NCBI GenBank assembly: GCA_027923505.1
Contig: BROI01000011.1
Location: forward strand, 620,001 to 684,000
DNA length: 64,000 nt
Direction of reading: 5' to 3'
Origin: Mayamaea pseudoterrestris
Taxonomy: Eukaryota
The notes below the pieces were generated by a model. That model did no database searches. It saw only the letters and a program-made list of their open reading frames with translations, and had not been told where the DNA came from. The stretch's first letter is position 1. Every line of letters begins with the position of its first letter. Shown piece by piece: positions 1 through 64,000 of this stretch. The position numbers and the translations under genes were made by a program.

Positions 1-108
1 TGTGACTCAACCCTGCACAGGATTAAATGCATACAAAACACAGGTAGCTAACCGTCTTGTCATAAGACGCAGGTCAACTCAACTCAATAATATTGTGTCA
101 TCCCCCTT
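1..108 (-). repeat. Polypurine tract (101-108, AAGGGGGA on - strand) and start of the 3' LTR (TGACACAATA... from 100, running off the window)
   Basis: The purine run lies just after the RNase H stop and directly abuts TG, the canonical copia PPT/LTR junction. Confidence 0.75.
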
Positions 109-1630
109 GATCTAGGCTTGTGACAACGATCGGTTTGCCGTATCGCCCTTCCAGAAAAGAATCGGAATGATCAGGGGTCGGAACGTGGCATGCGGCAAGA
201 ACTTGGTAAGAACGTCGGCGACGTTCTGCTTGCCGAAGATGTGCTCAAAATACAGAACATTGCTTGCAATGGCCTCGCGAACTCGATGGTAGGCGAGCGC
301 ATTGTGTCGCTTAGAAAGTGTGGAGTGCGGGATCGTTGACGACTTCTTGACACTTTCGTTGTCGCCGAACATCCAGGCTGGTCCACTCAAAGGAACTCCC
401 AACATGCGTAGGGAGTATCGGAAATCCATAATCTGTTCCGTCGCGGTCTTGGCGACGACGAATTCGGATCCATACGTTGCAGTCTCGACAGTATTCTGAC
501 GCTTGCAGAACCATTCGACGGGCGTCTGGTTCAGGAAATGCAGGACTCCCATTGCGGAACGTCCAGTAGTGTAATCATGGTACAGGTTCGCGTCCATAAA
601 GGTAGTTAGTTGCACAGGCTTGCCCTTCGGGATCGGCATGTTCCACGGAAGCTCTTTGCTTGAGTTGCCGGGACCGATTGCAACCAATCATACTTGGTAG
701 GTTCCCGTGATCGACGATCTTCGCGGAAACGAATCGCCGCATCAGGGTACTCAGCTAGGTAACCGCAGACTCGCTTGGCTCGGTCCAGGTGCCCGGGGGG
801 GGCGCAGCGGAAGCGCCCAAGTGTCATTACGGCACAATGAATGTCAAGTCGACGCAAGAGTCACTGCCCACTGGAGGGCACCGATAAGAGACTGAGTACT
901 GTTGAATGCCACGGGCATCCAGCTCTTCGGTAAGGTCAAGTTCGGGTGGTCCCGTTGTCAAGCGGTGACTTGCGCTTGCGTGGCTTCTCGCCAAACATGG
1001 TCTCGTAGTTCTTGAGCATGCGACCGACGTAGGTCTTTGCGCTCATGCAGAGGGTTCCATCGGGATCACGATAGAAGTCGGCTCCAAGGTGATACTTGAT
1101 GTCGCCGTCCTTCAACTTGTACTTGTACTTCTCTTTGAGGAGGTCCGTGAAGGCTTGTGGATCTTTCATGGCCATAGCCAGATCGTCGACGAACACGCCG
1201 ACGTACTCGTAGTGAGTGCCACAGTCTTTCATCCAGACGCCAGGATCCGCGAGCTTTGGTAGAATCCAATGTCGCGGAGTGTGTCGGCAAAGTGCTCATA
1301 TGCCAACGCGCCGCCAGAAGTGCGCAACCGTTATAGTGCCTTGTAGATGACCAAGGTATGGCCTTCCAATGGTCCAAACTCGGGACCGGCAACAATGTAG
1401 AGCCTTTTCCTTGGTCTTGGCCTCGAGGTAAAGCGTTACCGACATCGGCAGCCCAAAACTTGAGGTCGTTCAGTTCAGCTAACAGTGCTATGGTTCGAAT
1501 GCTTCGCATAGATACAACGCCGGAGTAGGCGGAGTCTTTGGCGGAGCGGTCAGATGTCCCCCGGGCGAACAGTCGGGCCTTACGTCGAGATCGTTCTTGC
1601 AGTCGAAAACAAGATGCGCATTGACACGAA
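1..1630 (-). mobile_element. Degenerate, 5'-truncated Ty1/copia LTR retrotransposon (RT + RNase H + PPT + start of 3' LTR)
   Basis: Minus-strand frames give copia RT motifs (HLVFDCK..L..KARL..GGH; WAADVGNA; YVGVFVDDL) and RNase H (FMDANLYHD..TGRS; VETATYGSEF; FGDNESV; KRHNALAYHRVRE; NVADVLTK), broken by several frameshifts. The stop at 112 is followed by a polypurine tract and a TG-initiated LTR. Confidence 0.93.
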
Positions 1631-2723
1631 ATAAATCTCGACTTGGCACATCAGGGACTGCCAGTAAGCTCTGCGATTTAATGCTGGGCAAAGGCCAATT
1701 TCGACGCTCCAACATGAGGCGCCATAAATTAGGCGATTGTCCAATTTCTTGGTGCCAAGCTTTGCAAACTTGCGTTGCAACAGCGACAGCTGAATCCGGA
1801 AGAAACGTAAGGGTGTACTCTAAAATTGATCCGGGAAAACTAAGCAACGTTTCATTTGGCAGTGTAGTGTCATCCCTCGACAGTCTACCTCCGTTATCAG
1901 TTTTTAAGCCAATATCATTGATCAAAAGCCCTCCCTGATTTCTGTCGTAGATAAGCTTGTTATTCACCACGGCGTATACAACACTCGCCGGTTTGACACC
2001 ATGAGCTGTTAATTGGTTTGTAATCGCGTCGCTAATGAAAGTGTCGTCATCGCCACTATCAACTTGGATGTGCATGTAGTGAATCATTTCCATCGCCGCG
2101 TCGCCTGATGCTGTACCGGCGTACGCCGCGTTCTCAGCTGATTGTTGCAGCGCTCGCTCACTCGTCTGCGTCTTTCGCGCTTTTAAAACGTCACATAGAG
2201 TTTTGTATGGAGCAAAGTAGTGATTGTAGCGGCATCCACCTTTTTTGCCCTTCACATCTAGGCATTTGCCGGTAAAGAAGTGGGCTTTGCACAGGAACAT
2301 AGGCTGAGACGGCCTTTCTTCGTCGACGCTGGCGAGATTCGGTCTGTTTGAATCATTGACCGAGTTGCTTCGCACACGACCCTTACCAGAGATCAAAGTT
2401 CCACGCAAACCAGTCAGTAAATTGCTCCCTCGTGCAGCAGCATCGTCATAATCATGCATTGATTCTGCCCGCGCTCGTCGCTTGTCACTTTGCTCGAACC
2501 GAACTGCATCCAATAGGGGAATACTATCCGTCGGTATACAGTCTGTCCAAACATGGATATTCAGTGGACGCTGCGCATGACGATCAATCATTGAAAGCAA
2601 CTCTTGCGCCATGCTTTTTTGCTGCCGCTTGTCGGCAGTTTTCTGCTTGCGCAGTTTTGTCTCGCTTCGACGAATCTCAGTGATTTCAGCACGGCGTTCC
2701 CAACCTTGGTTTTGTTTGACCAT
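1488..2723 (-). pseudogene. CCCH zinc-finger + F-box protein, 3'-truncated and fused to copia RT sequence
   Basis: Likely ATG at 2723 (MVKQNQGW). Contains a C-x8-C-x9-C-x3-H motif and an F-box-like segment (LLSFPGSILEYTLTFLP...VCKAW..LWR). From about 1630 the ORF reads copia RT (RVNAHLVFDCKNDL). Confidence 0.7.
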
Positions 2724-3195
2724 ATTTTTGTTAAGCTTGGCTGTTGTTCTAGCCTGTCTAAAAGGTTCAATTCTTATGCAATGAAGCAAAAATAGTGTCA
2801 GCACACGATGCCGTCCTCTGATCTACATCCACGAGATTCCATCGGAGGTCCGTTTCCAATTCACGCCTTGAAAACCCAAGCATCACCTTTCGTCCTCACG
2901 TTTCAGAAGAAAATGAGGGTCGACCGGCGCGCTCACTCAACGGAGGTCACATAGAGCCAGGCGAGCCGTTAGAAGTTGAACCGACCGATGGTGCATGTCC
3001 TCACAAAACCATTGCCGTCAAACCTGTGTCCTTGCAGCATTTTCTTATTCGAAGACAGCCTATTGCCAGCTGCTCATCAATCTATTGTCACTTGAGCCCC
3101 ACATTGCAAGTTATAGCTGATCATATAAGTCAGCATTGCTTCGAACAGCAAGGAAAACAACGAGCAGCATAACAGCAGAAGGCAGCGCTGACAAA

Positions 3196-4581
3196 ATGTC
3201 GCAAGGCACGCAGCAACTTCATGACCTCGTCAGAGCGTTAGAGATAATTGCGTATGATGATGCGGTTGCGCTCGATCCACCGGAAGAGACAAACACCGCT
3301 AGTTTTCCAGTGGCTGTTACAGCTGCCCCAACAGAAGCGCCTGTCGACCAAATCATTGCGGACCAACTACCTCAAGCAAACGACCCAGACGACACGCCCG
3401 CATCCGCCTTCAACGCCACGACCGATATCAGCAACTACTTTGACAACTCTGAAGCCGATTGTACCTTCTCCAGCAATCCAGACGCGCTGTTATGCAACGT
3501 CACCGCCTTTCGTTGCTCCAACAGTCAATCCTTTGTGACGATTCCATACGACTACGAGATTGTTCACAAAGCAAGCGACGTCAGTCGTCTATCACATCTG
3601 CTTGAGGTTATTGAAGGGAATATTCTTGATCAGCTTTCAATGGATATAGGGCTGAAGAACTGTGCGAAATCGTTTGGAGGTCGCCGAGCTCAAGCGGAAA
3701 CTAGCTTTGGAAATGATCAGATGGACTATCAGCTCACCGGCATGAGCCTTCTACCGAGAGACAAAACGACTACGGAGAAGTGTTTGTCGACAATCGACGA
3801 TGGAATGGCTGTTTGTAGCAGCATCAAGGGCGCGCTGACTGTGTATACCTTGCAGACAACGGCGGAGGCAATGCTTTCGAACGAAGAACGCCTTGCACTG
3901 CAGCAAGCAGTCCTAGAAGTGATTCAAGAAGGTATGCTTGAAGAAAAGTTTCTGACTTCTGCGCATGGTGAAAAGGTTGTATACATAGGGGATCGCCTTG
4001 CGGTATTGTCAAGTCAGCAGAGTCAAACAATGACGGAGACAGGATGGACTACTCGCTCAAAAGGTCTCGTTTCAGCAGCGATAATCTTATCTCTGCTCGT
4101 TATTGCTGTGCTGTGCTACATTCGGTGTTACTTAAAGTTTGGCAAGGGCTCTCGTTATGTGCGCGACACAAGTGGCTCGTCAGTGGACACAGATGCACGT
4201 CCTGATACAGTGGAACAAATGGCAAGCAATTTGAGTTCCCTTGGACCGCAAGATCTTCCAGCGGTGCATGGAGATGCAAAAGGCATCCCGACCACAGCGA
4301 TGAAGTTGAATCAATCTGGGTCGCAAGATCAAGGCACGGAATGTATTGAGTTTGACAAGTCGTCAGAGCTTGATGAATCGATGGGCAGCATGGGAGTCGC
4401 CACGTTTGATCTGGATACACTGGTGGAAACCACGACAGACATTGGCAATTACCAGTTTAGCTATGACCAAGGCATCTCACCAATCAATGAAACCTTTGAC
4501 AATCTTTACGAAGACGTGGAGATTCCCATGACATTTGATGATGCTTCGAATGGATCAGTTGGTCAACGACTCAAGAACTGA
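3196..4581 (+). CDS. Hypothetical single-pass membrane protein with a Cys-containing ectodomain
   Basis: Long ORF, first ATG at 3196, one hydrophobic segment (GLVSAAIILSLLVIAVLCYI) and an acidic tail. Confidence 0.7.
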   Translation: MSQGTQQLHDLVRALEIIAYDDAVALDPPEETNTASFPVAVTAAPTEAPVDQIIADQLPQANDPDDTPASAFNATTDISNYFDNSEADCTFSSNPDALLCNVTAFRCSNSQSFVTIPYDYEIVHKASDVSRLSHLLEVIEGNILDQLSMDIGLKNCAKSFGGRRAQAETSFGNDQMDYQLTGMSLLPRDKTTTEKCLSTIDDGMAVCSSIKGALTVYTLQTTAEAMLSNEERLALQQAVLEVIQEGMLEEKFLTSAHGEKVVYIGDRLAVLSSQQSQTMTETGWTTRSKGLVSAAIILSLLVIAVLCYIRCYLKFGKGSRYVRDTSGSSVDTDARPDTVEQMASNLSSLGPQDLPAVHGDAKGIPTTAMKLNQSGSQDQGTECIEFDKSSELDESMGSMGVATFDLDTLVETTTDIGNYQFSYDQGISPINETFDNLYEDVEIPMTFDDASNGSVGQRLKN

Positions 4582-4960
4582 GTTACACTTTGTAAGCATG
4601 CGTACGATAATTTTCATAATGTAATTGTTATTTAGTGTTCATAACTTTTCATTTTTCTTGCTGGTGTTATCGGTCTGAGGAACAAGCAAGTGGAAGGGCG
4701 TTGGTGAGGTACGAGCATTGAAACGAGCATAGGTAGCTAAACATAGGAACTGACGCACCCATCATGACCGCATTTGCGGCCAACCGTAAGCAAGTCTGAC
4801 CGTGATGAAAACCCAAAAACGGATGAGGGGCGACGAGGGACATGGACGCAAATGATTGAGTAGGTCAAAGCGTTCCAACAAGCTTTTCAGCCTTTAGTGT
4901 TTTACTACCACTGAACACACTTTCTTGTTCAACGCAGGCTCAAGCATTTTGTGCAGCGTA

Positions 4961-5755
4961 ATGCCGAAATCATCTCCTCGTCCCTCACTTGACGAACACT
5001 TTGCCAAAAAGGAAGCATCTTCAACGCCGAGCGACAGCAAGACGAAGAAGGATTGGGATGATGCTAGCGGCAATAGTTTGGGTGATCTAAGTCTCGATGC
5101 CGACATTCAAGCCATGTCTCGAGAAACTCATGCGTTGCTGAACCAGATTTTGAACGATACGTCCGAGTCAAATTCCACCACTCCCACCAAGTCCAAATCG
5201 CCTCGACGCAAAAAGGGAGGCGAGAATTTGGATACGAGCTACGACAACGAAGAGCTGGAAGAGGAACTGCATCGAGTAGATGATGTATCGGACGGCATAA
5301 GGGCGCTTAGTGCGGAATTAAATGCTGTAGGCACTAACGAACGGGGTGAAGTGATTGCGGCTATGCTACCAGCGGCGTTAGCTGCCGACGAGCATAATCA
5401 ATTGGAATTGTTGGAATCTGTCGAATTGACCTGCACTCCAAGGCTCTACAGAAACAACGATGTATCTAGCGACGGAACAAAGATGGTACGCTTTGACCCT
5501 GCTGTTGAACAACTCAAGGCATTGCGCGTCGCCATTTCGAACAAGGACATTGCTCCGGTGCCCCCGCGAGGTCGGGCCTTGAAGAAAGAACTTCCCGGAC
5601 GTCTAGAAGAGGGCGTCGACCAGGTGATTCTATTTGCTTGCATCATTATTTGGACCGTTATTGTGATCATCGTCGATCACACTCGCATGGGAATGATGAA
5701 TCATGACGAGGGTACTTTGCAGCATCCCTGGATCTTTCGCCTTTTCTGTAAATAA
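4961..5755 (+). CDS. Hypothetical protein with a C-terminal transmembrane segment
   Basis: ORF from ATG 4961 with VILFACIIIWTVIVIIV near the C-terminus. Confidence 0.65.
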   Translation: MPKSSPRPSLDEHFAKKEASSTPSDSKTKKDWDDASGNSLGDLSLDADIQAMSRETHALLNQILNDTSESNSTTPTKSKSPRRKKGGENLDTSYDNEELEEELHRVDDVSDGIRALSAELNAVGTNERGEVIAAMLPAALAADEHNQLELLESVELTCTPRLYRNNDVSSDGTKMVRFDPAVEQLKALRVAISNKDIAPVPPRGRALKKELPGRLEEGVDQVILFACIIIWTVIVIIVDHTRMGMMNHDEGTLQHPWIFRLFCK

Positions 5756-5778
5756 AATACTTATATTCCAAAAATATT

Positions 5779-6417
5779 TTAATCTTTTGATGTTCCATGT
5801 ACGATCCATACATCTGCGCTTCCTTTAATGTGCACCAAACCGTTTCCGCCGGTGACAATAGTGTCACATGTCAGCACAATGCCGCGTCGCTTCCAGTGTC
5901 GAATGGATGTAATCGTTACCCTGCCCTTTACAACATCATTTGCGTAGACTGGTTTGCAGAAATCTATCTTTTGCTTCAAGTATATGGAACCTGGGATGAG
6001 CGTGCCAAATATGCAGGTAAAAAGGCTGGCGACGAGCATGCCATGAGTAAGAACCTTGGTTGAATGAGAGCTACTATCGTCCTTGCTATTAGCTTCATTC
6101 CATTGCACCAAGGGACTTGTTTTTATAACAGTCGGTTCAGTTCCATGCCTCCATGATTGATGCAAAGGGTTCATGTCGCCAACGAGCCGTCCGTATTCTT
6201 CGATGTCACACTCGGAAAAGCGTCGCTCGACTTCAGCGTGCTGGCCGACGACGACCCCTTGGCCGTTCTTAGGTATTGTCCCAATTATTTTATAATCATG
6301 GTAGGATCTACTACGGATACAGCATCGTTTTGAAAGCCGACATGAAGCGTTTGGAATGAGTCGAAAGTAGCTGTACATTAGAGAAGCAAGTGGCAGCGAT
6401 GGTGGATAAAAGAACAT
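5779..6417 (-). CDS. MaoC-like hotdog-fold dehydratase ((R)-enoyl-CoA hydratase family)
   Basis: GDMNPLH, HGMLVASLF, PGSIYLKQKIDFCKPVY motifs. The start codon is uncertain. Confidence 0.88.
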   Translation of the reverse strand: MFFYPPSLPLASLMYSYFRLIPNASCRLSKRCCIRSRSYHDYKIIGTIPKNGQGVVVGQHAEVERRFSECDIEEYGRLVGDMNPLHQSWRHGTEPTVIKTSPLVQWNEANSKDDSSSHSTKVLTHGMLVASLFTCIFGTLIPGSIYLKQKIDFCKPVYANDVVKGRVTITSIRHWKRRGIVLTCDTIVTGGNGLVHIKGSADVWIVHGTSKD

Positions 6418-7574
6418 GATGCGATCCAAATAACGAAGCAGCCGCACGCACTTGAAAATTAGCTACGGCAAGTCTACCAGAAAGCGAATGGAAGGCTGAG
6501 CATGATGTAGTCAAGCAAGAAATACACAAAATGGCTTATCAAATGTTAAGCTACTTCCAAGTAGTAGCTACCTCCGCAGATCTCGCTACATCTCGCAACA
6601 TAAACACCCAAATCGAATCGATCGGCAGCTTGGATCATATATGATCATCATCACAGCACATCAACAACAAAAGCACTACCGGGCTAACACATGACCAAAT
6701 CATTACTTGATCGCTTCTTGCCTTGATCACAAACTTACAATCCTTTGGAAAAATGATCGGAAATAGACAAACGTGTCGGCTGTGGGACGACGCCAGTGCG
6801 ATGAAAATCATACTCTGGCAACTGCCACGAAGACATTCAACGGCGACTCAGCATACCTCCTTCCGGGACATTTGTGTTGGCCACCTCGAAACGTCTCCGT
6901 CTTGACAAACTGCAAGTCCTGATCCTCGCGCTCGGGCAAAAACTCAATACTCGCTGCACTCACACGGGCGGAGTACTGACTCAATGGGCAAGCTCCGAGT
7001 TGGTTGCATCCTGCGCGGCAAACATAAAGTCAAGCACCCATCGAGGTGAGGCACCTCGTGCAGCTCGCACCCAAGCTCCTTGGCAGCGTCAATAATGCTT
7101 TTGCACCAGTGCCCAATCATGCAGCGCGATTGATTTAGCACGCCAATTCATCTTCATGGTCAATTTTGCTGATACGTGTCCTTGTGCCGGTGTTGAAAGG
7201 GTCTTTTGCTTTGCGAGTGCCGCAATTGTCGCGCTCATTTCTCATTTATGACAACCAACCACTGCAAGGTGAATTGCTCTTTTAATCATGGTAACAGCAA
7301 ACGCTCTGTTTCCTCCGATCACTTCATGTATTAGTTTATGACTGTTTTTCGACAAGAAGAGCGCTTGCAACCCTTTATAGTAGTCTTCTATTCTTCTAGT
7401 CAAGCATTGGTGATTGATTGTCGAATTATCGAGTGATTTTAACACGGACGAATGCGAGTCCCAGTACGATGTTGGGACTTGATTCAGTCGTGTGAAATAA
7501 TCCTTGTACCAATCGTCGTAGAATTCTACAAGGGATGGCCGGAGCGCGCGATCAGCTTGCACCACAAATCCACC

Positions 7575-8956
7575 ATGGGATTCATGAGACCTATGCATCT
7601 GAGTTTTCTCATCTTCGTATGCTGCATTGTCAGTTTACTTGCAGTAAGCAAGGCAGAATCAATCTACGAAAAGGATGCGAATGTAAATGTCATTTCAAGC
7701 CATGAACAGTTCGTCGCCGAAGTGGAGACATCCGATTCGATTTGGCTTCTCCATGTGTACTCGTCAGTGAATCCGAAGCAAGCTGCTGTCGTCTCTGCTA
7801 TCGCTAAATTAATGAAAGGAATATTTTCAGTGGCAGCTGTTGATATGGAGAGTTACCGAGATGCCGAAACACTCAAGCAAAAGTATTCTATCAGCTCGTC
7901 ATCGACCTTGCTCATTTTGGCCGACGACAAGCAAACGAAAGCCCACACCACATTATCGACAGGTGACTTGAATTTGCAGAAATTAACGGATTCTCTTGTG
8001 CAAGCTGCTGGACAAACCATTTCGGAGCGTTCTCGTGCGCTTAATGGTGCTTCAACCACCGATTCCAGCAACGGTGGTGGCCATGGCTCTAGCATTCTTG
8101 TCACATCAACGGACGCTACGTTTGCAAATGACGTTTTAAACAATCCTCTGGTTGTCATGGTTGCATTTACAGCTCCATGGTGTGGACATTGTAAGCGGCT
8201 TGAACCGGAATGGAACCAAGCGGCACAAATTTTGGCCAAGCAAGCATACGCTCGCAACGCGATTCGTTTGGTGTGGGTCGACGCGACGGAAAATCCGAAA
8301 GTCACGTCCAAATTTCAAGTCAAAGGATATCCAACGATTAAAATCTTTCCCGGAACAAACAGCAGCAGTGCGGTTAGTCACAACAAGAGGGCCACTGACG
8401 CCAAGGACTACACCGGCGAGAGAAATGCGGCAGGCATGGTGCAAGCTCTCTTGGAAGAAGTTGACAGGACGGGCATTCCATTGGAAATTGCCGAATTGAC
8501 AAGCGCTAAAGTATTGCAGGAGCATTGTGCCGGCTCGAACCATATTTGTATTCTTGCGGGTTTACCGCACATTGTTGAAAGTGGCGCTGACGGTCGACGC
8601 AAAATTTGGAAAAGGTTGGCCAAGTCGCCAAGGCGTTTCGATCTTCCATGGCATTTTCGTTCTTGTGGTTTGAAGGCACCTCGCAACCGGAGCTTGAAAG
8701 TACTCTTGAACTAACTTTTGGATTCCCAGCTGTAGTTGCATTGTCCATGGACCGGAAAGCGTATGCAGTGATGCGAGGAGCTTTCACGGAGAAGGGCATG
8801 GCGTCGTTTTTGCATTCATTGACAACAGGACGACAGATGACAGTTCATATGCAAAGTCTACCAACTATTGAAGCAGTCGAGCCTTGGGACGGACAAGACA
8901 CAGTGCCAGGGGAGGAAGAATTCAGTCTTGAAGATATAATGGGTGAAGATCTGTAA
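7575..8956 (+). CDS. Protein disulfide isomerase, P5/PDIA6-type, with an apparent 1-nt frameshift at ~8604
   Basis: Signal peptide; APWCGHCK thioredoxin site; P5-type b domain (CILAGLPHI..GADGRRK / FLWFEGTSQPELE..FGFPAVVAL; PWDGQD) split across two frames; acidic C-terminus ending GEDL. Confidence 0.88.
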
Positions 8957-9380
8957 TTGTTGCACGCGAAGAGTCGCTACACAAAGACTTTGAGTTTAAC
9001 ATTGCTTATCAAACACTTAAAAAACACTTTTAGACAAGGTCCGCTGACGCGGTTTGCATTGACCCTGGGCTCCATGCTATGTGTATGGTGGACTTGTGTA
9101 TAATAAATTCATCATAGGCTATTACTAATTGTTTGAATAAAGTCTACACAAGACGCTGTTGAGTGCCTCTTGCTTTGATGGGTTGTTAATCACTAGCCAG
9201 AACCAACTACCCATATATGTTTTTATCCCGTTCGTATCTCTTTGGGAACGACATTTGTGTGCCTTCACCTGCTTCCGTATCCCTTAAGCCACTTTGTGTG
9301 GCCAACAGACGGTGAGATGGACAACAACGACATTTTGAATCAATCAACCAGCTCAGCTGGGTGAATGAGGGCATTTGGAG

Positions 9381-9465
9381 GTCAAGACATCTGCAGGCTG
9401 AAACTGGTGAGAAGACTGAGACACCAGCCAGATATTCCATCTTGTTGCGCATCCTGAAAAAGTTG
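9381..9465 (-). repeat. Inverted, diverged partial copy of the 169-bp monomer
   Basis: GTCAAGACATCTGCAGGCTGAAACTGGTGAGAAG-ACTGAGACACCAGCCAGATATTCCATCTTGTTGCGCATCCTGAA matches the reverse complement of the monomer, with an internal deletion. Confidence 0.8.
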
Positions 9466-12400
9466 TTTAGGGTGCGCTACATGGTGGTATTCTTAGCTCA
9501 TGTCTTAGGGAATGGCAATGTGTTTGGTGACAACTTGTCACCAGTCTGTAGATGCCATGACTTTTGAACGCCTCTACGACAAGCCATGAATACACCCAAA
9601 TTACACCAGAATGGTGCCAACATCATTATTCAGTCTGCACCACAAAGTGGTATGCTTTGCACATGTCCCAGGGATTGGCAATGTATTTGGTGACAACTTG
9701 TCACCAGTCTCGGTCCGCAGAAGCCGTGACATTCAAACGCACCTACAGCAAGCCCTGTAGGTGCCCAAATCACACCAGAAATGGTGGCAACATCATTATT
9801 CAGGCTGCGCTACAAGATGGTAGGCTTGGCTGGTGTCTCAGGGGATGGCAATGTATTTGGTGACAACTTGTCACCAGTCTCAGCCCGCAGATGCCGGGAC
9901 ATTCAAACGCACCTACAGCAAGCCCTGTAGGTGCCCAAGTTACTCCAGAATGGTGGCAACATCATCATTCAGGCTGCACTACAAGATGGTAGGCTTGGCT
10001 GTTGTCTCAGGGAATGGCAATGTATTTGGTGACAACTTGTCACCAGTCTCAGCCCGCAGATGCCGGGACATTCAAACGCACCTACAGCAAGCCCTGTGGG
10101 TGCCCAAATTACACCAGAATGGTGCCAGCATCATTATTCAGGCTGCGCTACGAAATGGTTAGCTTAACTGTTGTCTCAGGAATTGGCAATGTATTTGGTG
10201 ACAACTTGTCACCAGTCTCTGCCCACAGATGCCATGACATTTAAACGCACCTACAGCAAGCCCTGTAGGTGCCCACATTACACCAGAATGGTGCCAACAT
10301 CATTATTCAGGATGCGCTACAAGATGGTAGGCTTAGCTGTTGTCTCAGGGAATGGCAATGTATTTGGTGACAACTTGTCACCAGTCTCAGCCCGCAGATG
10401 CCGTGACATTCAAACGCACCTACAGCAAGCCCTGTAGGTGCCCAAATTACACCAGAATGGTGCCAACATCATTATTCAGGCTGCGCTACAAGATGGTAGG
10501 CTTGATGGGTGTCTCAGGGCATGGCAATGTATTTGGTGACAACTTGTCACCAGTCTCAGCCCGCAGATGCCGGGACATTCAAACGCACCTACAGCAAGCC
10601 CTGTGGGTGCCCAAATTACACCAGAATGGTGCCAGCATCATTATTCAGGCTGCGCTACAAGATGGTAGGCTTGGCGGTTGTCTCAGGGAATGGCAATGTA
10701 TTTGGTGACAACTTGTCACCAGTCTCAGCCCGCAGATGCCGTGACATTCAAACGCACCTACAGCAAGCCCTGTAGGTGCCCAAATTACACCAGAATGGTG
10801 CCAGCATCATTATTCAGGCTGCGCTACAAGATGGTAGGCTTGGTGGGTGTCTCAGGGCATGGCAATGTATTTGGTGACAACTTGTCACCAGTCTCAGCCC
10901 GCAGATGCCGGGACATTCAAACGCACCTACAGCAAGCCCTGTGGGTGCCCAAATTACACCAGAATGGTGCCAGCATCATTATTCAGGCTGCGCTACAAGA
11001 TGGTTAGCTTAACTGTTGTCTCAGGGAATGGCAATGTATTTGGTGACAACTTGTCACCAGTCTCAGCCCGCAGATGCCGTGACATTCAAACGCACCTACA
11101 GCAAGCCCTGTAGGTGCCCAAATTACACCAGAATGGTGCCAGCATCATTATTCAGGCTGCGCTACAAGATGGTAGGCTTGGCTGGTGTCTCAGGGAATGG
11201 CAATGTATTTGGTGACAACTTGTCACCAGTCTCAGCCCGCAGATGCCGTGACATTCAAACGCACCTACAGCAAGCCCTGTAGGTGCCCAAATTACACCAG
11301 AATGGTGCCAACATCATTATTCAGGCTGCGCTACAAGATGGTAGGCTTGGCTGGTGTCTCAGGGCATGGCAATGTATTTGGTGACAACTTGTCACCAGTC
11401 TCAGCCCGCAGATGCCGTGACATTCAAACGCACCTACAGCAAGCCCTGTAGGTGCCCAAATTACACCAGAATGGTGCCAGCATCATTATTCAGGCTGCGC
11501 TACAAGATGGTAGGCTTGGCTGGTGTCTCAGGGAATGGCAATGTATTTGGTGACAACTTGTCACCAGTCTCAGCCCGCAGATGCCGTGACATTCAAACGC
11601 ACCTACAGCAAGCCCTGTAGGTGCCCACATTACACCAGAATGGTGCCAACATCATTATTTAGGCTGCGCTACAAGATGGTAGGCTTGGCCGGTGTCTCAG
11701 GGAATGGCAATGTATTTGGTGACAACTTGTCACCAGTCTCAGCTGGCAGATGCCGTGACATTCAAACGCCCCTACAGCAAGCCCTGTATGTGCCCAAATT
11801 ACACCAGAATGGTGGCAACATCTTATTCAGGCTGCGCTACAAGATGGTAGGCTTGGCCGGTGTCTCAGGGCATGGCAATGTATTTGGTGACAACTTGTCA
11901 CCAGTCTCAGCCCGCAGATGCCGGGACATTCAAACGCACCTACAGCAAGCCCTGTAGGTGCCCAAATTACACCAGAATGGTGCCAACATCATTATTCAGG
12001 CTGCGCTACAAGATGGTAGGCTTGGCGGGTGTCTCAGGGAATGGCAATGTATTTGGTGACAACTTGTCACCAGTCTCAGCCCGCAGATGCCGTGACATTC
12101 AAACGCACCTACAGCAAGCCCTGTAGGTGCCCAAATTACACCAGAATGGTGCCAACATCATTATTCAGGCTGCGCTACAAGATGGTAGGCTTGGCTGGTG
12201 TCTCAGGGAATGGCAATGTATTTGGTGACAACTTGTCACCAGTCTCAGCTCGCAGATGCCGTGACATTCAAACGCACCTACAGCAAGCCCTGTAGGTGCC
12301 CAAATTACACCAGAATGGTGCCAGCATCATTATTCAGGCTGCGCTACAAGATGGTAGGCTTGGCGGTTGTCTCAGGGCATGGCAATGTATTTGGTGACAA

Positions 12401-15400
12401 CTTGTCACCAGTCTCAGCTCGCAGATGCTGGGACATTCAAACGCACCTACAGCAAGCCCTGTAGGTGCCCAAGTTACTCCAGAATGGTGGCAACATCATC
12501 ATTCAGGCTGCACTACAAGATGGTAGGCTTGGCTGGTGTCTCAGGTTATGGCAATGTATTTGGTGACAACTTGTCGCCAGTCTCAGCTCGCAGAAGCCGG
12601 GACATTCAAACGCACCTACAGCATGGTGGCAACATCATCATTCAGGCTGCACTACAAGATGGTAGGCTTGGCTGGTGTCTCAGGTTATGGCAATGTATTT
12701 GGTGACAACTTGTCACCAGTCTCAGCTCGCAGCAAGCCCTGTAGGTGCCCAAATTACACCAGAATGGTGCCAACATCATTATTCAGGCTGCGCTACAAGA
12801 TGGTAGGCTTGGCTGGTGTCTCAGGGAATGGCAATGTATTTGGTGACAACTTGTCACCAGTCTCAGCCCGCAGATGCCGTGACATTCAAACGCCCCTACA
12901 ACAAGCCCTGTAGGTGCCCAAATTACACCAGAATGGTGCCAACATCATTATTCAGGCTGCGCTACAAGATGGTAGGCTTGGTGGGTGTCTCAGGGATGGA
13001 GCCCGAGGTGCCCAAATACACCATGTCATTTCAGGCTGCGCTACAAGATAGCTGTTGTCTCAGGGAATGGCAATGTATTTGGTGACAACTTGTCACCAGT
13101 CTCAGCCCGCAGATGCCGTGACATTCAAACGCACCTACAGCAAGCCCTGTAGGTGCCCAAATTACACCAGAATGGTGCCAGCATCATTATTCAGGCTGCG
13201 CTACAAGATGGTAGGCTTGGTGGTTGTCTCAGGGAATGGCAATGTATTTGGTGACAACTTGTCACCAGTCTCAGCTCGCAGATGCTGGGACATTCAAACG
13301 CACCTACAGCAAGCCCTGTAGGTGCCCAAATTACACCAGAATGGTGCCAGCATCATTATTCAGGCTGCGCTACAAGATGGTAGGCTTGGTGGGTGTCTCA
13401 GGGCATGGCAATGTATTTGGTGACAACTTGTCACCAGTCTCAGCCCGCAGATGCCGTGACATTCAAACGCACCTACAGCAAGCCCTGTAGGTGCCCAAGT
13501 TACTCCAGAATAATGGCAACATCATCTTTCAGGCTGCACTACAAGATGGTAGGCTTGGCAGGTGTCTCAGGGATTGGCAATGTATTTGGTGACAACTTGT
13601 CACCAGTCTCTGCCCACAGATGCCGTGACATTCAAACGCACCTACAGCAAGCCCTGTAGGTGCCCAAATTACACCAGAATGGTGCCTTGCCAGCATCAAT
13701 ATTCAGGCTGTGCTACAAGATGGTAGGCTTGGTGGTTGTCTCAGGGAATGGCAATGTATTTGGTGACAACTTGTCACCAGTCTCAGCCCGCAGATGCCGT
13801 GACATTCAAATGCCCCTACAGCAAGCCCTGTAGGTGCCCAAATTACACCAGAATGGTGCCAACATCATTATTCAGGCTGCGCTACAAGATGGTAGGCTTG
13901 GCGGGTGTCTCAGGGCATGGCAATGTATTTGGTGACAACTTGTCACCAGTCTCAGCCCGCAGATGCCGTGACATTCAAACGCCCCTACAGCAAGCCCTGT
14001 AGGTGCCCAAAATACACCAGAATGGTGCCAACATCATTGTTCAGGATGCGCTACAGGATGATTAGCTTAACTGTTGTCTCAGGGAATGGCAATGTATTTG
14101 GTGACAACTTCTCACCAGTCTCAGCCTGCAGTTGCCGTGACATTCAAATGCACCTACAGCAAGCCCTGTAGGTGCCCAAATTACACCAGAATGGTGCCAG
14201 CATCATTATTCAGGCTGCGCTACAAGATGGTAGGCTTGGCTGGTGTCTCAGGGGATGGCAATGTATTTGGTGACAACTTGTCACCAGTCTCAGCCCGCAG
14301 ATGCCGTGACATTCAAACACACCTACAGCAAGCCCTGTAGGCGCCCAAAATACACCAGAATGGTGCCAACATCATTATTCAGGCTGCGCTACAAGATGGT
14401 AGGCTTGGCTGGTGTCTCAGGGGATGGCAATGTATTTGGTGACAACTTGTCACCAGTCTCAGCCCGCAGATGCCGTGACATTCAAACGCCCCTACAGCAA
14501 GCCCTGTAGGTGCCCAAATTACACCAGAATGGTGCCAACATCATTATTCAGGCTGCGCTACAAGATGGTAGGCTTGGCTGGTGTCTCAGGGCATGGCAAT
14601 GTATTTGGTGACAACTTGTCACCAGTCTCAGCCCGCAGATGCTGTGACATTCAAACGCCCCTACAGCAAGCCCTGTAGGTGCCCAAATTACACCAGAATG
14701 GTGCCAACATCATTATTCAGGCTGCGCTACAAGATGGTAGGCTTGGCTGGTGTCTCAGGGGATGGCAATGTATTTGGTGACAACTTGTCACCAGTCTCAG
14801 CCCGCAGATGCCGTGACATTCAAACGCCCCTACAGCAAGCCCTGTAGGTGCCCAAATTACACCAGAATGGTGCCAACATCATTATTCAGGCTGCGCTACA
14901 AGATGGTAGGCTTGGCTGGTGTCTCAGGGAATGGCAATGTATTTGGTGACAACTTGTCACCAGTCTCAGCCCGCAGATGCCGTGACATTCAAACGCCCCT
15001 ACAGCAAGCCCTGTAGGTGCCCAAATTACACCAGAATGGTGCCAACATCATTATTCAGGCTGCGCTACAAGATGGTAGGCTTGGCTGGTGTCTCAGGGAA
15101 TGGCAATGTATTTGGTGACAACTTGTCACCAGTCTCAGCCCGCAGATGCTGTGACATTCAAACGCCCCTACAGCAAGCCCTGTAGGTGCCCAAATTACAC
15201 CAGAATGGTGCCAACATCATTATTCAGGCTGCGCTACAAGATGGTAGGCTTGGCTGGTGTCTCAGGGGATGGCAATGTATTTGGTGACAACTTGTCACCA
15301 GTCTCAGCCCGCAGATGCCGTGACATTCAAACGCACCTACAGCAAGCCCTGTAGGTGCCCAAATTACACCAGAATGGTGCCAACATCATTATTCAGGCTG

Positions 15401-18400
15401 CGCTACAAGATGGTAGGCTTGGCTGGTGTCTCAGGGGATGGCAATGTATTTGGTGACAACTTGTCACCAGTCTCAGCCCGCAGATGCCGTGACATTCAAA
15501 CGCCCCTACAGCAAGCCCTGTAGGTGCCCAAAATACACCAGAATGGTGCCAACATCATTATTCAGGCTGCGCTACAAGATGGTAGGCTTGGCTGGTGTCT
15601 CAGGGAATGGCAATGTATTTGGTGACAACTTGTCACCAGTCTCAGCTGGCAGATGCCGTGACATTCAAACGCCCCTACAGCAAGCCCTGTATGTGCCCAA
15701 ATTACACCAGAATGGTGCCAACATCATTATTCAGGCTGCGCTACAAGATGGTAGGCTTGGCTGGTGTCTCAGGGGATGGCAATGTATTTGGTGACAACTT
15801 GTCACCAGTCTCAGCCCGCAGATGCCGTGACATTCAAACGCCCTACAGCAAGCCCTGTAGGTGCCCAAAATACACCAGAATGGTGCCAACATCATTATTC
15901 AGGCTGCGCTACAAGATGGTAGGCTTGGCTGGTGTCTCAGGGCATGGCAATGTATTTGGTGACAACTTGTCACCAGTCTCAGCCCGCAGATGCCGTGACA
16001 TTCAAACGCCCCTACAGCAAGCCCTGTAGGTGCCCAAAATACACCAGAATGGTGCCAACATCATTATTCAGGCTGCGCTACAAGATGGTAGGCTTGGCTG
16101 GTGTCTCAGGGGATGGCAATGTATTTGGTGACAACTTGTCACCAGTCTCAGCCCGCAGATGCCGTGACATTCAAACGCCCCTACAGCAAGCCCTGTAGGT
16201 GCCCAATTACACCAGAATGGTGCCAACATCATTATTCAGGCTGCGCTACAAGATGGTAGGCTTGGCTGGTGTCTCAGGGGATGGCAATGTATTTGGTGAC
16301 AACTTGTCACCAGTCTCAGCCCGCAGATGCCGTGACATTCAAACGCCACTACAGCAAGCCCTGTAGGTGCCCAAAATTCACCAGAATGGTGCCAACATCA
16401 TTATTCAGGCTGCGCTACAAGATGGTAGGCTTGGCTGGTGTCTCAGGGGATGGCAATGTATTTGGTGACAACTTGTCACCAGTCTCAGCCCGCAGATGCC
16501 GTGACATTCAAACGCCCCTACAGCAAGCCCTGTAGGTGCCCAAAATACACCAGAATGGTGCCAACATCATTATTCAGGCTGCGCTACAAGATGGTAGGCT
16601 TGGCTGGTGTCTCAGGGGATGGCAATGTATTTGGTGACAACTTGTCACCAGTCTCAGCCCGCAGATGCCGTGACATTCAAACGCCCCTACAGCAAGCCCT
16701 GTAGGTGCCCAAATTACACCAGAATGGTGCCAACATCATTATTCAGGCTGCGCTACAAGATGGTAGGCTTGGCTGGTGTCTCAGGGGATGGCAATGTATT
16801 TGGTGACAACTTGTCACCAGTCTCAGCCCGCAGATGCCGTGACATTCAAACGCCCCTACAGCAAGCCCTGTAGGTGCCCAAATTACACCAGAATGGTGCC
16901 AACATCATTATTCAGGCTGCGCTACAAGATGGTAGGCTTGGCTGGTGTCTCAGGGGATGGCAATGTATTTGGTGACAACTTGTCACCAGTCTCAGCCCGC
17001 AGATGCCGTGACATTCAAACGCCCCTACAGCAAGCCCTGTAGGTGCCCAAATTACACCAGAATGGTGCCAACATCATTATTCAGGCTGCGCTACAAGATG
17101 GTAGGCTTGGCTGGTGTCTCAGGGGATGGCAATGTATTTGGTGACAACTTGTCACCAGTCTCAGCCCGCAGATGCCGTGACATTCAAACGCCCCTACAGC
17201 AAGCCCTGTAGGTGCCCAAATTACACCAGAATGGTGCCAACATCATTATTCAGGCGGCGCTACAAGATGGTAGGCTTGGCTGGTGTCTCAGGGGATGGCA
17301 ATGTATTTGGTGACAACTTGTCACCAGTCTCAGCCCGCAGATGCCGTGACATTCAAACGCCCCTACAGCAAGCCCTGTAGGTGCCCAAATTACACCAGAA
17401 TGGTGCCAACATCATTATTCAGGCTGCGCTACAAGATGGTAGGCTTGGCGGGTGTCTCAGGGGATGGCAATGTATTTGGTGACAACTTGTCACCAGTCTC
17501 AGCCCGCAGATGCCGTGACATTCAAACGCCCCTACAGCAAGCCCTGTGGGTGCCCAAATTACACCAGAATGGTGCCAACATCATTATTCAGGCTGCGCTA
17601 CAAGATGGTAGGCTTGGCTGGTGTTTCAGGGGGATGGCAATGTATTTGGTGACAACTTGTCACCAGTCTCAGCCCGCAGATGCTGTGACATTCAAACGCC
17701 CCTACAGCAAGCCCTGTAGGTGCCCAAATTACACCAGAATGGTGCCAACATCATTATTCAGGCTGCGCTACAAGATGGTAGGCTTGGCTGGTGTCTCAGG
17801 GCATGGCAATGTATTTGGTGACAACTTGTCACCAGTCTCAGCCCGCAGATGCCGTGACATTCAAACGCCCCTACAGCAAGCCCTGTAGGTGCCCAAATTA
17901 CACCAGAATGGTGCCAACATCATTATTCAGGCTGCGCTACAAGATGGTAGGCTTGGCTGGTGTCTCAGGGGATGGCAATGTATTTGGTGACAACTTGTCA
18001 CCAGTCTCAGCCCGCAGATGCCGTGACATTCAAACGCCCCTACAGCAAGCCCTGTAGGTGCCCAAAATACACCAGAATGGTGCCAACATCATTATTCAGG
18101 CTGCGCTACAAGATGGTAGGCTTGGCTGGTGTCTCAGGGGATGGCAATGTATTTGGTGACAACTTGTCACCAGTCTCAGCCCGCAGATGCCGTGACATTC
18201 AAACGCCCCTACAGCAAGCCTCCCAACCCAGATAGGTGCGCACAAGATGGTAGCTCGGTGTCTCAGGAATGGCAATGTATTTGGTGACAACTTGTCACCA
18301 GTCTCAGCCCGCAGATGCCGACATTCAAACCCCCACCAAGCTGCCACGCCTACAAGATGGTAGGCTGGGCTGGTGTTTAAGGGATGGCAATGTATTTGGT

Positions 18401-21198
18401 GACAACTTGTCACCAGTCTCAGCCCGCAGATGCCGTGACATTCAAACGCCCCTACAGCAAGCCCTGTAGGTGCCCAAATTACACCAGAATGGTGCCAACA
18501 TCATTATTCAGGCTGCGCTACAAGATGGTAGGCTTGGTGGGTGTCTCAGGGAATGGCAATGTATTTGGTGACAACTTGTCACCAGTCTCAGCCCGCAGAT
18601 GCCGTGACATTCAAACGCACCTACAGCAAGCCCTGTAGGTGCCCAAATTACACCAGAATGGTGCCAACATCATTATTCAGGCTGCGCTACAAGATGGTAG
18701 GCTTGGCGGGTGTCTCAGGGAATGGCAATGTATTTGGTGACAACTTGTCACCAGTCTCAGCCCGCAGATGCCGTGACATTCAAACGCACCTACAGCAAGC
18801 CCTGTAGGTGCCCAAATTACACCACAATGGCGCCAACATCATATTCAGGCTGCGCTACAAGATGGTAAGCTTAGCTGTTGTCTCAGGGAATGGCAATGTA
18901 TTTGGTGACAACTTATCACCAGTCTCGGCCCGCAGATGCCGTGACATTCAAACGCACCTACAGCAAGCCCTGTAGGTGCCCAAAATACACCAGAATGGTG
19001 CCAACATCATTTTTCAGGCTGCGCTACAAGATGGTAGGCTTGGCGGTGTCTCGCATGGCAGTGTATTTGGTGACAACTTGTCACCAGTCTCCCTGTGCGT
19101 GACATTCAAACGCCCCTACAGCAAGACCTGTAGGTGCCCATAATACACCAGAATGGTGCCAAAATCCGTATTCAGGCTGCGCTACAAGATGGTAGGCTTG
19201 GCGGGTGTCTCAGGTTATGGCAATGTATTTGGTGACAACTTGTCACCAGTCTCAGCCCGCAGATGCCGTGACATTCAAACGCCCCTACAGCAAGCCCTGT
19301 AGATGCCCAAATTACACCAGAATGGTGCCAGCATCATTATTCAGGCTGCGCTACAAGATGGTAGGCTTGATGGTAGTCTCAGGGGATGGCAATGTATTTG
19401 GTGACAACTTGTCACCAGTCTCAGCTCGCAGATGCCGTGACATTCAAACGCACCTACAGCAAGCCCTGTAGGTGCCCAAATTACACCAAAATGTTGCCAG
19501 CATCATTATTCAGGCTGCGCTACAAGATGGCAGGCTTGGTGGTTGTCTCATGGAATGGCAATGTATTTGGTGACAACTTGTCACCAGTCTCAGCCCGCAG
19601 ATGCCGGGACATTCAAACGCACCTACAGCAAGCCCTGTAGGTGCCCAAATTACACCAGAATGGCGCCAGCATCATTATTCAGGCTGCGCTACAAGATGGA
19701 ACTAAGCTTGGCTGTTCTCTTTGGTAATGGAAATGTATTTGGTGACAACTTGTCACCAGTCTCAGCCCGCAGATGCCGGGACATTCAAACGCACCTACAG
19801 CAAGCCCTGTGGGTGCCCAAATTACACCAGAATGGTGCCAGCATCATTATTCAGGCTGCGCTACAAGATGGTAGGCTTGGTGGGTGTCTCAGGGCATGGC
19901 AATGTATTTGGTGACAACTTGTCACAAGTCTCAGCCTGCAGATGCCGTGACATTCGAAGGCACCTACAGCATGCCCTGTAGCTGCCCAAATTACACCAGA
20001 ATGGTGCCAACATCATCATTCAGGCTGCGCTACAAGATGGTAGGCTTGGTGGGTGTCTCAGGGCATGGCAATGTATTTGGTGACAACTTGTCACCAGTCT
20101 CAGCCCGCAGATGCCGTGACATTCAAACGCACCTACAGCAAGCCCTGTGGGTGCCCAAATTACACCAGAATGGTGCCAGCATCATTATTCAGGCTGCGCT
20201 ACAAGATGGTAGGCTTGGCGGTTGTCTCAGGGAATGGCAATGTATTTGGTGACAACTTGTCACCAGTCTCGGCCCGCAGATGCCGTGACATTCAAACGCA
20301 CCTACAGCAAGCCCTGTAGGTGCCCAAATTACACCAGAATGGTGGCAACATCATCATTCAGGCTGCACTATAAGATGGTAGGCTTGGCTGGAATCTTAGG
20401 GGATGGCAATGTATTTGGTGACAACTTGTCAACAGTCTCAGCCTGCAGATGCCGTGACATTCAAAGGCACCTACAGCAAGCCCTGTAGGTGCCCAAATTA
20501 CACCAGAATGGTGCCAACATTATTATTCCGGCTGCACTAAAAGATGGTAGGCTTGGCGGTTGTCTCAGGGCATGGCAATGTATTTGGTGACAACTTGTCA
20601 CCAGTCTCGGCCCGCAGATGCCATGACATTCAAACGCACCTACAGCAAGCCCTGTGGGTGCCCAAATTACACCAGAATGGTGCCAGCATCAATATGAAGG
20701 CTGCGATACAAGATGGTAGGCTTGGCTGGTGTCTCAGGGGATGGCAATGTATTTGGTTACAACTTGTCACCAGTCTCAGCCCGCAGATGCCGTGATATTA
20801 AAACGCACCTACAGCAAGCCCTGTAGGTGCCCAAAGAATGGTGCCAGCATCATTATTCAGGATGCGCTACAAGATGGTAGGCTTGGTGGGTGTCTCAGGG
20901 CATGGCAATGTATTTGGTGACAACTTGTCACCAGTCTTTGCCTACAGATGCTGTGACATTCAAACGCACCTACAGCAAGCCCTGTAGGTGCCTAAGTTAC
21001 TCCAGAATGGTGGCAACATCATCATTCAGGCTGCACTACAAGATGGTAGGCTTGGCGGTTGTCTCAGGGAATGGCAATGTATTTGGTGACAACTTGTCAC
21101 CAGTCTCTGCCCGCAGAAGCCGTGACATTCAAACGCACCTACAGCAAGCCCTGTGGGTGCCCAAATTACACCAGAATGGTGCCAGCATCATTATTCAG
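9466..21198 (+). repeat. Tandem satellite array, 169-bp monomer, about 70 copies (~11.7 kb)
   Basis: Exact 169-bp periodicity (e.g. 14412, 14581, 14750, 14919). Near-invariant block ATGGCAATGTATTTGGTGACAACTTGTCACCAGTCTC. A few shortened units. Confidence 0.99.
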
Positions 21199-21367
21199 TT
21201 AATTAACACTAAGTGGCCATCTACCATCAAGCACCATACCTGGGGGCACTTTCGCTGCGATCATTCCATCCACTGTCGGCGTGTTGCGCTACGACATCTG
21301 AACGACATATCTGAATTTTCCATTCAGCTCCATGTGCATTGGCTCATTGGCTCGTGCAACCCATACT

Positions 21368-22453
21368 ATGACGAATGCAACTCCTGAAGTCGAAAAGTAC
21401 AAATCGGTTTATCTTCGCAACACTTCATTACAATTCACAGATAAGCGAGACTACCGCTTCATTGCCAGCAGTTTTAGACAAAGTCACGAGAACCGAGACT
21501 CATTGACCGTTGACAAGCAAAAGTCCAATATGATGCATGGTGCTTCCTGTCCGTTTCAATGCTTTGTTGAAAATGAAAGGGGGTTGAAATTTTTATTTAC
21601 ACCCGATTCTATCAATAAAAATTCGGCATTTTGGTTGGTGCCACCGACGAATGGTACTGTTTCCACCAGCATCAACAGTCCAAGTCAGGATGTGACACTC
21701 GTTATCGAATCGACGCTAGGCGCCTTTGTATTAGCAGGTTTTCTGCTAGAGAGTAACTCGAAAATGGTGCAAATTTATCTCCAGAAGAGCGAGGACGCTC
21801 CAAAGGAATATCTTACTACCTGCCGTGGCGTTGGAAAGCCCTGCAAAGCAACTTGTTCCATTCCAGGTGGTCCACGGCAGGTATGTCGGCTTTATCTTGA
21901 ACTCAAAAGTTTACAGCCAACCGATAGTGAGACTGCGATTGCACAAATAAGCTCTTTGAAATTAACAGCAAGAGTTACACATGTCAAGAAAGATGTCGCA
22001 GCATCGCCAGCCGGATTGATTGCTGGCTCGCTGCAAAGCCAACCTCCCATAGAATCTGCAGCTGCCTTGCCCAACACACTGTTTCAGAGCGATTCTTTGA
22101 ACCAAGAGAGTGTATCTTCGACCGTGGCTGTCATCTCTTCGATGATGCAAGCGACTGAAAAACGCATTGTTCACGCAGTCAGTCTGCAAGGATCGCAGCA
22201 AGAAGAGAAGCAGGAGCAGCGCTTAGAAGGGTTGACTCGTGCCTTAGCAGATCAACGACTCTGTATACAACAGCAGTCCCAGCTTCTTACAGTGCAAACG
22301 GCATTGCTTCATCAACAGGCGGAACAAATTGTGGAGCTCAAAAATGGACAAGCCTTTATACTACGCTCCATCAATCAGCAGCGCACAAACGCGGAACATG
22401 ACGCATTAGCAACAATGCCATCGGACAATTTGATTGCATTGGAGGATGGTTAA
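21368..22453 (+). CDS. Hypothetical protein, possible PAAT/C10orf88 (DUF4506)-like N-terminal domain plus Gln-rich coiled coil
   Basis: The segment LESNSKMVQIYL...EYLTTCRG recalls the PAAT motif (recalled, not searched). The C-terminal region is Q/E/L-rich. Confidence 0.6.
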   Translation: MTNATPEVEKYKSVYLRNTSLQFTDKRDYRFIASSFRQSHENRDSLTVDKQKSNMMHGASCPFQCFVENERGLKFLFTPDSINKNSAFWLVPPTNGTVSTSINSPSQDVTLVIESTLGAFVLAGFLLESNSKMVQIYLQKSEDAPKEYLTTCRGVGKPCKATCSIPGGPRQVCRLYLELKSLQPTDSETAIAQISSLKLTARVTHVKKDVAASPAGLIAGSLQSQPPIESAAALPNTLFQSDSLNQESVSSTVAVISSMMQATEKRIVHAVSLQGSQQEEKQEQRLEGLTRALADQRLCIQQQSQLLTVQTALLHQQAEQIVELKNGQAFILRSINQQRTNAEHDALATMPSDNLIALEDG

Positions 22454-22893
22454 AGACTTAAATAGTGCACTTTGGAAATGACTAAACCAACGACACAGTG
22501 TTAATGCCAGGCACATTCCGACTGACCAGTTTGCAGCTTTACACGGCATGTCTAATGTCTCCTGACCATTATAGTAAAGTGTAAACTGATCATATATCTA
22601 ACACTTGAATGGCGGGCATGGTGCCGCTACATCTTGGAGAAATTTGGAGCTCATAGCTAGACAGGATCATGCGCGTTGTACTTGTCGCAACGGTACAGTC
22701 ATTGCAGACTGGAATCTTGCCACCATCCGGCTGCGCGCTAGGGATTGATGTGGAACGCTCGACGTGATGGTGAGCAGCGACATCTTTGCACCAACACGCT
22801 CCTTCGGTGCTGTCGGTATTGTCAGTCACAGTAATCTCCTTCTAGAAGTACGAGAGTGCCTATCCACTTTCCATACAGCAAGCTGACTTGATC

Positions 22894-24238
22894 ATGTCTT
22901 TCCGTCAAAGTTTGTCTCGCGTCATACAGCAAAAAGTGCAGCTCCGAAGGCAGTCGACACAAACAAAGACAGCCTCTGGGCTCGCATCGGACTTTTTCTC
23001 ATCTCTTCGATGGAAAGCGGCTTCCGTTTTAACGGCTTCTTTATCGGAAGCAGAGAAGAATGAATTGTTTACGAAGTTGCAAATCAGTGCTCCTGTTGCA
23101 ATACGTGACGCGCAGAACGTGAAGAATGATGAATCAACCGAACGAGTGATGGAGCACAGCATTGCCGAAGCCGTCGCCAAGGCCCGAACAGAGGAAGCGC
23201 AGAAGCAACAAGACAAGTGGGAGAAGGAACGCGAACAACTGACGCTTCAGGCGCAACAAGCGGCGCAAGCTCGCATTGAACAGGAGGTTGCGATTCACAA
23301 GCAACGTACCAAGCGGTTCGATGAATGGACGCGAGAGCTGAGCGAGGCCAAGGGGGAGACTACCGGTACAAATGCAGTTACTCGTACTCAAGTCGAAGAA
23401 AGCAGTCATCATCCGGTGCTGGGACCTGTTATTTCGGATTTCGGCTACAAACGCATTCACTCTGTGCCGGCCAAGGCCCTTTCGGACATTGCCGTCTGGA
23501 AGAGACAGCGAACGTATCGCCATGATCGCGCCAAGAACATGGCAAAGGACAAGCAAAAGTCAATTCATTTGGGCTTTCCTGGGATTATTGTCTTGCATGA
23601 GGTGAGTAGAACGATAGAACGCTCGTATGCCTTGCCGATAAAGTATGTCACTTGCATCGTAAGGCCTCTCATATGACTTTCTGCTTCCGTAGGATCCGGA
23701 GGGCAATCTCAAGGTTGTCGACGGCCAGCATCGCGTTGGTATGATGTCACTTATGCAGGAGCAAGCCGACGCTTCGGGAGTGGACTTGGACAATATTTTG
23801 GTGGAAGTGTATCCCCAGCAACCGCACCATGACGAGAATCACGCCGAGCAGCTTTTCGTGGAAGTCAACAAGGCTGAACCTGTCAAGCTGATTGACATGC
23901 CTGGCGTTGCCAAGGTTTCCGAGCGCAACGCCATTTCGGCAGCCGCGGAGGGGCTCTTGAAACAGTTTCCAACCATGTTTAGTGCCAGTCAGAGGTGCCG
24001 GGCACCCAACTTGAACATTGATAATTTACGCGACGAATTATTTGCCGCCAAGATCATGTCGCGGCATGGCATAAAAAGTGGAGCTGCATTGGAAAAGTGG
24101 ATGCTTGAGCAAAATGACCTTTTGGCAACCAAGGCGGCGAATCAAGAATTGCAAGGATCATTTTCCCAGAGCCAATTGCAAAAGGCCAAGGCTAGTGGAT
24201 TTTATCTCGGTCTTGACAAGACATGGTACTACAACTGA
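22894..24238 (+). CDS. DGQHR / ParB-like domain protein with N-terminal coiled coil; 2 exons (intron 23602-23692)
   Basis: The GTGAGT...CCGTAG intron joins FPGIIVLHE to DPEGNLKVVDGQHRVGM. Downstream motifs are AEQLFVEVNKA, PNLNIDNLRD and FYLGL. The N-terminus is basic and Ser/Arg-rich, like a mitochondrial presequence. Confidence 0.82.
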
Positions 24239-24274
24239 ATGTAATTCGTGTAAACAGGAATGATTAGTACGAGT

Positions 24275-24973
24275 TTAGGTTGTTAATTTAGCAAAGTCCG
24301 AGTCTCGCTGCTCCTTGGCATATGCCAGAGGCCAGTGACCGCAGTACGCGACGCATTCGCAAGGCGCCCACCAGGAGTATGTATTCTTCGCTGCCGCGTT
24401 GTTGCTACCTGCAACTGTACCCTCGACTTGCCGCGAGGGAGGTGTTGCATCAAAAGGCCATTGCGAGAATGGCTCTTGGCAAGGCTCGCATTCCTTCCAC
24501 CACTCCTTGGTAACAGGATCGTTTGCGATACTGCTCATGTCTGCTTGGAATAGTCTCTCTTCATCCTCTTTATCACGGCATGATGTTTTCCAGTGTCCAA
24601 TCCACTCGAAATGTTGGAAGAGTGTTCTTGTTTCTTCATGGTAGTAAATGACGAAGTTTCGAATATTTGCTCTAGTCATGGCGTTCAGAACCTGCGGCCA
24701 GACATTATCGTGGAGCTCCCGATACTTCTGATAATATCCGGGACGTAGTCGAATGACTGAACCGAATCGACGTGGTGCTGGCGAAGAAGATGTTGTTGGA
24801 GCAGCATCAAGAATGCAATCGTCTGCGTCGTCTGCATCGGGATCATTGGTTCTCGTCGCTAGTCTTTGCCGTCGCCTCGCAGCCACTTGCGCCAAAATTA
24901 GACCTGCACATGTACCGATGAAGAATGAAGCGGCAACAACTGTATCTAAATGTTTTTGGCGAGTCCTGCTCAT
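24275..24973 (-). CDS. L-rhamnose mutarotase (RhaM/DUF718)-domain protein with an N-terminal membrane anchor
   Basis: RRFGSVIRLRP..Y..Y.ELH..VWP.V..A...ANIRNF.IY and DPVTKEWW..CEPCQ motifs. Confidence 0.85.
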   Translation of the reverse strand: MSRTRQKHLDTVVAASFFIGTCAGLILAQVAARRRQRLATRTNDPDADDADDCILDAAPTTSSSPAPRRFGSVIRLRPGYYQKYRELHDNVWPQVLNAMTRANIRNFVIYYHEETRTLFQHFEWIGHWKTSCRDKEDEERLFQADMSSIANDPVTKEWWKECEPCQEPFSQWPFDATPPSRQVEGTVAGSNNAAAKNTYSWWAPCECVAYCGHWPLAYAKEQRDSDFAKLTT

Positions 24974-25253
24974 GGTGTTTGTGCGGCAACGAGCGATGGA
25001 TGTGAAATGATGGATGAAGCAAAATCCAAAATCCGTGATCGTGTCGCACCATTATTAAAATGTCGCACCAAGAATGATCATCGCATCCGATTCATCCGTT
25101 CATCGGATCGAATGTTCATGTGCGCGCCGCGACACGCATCTCCTTCGTCGCCATCATGCAAGCTAAATGCCAATTAGTATCAATTTGCTGATTTCGAATA
25201 TCGTATGATTCTTGCCATAAAACTGTTTTGGCGTTTTTGAGCTAGCAGGCAAC

Positions 25254-26882
25254 ATGCCGACTTTCTCCGCCTGGCCCGTGGGGCTGGTGAGTGGTCCATC
25301 AAAGTCACCGCCATCAAGTACGAGCACCTTGCCCGAGAAGAGTAAGGATGCGTCATTTGAGTTTGATGGCAGCATTCAAGTCACTCCCGAGCACAGTTAT
25401 ATGGATCTCACACCTCCCTCCAAGTGTGCCATGCGTCGCATCAGTCCAATCATTCCAAGAGCGAGTACGAACTCCACTGATTCATCATCGTCAGACGCCA
25501 TCAACGATCAGCTACAGCAGTGGGCCAGTCTCAAGCTCAGTACAAGCAGCGAGTCCGAGTTTGACGTTGATGATCTCCTCTCAAATTCCGCCAGTTACGA
25601 ACCACTCTTTAACGATCGCCTCCTTCACGAGTTCAAGGACAACTATGACCTCCCAGATGAAGATGTTGGCAACGGCTCGGGTACCAAACACATTCTGCGG
25701 CGAGCTCGCTGGACGTACCAGTCAGGTAGCAACAGCAAAGAGAACAAGACGCCAGAGTCCAAGAAAGCTCATCAGATCAATGGCGGTGGATCGCCCGATA
25801 CGGCAACGACAGCCCCTCCGTCCTTTTCCACAAATGGGACGCCGGATTACGAGCAGGAGGATGAAGATGACAAGGAAATGGACATTTCTGCAATTACCAC
25901 CGATCATGAAGAAATTGACGTTTTGATTATGGATGATAATATTGATGGCAACCGAAAGGCTTCGAAAAAGACTCCGCCTCCAGTAGCATCGCCTTTCAAC
26001 ACTCATTCCCACTTGAATGGACTCCGTCAGTTACTCTGGCCAGCACCAAAAGCTCAGGACGATGACAATGACTTGAGCAACATGTACGAGGACTTTAGTA
26101 CAACCTTTGAACAAACCACAGCCGCTGGTAGCCGCAGTACTTTTGCCTACTCGTTTCTACAACAGGTCACGTGCTGTGCCGGCCTCGTGGTGCTACCGAC
26201 GCGTCGATCAAACTTTGCCAGCAAGTCGGACGATGATGCATACTTGGTCATGGACACGTCTGTTGGTAGTTTTCTGTATCTTGATGACGATGAAGACGAG
26301 ACCTACTACGTACAAGAGTATGAACAGGATGAAGAATACAAAAGCAGCGTCTATGATTCGCCCGAGCTTGGCACTTCGGTCAAGCAAATGGCCAAGATGG
26401 CCTTGGCTGCCAACTGCAGTCGCCCGTCATCCTTTGACGAGGACGACAAATCCGTCTTGGAAACTCGTGAGACATCCTTTGCCTCCTACAATCAGTCGAC
26501 CCTTCAGGACTCGCTGAATGCGCACTTTTTAAACGCCCCAAACAAAACTCCTGCATCGTCGGCTGCAGGCGTTGCCAACGAGGACGAACTGAACAAGAGT
26601 GGAGCATCAAGCTACGCGTCAGGCGAATTGCTCAACCAGTTTTATACCTTGGATGACAGTAGCTTCGAGGATGATCAAACTGAATCAGCCGTTTCGGAAT
26701 CCTCCATGGTGACAACGCCGCGAAAGAACTCTGGTCGCGACGAAACCATGTCCACGAGATCAGTCTTTACGGAAGACAATGACGACGAGGAAGACCAGGA
26801 TGGCTTGGAGCCTCCTCCCTTGCGTTTAAGGACGAGGGTTCGAAGCATTGCGTCGTACGAGGATCATGGGTTTTTGTGTTAA
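25254..26882 (+). CDS. Hypothetical Ser/Asp-rich low-complexity protein
   Basis: 542-aa ATG-initiated ORF with no recognisable domain. Confidence 0.7.
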   Translation: MPTFSAWPVGLVSGPSKSPPSSTSTLPEKSKDASFEFDGSIQVTPEHSYMDLTPPSKCAMRRISPIIPRASTNSTDSSSSDAINDQLQQWASLKLSTSSESEFDVDDLLSNSASYEPLFNDRLLHEFKDNYDLPDEDVGNGSGTKHILRRARWTYQSGSNSKENKTPESKKAHQINGGGSPDTATTAPPSFSTNGTPDYEQEDEDDKEMDISAITTDHEEIDVLIMDDNIDGNRKASKKTPPPVASPFNTHSHLNGLRQLLWPAPKAQDDDNDLSNMYEDFSTTFEQTTAAGSRSTFAYSFLQQVTCCAGLVVLPTRRSNFASKSDDDAYLVMDTSVGSFLYLDDDEDETYYVQEYEQDEEYKSSVYDSPELGTSVKQMAKMALAANCSRPSSFDEDDKSVLETRETSFASYNQSTLQDSLNAHFLNAPNKTPASSAAGVANEDELNKSGASSYASGELLNQFYTLDDSSFEDDQTESAVSESSMVTTPRKNSGRDETMSTRSVFTEDNDDEEDQDGLEPPPLRLRTRVRSIASYEDHGFLC

Positions 26883-26994
26883 AAAGAGCTCTTTACAAGT
26901 AGTGTACAGCAAGCTAGAATAAACAAGACTGTAGATAGCACCCGCAGATAAGCCGCAAGTTATAGAAAACATAGTGCCGAGTTGCTACAGAATT

Positions 26995-28647
26995 TCATAG
27001 TCTTGATCTTATAAGGGCTTGTGCGCCAGTTCGCGACACCGTTGAGTGTGTTTCCCGCTCGTTGATCGTCTCCACAACAGCAGCAATAAAGTCCGTCGTC
27101 GCTACGTCTGCCCAGCTAGTGCCAAGCATACCATTAGCGCTTCCATCCGGCGGCGACTCTTGCCAGCCAAGATGACCTCCGCACTTTGTCTCCACGACGA
27201 GTACGTTTGGATTATTGACGCAGAATTGAAGGCGCGCTCGCGACGAATGAAACACTAGGAAATCATCCGCTGCCAGGAGCAGCATGGTTGGGACAGGAAT
27301 ATGTGGGGACTGAACAAAGGAGCTGGCATCATTCCAGTAAGCCTCTGCGTTCTCGTATCCAATTTTGTATGCGAACGGATACTCAGGTTCATTGCGCGGT
27401 GAAATGGGTGCTAGTGCCTCGTCAACTCCCGCAAGGGTCGGCGCCAAGAATGCCTTTCGAAAGCTCGTTCGAGAATAAGAGTCGTGCATGTGCCGAAAAC
27501 TGGACCAGTTGTCGAGTAAACCCTTCTTGGCTCCAAGTGCCATGACGCACGACATGAACGGACCGATGCGGTCCGATCGTATCGACATTGGATTACCGAG
27601 CGAGACGCCGCCCGCAACGCATGATGGTAGTGTTCCACTCAATCCTTCCTCTCCCAAGTACTTGGTCACAAGGTTTGCTCCCAGCGAATGTCCAACGATG
27701 AAGAGCTTTCCATTGACTGGTAACTTGGCTGCAATTTGCCACACTACGTTGCGAAGATCCCCGGTATATGCTCCTGTATAATTTCTGGGCGTCGCCAGTG
27801 GTTGCCTTCCGCATCCGCGAAAATTAAAACCGCATGCCAACCAGCCACGGTCGGTGCAAGCCCGCATGAGGGATCGAATGTAGCCAAAACTTGCGTCGTT
27901 GTTGATGCCATGAAGAATTAAAACGACAATGTTGCATGCGGTTATTGGTCCATGCATAACTTGACGCTGAAGGTTCAAAAGTGCGTCAGCTCGGTCCGGT
28001 GCTGATTCGGGTTCGGGAAGCTCCCAGTCTAGCGCAATCTGGGCTCCGTCCTGTGTCATGGTGAGAACCTGCCGAAAGGATCGACTCGGCAATTGGGATC
28101 CATTAAGGTGCATATTCGAAACACCAGAGAGCGACCACAACATGGCATCAGGACCACGCGCCAGATAAGCAGCGACGCTGGAGAGCAGGCCCCGCGTCCC
28201 AATTAATAGCGAAGGTCGAATGGTTCGTCGGAGAATTGAATCGGGCGATGCCGTGAGCTTGGAGTGAATGTCAGACAGCAGCGAAGAATCAGATGTAGAA
28301 TCTGCTTTGGTTCCAACTTGTCCATAAACAGTAGGAGGTCCTGTAAGTCGTCGCTGCAATGCTATTTCGTATACGACAGTGACACAACCGAGAAGCGATA
28401 GTAGCGCCGCCCAGCCATGAGGAGTGTCAGGAAATTGATCCGTCACGGAGGATCGACGACGCACCAGTTCGTTAGAGATCCGTGAAGACCAGCGTCTTTT
28501 GTCATGATCATCATGCTCAATCACTGCATTGTCAGATATATCTTGGTGTTGATGTCTATCTTTTCTTTTCTGCTCATTGTCGTCGATAAGATGTGCATCT
28601 GCCAATGAATGAGGGTGGTTGTTCGTGTCATGATGTTCTTTCGGCAT
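26995..28647 (-). CDS. ABHD1/3 (YheT)-like alpha/beta hydrolase with C-terminal PTS1 (SRL)
   Basis: DGAQIALDW, LHGINN, NFRGCG, GHSLG nucleophile, AADD, GGHLGW; the protein ends in SRL. Confidence 0.9.
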   Translation of the reverse strand: MPKEHHDTNNHPHSLADAHLIDDNEQKRKDRHQHQDISDNAVIEHDDHDKRRWSSRISNELVRRRSSVTDQFPDTPHGWAALLSLLGCVTVVYEIALQRRLTGPPTVYGQVGTKADSTSDSSLLSDIHSKLTASPDSILRRTIRPSLLIGTRGLLSSVAAYLARGPDAMLWSLSGVSNMHLNGSQLPSRSFRQVLTMTQDGAQIALDWELPEPESAPDRADALLNLQRQVMHGPITACNIVVLILHGINNDASFGYIRSLMRACTDRGWLACGFNFRGCGRQPLATPRNYTGAYTGDLRNVVWQIAAKLPVNGKLFIVGHSLGANLVTKYLGEEGLSGTLPSCVAGGVSLGNPMSIRSDRIGPFMSCVMALGAKKGLLDNWSSFRHMHDSYSRTSFRKAFLAPTLAGVDEALAPISPRNEPEYPFAYKIGYENAEAYWNDASSFVQSPHIPVPTMLLLAADDFLVFHSSRARLQFCVNNPNVLVVETKCGGHLGWQESPPDGSANGMLGTSWADVATTDFIAAVVETINERETHSTVSRTGAQALIRSRL

Positions 28648-29002
28648 GACAAACGAAGATTGTTTTCAAACTGCACGTCCACATTCACAAGATGAAGCAG
28701 CCATGCAGTTAAAGTAGCCCTGCTTGGTGAGAGGGCTCGTCAAACGAGTAAATTCGATCATGGTCGAACGCCAAAAAGGGAGAGGCTGCTGAAAACGAGA
28801 GTGTGACGCCATTTTTCTTTCCCTTTGGAAATCACACCGTTACTCACAAGACGAATGAGGGTGGGCCGAACCTCGAGGCTCGCTCGCTCGGAACTTCTTG
28901 GAATTGCGCGCGTCGCATGCACGTGAACGTTCGTCCACCGCGAGATTTCAGAAAGGCCGAGCGCTTGACCGGATCAGAAATGACAAGGCAACCATTGTTA
29001 AT

Positions 29003-30691
29003 ATGAATAACTTTCATCTTGTCTCTCGGCGACTTGCATCGGGATGTTTGCAGCAGCCATTTAGAGCAGCATCGTCTTCGTCAGCAAATCGCGTGGTCGT
29101 CTTGGGCTCAGGATGGGGAGGCTTCCAAGTGGTGCGTTCGTCTTGGCTATGCTACTTTGTATAGTTGAGACACTTTTGAGCTCGTTTGAATTTGGTTCGA
29201 TCCCTCTGTTTCTTTTTGTCGAAAGGGTTTCGCTTAGATTAATGCAACTTGCGTCTTCTTCCGTGATTCCGTGGCATGGACCCTGCTTTTACTCATAACA
29301 ACGTCGTTGCTTCTCTCACGCACAGACGATGGATATCGACAAGAACACACCATATACAGTGGTATCGCCTCACAACCATTTTGTATTCACTCCACTACTT
29401 GCAAGTACAGCTGTTGGGACGCTCGAACCTCGGTAAGCGTACTCTGTTTGATCACGACAGAGCAGAGCAGACGATGCTTCACAATCTCACCTTGCACTGC
29501 ACATCTACGTTGCACAGCTGCATACAGGAAAATGTTCGCGTTCGGCTCAGTCCAAATGGTAGCTACATTTCCGGCAAGGCCAGGTCAATTGATACTGAAC
29601 GTAAGACAGTTTCTGTCGAGTCCTTCACCAACGACATTTTCGAACTTGAATACGACAAGCTGGTAATTGCAGTTGGCGTCAAGACGAATACATTCGGTTT
29701 CGAAAGCATCAAGTCAGCACAAGAGCGTGGCGATGATGTTTATTTTTTGAAACGTCTAGCTCACGCTCGGTCGATTAGAACAAATATTATTGATTCGTTT
29801 GAGAAGGCAAGTTTGCCGAATGTGAGCGTCGACGAGAAGAAGCGTTTACTTTCGTTTCTCGTTGTTGGAGGCGGGCCGACCTCATGCGAGTTCACGGCAG
29901 AGCTGCATGACTTTGTGCGTTATGATGTGAAGCGACTTTACAAGGATTTACTACCTTACGTGAAAATTACCATAGTCGAAGCTGGACCGACACTGCTGGG
30001 TCCGTTTGACAAGGCTTTGCAAGATTACGCTCACGGTTTGTTCAAAAAGCGTGCCATTGACGTTCGACTGGGAACAGCCGTATTGGGCATGGAAGACTTT
30101 GTGGGTGAAGGATATCATTTTCCTGCGAAACGAGCGTTGCTATCAAATGGTGACAAGATGGAGTTTGGGACCATGGTATGGTCGGCGGGCTTGGCACCTC
30201 GAAGCTTCACGGAGAACCTGAACGGTAGCTTTACTCGACACGCACGAACTAAGCGTATACTTGTCGACGAATACTTGCGCGTTAAAGGCCATGAAGGTTC
30301 CATATGGGCTATAGGCGATGCATGTGTTAACGAGAAGGGTCCACCGATTCCGCAGCTCGCACAGGTGGCGCGGCAACAAGGCATCTATCTGGCCAAAGTG
30401 TTAAATGGAAAGATAGGAATTGATGAAAAGCCTTTCCGGTTCTTCAGTTTGGGCTCAATGGCATTCATGGGTGAGCTGAAGGGTATATACGATGGGTCGT
30501 CCGCTGGAACACTTGCTTCTAATCCAGATGCCCCGCACAAGACGAAACCGCCGGCCATAACAGGCTTCGCCGCGCTGCTAATGTGGCGCTTCGCCTACTG
30601 GGGAAGGCAAGTATCTTGGGTCAACAAGATGCTAATTCCGTTGTATTGGTTCAAGGCGTGGCTTTTTGGGAGAGATGTGAGCCGGTTTTAA
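29003..30691 (+). CDS. Type II (alternative) NADH:ubiquinone oxidoreductase, mitochondrial; 3 exons (introns 29132-29325, 29433-29517)
   Basis: VVVLGSGWGG; VVSPHNHFVFTPLLASTAVGTLE; VVGGGPTSCEF; AIGD; PQLAQVARQQG; FGRDVSRF. Both GT-AG introns restore the frame. Confidence 0.93.
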
Positions 30692-31003
30692 TAAGCAGAG
30701 TAAGTTAAAGAAGTCTTGTTAATTTGCCCCGAGCGTGATGTAGGTTATAATAAAGATGTCGGGACGGCGTCGTGCCTGCACGGCATTACATGAATTTAGA
30801 TTGATTTCGTAGGAACTTCCACAATAGCTAGGGCCAGTTGGCGCTTGGACGAGGGGCGCGAAGTGCGTCAGCTTCGCGGGTCGCGCATCCACCATCACGC
30901 GCGACCGCAGCGCCACCCATCATCGGCTCGCCCATCACGACGACAACTACTTGTGTTGCAGAACATCAAATCAAAGAATACTTACAAGATCTACAAGACG
31001 AAT

Positions 31004-31441
31004 ATGCGTACTGTAGCATTTCTCCTCGCAGTCAGTGGCGTCGCAGCCTTTGCGCCAACTTTTGGCGTGCCATCGAGTCGCACTCGAAGTGCTCTGTCAG
31101 CTGCATCAACCATGAAGGAAGTTCGAAAGTCGATTGGCAAACTATCAAAAGATAACATGTCAAGCACACTGTCTGAGATTGAGCCTTTTCTTTTGAACAA
31201 CGCTGGTCCTTCATTTTACTCCAAAAGTATGGGAAGAATCACTGCGAAGGCAAAGGCACTGGGAGCTGAGGTGCCGGCCGGTTACGCCAAGGCGGCCAAA
31301 GCCACTGAAAAGCGACGGGAGAAGCAAGATGCTTTCGTAAAGGCCAAGATTGCCGAGGCGGATGAGGCTGCTGCCGCGGCGGCCGCTGAAGCAGCGGAGG
31401 CTGCAGCAGCTCCAGCGGACGACGTCGTTACTGCAGAATAG
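31004..31441 (+). CDS. Small plastid-targeted hypothetical protein with an Ala-rich tail
   Basis: Signal peptide followed by VAA-FAP, resembling the diatom ASAFAP cleavage motif, then a Ser/Arg-rich transit peptide. Confidence 0.8.
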   Translation: MRTVAFLLAVSGVAAFAPTFGVPSSRTRSALSAASTMKEVRKSIGKLSKDNMSSTLSEIEPFLLNNAGPSFYSKSMGRITAKAKALGAEVPAGYAKAAKATEKRREKQDAFVKAKIAEADEAAAAAAAEAAEAAAAPADDVVTAE

Positions 31442-31898
31442 ATGAATTGGGAGTCGGACTTACTGGCCATTGAGGTCTGTCAACTTTTCAAACAATCGCC
31501 GATACTTGTTGTGGGTTAACAGGGAATAAAGCTAACGTAAAGCTTAAATTTTAGTAGTTGGATGCGTAATATTTCTACCGGTAGCTCCACCAGTCGCCCT
31601 CGCGCATAAATGGCAACCGCAGCCGACATAATGACATAACTCCCGCGCCTTTCAAACTTGCTCCTATTGATTTTGTCTCGCCATGCACAAAGACGCGCTA
31701 CCACTGCAATGCCATGACCACAGGTAGATGAAGGTCTGGTTGGTGCTTCACACAGTGGCGCAGTGCATGCTCAAAAGATAACTGGATGATTAGTCGGACA
31801 TGTCACCAGAAGGAATTCATCGCTCCCAAATTGAAGTCAACTTTCAAGACATATGATCGTTATTTCTATTTAAACTCAAGTCTCCACAAAGCGCCTAA

Positions 31899-31966
31899 GC
31901 TTAACTTTTACTTGTCGGCCATTGAGGTAACTACTTGTTCCCTCGAGCAGCGTCATTCGTTCAAGC
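31899..31966 (-). promoter_or_regulatory. Candidate SECIS element
   Basis: Minus strand reads GCUUGAAC-GA-AUGA-CGCUGCUCGAGGG-AA-CAAGUAGUUA-CCUCAAUGGCC-GA-CAAGUAAAA-GUUAAGC. This gives an AUGA/GA quartet, an upper stem, apical AA and a lower stem, about 60 nt after the stop of a gene with an in-frame UGA. Confidence 0.65.
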
Positions 31967-32028
31967 CAGCTTCCATACACTAATGTCGACTTTTGGAGTC
32001 CTTGCTATGCTGGGCGTATCTGTAAACC

Positions 32029-32920
32029 CTATGCAACTAACGCACGCGCTATTGAAAGGACCTTATCCATCGGGGCGTGAGACGCAGTCGATGGGTCGTA
32101 GTGGGCATACACCGTCTTGTCGCCCGCAATGACAAACGTTCCGCCTTGTAGAAACGCCTGCTCATTCTTTGGAGGGATGTAAAAGGCTTTCGACACCAAG
32201 ATGTTCGAATGTTAGCGTCATTCTAAAGTCAATAGCGTGTAAACCCAATACATATCCTTCCATCGTACCTTTCGTCCACTTGCACAAAACCTTCTTAAGA
32301 TCGTCCACGCCATCCTTCCTTGTAAACCGATCCAAGAATGCAAATGGCGTGTTCACATTGAAAAAGGTACGTTGAATGCCACGATTAAGGTCGAGCTCAT
32401 CGTACAAGATGTTTTCAGGGTCCACGTAAAGATACTGTGATCCATTTTCTATCTCCAGGTGTTCGATTAAACTCGCCAGTTTCTCCGGCGTCCCAATCGA
32501 CACCATAACAAGCGTGATGTTGCTACGTTCCAGCTCGTTCACCACTTTCATCCATTGCAAAATGGATTCTTGGCACAAAGGTCACCCGAGCGAGCGCAGA
32601 AAGACAGTAATCACCGGTCGGTTTGACTCCCTTGCTGGAAGTAAGCTATCGAAGACGACCGACTCGCCAGTGGCGCTGTAGACGGAGGTTCCTTGCACTG
32701 CTTGTCGCGCGTTTAGTTGTTGTGCGCGGCTGGATGGCTCACCTGAGAATTCAGTGGGTGTGCCGCAGCCGCAGTCTTCCTGGATCACGTCCAATCCTTC
32801 CATAGCGCGAAGAGCGTGTGCTGATCGAAACTTGGTGCGAGATGGAAGGAGGGCGTAGCTAGCCACGTTGTCGGCGACCGCTAATATGCCAATAATCAGC
32901 CATGTGATGGCGCAGTTCAT
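32029..32920 (-). CDS. Selenoprotein, SelU/PRXL2 (AhpC-TSA-like) family, UxxC motif (Sec UGA at 32582-32584); intron 32187-32268
   Basis: VFLRSLG-TGA-PLCQE continues in frame into LVMVSIG, LYVDPEN.LY..L.L..G and, after the intron, AFLQGGTFVI....VYAHYD. The N-terminus has a signal peptide (..VAS-YAL). Confidence 0.88.
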
Positions 32921-33436
32921 CCTTAATTCGCCTTTCTATGTTGTGGCCGGGCGACAATTAAGACCGCAGTCAATAAAGTGAGCACCAAAGCCACCATGGT
33001 GATCATCAGCGTAATCGATTTATTTGATGAGTCAGTGCAGCGACGCTGTTTTTACGCGTTGTCATTCGCGATCTTTTAGCGTCACAGTGACGCCTGATTG
33101 AGTACCGATACGACCAAAAAGTTGACACTCTTTCGCGATTTTTTGCATGCTTGCTGCTTGGTGCAACCTGCAACTCAGTACAAGAACCTCGTTGTTGCTA
33201 GACAATTCACTCAAGTTGCAAAGACAATGAGCCTTGTCCCGATTATGCTAAATATTTGCAGTTATAGCGTTTAAGTGCGCTCACTGTTGTGGCTCGTGCT
33301 CAGTCACGGTCAGTCCACGGATCGGATCTTGCTCATCGGTTCGGATATCGCCAGATCAAGAGGCCAAGTACAACTCACGATTTAAATTTACGGTGAAACG
33401 TTGTCCATTTCATACGAAACTCACTTGTAGAACAGT

Positions 33437-34851
33437 ATGTCCTCCGCTTCCATTCAACAACGAGACGACGCAGACGCACATTCCAGTCGACGTCGGCCTG
33501 TTCCGACAACTCATTCGCACCATGTGCGACGGCAGCATATACCCTCCGAAGTGTCTGCTCGTGATCTGGGCGTGCCATGGAACGTAGCGCAGCCCGCGCT
33601 TGTGGCGTACCGATCCACCGGAATAGGGTTTTTTGGAGCCTTGATGCGCTACCTTGGCATGCCGTTGGAAAAGATTGCTCTTTACATGAACTCGAGTCAA
33701 GTCTCCGGGAAGGGTCAATTCCGACAAGCTATTCAACTGACTTTTGCGGAAGGAGCGTTGGCGCCATATCGAGTTGTTGGTCCATCGAGTTTGACGGCCT
33801 GGTTCATGCAGTATTCCGTCATGGTACGTAGGACATATGTCATTCTTAAGCAGCAGTGGTAAGGCTGATATAATTGGACTCATGCATTCTTCTCGCTCCG
33901 CTATGCTAGGGAGTAGCATTCCAGCTAGTAGATCAAACGCTCAGTAACTTGATGGGTGTCCGTCCGGTTTATTACGGCCATCAGCTCATGCAACCCCCTG
34001 ACAATGATCTGGTCAACGCTCCATTATCCTATCAAATCAAGGTTGCCGCCAAAACTTTAATTTGTCCTGTAATCTCAGGCTGCTTTGAATCCTTTGTCGC
34101 TAATCGAGCCGAGGTGCAGCGATATTTCGGGCCAGTCCGGTTTGCCGAGATTGAAAGTCGCCTTGCCAACAATTCCTTCGTTCGAATTGCTGGCCCGGCA
34201 TTTGCGCCCAACGCGGCGAGAAACATCATCATGTGCCAAACATCCTTTCTGCTAACGCCCCTTACCTACAAGCGATACTTTCCACAAGAGTATAAATCTA
34301 AGACGACGTTGTTTTGGTACGGTCTCGGCTGCAATATATTTGTCGGCAACATGATTGCCATTACGCAGCAAGCAGCATGGGGCCGATCGTTGGATTACCT
34401 GGCAAGAAATGGTTGCGTATCGTACAGCCAGATGATTCAGGAAAGCTTGGCCAAGGATGGCATCTCAGCGTTCTTCACATTGTCGAAATGGTCGTCGCGA
34501 GTGCTGATGAATGCCCCGGCTCAAGGTACGCTGCCATGGTTCTACAACGAGGTGCTTCCTCTTGGCGAGCGCTGGCTTTTGCAAGGCGTCAAGCATCTAT
34601 TTTACGACTCATTCTTGGCGAGAGGATCAATGGCTACTACCGAACCAGTTGCGATACCTAAGCGGCTATCTGCGCTACAGCGTCAGCGTAGTCGGATAGG
34701 CACGTTGACCACGGCAAATCCTGACTTTTTGGATGAGACGGATGATGACGCGTTTGCTTATGATAGTGTCATAAATATAGTGGGAATCCCCGCGCCTCCC
34801 GAAGGACTGGACGGCGTTAGCGCTCGATCGTCTGACTGGAGCCACCGTTGA
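33437..34851 (+). CDS. Hypothetical membrane protein, possibly a divergent mitochondrial-carrier fold; intron 33824-33909
   Basis: A GT-AG intron joins the two ORFs in frame. PLEKI resembles the carrier signature Px[DE]xx[KR], but other carrier repeats are weak. Confidence 0.65.
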
Positions 34852-35617
34852 CTCCTCAAAATGACATGTGTCACTGTAACCATCATGACTGCAGCATGTG
34901 GATTGCAAATCCCGCAGCGTCGCATCACTGACAGCGCGACGTCATAAGTCTCAGATTCGATATAACTGATGTAGCTATGGCATTGATTGTAGAGAATTTC
35001 AAACTCCCGTATATAGAATACTCGGTAATTATGGCAAAGTCGGATGACGGAAAGCATGATCTCGCCTTCAAGGCGGCCAGTAGCTCCGTGATACCTGCTC
35101 CTTTTGGCTGCCACTTTTTGTGCTCGACAAGCACTTGCAGCTTGATTTGATTCAGACACGTCTCGTACAATTCGAGGGTCGCGCCATGGTCGCGGGAGCG
35201 AGGGATTCCAGGAAATTCTTGTCCGGCCACGGGCAGACGTCAAGTGCGTCATAATGTCTTCCAGAATTCCGATCCGGCATTGGAATTCGTCGGCGGCGCA
35301 CAGACACCATGCGTTGATTGCAAAAGAAAGCGCTGCACCGCGCGTGAATAACTGGCAGTCCAGTGCTCCTCTCTTTGAACGTCTTTTGCAAACCTTAGGT
35401 TGTTTACTTAGTCTCTCGACCTTGTATCACGACTCCTCCTGACATCGACCTTGCTTACTAGAACTCGCTGCAGCTGCTCAACGTCTTTTCGTCACGCTTC
35501 GTCTAATTTGCGCAATCTCCCATGCCACTGCAAGTCCTCGATCACAGATAGCATCCCCTACTCCCTTTTTAGACCGAATTTACCTTAATATACAAGCCAT
35601 TGTGCCCCCCAAGACGA

Positions 35618-37661
35618 ATGAACAACCTTTTTGTCGACGAAAATACTCGGCAGCAGCAGCAAAGTGCGAGTCCGAAGAGTCAAGCAGGCTGCGCACTTTC
35701 GAAAAAGTTCTTTTCCTTTGGGCACGTTGGCAGCTCAGACAGTAACGACAGGGACGAACGTTTTGTATTGCCTTGGTCTAGTAAGACTATTTACGGCACT
35801 ACTGGCTTGAGCTCATCGCCGCCCAAGGAAATTGTCGTTGTGCCAGCGTACGATAGCATGCATGCATTGAATGTGGAAGCTCCTTCGACTCCAACATTGA
35901 GCGGTCACCAATGCCGCAGCAGCTACCAAGAGACTGGCGAATTATGCCATGCTGGCACTATCCATTTAAATGGATCAGCGGCGAATAATGATCATTTTGA
36001 CGTGGAGCTGGCGCCCGAATTACATCCAGTCGATCCCTTTGAATCGCACGTTTCAAGCAAAATATCTATGCTGCCACTCGCAATTATGGTCTTTTACAGC
36101 GTCAGTGGAGGACCCTTTGGTGTCGAAGCCAGTGTACGATCCGCTGGCAACTTTTATACGCTTCTTGGGTTTCTGGTCATGCCGTTTGTTTGGAGTGTGC
36201 AGGAAGCGCTCATGACGGCGGAACTTGGAACGGCCTTTCCCGAAGCGTCGGGGGGAGTCGCTTGGGTGGAAACGGCGTTTGGAACCTCGGCTGGCTGGAT
36301 GGCGGGATATCTAGGCTGGGTTGCAGGTACGAAACTTGTCTGACTTTTACATTTAATGCTCGCGCCCTGTGATTCCCAACACACATTTGCATTATTCAGG
36401 CGCGACGGACAATGCCATTTATCCAGTGCTTTTTCTGGACTACGTTCTGCAAGCTTTTTGGAGTAGCGGCGATGGTGGCGAAAATCCAGGTGACTTGCAT
36501 CCAGTGTGGCGCATGATTCTTCTGTCGTCGGTATCAATTGGCCTCGCCTACGTGAACTGGTTGGGGCTGCCACTGGTGGGCAAAATGAGCGTCTCGATTT
36601 GCATGGTGGCCATGAGCCCCTTTCTCGTTCTCACCCTGGTTGGAAGCTTCAAAGTTGACCCTTCGCGCTGGTTTCAAATGCCGGATCAAAACCGCACGGC
36701 TGTTGAATCCATGTTTGACGACGATCACATTGAACACGGGCTCATTCCGATCCCTGGAGCCACCATGGGAGGTGTCTTGTGGCGTCCCTTGCTGAATAAT
36801 CTGTTTTGGAATCTGAACTCGTTTGATGCAGCTGGAAGCTTTGCTGCAGATGTTGAGAATCCGGGGCAGGTATTGCCGCGGGCCATGATGTGGTCTGTAT
36901 TTTTGGTTGTGATTGGTTACTTCATTCCGTTGCTGGTTGCTTTGGGAGCTTCTGAAGCCAAGCAAGAAGATTGGGTAGATGGATATTTAGCCAAGGCGTG
37001 CTCGGACATTGTTGGGCCGTGGCTCGGAGCTTGGACTGTTTTTGCCGCTGGTATCAGCAACATTGCTTTGTTCCAGGCGGAGCTAAGCGCTGATGCATTT
37101 CAGCTCATGGGCATGGCTGATAGGGGCTATCTGCCGAAAGTATTGGGTACGCGCAGTCGCCATGGAACCCCGACGTACGGTATTATGATTGGAACTGCGA
37201 TTATTGTTGCCATGGGAGTTTCGGATTTGGAAGGTTTGATTGAGATGCTCAACTTCAACTATGCGATTAGTTTGTTGATGGAGTACTGCGCTTTCATCAA
37301 GCTACGTATTGCTCGACCGGACCTTCATCGGCCTTGGCGCATTCCTTTGAACACGGTGGGCTGCATCATTTGCCTTATACCCACCTTCCTCTTTACGCTT
37401 CTCGTCTTGGCACTTGCGACCCCAGCCACTTACTTGTTCTGTATTGGCATCAACATTGTCGGCGTTGGCATTTATGTTGGTCGAAAACCAAATGCTCGAA
37501 GCCTGACAAAGGAACTATGCCAAAGTGTTTGCTCTCGAAAGTCGTATGATCGTGTTGGTACAGACGCGTCTCTCGACTCGACTTCTGGAACGACCCTTTC
37601 GCCTCCATCTTGCGTCGCCGATGACGCAAACAGTGTCAATTCGCTGCCTTCGATTTCCTGA
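35618..37661 (+). CDS. APC-family polyamine/amino-acid transporter (PUT/RMV1-like); intron 36327-36399
   Basis: FYSVSGGPFGVE, EALMTAELGTAFP..GG..WV..AFG, DNAIYPVLFLDY, FWNLNSFD, GMADRGYLP, multiple TM segments. Confidence 0.92.
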
Positions 37662-38164
37662 CACGAATCGTATCGGCGCCTTTTTGCATACAATACATAT
37701 ATACTAGTACAAAGAGTTTTGTAACTCATTTGCCTTAGTGCATAGATATGTTGTTCATGAAATTCTACAAATCAATTTATGAGCCTATGGAAAACAGTAA
37801 AAAGGTACCTGAACGATTGGTCATTGATTCTGATAGCAAGGTAAGGGATGCACCAATAATAGCTTCATAGCCATGCATAATGGTTACTTAAAAGAGTCAT
37901 GTATTGTATGACATGACTTGGTTGAGCGAGGTACTGGTGCAAATAATACAAGGTAGATTCGTATCGCAGCGCGACTCACGGTGAAATCGCGTGGAGACTG
38001 GCGTCCACCTCACATTTTGACGGATGGATTTCCAATTCACTTCATTTTGTCGCAATTGTTTCCAACATAACAAGGTGTAGTCAGCAAAGCAGAAAGTCTA
38101 CCGCAAGTTGCCCATGTGCGATTAGTTCCAAAGTCGTCTATAACTGTGCCGCGTGCAGAAACCT

Positions 38165-40152
38165 ATGACGACTTCCTACAGCTTGCTTTGCTTGGTAGTG
38201 CTACTGTCATCAACATGCCACGCATCGGCATTTCTACCTCTTGCACGACCCACAGTCACTACCGGTAGACTATGTGACTTTCAAAGGTGTCTGCCTTTCA
38301 TGGTGCAGCAAGATCGTCACCCTAAAGCCATACGGTTACGACAGTCGAGTCGAATTTCACTAGCCTCGCAAGACGGCGACACTGGCGCTGTATCCGAAGA
38401 TCTGGAGCCTTTGGAAAATCTTTTTAACAAATACTGCGATAGTGACGGACTCATGGGCAAGGCAGCTGTGATGAGCGTTCCCTTCTTTGCAGAGTTACTG
38501 GTGAGTGAGTTAGCCAGATCGGGTCGAAGGGCTCAAAGATGTTCGTGTCGATGAGGAAGAAAATTTTGCTCTAGAATTACTCCGCGACAATGTAGGAAAA
38601 AAGACGATCGATTCTGAGACATGAACTTGAATTCACTCTGCTTTTATAGTAAATTGTAGTATAGCTCATTCTGTTCCCCTATCCGCAGGCCGAAGGCGAT
38701 ATGCTTGTGGAAGAATTCGACGCAGTTTGGACTCGCGCACCAAAGTTCCCCGAGGTTGCGACCTCGGGAGAACGAGTGGATGTCGATTCGTTTGTGCAAA
38801 TTTATAGAGATATCGACGACCTATTTGAAGACGAGGGTGATTCCGCCACTGCTGCCGCAGCTGTCGTCAATTCAGTCAAAACGGGCGACAAGTATAACGA
38901 TGGCGATAGTCAAGAGAACGAGGCCATGGAAGCAGAACTGGAAGCCATTTTTAAATCCATATGTGACAAGGATAGTCTTCTATCGTTTGATCGTATCAAG
39001 GAATGGGACGAAGTGCAAAAGCTGCTGGAAGACGGACTATTGGGTGATGATGAGCTTGAAGCCTTATGGTCTAGAACAAAAAAGGCTCCTGGTTCAGTCG
39101 ATTGTCTCGATGTCGATGGTTTTCTTAGCTTTAACATTGAGCTTGACGGTTTGTTCGAATTTGATGATGGCGAATTGGAAGAGGAAGACTTTGAAGCTGA
39201 CGCCATTGTATCTCAATCAGAGTCGCGACCTCGGACAATGGTTGATGGAGATGACTTGCCAGTCGCTGTACTATTCTCCTCTTTGATGGGGCGAGACGGA
39301 AAAGTAGGTCTGGACGATCTCTCGTACTGGTCGGAGCTGAAGGAAATGATTTCCGCTGGTGATTTGCTTGAATCCGAATTCGAAGGACTGTTTATTGATG
39401 CAGGCCAAGGCAAGCCGAGGTTAGATGAGACAGAGTTTGGCGCACTTGCGCAGGCAATAGACAACCTGTTTGAAAATGATGAAGAGGACATGGACCAATT
39501 GGGCAACTCTTCACCGTCACAGTCTGATGCAGATATGCTCAAACAAGAGCTCCTCGAGGCGTTGGAACGTTTTGACGACCCTGATCTTCTGCCATGCGGT
39601 CTTGACTTTAACGAGAAGGAGCAAAAGGAAATATTGAGTATTGTGAGCGATCTTGAAGGTCAACCATGTAACTTAGTTCGACGACAAGCGTCGAACATTC
39701 AAGTTGCCGATCTTGCTGGAGTTTGGGACCTTGTTTATTCCAGCTCGTCGGCGATGAGGTTCAATAAAGGCCTCAGTGGCATTGGTGGCTCGTTCCCGAA
39801 CGGTCGTTTTGCTGGAGTGACACAGAATCTAAAAGCATCAAAGTATTTGACTGACGTCGAATATCTTGAACGCATTGAGGTCAACCCATCAAGCGCTTCT
39901 TTCGACGTGAAAGTAACTGGCAGTTGGGACCTTCAGAAGAGCGTTTCCTTGTTCACTGGCGAGCCATCCGTTGTTTTAACGATCGTACCCGACATGGTAA
40001 CATATGGTCCGACGTTCACACGGGCTGACCATTGGAAGAGCCTTGGTCCGACAAATATGCTGGATATCACTTATTTGGACAACGATCTTCGCATCATGCG
40101 CGGCAACACGGCCGTGGAGAACATTTTTATTTACCGAAGATCGAAAAGGTAG
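38165..40152 (+). CDS. Plastid-targeted protein with EF-hand-like acidic repeats and a C-terminal PAP/fibrillin domain; intron 38501-38688
   Basis: HASA-FLP presequence; LAGVWDLVYSSS...LDITYLDNDLRIMRG fibrillin motifs; three similar helical repeats (E...L..GDL...E). Confidence 0.85.
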
Positions 40153-40526
40153 AATGGGGTGTGTCCCGCCCACCAGTACTTGGTACAGCACCTGGCTGCT
40201 TAAAATTATCTTAGTGCAAACAACAGAAATATCTTATGATAGTCAATATGTTTTTACCATCCTAGAAACGATCGCGAACTGGATGTCTTTACAGTCAGCA
40301 TAAGCTTTTTCATTGCTTAGAATGCAACTCGTTATTTTGCAACCGGACGCCCTGCCGCTAAAGAGGCGATGCTTAACTGTAAATCTAATTATGACGCATG
40401 TATTTCCAGTAAGCATCACATACAGATTCACAGCATATTTCACGAGCTCGACGTCCCGACATGTACAAAGAGCAAAAAATATACTTTAAAGACAAGTTAC
40501 AAGATTACGAAAAGCGGACTCCGAAC

Positions 40527-43222
40527 TCAATCCTCGTCGCTGTCGCTTTCGTCATCATCGTCTTCGTCATCAATTACATCATTCACCCCTTCAGAGTCGC
40601 TGTCAGCTTTGCCATCGGCGTCACTCTCATTTTCGTCTTTTCCTCCCTTCTTGGACGACTGAAAATCATCCATTTGTCGCTTGTAGCGCTGCTTGTCTTT
40701 TTGAGCGATCTGTTCATACTTTTCCTTCTCCTCGGACGTCAAGTTGCGGAACATTTCTGCAATAGAGATGTGGTAAGAAAGAATCGACCGCCTCGTATGC
40801 AGATAACGGCAACCTCTACTCACCTCCAATCTTCTTTCCCAATTCTCCAAAAGACGCGTCGGGATAGTCAGCTTTAACCTTGGGGCGAATTTCATTGGAA
40901 AAGGCCAAGAATGAAGTGGTGGCTTTCTTTGGAGCATTTGGGTCCTTCTTCCGCTTTCCTTTCTTTCCTTTGGCGGGGGATGAGTCGGAATCATCCGGCT
41001 GAGTATAGTCCTTCATCGCTTCCTTATAGCGCTCCTTGTCCGCGGTGGCCATCACGTCATACTTTTCCTTGTCTTCACTAGACAGTGATTTCCATTCAGC
41101 GCCGGCCAATTTACCCTATACGAATATGCGACATAAAAGAAGGTCAGCTGAGTTTGACACTATTAGATCGCAGCCCCACAGAAATACCTACCAGCTGGCC
41201 AAATTCGGCGTCGGGATTCTCCTCCTTAATGCGACCTCGATTCTCGTTTGTAAAAAACATGTACGCAGACATGGGCCTCTTTGGCGCATTCGGGTCCTTT
41301 TTCTTCTTGGTTTTCTTCGCGGGTTCGTCGTCGTCCGAATCACCTGACTTCGTCTTGACCACCTTAGACTTAGGCTTTTTCTTGGGAGTGGTTTCCGTTT
41401 CGCTCTCACTGTCGCTACCGCCCTGCTTCGACTTTCGCTTTTTCTTCCCTTCTTTTCGGGCTTCTTCCAAATCAGAATCAAGATCCTCATCGACCTCCGA
41501 TCCTAAGTCGTCGTCGTCCGCAGTATCACTGCCAGACGACTCGCCCTCCTCTTCGGCATTTTCGTCAAAATCTTCATCGGGGGACCCGTCGTCTTCGTCC
41601 ATGGCTGGTCCACCGTAAATCTCGTCTTCATTGTAGACAGGTTTGCGAGAGACTTCCGGTTCACCGAATACTGACTCGCCCTGCAAGTTTTTAATGCGAA
41701 TGTTCTTGCTCGTAATAAAATTATACAATCCTTGGTAATCGGACCGGTCAATACCTTGGAATGTGTATTCCTTTGCTCCGCCTCCTGTCGCACTCGAATT
41801 GAGGTTGATGCAAAGATCAAAGTTCCGCGTCGATCCCTGGCCGCCAGCGTAGCGCTGAAACTCGATGCTTTCAATTTCGCTGTTGCGAATAAGAATGGGC
41901 GGCTTGTGGATAAAGATAAACTGCTTCTCGAGCGGGTAGAGTAGACCCTCATTGGCGCGATAGGCGCACTTGACGCATGCTTGTTGGGTGGCGTTAGCAA
42001 ACTTTCCTGGAATGAATACTTTCTTTTTGGCGATCACCTTGAACGTCTTTGCAATTAGATTCGCCAGCGACCCGCGCATGACTGGCTGGAGCTCGCCAGC
42101 GTATTCCTTCTCGAGAGTCTTTGCATCAAGATTCACCAAAACTTCGTCCGGGTCCTTGGGAGCTTGCAAAACTAAATACTGGTAGCGTTGCTGACCCTGG
42201 CGAATTGCCTTGTCAAGTGCTATCACAAAGGCCATGTGCACCTCGTCTGGCTTGGGCAGTAGAAACAATCGATTGATGTCATCGTATTTAATCTTGTAGT
42301 CATACTTTTGGCCACGAAGCCGTAAAAAGATATCGTAGAGCTCAATCCCGTATCGACCACGAGGCGTGAGAAAGGTTCCCTTGGTCTGATCAAAGCTCAC
42401 AATCACGTCGCCAGTCGTCTTGCGAATATTGGCCGTTTGCATAATGAGCTTTTGCAATGTCTCCGCCGCTGTATCGGCTTCCTTGTCAGCGGGATCCGCC
42501 TCCGGATCTGGTGGAATATACATTCGAATCGAGACTGCGAGGTTGTGGAGGCGCGCAGATGCTGTGAGTATCGCAATCGAATTATTCTCGCTCACAGGCG
42601 ATGTCAAGTATTACTCACCCAATTGGTCCGTCCCAGCTTCTACGGTGTCCGACTCTGGAAACTGAATTTCAATTTCATTCCGATTGTTTCCAGGCAAGAC
42701 GCACTGACTGACTTCATGCAAATCGAGCGACATCATTTCATCTTCGGCGCGCGGCTCAAACTCTTGCCCCTCCTCGTTCATTTCATCCAAAAGGCAATGA
42801 CGAAAAACGAGATTCTTTCCCTTGATTTCCGTAAGCCCATATTGCGCCCCTGCTGCCGAAACATTGTGAATCTTGAGCTCAACCTTGAATTTCTCATCAA
42901 GCGCCTCTTTCAAAAGTTCAAAGTCGTGCGCCGGAAAACCATCAAATCGAAGCTCATGCTTGAGCTGCTGTCTAGCATTTTGCTGATCCTGCTGCTTGGT
43001 TCCAATCCGCAAATGTCCATTTCGACCAAAGATTGTCCATTGCGCGTACGCAATAAGACTGGCAGGAATGGATCGCTGCGTGCCGCTACCAGCATCGTCA
43101 CGGCCGGCAATGGCGGATTTCCACAAAATACGATCCGCCTCGCATGAAAAAGTTCCGACGGAATGACCGTGCAAACCAATATGCTTCCAAACGACCGATC
43201 CAGTGCTGGCGTTGGTTGCCAT
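40527..43222 (-). CDS. SSRP1: FACT complex subunit SSRP1 with two C-terminal HMG boxes; introns 42535-42618, 41116-41191, 40757-40823
   Basis: [50 protein letters not shown]; two KKDPNAPK(R/K) HMG boxes; all three GT-AG introns restore the frame. Confidence 0.95.
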
Positions 43223-43678
43223 GATGGTACGTGTATGCTACTGCTGATTGAAGAATGTAAGGATTTGAGTTCGCTGCAGCAACTACAAGAAGATATTGCC
43301 ACGAGCGCATGGCATGATGGACGGATGCGAAAGCGAGAGGTGGATGCGCGATGCGACGCCAATGCGCTGAGGCTGGCACGCTTAACTTTAACCCTAACTA
43401 TGTGAATACTCCCGTGTGCTCGAAACAGCTAAACAACGAGCGCCACGTGGCGGCAAGTGCTGACGTCGGAGCATCTCGCGCCGGCTGTCATCGGCGCGCC
43501 GATTTCTTCCCCGTTCGGAGTTCCTTCACACATCAAAACTTGGGCTCGCTCACTCTTTGAGCAGGAACATCACACACGACGTTTCTCCACTTGACACCCG
43601 ACGACGAACTCATTGTCAGCATCCGTGGAATAATTGAGACCCGCTCATAACCACAGCACTGCGAAAGCAAGAGAGAAG

Positions 43679-45038
43679 ATGTTGCGAAGAAGGCAGCAAC
43701 AACAATCCAAGGTTCAGTTTGATTGCGACGAGGTGCTTCGACAGACGATCATGGAAACGGCACCGAAACCTATTCAAGTTTCGGATGCTGCCTCGGTCGA
43801 GTCCAATATCATGGACGACTTGCCTAGTCGATTCAGTATGCCATTTGATCCTGCTCCTCTTGTTCCGCAGTCAGTCATTCTAATCTTTGGCGGCTTCATC
43901 TTTGTACTTGCCTTGATTTGGCCTCCCCTTATTTTGCTTGTGGCCTACATGTGCTCCAAGCTGATTCCCTACTCGTTTCGCGAAAATGACGACGCTACGA
44001 GTCGCCGACAGCTTTTTCACGAGTTTTCCAAGGAAGACGACCTTCCGGAACACTTTAAAAACATGCCAGAGAACATTCGACTTGATGAAGAATATGTCGT
44101 GAACGAACGGTACGTGCGTGGCTATACCTTTATGGTTTTGCAGCTAAAAATCATCAATCTCACGCTCTTCCCATCTTTAACTCGACAGTGGCATGCTTTT
44201 GTATGCATCTACATTGACTCCGACCGACCAGCCCGTTAAAGCTGTCGTATGCTTTTGCCACGGATACACGGATAGTGCTTCCTTTTCGAAACGCATGGAG
44301 TTTCAGAGACTGGTTCATCAAGGCATTGCCTTTGTCGCAATTGAATATGAAGGACATGGCCGCTCGGATGGAGCCGTCGGTCTGATTAGTGACTGGGAAC
44401 GATTGATTGATGATGTTTCCAACTTTTACTCCAAAGTTGCGACGGAGCGATTTGAAGGGATCCCAACCTTTCTCATGGGAGAGTCCATGGGAGGAGCAGT
44501 TGCTTACTGCACCTACGACCGGACTCCATCACTCTATCGAGGTGTAGTTTTCATTTGCCCAATGTGCAAGATTGCCGACGAGATGCTTCCTCCAACCTGG
44601 GTTATTGAAATCCTCATGTGGTGCATTGGCAAACGAGGTACGACATCAGTTTTGGGATACCTTCCAATTGCTCCAGCCCGTGGAAGCCTTGAGAATACGA
44701 CTCACAAGGTGCCGGAGAAGCGTCGGTTGGTGTCTCGATGTCCCACCTACCTTGACCGCAATCCTCGCTTGGCTACTGCACGAGAGCTAATTCACGTAAC
44801 TCAGCGAATATCAAACAATTTGCATGAGTTTGAAGCTCCCTTTCTTGTTCTTCACGGCAAGGAGGATCGCGTGACAGATCCTGCCCTATCGGTCGCCTTG
44901 TACGAGGAAAGCAAGTCTAAGGATAAGTCAATTCGCTTGTACGATGGCATGTGGCATGCGCTCACTGGCGGAGAGACTGATGAAGACATTGATATGGTGT
45001 TTGCGGACATGATCGGCTGGATTTTGAAGCGCTTATGA
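43679..45038 (+). CDS. Monoacylglycerol lipase / lysophospholipase-type hydrolase (Hydrolase_4); intron 44110-44188
   Basis: FCHGY, GHGRSDG, GESMGGAV, PFLVLHG.EDRVTDP, YDGMWH; N-terminal TM segment. Confidence 0.92.
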
Positions 45039-45267
45039 TAAATGATGGAATGAAAGTACTACCGGTAGTTGCACATAACTCCTAATATGAGTCTTTCTGA
45101 TTAACAATAGCATTTATAGTTGCCAATAAGATGCTGGTGCAGTTGCGTGGGTGAGTACTCACCTACTACTTGTTCCGGTACAGCTGAAAGTTACACCTGT
45201 CATTCAAGGGTCGTACCGTTACTCAGACACTTGTCAAGCTCCACAGAAATGCGGTGCAAATCTCACC

Positions 45268-46488
45268 ATGGGAGTCAGCCGCCAGCGAGGCCTTGTTACG
45301 CTGCTACGGCTTCTTTGGTGCTATATCATTTTACGTAGCATTCATGGACTACAACCTCGAAGTACGAAATCGTCGTCATCTCCGCGCATCAAGATTAAAA
45401 AGTCGTCATGGAACGTTTTCTTCGAACAGCTCCAAGCCTTTCATCGTCGTCATGGCCACGCGGTTGTGAGCAAACGAGATGACCCCAGCTTGTATCGATG
45501 GACATGCCAACAACGATCAAGTCTACGTCATCGAGCTGAGAGCCAGCTGTCGAATGTGGCCGTTCGGCCGAGGATGACATTCTACAAGGTGCAGCAGCTG
45601 TCGAGCATTGACTTTGTCTGGGACGTTCAAGAGTATCGCTGGAACCAGCGATACGAAGAACTCCGGGCGTATGTGAATGCAACAAATAATACTCTAGTAC
45701 CAGCTAATCACCCTGGTGCTCTTGGAGTGTGGGTGCAGAATCAAAGACGCGAGCTCAAGCGTTTTCTGCGAGGCGAAAATTCAACATTGACAGTTTCGCG
45801 CATTCTGGCCTTGAAGGAGCTGCAATTTGATCGAGACACGACAACATGGAACGATTTGTGGCATCAGCGATATCATGAGCTTTTAGATTTTGTCAAGGAA
45901 CATGGTCACACGCATGTGCCTGAAGACTATCGAAAGAATCCAGCGCTTGGCCAGTGGGTCATGAACCAACGGACCCACTATCGTCGATATGCCGACGGAG
46001 AACCGTCAGCCTTGTCGGAGGAACGTTTGGAGCTGCTGGAAAAGGTAGATTTCAAGTGGAGATATCGGGAAGACAAGTGGCACGAGATGAAGCTGCGTTT
46101 ACTTGACTACTATGAACAGCATGGTCATTTGCGGATCAATCCGCGCGATGCCAAGAATAGCGACTTACGCTTGTGGCTGATTCTCCAACGACATTACTAT
46201 AATCGCCTTCAGCAAGGAAGAGAGTCGCCCATGACTCAGGATCGAATTGACGCTCTGGAAGGCGAGATCCCCAACTTTCCCTGGCAAGGTCGCAACAAGC
46301 GTGGTCCCTCCAAGAGCGATTGGGCGCGCATGTTTGAAGCCATGCGCGAAAAGGGCATTGATACGGGAACGCGAGCCAAATCACATTGGTTTGAGGGCGT
46401 CAACCCGCTAACGTCACAAGTCAAATCATTTTGGAGCGATGAGGAGCTTCTTGCCTTGTGGTATTCGGAGGGAGAGGAAGAAGAATGA
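45268..46488 (+). CDS. Helicase-associated (HA) domain repeat protein with a possible N-terminal targeting peptide
   Basis: About four repeats of W...Y.EL..F...HGH..VP.....LG.WV..QR...L..L.F.W. Confidence 0.88.
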   Translation: MGVSRQRGLVTLLRLLWCYIILRSIHGLQPRSTKSSSSPRIKIKKSSWNVFFEQLQAFHRRHGHAVVSKRDDPSLYRWTCQQRSSLRHRAESQLSNVAVRPRMTFYKVQQLSSIDFVWDVQEYRWNQRYEELRAYVNATNNTLVPANHPGALGVWVQNQRRELKRFLRGENSTLTVSRILALKELQFDRDTTTWNDLWHQRYHELLDFVKEHGHTHVPEDYRKNPALGQWVMNQRTHYRRYADGEPSALSEERLELLEKVDFKWRYREDKWHEMKLRLLDYYEQHGHLRINPRDAKNSDLRLWLILQRHYYNRLQQGRESPMTQDRIDALEGEIPNFPWQGRNKRGPSKSDWARMFEAMREKGIDTGTRAKSHWFEGVNPLTSQVKSFWSDEELLALWYSEGEEEE

Positions 46489-46821
46489 CTTTTACAGCAG
46501 TAGCTACTGCTTATTGACTGGAGTTTACGATTACTTAGCCTGTTTTTTACAACAGTCCACATTATCGTTCTGCAACGACTTGACCGGGCAGTACGGTAGC
46601 GATTCAAGGCGTCGCACTTTACTTTGGTGTCGCAGTGAGTCACGGTGCGACTGTTTATTGCGAGCAGTAAACGCCGGTCGCCATTCGACCGCACGACGAC
46701 TCACCATGGCATTGTGCCGGAAAGCCCTACAAGAATATAACAACCAAAATTCCTAGTTCTGATTTAGAACACCGATTGCTGGAACTATACAAAGTGGCAA
46801 TCTGCTCTTTCCACTCATGCG

Positions 46822-49800
46822 ATGAAGCTCGTCGAGACATGGCTGCAAGGCATTGGCCTCCATGCGCACATTGGAACCTTTGAGGCCGCCGGAATAACAA
46901 CTCCGTCCGCCCTAGCAGAGCTTGATGTTTCGCATTTTGAGGCGCTTGGAATTCAGAATGCTGATAATCGACGGAAACTCTTTTTTCTGGTACAGCGGAT
47001 CAAGAAGGAACTGGCCGAAAATTGCACTCTCGCCAACAATGCTTCAGCTAGTGAATGTTTCGTCGAGCAAAAGCAGCCGAGCAATAAGCCGAGAATCGAA
47101 AACAATGCAGACAAGAAAGGAGAGACGACCGATGTTTATGAAAGTCGGATCTCATCGAGTGCGAGTGAAACGACGAAGCGAAACGTCACTCAGCAATCAG
47201 CCGATGGACATGATTTAGAGGATGAGGTATTGGACAATTTACTAAATTCTACGGACGACGAGAGTATAGCAGAGAAGCACAATGGAGCACTTGCTCGTGA
47301 AAACGCTGCTGCCGCTCTGCAAGGCCATTCAATAGCTTCTCGCAAAAGCAGGCGCTTGCAGCAGAAGCAACCACCAGCAGCCTCGACAAATGCAGCATCA
47401 ATGGTTGCCACGAGGAGCCGAGTCACGTCGTCTCAACTGTCCAAGGAGGCAGCATCAGCAGGTGCACCTGTAGCCAATAGCAGAACAAGAGCAACCATAT
47501 CTCGGCGTTCAACAGACGGCGCAGTATCCAGCGGAAGCAGCACTGACTCCTCCGAGCCACGACGGCTTAGTGGAATGACTGCGCCCAAAAGGCGCACTGG
47601 CGATTCGCGAGTGCAAGCACCGTCCTCTATGCGCACCGGAAAACAACTAGCAGCCATCCCTTCAAATACAATTGCACCCATGTCCCCGTTGGTAGACCTG
47701 CCCAGAACATCAAAGCTCATTCACAGGGATGATGCAAATGGCGACGAGGACGACTTGAGTAAACGACTTTTAAATCGTGGTCGACGGCGCTCCAGTTCAT
47801 TTGGCGACCGTACCAGAGGTAATGTCAGCGATAGTGATTCTGGGGCAGGTAATATGAGTGATCTTTCGAATAAGTCTTCCTCGCGGCAGCGCCGACGATC
47901 GCTTTCGGACCAAAGACCACCACGCCCAGCGACAAGGAATGCCGGTAAGAGCAGCGTTGTCCATGGTATGGATAAAACCAAAATGCGACAATCGCTTGGG
48001 CCGCAAAGCTCAGTAAAGGAAGCAAATGGTCGACCTCGGCGCTCATTAGGTGGTCGAGCTCAAAGTGACTTGGGGCAGTCCTCTTTAGCCGCTTTTCCTG
48101 CAGTCACAGTGCAAGGCACAAAGGTGGACGACTCATTTAAAGCTCAAATTAAACGGCTCCGAGATGACGCAAACGCTGAGCATGAACTTTTTGCTGAATC
48201 TGCGGTGCAGGATGACTGTGAGATGCGAATACGAGTGGTGATTCGCAAACGGCCAATGAGTAAACGGGAAGTGGCCGCAGCTGGCGACGTTGATGTCATT
48301 CACCCTTTGGATTGTGGGACGTACGGCAAAGTGTTGGTCTATCAACCCAAAACTCGTGTCGACCTCACAAAGGAGATTGAGACTTTACCGTTTGCGTTTG
48401 ACAATGTTTTCGATGAAGTTTCGACCAACCGTCAGCTGTACGAGCGATGCGTCCGCAATCTTATTCCTTTGCTATTTGAGGAAGAGCATTCTGGAGTTAG
48501 TATATTTGCTTACGGTCAGACTGGTAGTGGAAAGACCTTCACTATGCTTGGCTCTTCTCTGACGGGCATAAAAGACGGTAGCTCAGTCGAAAGCTTCAAC
48601 AACCTTGGCATATACTATATGGCTTCGCTGGATATCTTCCACTTAATCCAAATTTCCGAGTACAAATCATTTTCTGTGAGCTTGTCACTGTTTGAAATCT
48701 ATGGAGGCAAGCTTTTTGACTTATTGAACGATCGCGCGAGTGTGAAGTGTCTCGAAGACCAACGCGGCAAGGTGAATTTCCCTGGTTTGACGGAGCACGA
48801 CCTTCCAAACCCAGCGTATCTTCTGGAGCTGATTAATTTGGGCGCTGCGAATCGATCGACGGGCTCCACGTCGAGGAATGCGGATAGCAGTCGCTCGCAC
48901 GCCATCATGCAGATTCATATTAAGCGGCCTGATGTGCGTGGCAGAAAGGTTGAACATAGTCGATTGACGATAGTTGACCTTGCCGGAAGTGAGCGCGGGG
49001 CAGATACTGCGAATGCGAGTCGAGCTACCCGCCTCGAAGGTGCTGAAATCAACACAAGTCTTCTAGCTTTGAAAGAAGTGATTCGAGCAATGGCAACTGG
49101 CGATGCAATGACGCACGTGCCTTTTCGCGGAAGCAAATTGACGCAGGTGCTAAAAGAAAGCTTTGTCGGGAAGCATTGCAAAAGTGTGTAAGTCCACGTT
49201 TTGGATAACGTAACCAGCCCGCTTGCCACATTACTTACTTCGTGCACATCGTTCCATTTAGCATGATTGGGTGCATTTCACCGAACATTGGCAACTGCGA
49301 GCAGACACTTAATACGTTACGTTACGCAGACCGCGTCAAAGAACGAAATTCAAGTACAGGAGAATATGCAGGACGGGTCGATCAGCCTTCCGCTCGACCA
49401 GTGGCTATTCGATCGCCCAATTTGACATTTGGAGCACTTTTGCCAGGTCCCGACGGAAAACTGGTATGCGCTGAGTCGAATGAGAGGATGAAGATTGGTT
49501 CTGAGGAAGACGCTACAGTCTCGGCAATGTTGGAAGATCTTCTCTCGTCGCCCTCAAACAAGTCTTCCCCTCATTCTCCCCATGATGATGCTGTTGCAGC
49601 TGCTCTCGGTACAGACGCTCGTGCTCAAGGCGACTTCAACGTTCGCCGTGCAGCGAACGACCTTATAGACAATCATAAAGAGGCCATGGCACGCATGCTG
49701 GATATGTTGAAAGATGAAATGGAACTAGTCAACCAGGTGGATGGCGATAACGATGGACTTGAAGGGTATGTGTTTCGTTTGATGGAGATGCAGGAGCAGC

Positions 49801-49922
49801 AGCTGTCGCATATTGTTACCATACGAGAACATCTGCTTCGCTATCACGCAGCGCGCAATTCAACATCCACGGCAAGCTTGAATTCTCTATCAGATGAAAG
49901 TTTTGAAGACCTCCGTGATTAG
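46822..49922 (+). CDS. Kinesin-13 family motor with an N-terminal SAM domain (KIF24-like architecture); intron 49188-49261
   Basis: SAM-like N-terminus (WLQGIGL...LGI....RRKL); IRVVIRKRP, KTRVDLTK, AYGQTGSGKT, NADSSRSH, DLAGSERGAD, HVPFRGSKLT, TLNTLRYADRVK. Confidence 0.93.
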
Positions 49923-49969
49923 GTCTAAGAGATAAAGCTAGCTTGGCATTTAATTCGATGTTTTTTACG

Positions 49970-52663
49970 TTATGTCCAGTATAAGTGTGTTAGACCGATC
50001 ATGCAGTCATGTCCACAATCACGGAGCCGGATGGCGACTTCAACATTGGTGCTCGAAAAGCTAGCATCGTCCAGCAAAGTTATCATTTCAAAAACCCGTT
50101 GCGGTTCTATTATTCGAAGCAAGAATTCGTCCTTGCTTAAGGTCGTCACCGCTCCGTTTACTGAGTACTCCAATTTAAAACTGTCAGGAAATTCTTTCGC
50201 TGTCAGCCGCCTTGCAGCATTGGTGTCCATGGGGTTCTCCATGTCGTAATGTAGGTCAGATTGCATGGACAACCGTCTTAATGTTTCGTTTGAGCCTAGA
50301 CGAAGCGACCTCCGCTCATTATTCACCGACGTCCAGTCCTTCGTCATAGGACTATCTTCAGATGTAAGGTACGACAAGAACCTTAGCATTATGAGACCAT
50401 TTTTCACTTCCGGAATATCCATTACAATCCAGCCCGACAACTCATTGCCGACAATTGTTCCTCGGCTATCATGGTGTGCCAGCGCTGGGCAATCATCATT
50501 TGATGCCCTCCCGCAGATAGAATAGTAATCACCGTCGCATAAACCAGGTTTTTCGTAAACGAGTTCCCATCCCTTGCCCGGAACGACTCCTGCTAGATAG
50601 CGCGAAGAGCTATCACGTAATGGATATGACAACAACAAAGAAGCATCTGCATCAATCAGTTGCCTTCGTCCACTCACTATGGTGAGAGTGTCGATATCAT
50701 CATCAGCGACATCGTAGCAAGGGTTGTGGCCGTCCGGCCCATCGTACAAGGGCTTGGCGGATATATATGGTTTGTAGCCACTTGCCGTAGGTCTAATAAT
50801 TGACGTCAAACCTGACTGCGAGGGGTTCACTCTCGGGGTATGTTCCCCACGTCCCTGAAATTGATAGCTGAGTTTTGCAAAAATTCAACAATAGCAAATA
50901 AAGGCGGCAGTGATACGTACATGCATTGGCTTTAAACATGCACGAGAAGGCCATTGGCCGTCAAAGCAAAGTCCACTATCTAACGCATTCACCTTGTTCC
51001 GAATGTTGTCGTAATAGGCAGTGATGTGCCAGTAGTCGTCGTCCAACGGTGGCCCGCCTATAAAGAAGGTGGGAATTCTTTTTTGAGTAAGGCGCGAAGA
51101 TGATCATGTTCGGCATGCAGTACACGTACCCATTGTACCCTCGCTCCATTGTTGGACTGCATCCTGTAAAGCCTCAAGCAAAGCAAACGCAAGTAAGCGA
51201 CCTGTTAGCTGGTGCGCTTGCCAACCTGGATGCCATCGTACTTGGCCGCCAATGTTTGGTCGAATAGGAGGGAACCCCAGTTTCTGCGGGTCGAGATCGG
51301 TCCGCAGCCAGCACGATGCACAAAACCGTTCTGCATTTTTGCACAAGTCCTCAACGCCGCTTTCGCAGCTCATATACCGCACTGCTTTCGGCAACGTCTT
51401 GGCTTGCTTATTGCTATTCGTCTTTAATATCCCTGCCATTGCAGTACCCCATTCTCCAACGTCAACGTCGGCAGCATCGTGTAAATGACTCAACGCTTCA
51501 AAGTATTCTCCATGACCCGCCCAAACAACCGGTACCTTCTTTCCTGAAAGCAACGCTTGTCGCAAAAATAAGTCAAAAGCTTCCTTTCCTTCCGTCATGC
51601 CAGAATCCCACAAGATTAAGTCAATATCATCACCATACATGTCAGCAAACGCCAACGCCATGGGCAAGGTCCCTAAGCCACCAATCGCTTGATTTCGAGT
51701 CACAAGTTGAACACCGAGTCGAGCAAAAATGGGCGCCATAATTTTGTGCATTTGATGAATATAAGACTGATGAAAATGATTTCCGTGACCAGCAGCCGCC
51801 GAGTGACCTGCGAGTACTACAGTAAACTTGTCATTGGTCATCATGGCGTGTAGCAAGCGTCGTACAAGTCCCTGAAAGGACCGCTTGGTCGTCCATCCAC
51901 CCTGCGTCGGATCGCCCGTTCCCTTGGTCTTGTCAAATGGATATCCATGTTCAGTCAACGAACCATCAGGCTTGTCCCAATGAAACATTTTTAGTCGCTC
52001 CGCCAATCCTTCCGGTGGTAGTGGCTTGCCGTGTCCGTACTCCGTAAATATGGCTTCCTTGGCACGCGAAATAAGCTGTTCGGCCGCATCCAAGTAGTGA
52101 TTCACAAAGACGGCATCAGCCTGCCACGCATTGTCGGGAAAGGCATCTCCAGGAATGTCGCGATTTGTGAATGCGGCGCAGTAATCTCCCTTTGGTCGCA
52201 TTTCTTCGTCGCCGTCCCAAAATTTCCATTTCGACCACTTTTCTTGCAATGTTTGTAGTTTTTCGTCGGATGGCTGTGAAACGTATGGATCGGGAACAAT
52301 GGTGGCGTAATTTGAATATAAAAGTTCGGTCGAATGGTTCATCTTTCGATTGATTAGTGAATTGCCGTTGGAAGAGTCTGTGCTTGATGATGATGACGAT
52401 GAAGAGGAAGTTGTTGATGAAGCACTTGAAGCTTGTCCGGCGTCATTTCCCTCATCATCGTAGTCACCATCTGGAGCTACTCCACTGAAGATCAGTACGA
52501 TAACGACAATTAGCATGAATGAACTGGCTAATTTTCCATTCGGAGTAGCAAAGAAGGAAGGTTTTACTGGCTTTTTCGTCTCACGTAGTGCTCGGTCGTC
52601 GGGATCGAGAAAGGACTCTTGCTCATGCTCGTCTGCATCAAATTCCATTTCTAATGCCTTCAT
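49970..52663 (-). CDS. Type II membrane protein with an SGNH/GDSL-like domain; introns 51058-51129, 50855-50920
   Basis: One N-terminal TM segment; VVLAGHSAAAGHGN, NQAIGG, WDSGMTE, WHPGWQAH. The introns join three ORF pieces in frame. Confidence 0.78.
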
Positions 52664-53094
52664 GATGCTCGGTGATTGTTATCACGGCTTTATAGTAGTG
52701 AAAATGCGTTGCTGTACTGGCAGACAGGATACAATGATCGGAACGTCGGCAGTCATTCGTCATGGTCGACTTGACGGTCATCGCGGCCGACATGTCGTAC
52801 TGGTTGTAAACCAGAATCTCGGTCACGAGAATGACGTCATTATACGGTTTCCGTTCCGCTGTTTCGTTGCAAACCCAAACGACCACAACCGAGCATCATC
52901 ATGGCACGAAATGAATGAGAGCGACAGATAGGCTAGAAACTTGACAAGCTTTGTTAAAAGAGGCTTCACCTTCTTCAGGGAATAGGGAAAGAAGAAGAGG
53001 GAAAACTGTGTTCTCTTAAGGCTTAAAATAATAGCGAGACGCTGCACCAGCGTGCGAGCGACCGAGCGACCAGCAAACCTTGAATACTACAAGA

Positions 53095-56000
53095 ATGGAC
53101 GATCAACAGCAGCATGATCAGTATTCGTCATTAACTACGGAACGTCGTCAGCCACAGCATCTACATGCAATACATAGCTATGATAACCATGAGTCGAAGC
53201 GACGACCTCTTGTATTGACGGCAGCAGCAACATCGTCGTCATCACATTCATCGCCAATTAATGAAACAGGCATGCCCAGCAATCAACGCCGATTACGATT
53301 CGCGCAGCAACCAATTACTCCAGCAGCTCCGTTACACAATCTACGAGACTGGATGCATCTGCCGACGCCTCCAACTGCTGCCAAGAGTAGCAGTAATGCA
53401 GCCAGCAACAGCAACAGTCGTCAAAATGGCAGAATGCAGTATGGAAGGAACAATTCGCATCGACCGTCACCACTCATCGTGCCATCGCTTTTGAATGCAA
53501 CAGACCAAGGGTCCATTGCATCTACTCCCTCATTTTCGCATTCATCAAGTGCAGCTCCAAGCACTCCACCAGCTTGTACGCTGGCCGAGCAAGCACCAGC
53601 GTCGGGGTATCTGTTGAAAGTGGCTGCTGCAACGAGCTCGGACGCCAAAACGCGGCATGACCAAGCTACTCCAACCACAAGACTGAAGCGACGATACTTT
53701 ATTCTGCAACCGGGAACTTTTCTCTATTACTTTCTATCGGATCAAGATACAGTCCCTCGAGGGTGTCTGGATTTGGAGGGAAGTTGGTTGCAGGAGGAAC
53801 CACCTGATGAAGGTAACGACGTGCATCACGATGACTCTGGCTTTCGATTTTCCGTCAATTGGACCAAGACGAACCAAAAGGTCATTTTACAAGCTCCCGA
53901 TGAAGTACAGGGTCGAGCCTGGATGGAGGCGTTGGAAACCATGCGGCTCGATTATGCGCAACAGTTGCTGCTCAAGCAATCGGCCCGCAACTCTGCACTG
54001 ACGAGTCGAGTGCGTGAACTGGAGCAACAAGTTCGTAACTTCAAGTTGGTGGAGGAGGAAAAAGATTTAGCAATGCACGATGCAATAATGTGGAAGCAGA
54101 AAATGGAAGTACTGGATGAAAATGTGAGAAAGTTGTCACTCTTGTTGCTACGGCAATCAAGGAATGATAACTCGCTCGCGAAAGGTGAGAAGGGCAATGC
54201 AGACGGTTTCGATTTAGACGAAAAACACGATGCTACCAATGACACACTTGGCAATTCACGCGAAATATCGTTGTTCGACAATGAAGTGAGCAGTCATGAG
54301 TTTGACGAGGACGAAACTCGACTCTCGATTGACGCCATGGCTGTACCCGGACAACATTTCCCATCACTCTACAATGCCTGCGAAATGATGCGCGATAATG
54401 TAAGGCTAGCGGCGAATGAAGCAACAACGGCCGTTCAGGATTTGCACGCCGCGAATGAAAAGGTTGAGGCGATTGAAAAACGCATGCTCAAGGCAGAAAA
54501 GCATCTATGCAAAATATGGGAGGAGAATTGCGCACTGCGAAAAGAGCTCAAAATGAAAAAGCAAGAAAAGAAAGTGTTGGTCAAAGAGGTGTTGACTTTG
54601 CGAACATTAGCAAGTAGCGGCACCATTGCGTCAGTTTCTGAACAGCCGTCAGTGCAGAATCGTGAACGCAATGATGAAGATATCTCAAGCGACGCGGCGG
54701 CGTCAGCGTCGTTGAGCGAAGAGGAAAAACTCATCAATGAACTTGAAAACCATGTTTTGTCTAGTATTCGTCTGCACGAACAAATGTTAATGGCCGGCAG
54801 TGGACTAACGCCGAGTGGACACGTTGCAGTTGATGAAGACGGCGTGGATGACATTAGCGGTGGCAATATTCCGGCGTCTGCCCAAATTGACCAACTTGCA
54901 CGGCACGGAGAGACGAACAATCTACTTACAAGACGTACACTCCCAGTTGCTTCACTATTCGATGGTGATGAAGACTCGCACTCGGGGAGTGGCGAAGTGC
55001 AGCTCGATCGCAAAGGGGAATTGTTAGCTGCATCGATATCGTCTACTGCAGTGGAAACCAGCGACGGTGAGGATGACTTTGATGCTATACACCAGAAACC
55101 ATTAGAGGAAGTCGATATTTCCGCATCGTCACATGCAAGCACACCAGAACGTCTAAACCCACTCAATCAGTTGGATGTGGACACGCCGGACAAAATGGAA
55201 TATTTCGTTGCCGAGGAAGTGTCGCGACCTGGATTCACTTATGACAAGGCTACGAGCAGAATCGCCTGTCCCCTAGCCGACGTGATTGGCACGCGCAAGA
55301 CAGCAAACGATATTGTCAGCAAATCATTTGGAACGGATGAGCTCCAAGTATATCACCTGACGTTTTACTCTCAAAAGATTGGCCTCCAATTTCAGAAGAT
55401 TCCTCCTCCACCAGCAAAGTCAAATGGATTGTTAACGGATGCCATTAAGGCAGACATGAAAGATGAACGTGGTAAAACTACTCGAACCGCTGAAGAACTA
55501 CGACGAATTGCAGCCATTTCCAACTCCACTAAAAGGCCAGAAGATAACGCGAATGTTACATGCCCACTTGCTCAGCCAGTTCATGCGGTCATTGTCTGTG
55601 GATTCGAAGGGTTTGATGAATCGGGAAGTAATATTAGGCCCAGGCTCGGGGCGCGATTAGTAGCCTTCGATGGAGTGTCTGTGGAAGTGGGCAAATGGAC
55701 GTTCGAGAGTATTCGCAAGGCGATCAAGGCTCGCGAGCGACCTTTGACTTTGAGCTTTCGAAACGACTTTCTGACGACGGAGCAGCGAAGTATTCTGACA
55801 AGAGCTATTCGGGAAGTTGCAGCAAAGGGTGGCTCCCAAAAATTAAAGAGGACAGTTCCTATGCACACGGCTCCAGTTTATACCCATCGTCGAAGGCCAT
55901 CCATTGATCCTTCCGTGCAATCATGCATCACATACGAGTCGGATCCTTTTCCGTTGAATCACAGTACGTTTCAAAATGATGACGACTGGAGTGTTTCCGT

Positions 56001-56286
56001 AGGAGGTGGAAGCGAGCAGCACAAGGGGACGCAAAAATCATCAACCAATGTGCCGCAATCCTTTTCGGCTGGACGAAGCTTCGCGTCGTCTGTAGATCCG
56101 CGCTCTTTTAGCGAGGCTGGATCTTCCACATCGGCAATTATGTCAGCGGTGGGTCCGCTGGTGACAAGTTTGCTGAGCCGAAGTCAACGCAGTAAGGAGC
56201 CGTTTTCGCCCGACTTTTTGCGGCGACCACCAGCGTCAGTCGAGAATACGCCACAGCATGCCGATTTTTGTTCCGAACTACTATAG
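53095..56286 (+). CDS. PH-domain, coiled-coil, PDZ-like domain protein
   Basis: PH motifs (GYLLK..KRRYFIL...LYYF...PRGCLDL...WMEAL), a long coiled coil, and a PDZ-like segment (IGLQF...GARLVAFDGVSV...RERPLTLSF). Confidence 0.82.
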   Translation: MDDQQQHDQYSSLTTERRQPQHLHAIHSYDNHESKRRPLVLTAAATSSSSHSSPINETGMPSNQRRLRFAQQPITPAAPLHNLRDWMHLPTPPTAAKSSSNAASNSNSRQNGRMQYGRNNSHRPSPLIVPSLLNATDQGSIASTPSFSHSSSAAPSTPPACTLAEQAPASGYLLKVAAATSSDAKTRHDQATPTTRLKRRYFILQPGTFLYYFLSDQDTVPRGCLDLEGSWLQEEPPDEGNDVHHDDSGFRFSVNWTKTNQKVILQAPDEVQGRAWMEALETMRLDYAQQLLLKQSARNSALTSRVRELEQQVRNFKLVEEEKDLAMHDAIMWKQKMEVLDENVRKLSLLLLRQSRNDNSLAKGEKGNADGFDLDEKHDATNDTLGNSREISLFDNEVSSHEFDEDETRLSIDAMAVPGQHFPSLYNACEMMRDNVRLAANEATTAVQDLHAANEKVEAIEKRMLKAEKHLCKIWEENCALRKELKMKKQEKKVLVKEVLTLRTLASSGTIASVSEQPSVQNRERNDEDISSDAAASASLSEEEKLINELENHVLSSIRLHEQMLMAGSGLTPSGHVAVDEDGVDDISGGNIPASAQIDQLARHGETNNLLTRRTLPVASLFDGDEDSHSGSGEVQLDRKGELLAASISSTAVETSDGEDDFDAIHQKPLEEVDISASSHASTPERLNPLNQLDVDTPDKMEYFVAEEVSRPGFTYDKATSRIACPLADVIGTRKTANDIVSKSFGTDELQVYHLTFYSQKIGLQFQKIPPPPAKSNGLLTDAIKADMKDERGKTTRTAEELRRIAAISNSTKRPEDNANVTCPLAQPVHAVIVCGFEGFDESGSNIRPRLGARLVAFDGVSVEVGKWTFESIRKAIKARERPLTLSFRNDFLTTEQRSILTRAIREVAAKGGSQKLKRTVPMHTAPVYTHRRRPSIDPSVQSCITYESDPFPLNHSTFQNDDDWSVSVGGGSEQHKGTQKSSTNVPQSFSAGRSFASSVDPRSFSEAGSSTSAIMSAVGPLVTSLLSRSQRSKEPFSPDFLRRPPASVENTPQHADFCSELL

Positions 56287-56688
56287 TTAATCAAGTATAA
56301 ACTTATATATTGGGGTATGGAATGTGTACATTACTCTACGTATCTTATATCAATGACTGTCGTGGACTGAAGGCCTCTGTTGCCTCTTGGATACGTCTCC
56401 TATATGGTGCCTAGGTGGAATCTCGCCCTACACTATTTGCTTACTCCGGTACCACTCACAATTGTACAATCTTTTGCCAGACGAGGGTTTGTTGTGAATG
56501 TATGAAAGTGAGGGACTTTCAGGAAGTTGGCTTATCAAACGCGTGGTTTCGTTGCCGTCCGGTAGCTGATGTCACAATGGTTCTCCTTCCCTCCGCGACA
56601 ACATCATCGTGGCAACTCCACCTTCCCATCTTGCCATTTCGTCGAGTACGCAACCCAGCAGCGAACACGCTTTAACATCGCTAGCGCC

Positions 56689-58017
56689 ATGGAAGCTTGC
56701 CCCAACAACGAGTTTGAGTCCACTAGCAAAAGCATCTTGTCTTCCATGAGTTGCTTGAACGATAATACAGACGCAGCTGCCGCCCAAAAGCAAGCGTCAA
56801 CAAACTCGTTGCTCGCCCTTGGTGACTCGTTCCTCGTTGACGAAAACTACGAGGAGGCTGTTTCGGCGTACACGGCCGCGCTCAAGCAACCAAACAACAA
56901 TAATCTCGACGGCTTTCGAATTCTCGCTCATCGATCCGCCGCTTACTATCACTTGAAGCAGTATGAAAAGGCCTTGGAAGATGCGCAGAATGCTCCGCGC
57001 AAACTAGAGCATCATGACGTGTCATGCCTTCGCCGTGGAGAATCAGAGGTTTGCATTTACCGCGAAGGCCTGGCGGCGCTGGCGCTTGGAAGAGCGGAAT
57101 ATGCGCGAGCTCTCTTTGAGTCTGCCCAGCAAATGGCCATTACGAGTGGACGCGAATTTTGGAAGTATCAAAAGCATTTGGCGCTTTGTGACGAAAAGTT
57201 GCATGCGGCAACAAAGACTGGAAATAATACGACGAAGAACGATCAGGAGGAATCTATTGCGGAAGCAGACTCGCCGGCTGTAGCTGCGGCTCCTCCAGCA
57301 CCAAGTGCTCGCAGCAGCAACGACTCCATGCTCAATACTGTTCCCAAATACCAGTACTATCAGTCGGACAAGTTTGTTACGATTCAGATTCTCGAGCCTC
57401 GTGTCGAAGCCGAGGATTTGAATGTTCGTTTTCAAAAGAATCACCTTGTAGTGACGTTGCGCAAGGCGAACAAACTATGGACGGTGATTTGCGGCGAATT
57501 GTACGATGAGATTGATGTTGAACGCTCCAAGACGATGATCAAGGACGACAAGGTCGTGTTGAAAATCGCCAAGAGCAATGTCTCGTATGAATGGCCAGAA
57601 CTGCTTGGCAAGGCAAAGATTGGTGGTAACGTTAGCGCTGCTACTGCTGCCGACGAGTCGTTGCTCTCGGCTGATTCCTCCATGTCGGAGGCAGACGCAC
57701 CAGAAGTTGCTGCTCGGAACGATACTGGCACGTCGCCACCACTAGCAAATCGGCCTCGGCCATATACTAGCGGCAAGGATTGGGACAAGATTGAAAAGGA
57801 TATTGCAAAGGAAGTCGAGGATGAGACGGATCCCACTAATAAGCTCTTTCAGATGATTTACGGAAATGCGGATGAGGATACGAAGCGAGCCATGATCAAA
57901 TCATATCAAACATCGGGTGGAACGGTGCTATCAACGGATTGGAATGAAGTCAAGAAAGCTGACTATGAGAAAGAACGCACCGCTCCAAAGGGAATGGAGT
58001 GGAAGAGCGACAAGTGA
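56689..58017 (+). CDS. SGT1: SGT1 co-chaperone (TPR-CS-SGS)
   Basis: TPR region; CS domain (KYQYYQSDKFVTI); SGS domain (LFQMIYGNADEDTKRAMIKSYQTSGGTVLSTDW). Confidence 0.95.
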   Translation: MEACPNNEFESTSKSILSSMSCLNDNTDAAAAQKQASTNSLLALGDSFLVDENYEEAVSAYTAALKQPNNNNLDGFRILAHRSAAYYHLKQYEKALEDAQNAPRKLEHHDVSCLRRGESEVCIYREGLAALALGRAEYARALFESAQQMAITSGREFWKYQKHLALCDEKLHAATKTGNNTTKNDQEESIAEADSPAVAAAPPAPSARSSNDSMLNTVPKYQYYQSDKFVTIQILEPRVEAEDLNVRFQKNHLVVTLRKANKLWTVICGELYDEIDVERSKTMIKDDKVVLKIAKSNVSYEWPELLGKAKIGGNVSAATAADESLLSADSSMSEADAPEVAARNDTGTSPPLANRPRPYTSGKDWDKIEKDIAKEVEDETDPTNKLFQMIYGNADEDTKRAMIKSYQTSGGTVLSTDWNEVKKADYEKERTAPKGMEWKSDK

Positions 58018-58095
58018 AGGAGGACGATTGAGAAGTATCCCGAGCCGTACTATGTTGTTAAGTTGCATAGCAATAATTATTCAAAATAGTTCTTT

Positions 58096-59604
58096 TTATT
58101 CGTATCGCACGACGACACAGGATATATCGTCTACCTTTCCGCCAAGGCCACTGGCGTAGTCGGGGTTATTTTGCTTCTTGGCGGCCACAGCGTAGGGTGT
58201 CTCGGCTTTTCTGTCCAAAGATACTTTTCTCGCCTTTTCACCAATAGCTTTCGCTAAAACAGAAGCTGGCTTGGAGGATCCGGCAGCTTGTATTGCTTCT
58301 ATCAGCAAAGCATCTGGTAGATTGTCAAAGACGCCATCGGATCCGGACACTAGCAAATCGCCCTTGACTAGCTCACAGTTCAATTTTGTTCCGTCACGTG
58401 GCTTGTCGGGAGAAATTTCAGAGAATTGATAGGGACATTCATAAAAATGACTGATTTCCTTGGTGCGTGCCACGACCTTGTCGCCTCGAACAACGACCAA
58501 ACTTGCATCACCAACATTCAGCACCCGCAGAAAGCCATCGGAACCAATTGACGCAAGTAAAGCCGTGGTCGCACCTGTTGCCTTTTCGTTACATATTTTG
58601 ACACTCTCCACCAGTATCTTCTGCATGTCCTGAATGGTAAGTGTTTGCTCCGTTGCAATGCGCTCGTCGCAGAGTTGAGCTAGCATTTTGGAATAGAGTG
58701 GTCGTCCAGTCAGTTTTTCAGCTCCCGACACTCCATCAAACACCCCAAACGTCCGACGCTTGGTAAATATTGCGTCCTCCCCTCCCCAAAGCATCTTTTG
58801 CGGAGCCGCTAACACAAATCCCCCAATGTCAGGAACAATGACGGTGGGAGATTCGTCTTCGCCATAATCCTCGTCGTCAAATGATTCAGTGGAAGTCTCC
58901 TGAGCAACTCGTACTCTAGTCTTTGCCACAAGCTTATCAAAGAAACTTTCCTTTTTGAATTGCTTGGATGCTTCCGCCGAAGAATCAATGTCTGATATGT
59001 CTGTTGAAGGCTGTTCGATAATTGCTTCTGTTGATTGTGATGCTGCTCGAGCTTTCAAGCCACCAAACCAGTCGCTGGATTCGCTTGGTAGCGACGTTCC
59101 AGATTCTTCTTTTTGCTCATTTGCCTTTGTTTCAACAGGGGCTAGAAAGCTAAACCAGTCCTCTTCCTCTTTCTTCCCAATCTTTTCCTTTAGCATGGAA
59201 GAGAAGAAGCTCGTCGACCCATCCTTCGCCTTGCTGGCAGCCGTGGCAGCTCTATATTGCTTTTGCTTCTCTTCTGCTATTCGTTTCTGACTCCGTGATA
59301 GTTTCACAGCGGGAAAGGTGCTTGTTGGTGGAACCCATCGGCTTTCTCCCGTCTTGCCGTTAAAGTAGTAGCACAAGCCAGTGGATGTTTCGTCTAGATA
59401 CGCCGTCCATTCGTTTTCAGTGGCAAGCGGTTCTGGTACACTAGTAGTGATATTGCTACTGCTCGCAAATAGTTGTTGATTTGAATGTCTTGGTGATGTT
59501 GCTATGAAAGGTGACTGTGAATATGGAAGGACTAATCGTTGAAGGAAACAGGAAACGGATCGCAAACCCAAAATGTGAAGCAAAATTAATGAATGTCGCC
59601 GCAT
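58096..59604 (-). CDS. PTC7-like PP2C phosphatase with a WW domain and a probable plastid presequence
   Basis: Signal peptide plus VSC-FLQ; WW domain (EWTAYLD..TG..YYFN..TGESRWVPP); GGEDA, FGVFDGVSG, NVGD, SDGVFDN, GGKVDDIS. Confidence 0.88.
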   Translation of the reverse strand: MRRHSLILLHILGLRSVSCFLQRLVLPYSQSPFIATSPRHSNQQLFASSSNITTSVPEPLATENEWTAYLDETSTGLCYYFNGKTGESRWVPPTSTFPAVKLSRSQKRIAEEKQKQYRAATAASKAKDGSTSFFSSMLKEKIGKKEEEDWFSFLAPVETKANEQKEESGTSLPSESSDWFGGLKARAASQSTEAIIEQPSTDISDIDSSAEASKQFKKESFFDKLVAKTRVRVAQETSTESFDDEDYGEDESPTVIVPDIGGFVLAAPQKMLWGGEDAIFTKRRTFGVFDGVSGAEKLTGRPLYSKMLAQLCDERIATEQTLTIQDMQKILVESVKICNEKATGATTALLASIGSDGFLRVLNVGDASLVVVRGDKVVARTKEISHFYECPYQFSEISPDKPRDGTKLNCELVKGDLLVSGSDGVFDNLPDALLIEAIQAAGSSKPASVLAKAIGEKARKVSLDRKAETPYAVAAKKQNNPDYASGLGGKVDDISCVVVRYE

Positions 59605-59976
59605 GATTCGCACTCGACGAGAGAGAATCTATCTCCAACGTTGCTTTGTTTGGGCTCTATGCTAAAGTGCGACCAAGTCTTGAGTGTCAAACCCAGGATA
59701 TAGAGACGGAATGTTGATGATCCCATCGTCACGACGAGCAGATCTGATTTTCGTCGGCAAACTGACGCACCCCAATTAGAACCGGTGCGATGTTCAGCTG
59801 CGGTATTAACCTGCTTCTTCAAAGCAGTTGGCGATGGCCAAAAAAGGCAGACCCCATTCCTGTTTCAAAACTATTTCAACTTATATTGGAGCTCAAAGCT
59901 ATCATAATATAAAAAAACCTTATTAATATGCATATTATGCGACGTTCAGCGAGGCAAGGTCCGAAGCGAGAGACTC

Positions 59977-60579
59977 TCATGCTTGCCGACGTCTCTTGGG
60001 ATTGGGAACAAACTGGACCTCTTCGTTATCGCTATCATCATCGTCTGCAATATCAATCATTTCAATTGGCTTGCGTTGAGTGTCTTCAATGACTTCAATA
60101 TCGCTATCGTCGTCGTCATCATCATCATCGTCGCTTGAAGGCGGCGCCGACGCAGCAGCTTGGGCCGCAACCTTCATATGCTGTACCTCGTCATTCCCTT
60201 CTTCCTCTTGCTGCTGCTGATTATTCCGAGGAATTGCCATGAAATGAATGACATTGACTCCATGTTGGTGTCCCAAGAGCTTTTCCAACGACCGATTCGA
60301 TTTCAGCTCGCGACCCAGGTAAAAGATGCGCTGGTCAGCTGCTGGAACGCAACCCAATTTTTTCGATACTGCAATTGCGTCTTTCAAATCGGACAGAGTT
60401 TGTAACAGACTCATGGTTATCTTGGTGTATAATGATATAAAGAAAATGAGTGAAACGAATGTTTATGTAAGATCCATGCAGGCGTCATGGAGCGCACAAA
60501 ACCCTTGCCCACTCACCTCATCTCGCTCTCCGGTAGAACGATAGACTTGTAGCTTCAATGAATCATCATTGTCGCTCAT
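59977..60579 (-). CDS. Ubiquitin-like domain protein with acidic tail and C-terminal NLS; intron 60421-60516
   Basis: TLSDLKDAI...DQRIFYLGRELK...L..L....IH ubiquitin-like signature; PKRRR terminus; a GTGAGT..AAG intron links the upstream ATG exon in frame. Confidence 0.78.
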
Positions 60580-61015
60580 ATTGGCTTTAAAGCTTTGTGT
60601 AAGCGCGGGAAAACTGAATCAATCTAGTAAATGATTGGATTGACTCTCGATAACGCAAGACGCAATCTACGCGCGAGCAAAGATATCAATTCGCGAACTC
60701 TAGAAATCAGAAAAATCCCTTGCAGAAAGAGACTAGTAGATGATCAATTCTCGACTTGATTTGCTTCGATGACAGCTCCGCGCCCAAAGGGTGTCGTCCT
60801 GTTTGATCGTGGTGATTCGATTTCCTGCGCGAATGTCGCCAGGAAAAAGGTCAACCGGGCCGAAGGAAACTGGTTCTGAGCGCGACAGGCTGGCGCGCAT
60901 GTCGGTTTCGCCGTCCGACCATGGCAGTCGTCGAATTTGCCATTTGACGAGATTCTTTTGGCATTGCTACCGTGCATACCATATATCATTTGCCATTCGC
61001 TGAAGAAGTTACGGA

Positions 61016-63369
61016 ATGTCGCGCAACAATAAGCTCAATCGAAATGCCGCAGCTGCAGGTCGCCTGCCTCCTTCACACCCACTCGAGCATTACGAGGAGC
61101 ACCGAGCCTTCTTGATCCGGTCGCTGGAGCGCAATGACAAGGAGATTGCAGCTCTTGTTGATCTCACGCGATCGATTCGATCTGCAAAGAAAGAAATAAT
61201 TGAGGAATGTGGAGAATTAACTTTGCTGGATTTGGGGAGTGGAAAGATTCGTCTCGCATTAAATGGAAAAGATCTCACAATGGTGGACGATGAGATGCAA
61301 GGCGCAGTGACGAACAAGGTGTCTCCCGAGAAGTCAACGCTTCCACTGAACGACCGCGCCCAAGAACTCTGCGTCGACTTTTTACTGCGGCTGAAACTTC
61401 GCCGCAAGCTTCTCAGTCGGTTGTTTCGCCGTGTCAATCGAGTAGCGCATGCCATGGATGGAATTGATGTTAGTCCTCCAGTGCCACCACGCTACGGAGA
61501 CTTGCGTCTTCACATTGAACCCAGCCAAGTGGAAGCCTACCATGAGCATTGGAAGCGGCAACAAGCAGCGATCAAAATGATGGAGGCATTGAAGGAACAG
61601 TCACCAAATACTGCAGTCGTCGCCACTGACGATGATATCGCAAGTACGTTTTCTTCCATTGACGATAACGAAGCTGCCGGCGACGCTGGAACTACGAAAG
61701 AGACCAACAGCACTGTCGAACAGCCAAAGACAGCATCTGCGACGCTGGAGGAAAAGAGTCGAGCTTTTGGTTATGGAGCGCTCGTTTCGTTTGACGACGA
61801 ATACGAGAAGATTGTCAATCCAGAAACCGGCGACATTCGTTACGCCATTCTTGATCGAACTCACGAAGAAGACTATATCAAAATCAAGTCTACATCAGGT
61901 ATAGGAGCTACGCATCATGGTATGTCGGCAAAGGATAAGGAGACGGAATTTGTACGTTGGCAGACTGCAATTTTAAATCGCATTCCCGAGCAACCAACCT
62001 ATGCTGACTTGGGACTTGAGCATCGCGTCTTTTTTCTAGAAAAGCGCCGCAAGCGAGCATTGGAGGCAGCCAAGGAATCTCCTTCCAATAAGCGATCGTT
62101 TGCAGATGACAATGATGAGCGACCGGAAAAGGGTAGAGGCGGCAAGTCATTGCGCAAGCTGCAGGAGGAGAAGGATATTAAGGAAGGTAAAAAGCATGGC
62201 AACGACAAGAGTGACACGGATGTGAAGCAAGAAGTTCACGAAGGAGACCAAGGCACGGTTGAAATGGATGAGAAGGAACTCGCCTCTGAGACGGAAGAGG
62301 CGGTCGAGGATGCAACAGACAAAGGAAGGGACGCTAACAAAACAGTGCCTGCATCTGCTGAAGAGGAAAAGAAAAGTGCCGAGGAAGTAGTTGACAATAC
62401 GGAGGCGGTTGTTAAGCGAACAAATCCGATTTCGCTTCAGCCTGTTCCGTCTTTTTACGACCAAGACTTGAAGCGCATTCGAACGGTTCATCGCGAGCTC
62501 TTGGCATCATCGATCCTATCGCATTCCCGCCAACGACTTGAATTGGTCATTCGAGACTACAATCAAGGTACGTGTTACATCAATACTGTTTCTCATTAAA
62601 TTTGATACGCACTGATGGTGTTTTTTGTTGCAACGTAGCGCTTCGTTTATCGCAAGACGCTGGGCGTCGCCGTCAGCAGGCTGACTCCAAGCTTCAGCAA
62701 ATTTCCTTTGAAATTAAGCGAGAGCAAGCTGAGTACGATGTAAAGTTATCAGCAGCACACGGAGAGTGGATGAAACGACTCAATACTTTTAACAATGAGA
62801 AATTGAATAAGGCATTCAAGTCTCGTTGGAACCAGCAGCCGCAAGGAACAGTTTACACCAGTCACTATGGAACGCGTCCTGAACCCATTCGAAAGGAAGT
62901 TGCACTTTGCGCCGCCGACCTTGTTGACGCTGTCGAGCGGATTGTTGACGGGCAGCTGGTTAATCCCGTGTTCAATGAGCGGTTTATGCCGCCTCCTAAT
63001 ACCTCGCGACTGAATGAGGTAGATGCAGCAACTGGTCAAGTTGTGGCACCACAGAAACAGCGAATTCAATCACATTACAGGAAAGAATCAGATGCGTTGG
63101 CTCAGCAGTTCCGTCAGTGCGAGGAAGAGCGCCAGCGTGCGTGGCGTCGAATGCTCAAGGTCAAATCGGAGCTAAACGTTCCGCAGCTCATCGTATCTGG
63201 CCATCGTCCGGTGCAGATGCCGGTCACTGATAGCAACTATCACATTATTGCCATGCCGAACGTTGCTGTTGCCGGTATGGAAGTTATTCCTCGGGAACTG
63301 GATGCGACTCGAGCGGTGGTTTCTAGCTACGTTCCTATGCGCCATACGCGCGGGCTCGAGCAAAGTTAA
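61016..63369 (+). CDS. Hypothetical charged/coiled-coil protein; intron 62568-62638
   Basis: Two long ORFs joined in frame by a GTACGT...CGTAG intron. Confidence 0.72.
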
Positions 63370-63432
63370 ATAAGAGGATACGATTGCTCATGATATTTAG
63401 ACTTTGTCGTATCGTCGTCATAATAACTCTCG

Positions 63433-64000
63433 TTAAAGCCGCGACATTGGTGCCTGAGTCCTGGAAGCTGCTTCTACTCGACGCGACAATTCCGCAACCA
63501 TCTCCTTTGGGACCCACGGTTCCCGATGAAGTCTCTCTCCTCCATCGACAACGAGCACAGCTCCAGTTACATAGCGTGCTGTACAAAGATACACAGCGGC
63601 GAATGCAATCTCGGTCGTTTCTCCCATGCGGCCCAAAGGAATTCTGTCTCTGAGCTGACTCGATGAGTCGTCTTCCGTCGGAGCCAATTTAGACGTTCCA
63701 GGAGTATTTGCGATAGGCCCCGGTGCAATCCCAACAACTCTAATCTTGTCAGGTCCCCATTCAATCGCAAGGCTTCTGGTCAGACTGTCGACAGCCGCTT
63801 TGGCAGCGCTTGCATGCGCTTGCCAATAGGTGGCGCCATGATGCAAGGTTGCCGAAATGTTGATTACCACACCTCCATTGCTTTCCTTCAGCAAACAAAA
63901 TGCAGCACGCGACATGTTAAAGGTTCCAAGAGCATCGATGGCCATAACTGTCGCAAAGCCTCGCGGAGAGATGTCTTGGGCGGCAGCAAGAAAGTTTCCT
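63433..64000 (-). CDS. DECR2: Peroxisomal 2,4-dienoyl-CoA reductase (SDR), 5' part outside the window
   Basis: GNFLAA, IDALGTFN, INISATLH, QAHASAAKAAVD, AIEWGP, IPLGRMG, VVDGG; C-terminal SRL. Confidence 0.9.
   Translation of the reverse strand, partial: GNFLAAAQDISPRGFATVMAIDALGTFNMSRAAFCLLKESNGGVVINISATLHHGATYWQAHASAAKAAVDSLTRSLAIEWGPDKIRVVGIAPGPIANTPGTSKLAPTEDDSSSQLRDRIPLGRMGETTEIAFAAVYLCTARYVTGAVLVVDGGERLHREPWVPKEMVAELSRRVEAASRTQAPMSRL

What the first reader, a model, noticed from the sequence alone, without database searches (positions are those of the whole stretch)
9466..21198. 11.7-kb, 169-bp satellite array inside gene-dense DNA: candidate centromere or chromatin-organising locus
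Seen: about 70 head-to-tail monomers of 169 bp, roughly balanced in GC, sit between two ordinary genes with no flanking transposon debris. Known: monomers of nucleosome-repeat size typify satellite centromeres (171-bp alpha satellite, 178-bp Arabidopsis repeat), whereas the centromeres described in Phaeodactylum are short, low-GC and non-satellite. Inference: this may be a satellite-type centromere or another functional array not expected in diatoms.
Basis: partly seen in the sequence, partly recalled or inferred. Interest (0 to 1): 0.78.

Follow-up and report, generated by a model that had tools for sequence, protein, structure and literature searches.

The report
Genome-wide 169-base satellite in a diatom
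This tandem repeat is real but is not a single centromere marker: it is one of many arrays of an abundant, apparently undescribed and probably methylated satellite DNA scattered through a diatom genome, and whether any of the arrays acts as a centromere is untested.

Summary
The array is real: 70 head-to-tail 169-bp monomers (window 9463-21198), and its left junction appears in short-read contigs. The host is a pennate diatom. The array is not unique. Its 19-bp palindrome has 7,799 exact matches (at least 4.3% of the assembly), at 78 or more loci on 32 of 41 contigs. One 303-kb contig is 82% satellite. Eight unrelated families have units of 169-181 bp or multiples of that, and all are CpG-depleted; CpG sites in this family mutate about 7-fold faster, and a DNMT5-like gene is present. 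The palindrome is the most conserved 19-bp window, with almost no compensatory change. Best reading: a dispersed, CG-methylated heterochromatic satellite, this array being a silent island between genes (0.55). Centromere use remains open: at the largest blocks only (0.22), or at many arrays as in Tyba holocentromeres (0.15). A CENH3-like gene exists, and I found no low-GC centromere candidate, though that test was weak. I found no description in print. The scan noted this family before at other loci of the same genome.

The parts
9463..21198 (+). Array of satellite family A: 70 anchored monomers of 169 bp, mean pairwise identity 95.3% among intact monomers
9371..9461 (-). Inverted, degenerate partial monomer set head-to-head with the array start; it lacks one arm of the palindrome
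   Evidence: junction spanned by an X1 contig
11210..11228 (.). Example of the 19-bp palindrome (9-bp arms, 1-bp centre) carried once per monomer; the most conserved part of the unit
11264..11283 (.). Example of a second inverted repeat (7-bp arms, 6-bp loop); broken in other subfamilies, so not conserved
14426..18142 (+). Homogeneous core, 1-6 differences per monomer from the array consensus; monomers near both ends differ by up to 13
12550..13068 (+). Irregular monomers (139, 141 and 239 bp): real deletions or poorly polished long-read sequence
18143..18385 (+). Irregular monomers (128 and 115 bp) with scattered small deletions, probably unpolished sequence (inference)
7452..8956 (+). Left neighbour: thioredoxin/protein-disulfide-isomerase-like gene in two reading frames, ending about 500 bp before the array
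21332..22453 (+). Right neighbour: 373-aa ORF with no Pfam family above cut-off, starting about 130 bp after the array

Best explanation
The array is one interstitial island of the genome's dominant satellite (family A), a non-coding, CG-methylated, heterochromatic repeat with a nucleosome-length unit. Shown: abundance, dispersal, subfamily structure, CpG loss, a conserved palindrome, patchwork junctions with unrelated satellites, and retrotransposons inserted in arrays. Inferred: arrays grow and homogenise by unequal exchange and gene conversion; short multimers, probably as extrachromosomal circles, re-insert elsewhere by repair at short homologies, often into existing satellite; DNMT5 methylates and silences them; units of about 170-180 bp persist because they fit one nucleosome plus linker; the palindrome is held either by a dimeric sequence-specific protein or as a centre of gene conversion. 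On this reading the window's array is silent chromatin between two genes and does not load the kinetochore.
For: Abundance: 7,799 exact palindromes, at least 1.32 Mb or 4.3%, about 5% after correcting for 86% intact sites. Dispersal: at least 78 loci more than 20 kb apart on 32 of 41 contigs; 4 on this contig. Uneven spread: no family-A palindrome in the first 609 kb of C1 and no family-B motif in the first 605 kb, whereas C30 is 82% satellite. Methylation marks: CpG observed/expected 0.36 in the array against 1.08 in the rest of the window; transitions at the 8 CpG positions 11.7% against 1.8% at other C/G positions, in 369 monomers; all 9 family references have CpG o/e 0.08-0.36; a DNMT5-like gene is present. 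Array ends fall at many different monomer positions and share no terminal sequence, and the array-to-array junctions differ between loci. LTR and other retroelements sit in or against arrays. Dispersed euchromatic satellites and rolling-circle spread are known in animals (PMC10048060, passages).
Against: The palindrome is about 5-fold more conserved than other non-CpG positions (0.62% against 3.28%; rank 1 of 169 windows), which neutral turnover alone does not predict, and short dyad symmetries are a reported mark of centromeres (PMC5889037, abstract). No low-GC centromere candidate was found, so the centromeres must lie somewhere else, and 8 of 42 contig ends examined stop in family A. Array size and spacing on C11 resemble Tyba units. 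Methylation and silencing are inferred from mutation patterns and were not measured. Circles and re-insertion were not observed, and no empty site was seen.
Confidence: 0.55

Rival explanations
1. Family A (with B) is the centromeric or pericentromeric satellite of monocentric chromosomes. CENH3 sits on one large block per chromosome, mostly collapsed or broken in this assembly, and small arrays such as this one are spill-over copies. That the window's array is itself the one active site is about 0.06 of the 0.22.
For: C30 has about 150 kb of near-continuous A/B blocks. 13 of 42 contig ends examined lie in satellite, 8 of them in family A, and only 1 has a telomere, so large arrays break the assembly. 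Nucleosome-size unit, conserved dyad, CENH3-like gene, retrotransposons nested in arrays. No low-GC candidate at any of the 9 long AT runs.
Against: Known diatom centromeres are short, low-GC and lack repeats (10.1101/096016, passages; 10.1101/2021.11.10.468027, passages). Family B directly follows the one telomere seen, so large blocks may be subtelomeric. The low-GC search had little power against cores of about 500 bp.
Confidence: 0.22
2. The arrays are modular centromere units of a repeat-based polycentric or holocentric chromosome, as Tyba arrays are in Rhynchospora: several arrays of 2-30 kb per chromosome each load CENH3 and act together, and the window's array is one such unit.
For: 169-bp unit against 172 bp for Tyba, with discrete arrays among genes (10.64898/2026.01.17.700053, passages). 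On C11 family-A arrays lie at about 141-154, 629-641, 845-875 and 1,037-1,040 kb, gaps of about 475, 205 and 165 kb. 6-7 loci on each of the roughly 1-Mb contigs C12 and C13. The same conserved palindrome occurs in all subfamilies.
Against: Distribution is uneven: more than 600 kb without A or B at the start of C1, no window-type anchor between 1.245 and 2.71 Mb of C1 (that pattern misses the other subfamilies, and one variant pair lies at 1.306 Mb), and no hit yet on 9 of 41 contigs including C5 (1.24 Mb; sampling incomplete). Array sizes range from under 1 kb to over 30 kb, whereas Tyba array size is stable. Phaeodactylum has about one centromere per chromosome, and discrete kinetochores were described in Hantzschia and Nitzschia (PMC2111477, abstract).
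Confidence: 0.15
3. The monomer is a mobile or RNA-acting unit: the internal repeat of a non-autonomous DNA transposon or Helitron, or a structured RNA such as a retrozyme.
For: The + strand folds better than all 200 shuffles (z = -4.2). Several arrays have inverted junctions.
Against: No shared termini at array ends in 20 loci plus the window; the window's unique flanks match nowhere else beyond the monomer. No Rfam family reaches its gathering score. No covariation: 2 compensatory against 110 single changes in the palindrome; the second hairpin has 388 single breaks. The - strand folds only at z = -1.5.
Confidence: 0.05
4. The array, or its position between these genes, is an assembly artefact.
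For: Some monomers look unpolished, and contigs often break in satellite, so misjoins through arrays are possible.
Against: The left junction is spanned by an X1 contig with 0 differences; run X2, from another study, holds the flank and 6,996 contigs that lay on the stretch, nearly all over the satellite-like end. Monomers carry position-specific variants with a homogeneous core and diverged edges.
Confidence: 0.03

Closest known systems
Dispersed euchromatic satellite arrays (Tribolium castaneum, Drosophila 1.688, Pacific oyster; review PMC10048060, passages)
   Same: One family in large blocks and in short arrays next to genes; arrays mixed with other satellites and transposons.
   Different: Here in a 30.6-Mb gene-dense unicellular genome; no Helitron or Helentron carrier was found; all families seen share a unit of about 170-180 bp or a multiple.
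Tyba repeat-based holocentromeres of Rhynchospora (10.64898/2026.01.17.700053, passages)
   Same: Unit length (169 against 172 bp), discrete arrays among genes, spacing of a few hundred kb, retrotransposon insertions.
   Different: Array size and spacing are uneven here, and long stretches lack arrays; CENH3 binding is untested; conservation across species is not shown.
Monocentric satellite centromeres
   Same: Nucleosome-size unit, homogeneous core with diverged edges, conserved short motif or dyad.
   Different: 11.7 kb rather than hundreds of kb, several arrays per contig, genes within 130-500 bp.
Phaeodactylum and Fistulifera centromeres (10.1101/096016; 10.1101/2021.11.10.468027; passages)
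   Same: Same lineage (pennate diatoms); intergenic position.
   Different: Those are short, low-GC and non-repetitive; this array is 51% GC and tandem.
PpSat1/PpSat2 of the oomycete Phytophthora parasitica (PMC7290008, abstract) and the 98-bp subtelomeric satellite of Ectocarpus (PMC11541908, passages)
   Same: Satellite DNA in a stramenopile.
   Different: Sequence similarity was not tested. The Ectocarpus repeat is subtelomeric and its centromeres are retrotransposon-based; family A is largely interstitial.

Membership tests
Satellite DNA | Long head-to-tail arrays of a fixed unit | tested here: met
Satellite DNA | High genomic copy number | tested here: met
   7,799 exact palindromes
Satellite DNA | Non-coding | tested here: met
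   Unit not a multiple of 3; longest stop-to-stop frame inside the array 204 aa; no Rfam family at gathering score
Satellite DNA | Concerted evolution (arrays more alike within than between) | tested here: met
   Within window 95.3%; against other-subfamily arrays 86-88%; against same-subfamily arrays 92-95%, where the contrast is small
Monocentric satellite centromere | One array per chromosome | tested here: not met
   At least 4 arrays on C11 and 78 loci on 32 contigs; contigs are not whole chromosomes and misjoins are possible
Monocentric satellite centromere | CENH3 occupancy | not testable with these tools
   No ChIP data
Monocentric satellite centromere | CENH3 gene present in the genome | tested here: met
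   L045: divergent H3 with a one-residue loop-1 insertion and three substitutions at positions recalled as CENH3-diagnostic; best PDB hits are canonical H3
Monocentric satellite centromere | Short dyad symmetry or conserved protein-binding box in the unit | tested here: met
   9-bp-arm palindrome, rank 1 of 169 windows; families B-D have none with arms over 6 bp
Phaeodactylum-type centromere | Low GC | tested here: not met
   GC 0.51-0.52
Phaeodactylum-type centromere | Non-repetitive, unique per chromosome | tested here: not met
Tyba-type holocentromere unit | Discrete nucleosome-unit arrays interspersed with genes on all chromosomes | tested here: inconclusive
   Found on 32 of 41 contigs by incomplete sampling
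Tyba-type holocentromere unit | Even coverage of the chromosome and stable array size | tested here: inconclusive
   C11 gaps 165-475 kb but over 600 kb free on C1 and one contig 82% satellite
Tyba-type holocentromere unit | CENH3 on most arrays; line-like kinetochore | not testable with these tools
   No ChIP or cytology
Transposon-borne tandem repeat (MITE, Helitron) | Shared element termini around arrays | tested here: not met
Structured RNA or retrozyme | Known ribozyme family or covarying stems | tested here: not met

The most novel reading that the evidence does not exclude
This diatom has replaced the short low-GC centromere known from Phaeodactylum by repeat-based centromere units: several 169-bp satellite arrays per chromosome, marked by a conserved palindrome, each load CENH3. 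That would make it a polycentric or holocentric, Tyba-like system in a stramenopile, with the window's array one of the units.
Probability: 0.15. Interest if true: 0.9.

Novelty: new member of a known kind. Interest (0 to 1): 0.5.

Why it matters
Diatom genomes are described as lacking satellite centromeres, and a genome paper on the species named lists 0 satellite elements (PMC9724779, supplement table S3). Here at least 5.7% of a 30.6-Mb assembly is two satellite families (4.3% A plus 1.4% B, both lower bounds), with at least six more families of similar unit length. That gives a compact system in which to ask why satellite units converge on nucleosome length and what DNMT5 methylates besides transposons. 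It also makes a direct question testable with one CENH3 experiment: are diatom centromeres always short AT-rich DNA? A satellite-based or polycentric answer would change centromere evolution in stramenopiles and the design of diatom episomes. A negative answer leaves an ordinary, if unreported, satellite.

Tried and rejected
In all 149 loci it was single, none had a tandem repeat of period 60 or more, the longest alignment to the monomer was 34 bp, and the central base was A or T in 132 of 149. They look like coding coincidences (the in-frame peptide resembles a phage antirepressor motif, recalled). Rejected as relatives; absence is not shown.
Expression: no RNA holder listed. X20 was marked probably DNA. 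Rows with a small share that I did not lay are not used.
Telomere map: the pattern search returned 0 although C11 begins with telomere repeats, so it is a false negative; no telomere-to-telomere contig was identified among 42 ends.
Low-GC centromeres: 28 matches at 9 places for a 24-base AT run; none lies in an extended low-GC region (lowest 500-bp GC 0.35-0.46); none on C30 or in 102 C11 stretches (lowest 0.38). Low power against short cores, so inconclusive.
Common origin of families A-D: best z 1.2-3.4 against shuffles; only B1-B2 are related. Not established.
10-bp AA/TT periodicity: none in 5 of 5 families (p 0.16-0.79).
Carrier element: long ORFs inside C30 arrays are Copia (RVT_2), or have no Pfam or PDB match and look by recalled motifs like a non-LTR and a DIRS-type retrotransposon; none carries the satellite.
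Read depth is a sum over contigs and was not used as a copy number. PMC2111428 held no main text. The right junction, synteny with other diatoms and empty sites were not tested.
Full report
Observation. The array is as described. Tandem Repeats Finder reports period 169 at 9469-18220 and 18350-21198, with a damaged join. A conserved anchor occurs 70 times on the + strand, and 52 of 69 spacings are exactly 169. GC is 0.51-0.52. The neighbours are a thioredoxin/PDI-like gene ending about 500 bp upstream and a 373-aa ORF starting about 130 bp downstream. An inverted, degenerate partial monomer sits head-to-head at the left end. A contig of run X1, which may be the source of this DNA, crosses that junction with no difference; run X2, from another study, holds the flank and thousands of satellite contigs; one rhizosphere metagenome run (X9) holds one monomer-like contig. 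The top hit of a window gene is 100% identical over 82% of the query to a protein named Mayamaea pseudoterrestris, followed by other pennate diatoms, so the diatom assumption holds.

Genome-wide picture. The window is G000:C11:620001-684000, in a 30.6-Mb assembly of 41 contigs. The monomer's 19-bp palindrome has 7,799 exact matches, at least 1.32 Mb or 4.3%; 86% of 463 monomers keep it intact, giving about 9,000 monomers or 5%. Positions listed by the searches and fetched stretches fall into at least 78 loci more than 20 kb apart, on 32 of 41 contigs. This is a lower bound, because each search lists only part of its matches, and about ten loci are at contig ends and could be halves of one array. 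I sampled C11 with 60 stretches of 4.1 kb and 40 of 600 bp at about 9.7-kb spacing, plus both ends. Family A appeared at 141-154 kb, 845-875 kb and 1,037-1,040 kb besides the window. Continuity between neighbouring probes is not shown, and arrays under about 5.5 kb (left arm) or 9 kb (right arm) could be missed. The window's array is therefore one of at least four on its contig and probably not the largest. C30, read whole, is 53% family A and 29% family B in alternating blocks. Of 42 contig ends examined, 13 lie in satellite, 8 of them in family A, and 1 has a telomere, so contigs are not chromosomes and large arrays are under-assembled. The spread is uneven: C1 has no A palindrome before 609.8 kb and no B motif before 605 kb.

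Other families. Family-A arrays often abut other tandem families: B (172-181 bp, 2,470 exact motif matches), C (171), D (173), one of 174, one of 176, a 352-bp unit and a 506-511-bp unit. Only the two B variants are related by BLAST; alignments among A-D reach z 1.2-3.4 against shuffles. All units are about 170-180 bp or two or three times that. Array ends fall at many monomer positions and share no termini, and A-to-C and A-to-B junctions differ between loci. One Copia-like element abuts arrays in 3 of the first 20 array-centred loci, at different monomer positions, and also occurs once away from satellite on C11; targeting was not tested.

Anatomy of the monomer. Against each subfamily's own consensus, in 1,055 of 1,193 extracted monomers (138 dropped as frameshifted), the palindrome is the least variable of 169 windows: 0.62% against 3.28% at other non-CpG positions. 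None of its positions differs between subfamily consensuses, and there are 2 compensatory against 110 single changes. Monomers are related, so the p-values are optimistic, but the number of loci carrying any variant shows the same contrast (3.2 against 7.7 per position). The constraint is thus on sequence and not on pairing alone, which fits a dimeric binding protein; a gene-conversion centre would also fit, since neighbouring positions are conserved too. The + strand folds at z = -4.2, but the second hairpin is broken in other subfamilies and no Rfam family matches. CpG o/e is 0.36 against 1.08 outside the array, and CpG positions show 11.7% transitions against 1.8% at other C/G positions (369 window-type monomers of 463). 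All nine family references are CpG-poor. A DNMT5-like gene is present: its only PDB match is 7r76 at E 5e-40, which I recall as the Cryptococcus Dnmt5. DNMT5a loss removes methylation in Phaeodactylum (PMC9998398, abstract).

How it most likely works. Shown: an abundant, dispersed, non-coding repeat with subfamilies, a homogeneous core and diverged edges, and CpG decay. Inferred: growth by unequal exchange and conversion, spread by re-insertion of short multimers, silencing by DNMT5, and persistence of nucleosome-length units. The window's array starts at monomer position 119 and ends at 126, a whole number of units plus 8 bases, as integration of a circle at a short homology would leave; this is one case and only suggestive. 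I put this heterochromatic-island reading at 0.55.

Centromere question. Two centromeric readings survive. A CENH3-like gene exists (L045; diagnostic positions recalled). No Phaeodactylum-type low-GC region was found at the 9 long AT runs, on C30 or in the C11 sample, but that search is weak against 500-bp cores and covered a small part of the genome. The family could be centromeric only at its largest blocks (0.22). Or many arrays could act as units, as Tyba does: 172-bp monomers in discrete arrays, with spacings of 247 kb to 1.4 Mb in the species quoted (10.64898/2026.01.17.700053, passages). C11's gaps of 165-475 kb fit that; the long empty stretches, the wide range of array sizes, the one-per-chromosome centromeres of Phaeodactylum (10.1101/096016, passages) and the discrete kinetochores of Hantzschia and Nitzschia (PMC2111477, abstract) do not (0.15). 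The chance that this particular array loads CENH3 is about 0.2.

Novelty. Searches for diatom with satellite DNA, centromere and tandem repeat, with holocentric and CENH3, with telomere-to-telomere and centromeric, with satellite repeat (0 papers) and with satellitome (1 unrelated paper) listed no description of a diatom satellite family; I saw listings only for most hits, and the library lacks most subscription papers. A genome paper on the species named has no mention of satellite, tandem, centromere or telomere in its main text (PMC9724779) and lists 0 satellite elements in its repeat table. Fistulifera centromere candidates lack highly repeated elements (10.1101/2021.11.10.468027, passages; its supplements were not seen). 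Satellites are known in other stramenopiles (PMC7290008, abstract; PMC11541908, passages). Earlier notes of this scan describe the same family at other loci of this genome and leave the centromere question open; they agree but are not independent support.

Verdict. Real, abundant, apparently unpublished satellite; a new member of a known kind. Interest 0.5: the single-centromere reading is weakened, but satellite at several percent of a compact diatom genome, with a constrained dyad and no located conventional centromere, makes one CENH3 experiment worth doing.

Noticed in passing
G000:C30 (L061-L091), 303 kb: Contig is 82% satellite in alternating A and B blocks, with retroelements and a small gene island; satellite at both ends, no telomere. 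Could be a pericentromeric or subtelomeric block or a supernumerary chromosome.
   Followed up: partly
L021, L024, L027, L032, L036, L093, L309, L389: At least seven further satellite families with units of 171-181, 352 and 506-511 bp, unrelated in sequence to family A and all CpG-depleted.
   Followed up: partly
L029:1-1837, L031:1-2618, L036:4263-8001: The same Copia-like element abuts family-A arrays at three loci, at different monomer positions; another copy on C11 (L351) is not in satellite and is not CpG-depleted.
   Followed up: partly
window 1-1624: Fragment of a repeated Copia-type element, matching a reverse-transcriptase region on C30 and a stretch beside an array on C1.
   Followed up: partly
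L062:1-6411 (G000:C30 9.5-16.5 kb): Element with a 405-aa and a 1,519-aa ORF and a short-repeat tail inside a family-B array; no Pfam or PDB match, but reverse-transcriptase- and RNase-H-like motifs by eye suggest a non-LTR retrotransposon.
   Followed up: partly
L082:5978-8638 and L294: Element with DIRS-like reverse-transcriptase motifs (recalled) between A and B arrays on C30, with a related copy near the C11 telomere.
   Followed up: no
L092, L293, L295, L296 (G000:C11 1-39 kb): Telomere repeats followed directly by a family-B array, then long tracts of degenerate 6-8-bp repeats and more family B.
   Followed up: no
L339-L343 (G000:C11 449-492 kb): GC-rich 48- and 51-bp tandem arrays over tens of kb, unit a multiple of 3; possibly a giant repetitive protein gene.
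   Followed up: no
L045 (G000:C2 130 kb); L123 (G000:C2 18-20 kb): CENH3-like histone gene and DNMT5-like methyltransferase gene.
   Followed up: partly
window 8600-8720: The thioredoxin/PDI-like gene changes reading frame here: an intron or an assembly indel. Run X2 shows a one-base insertion at 8603; X1 does not.
   Followed up: no
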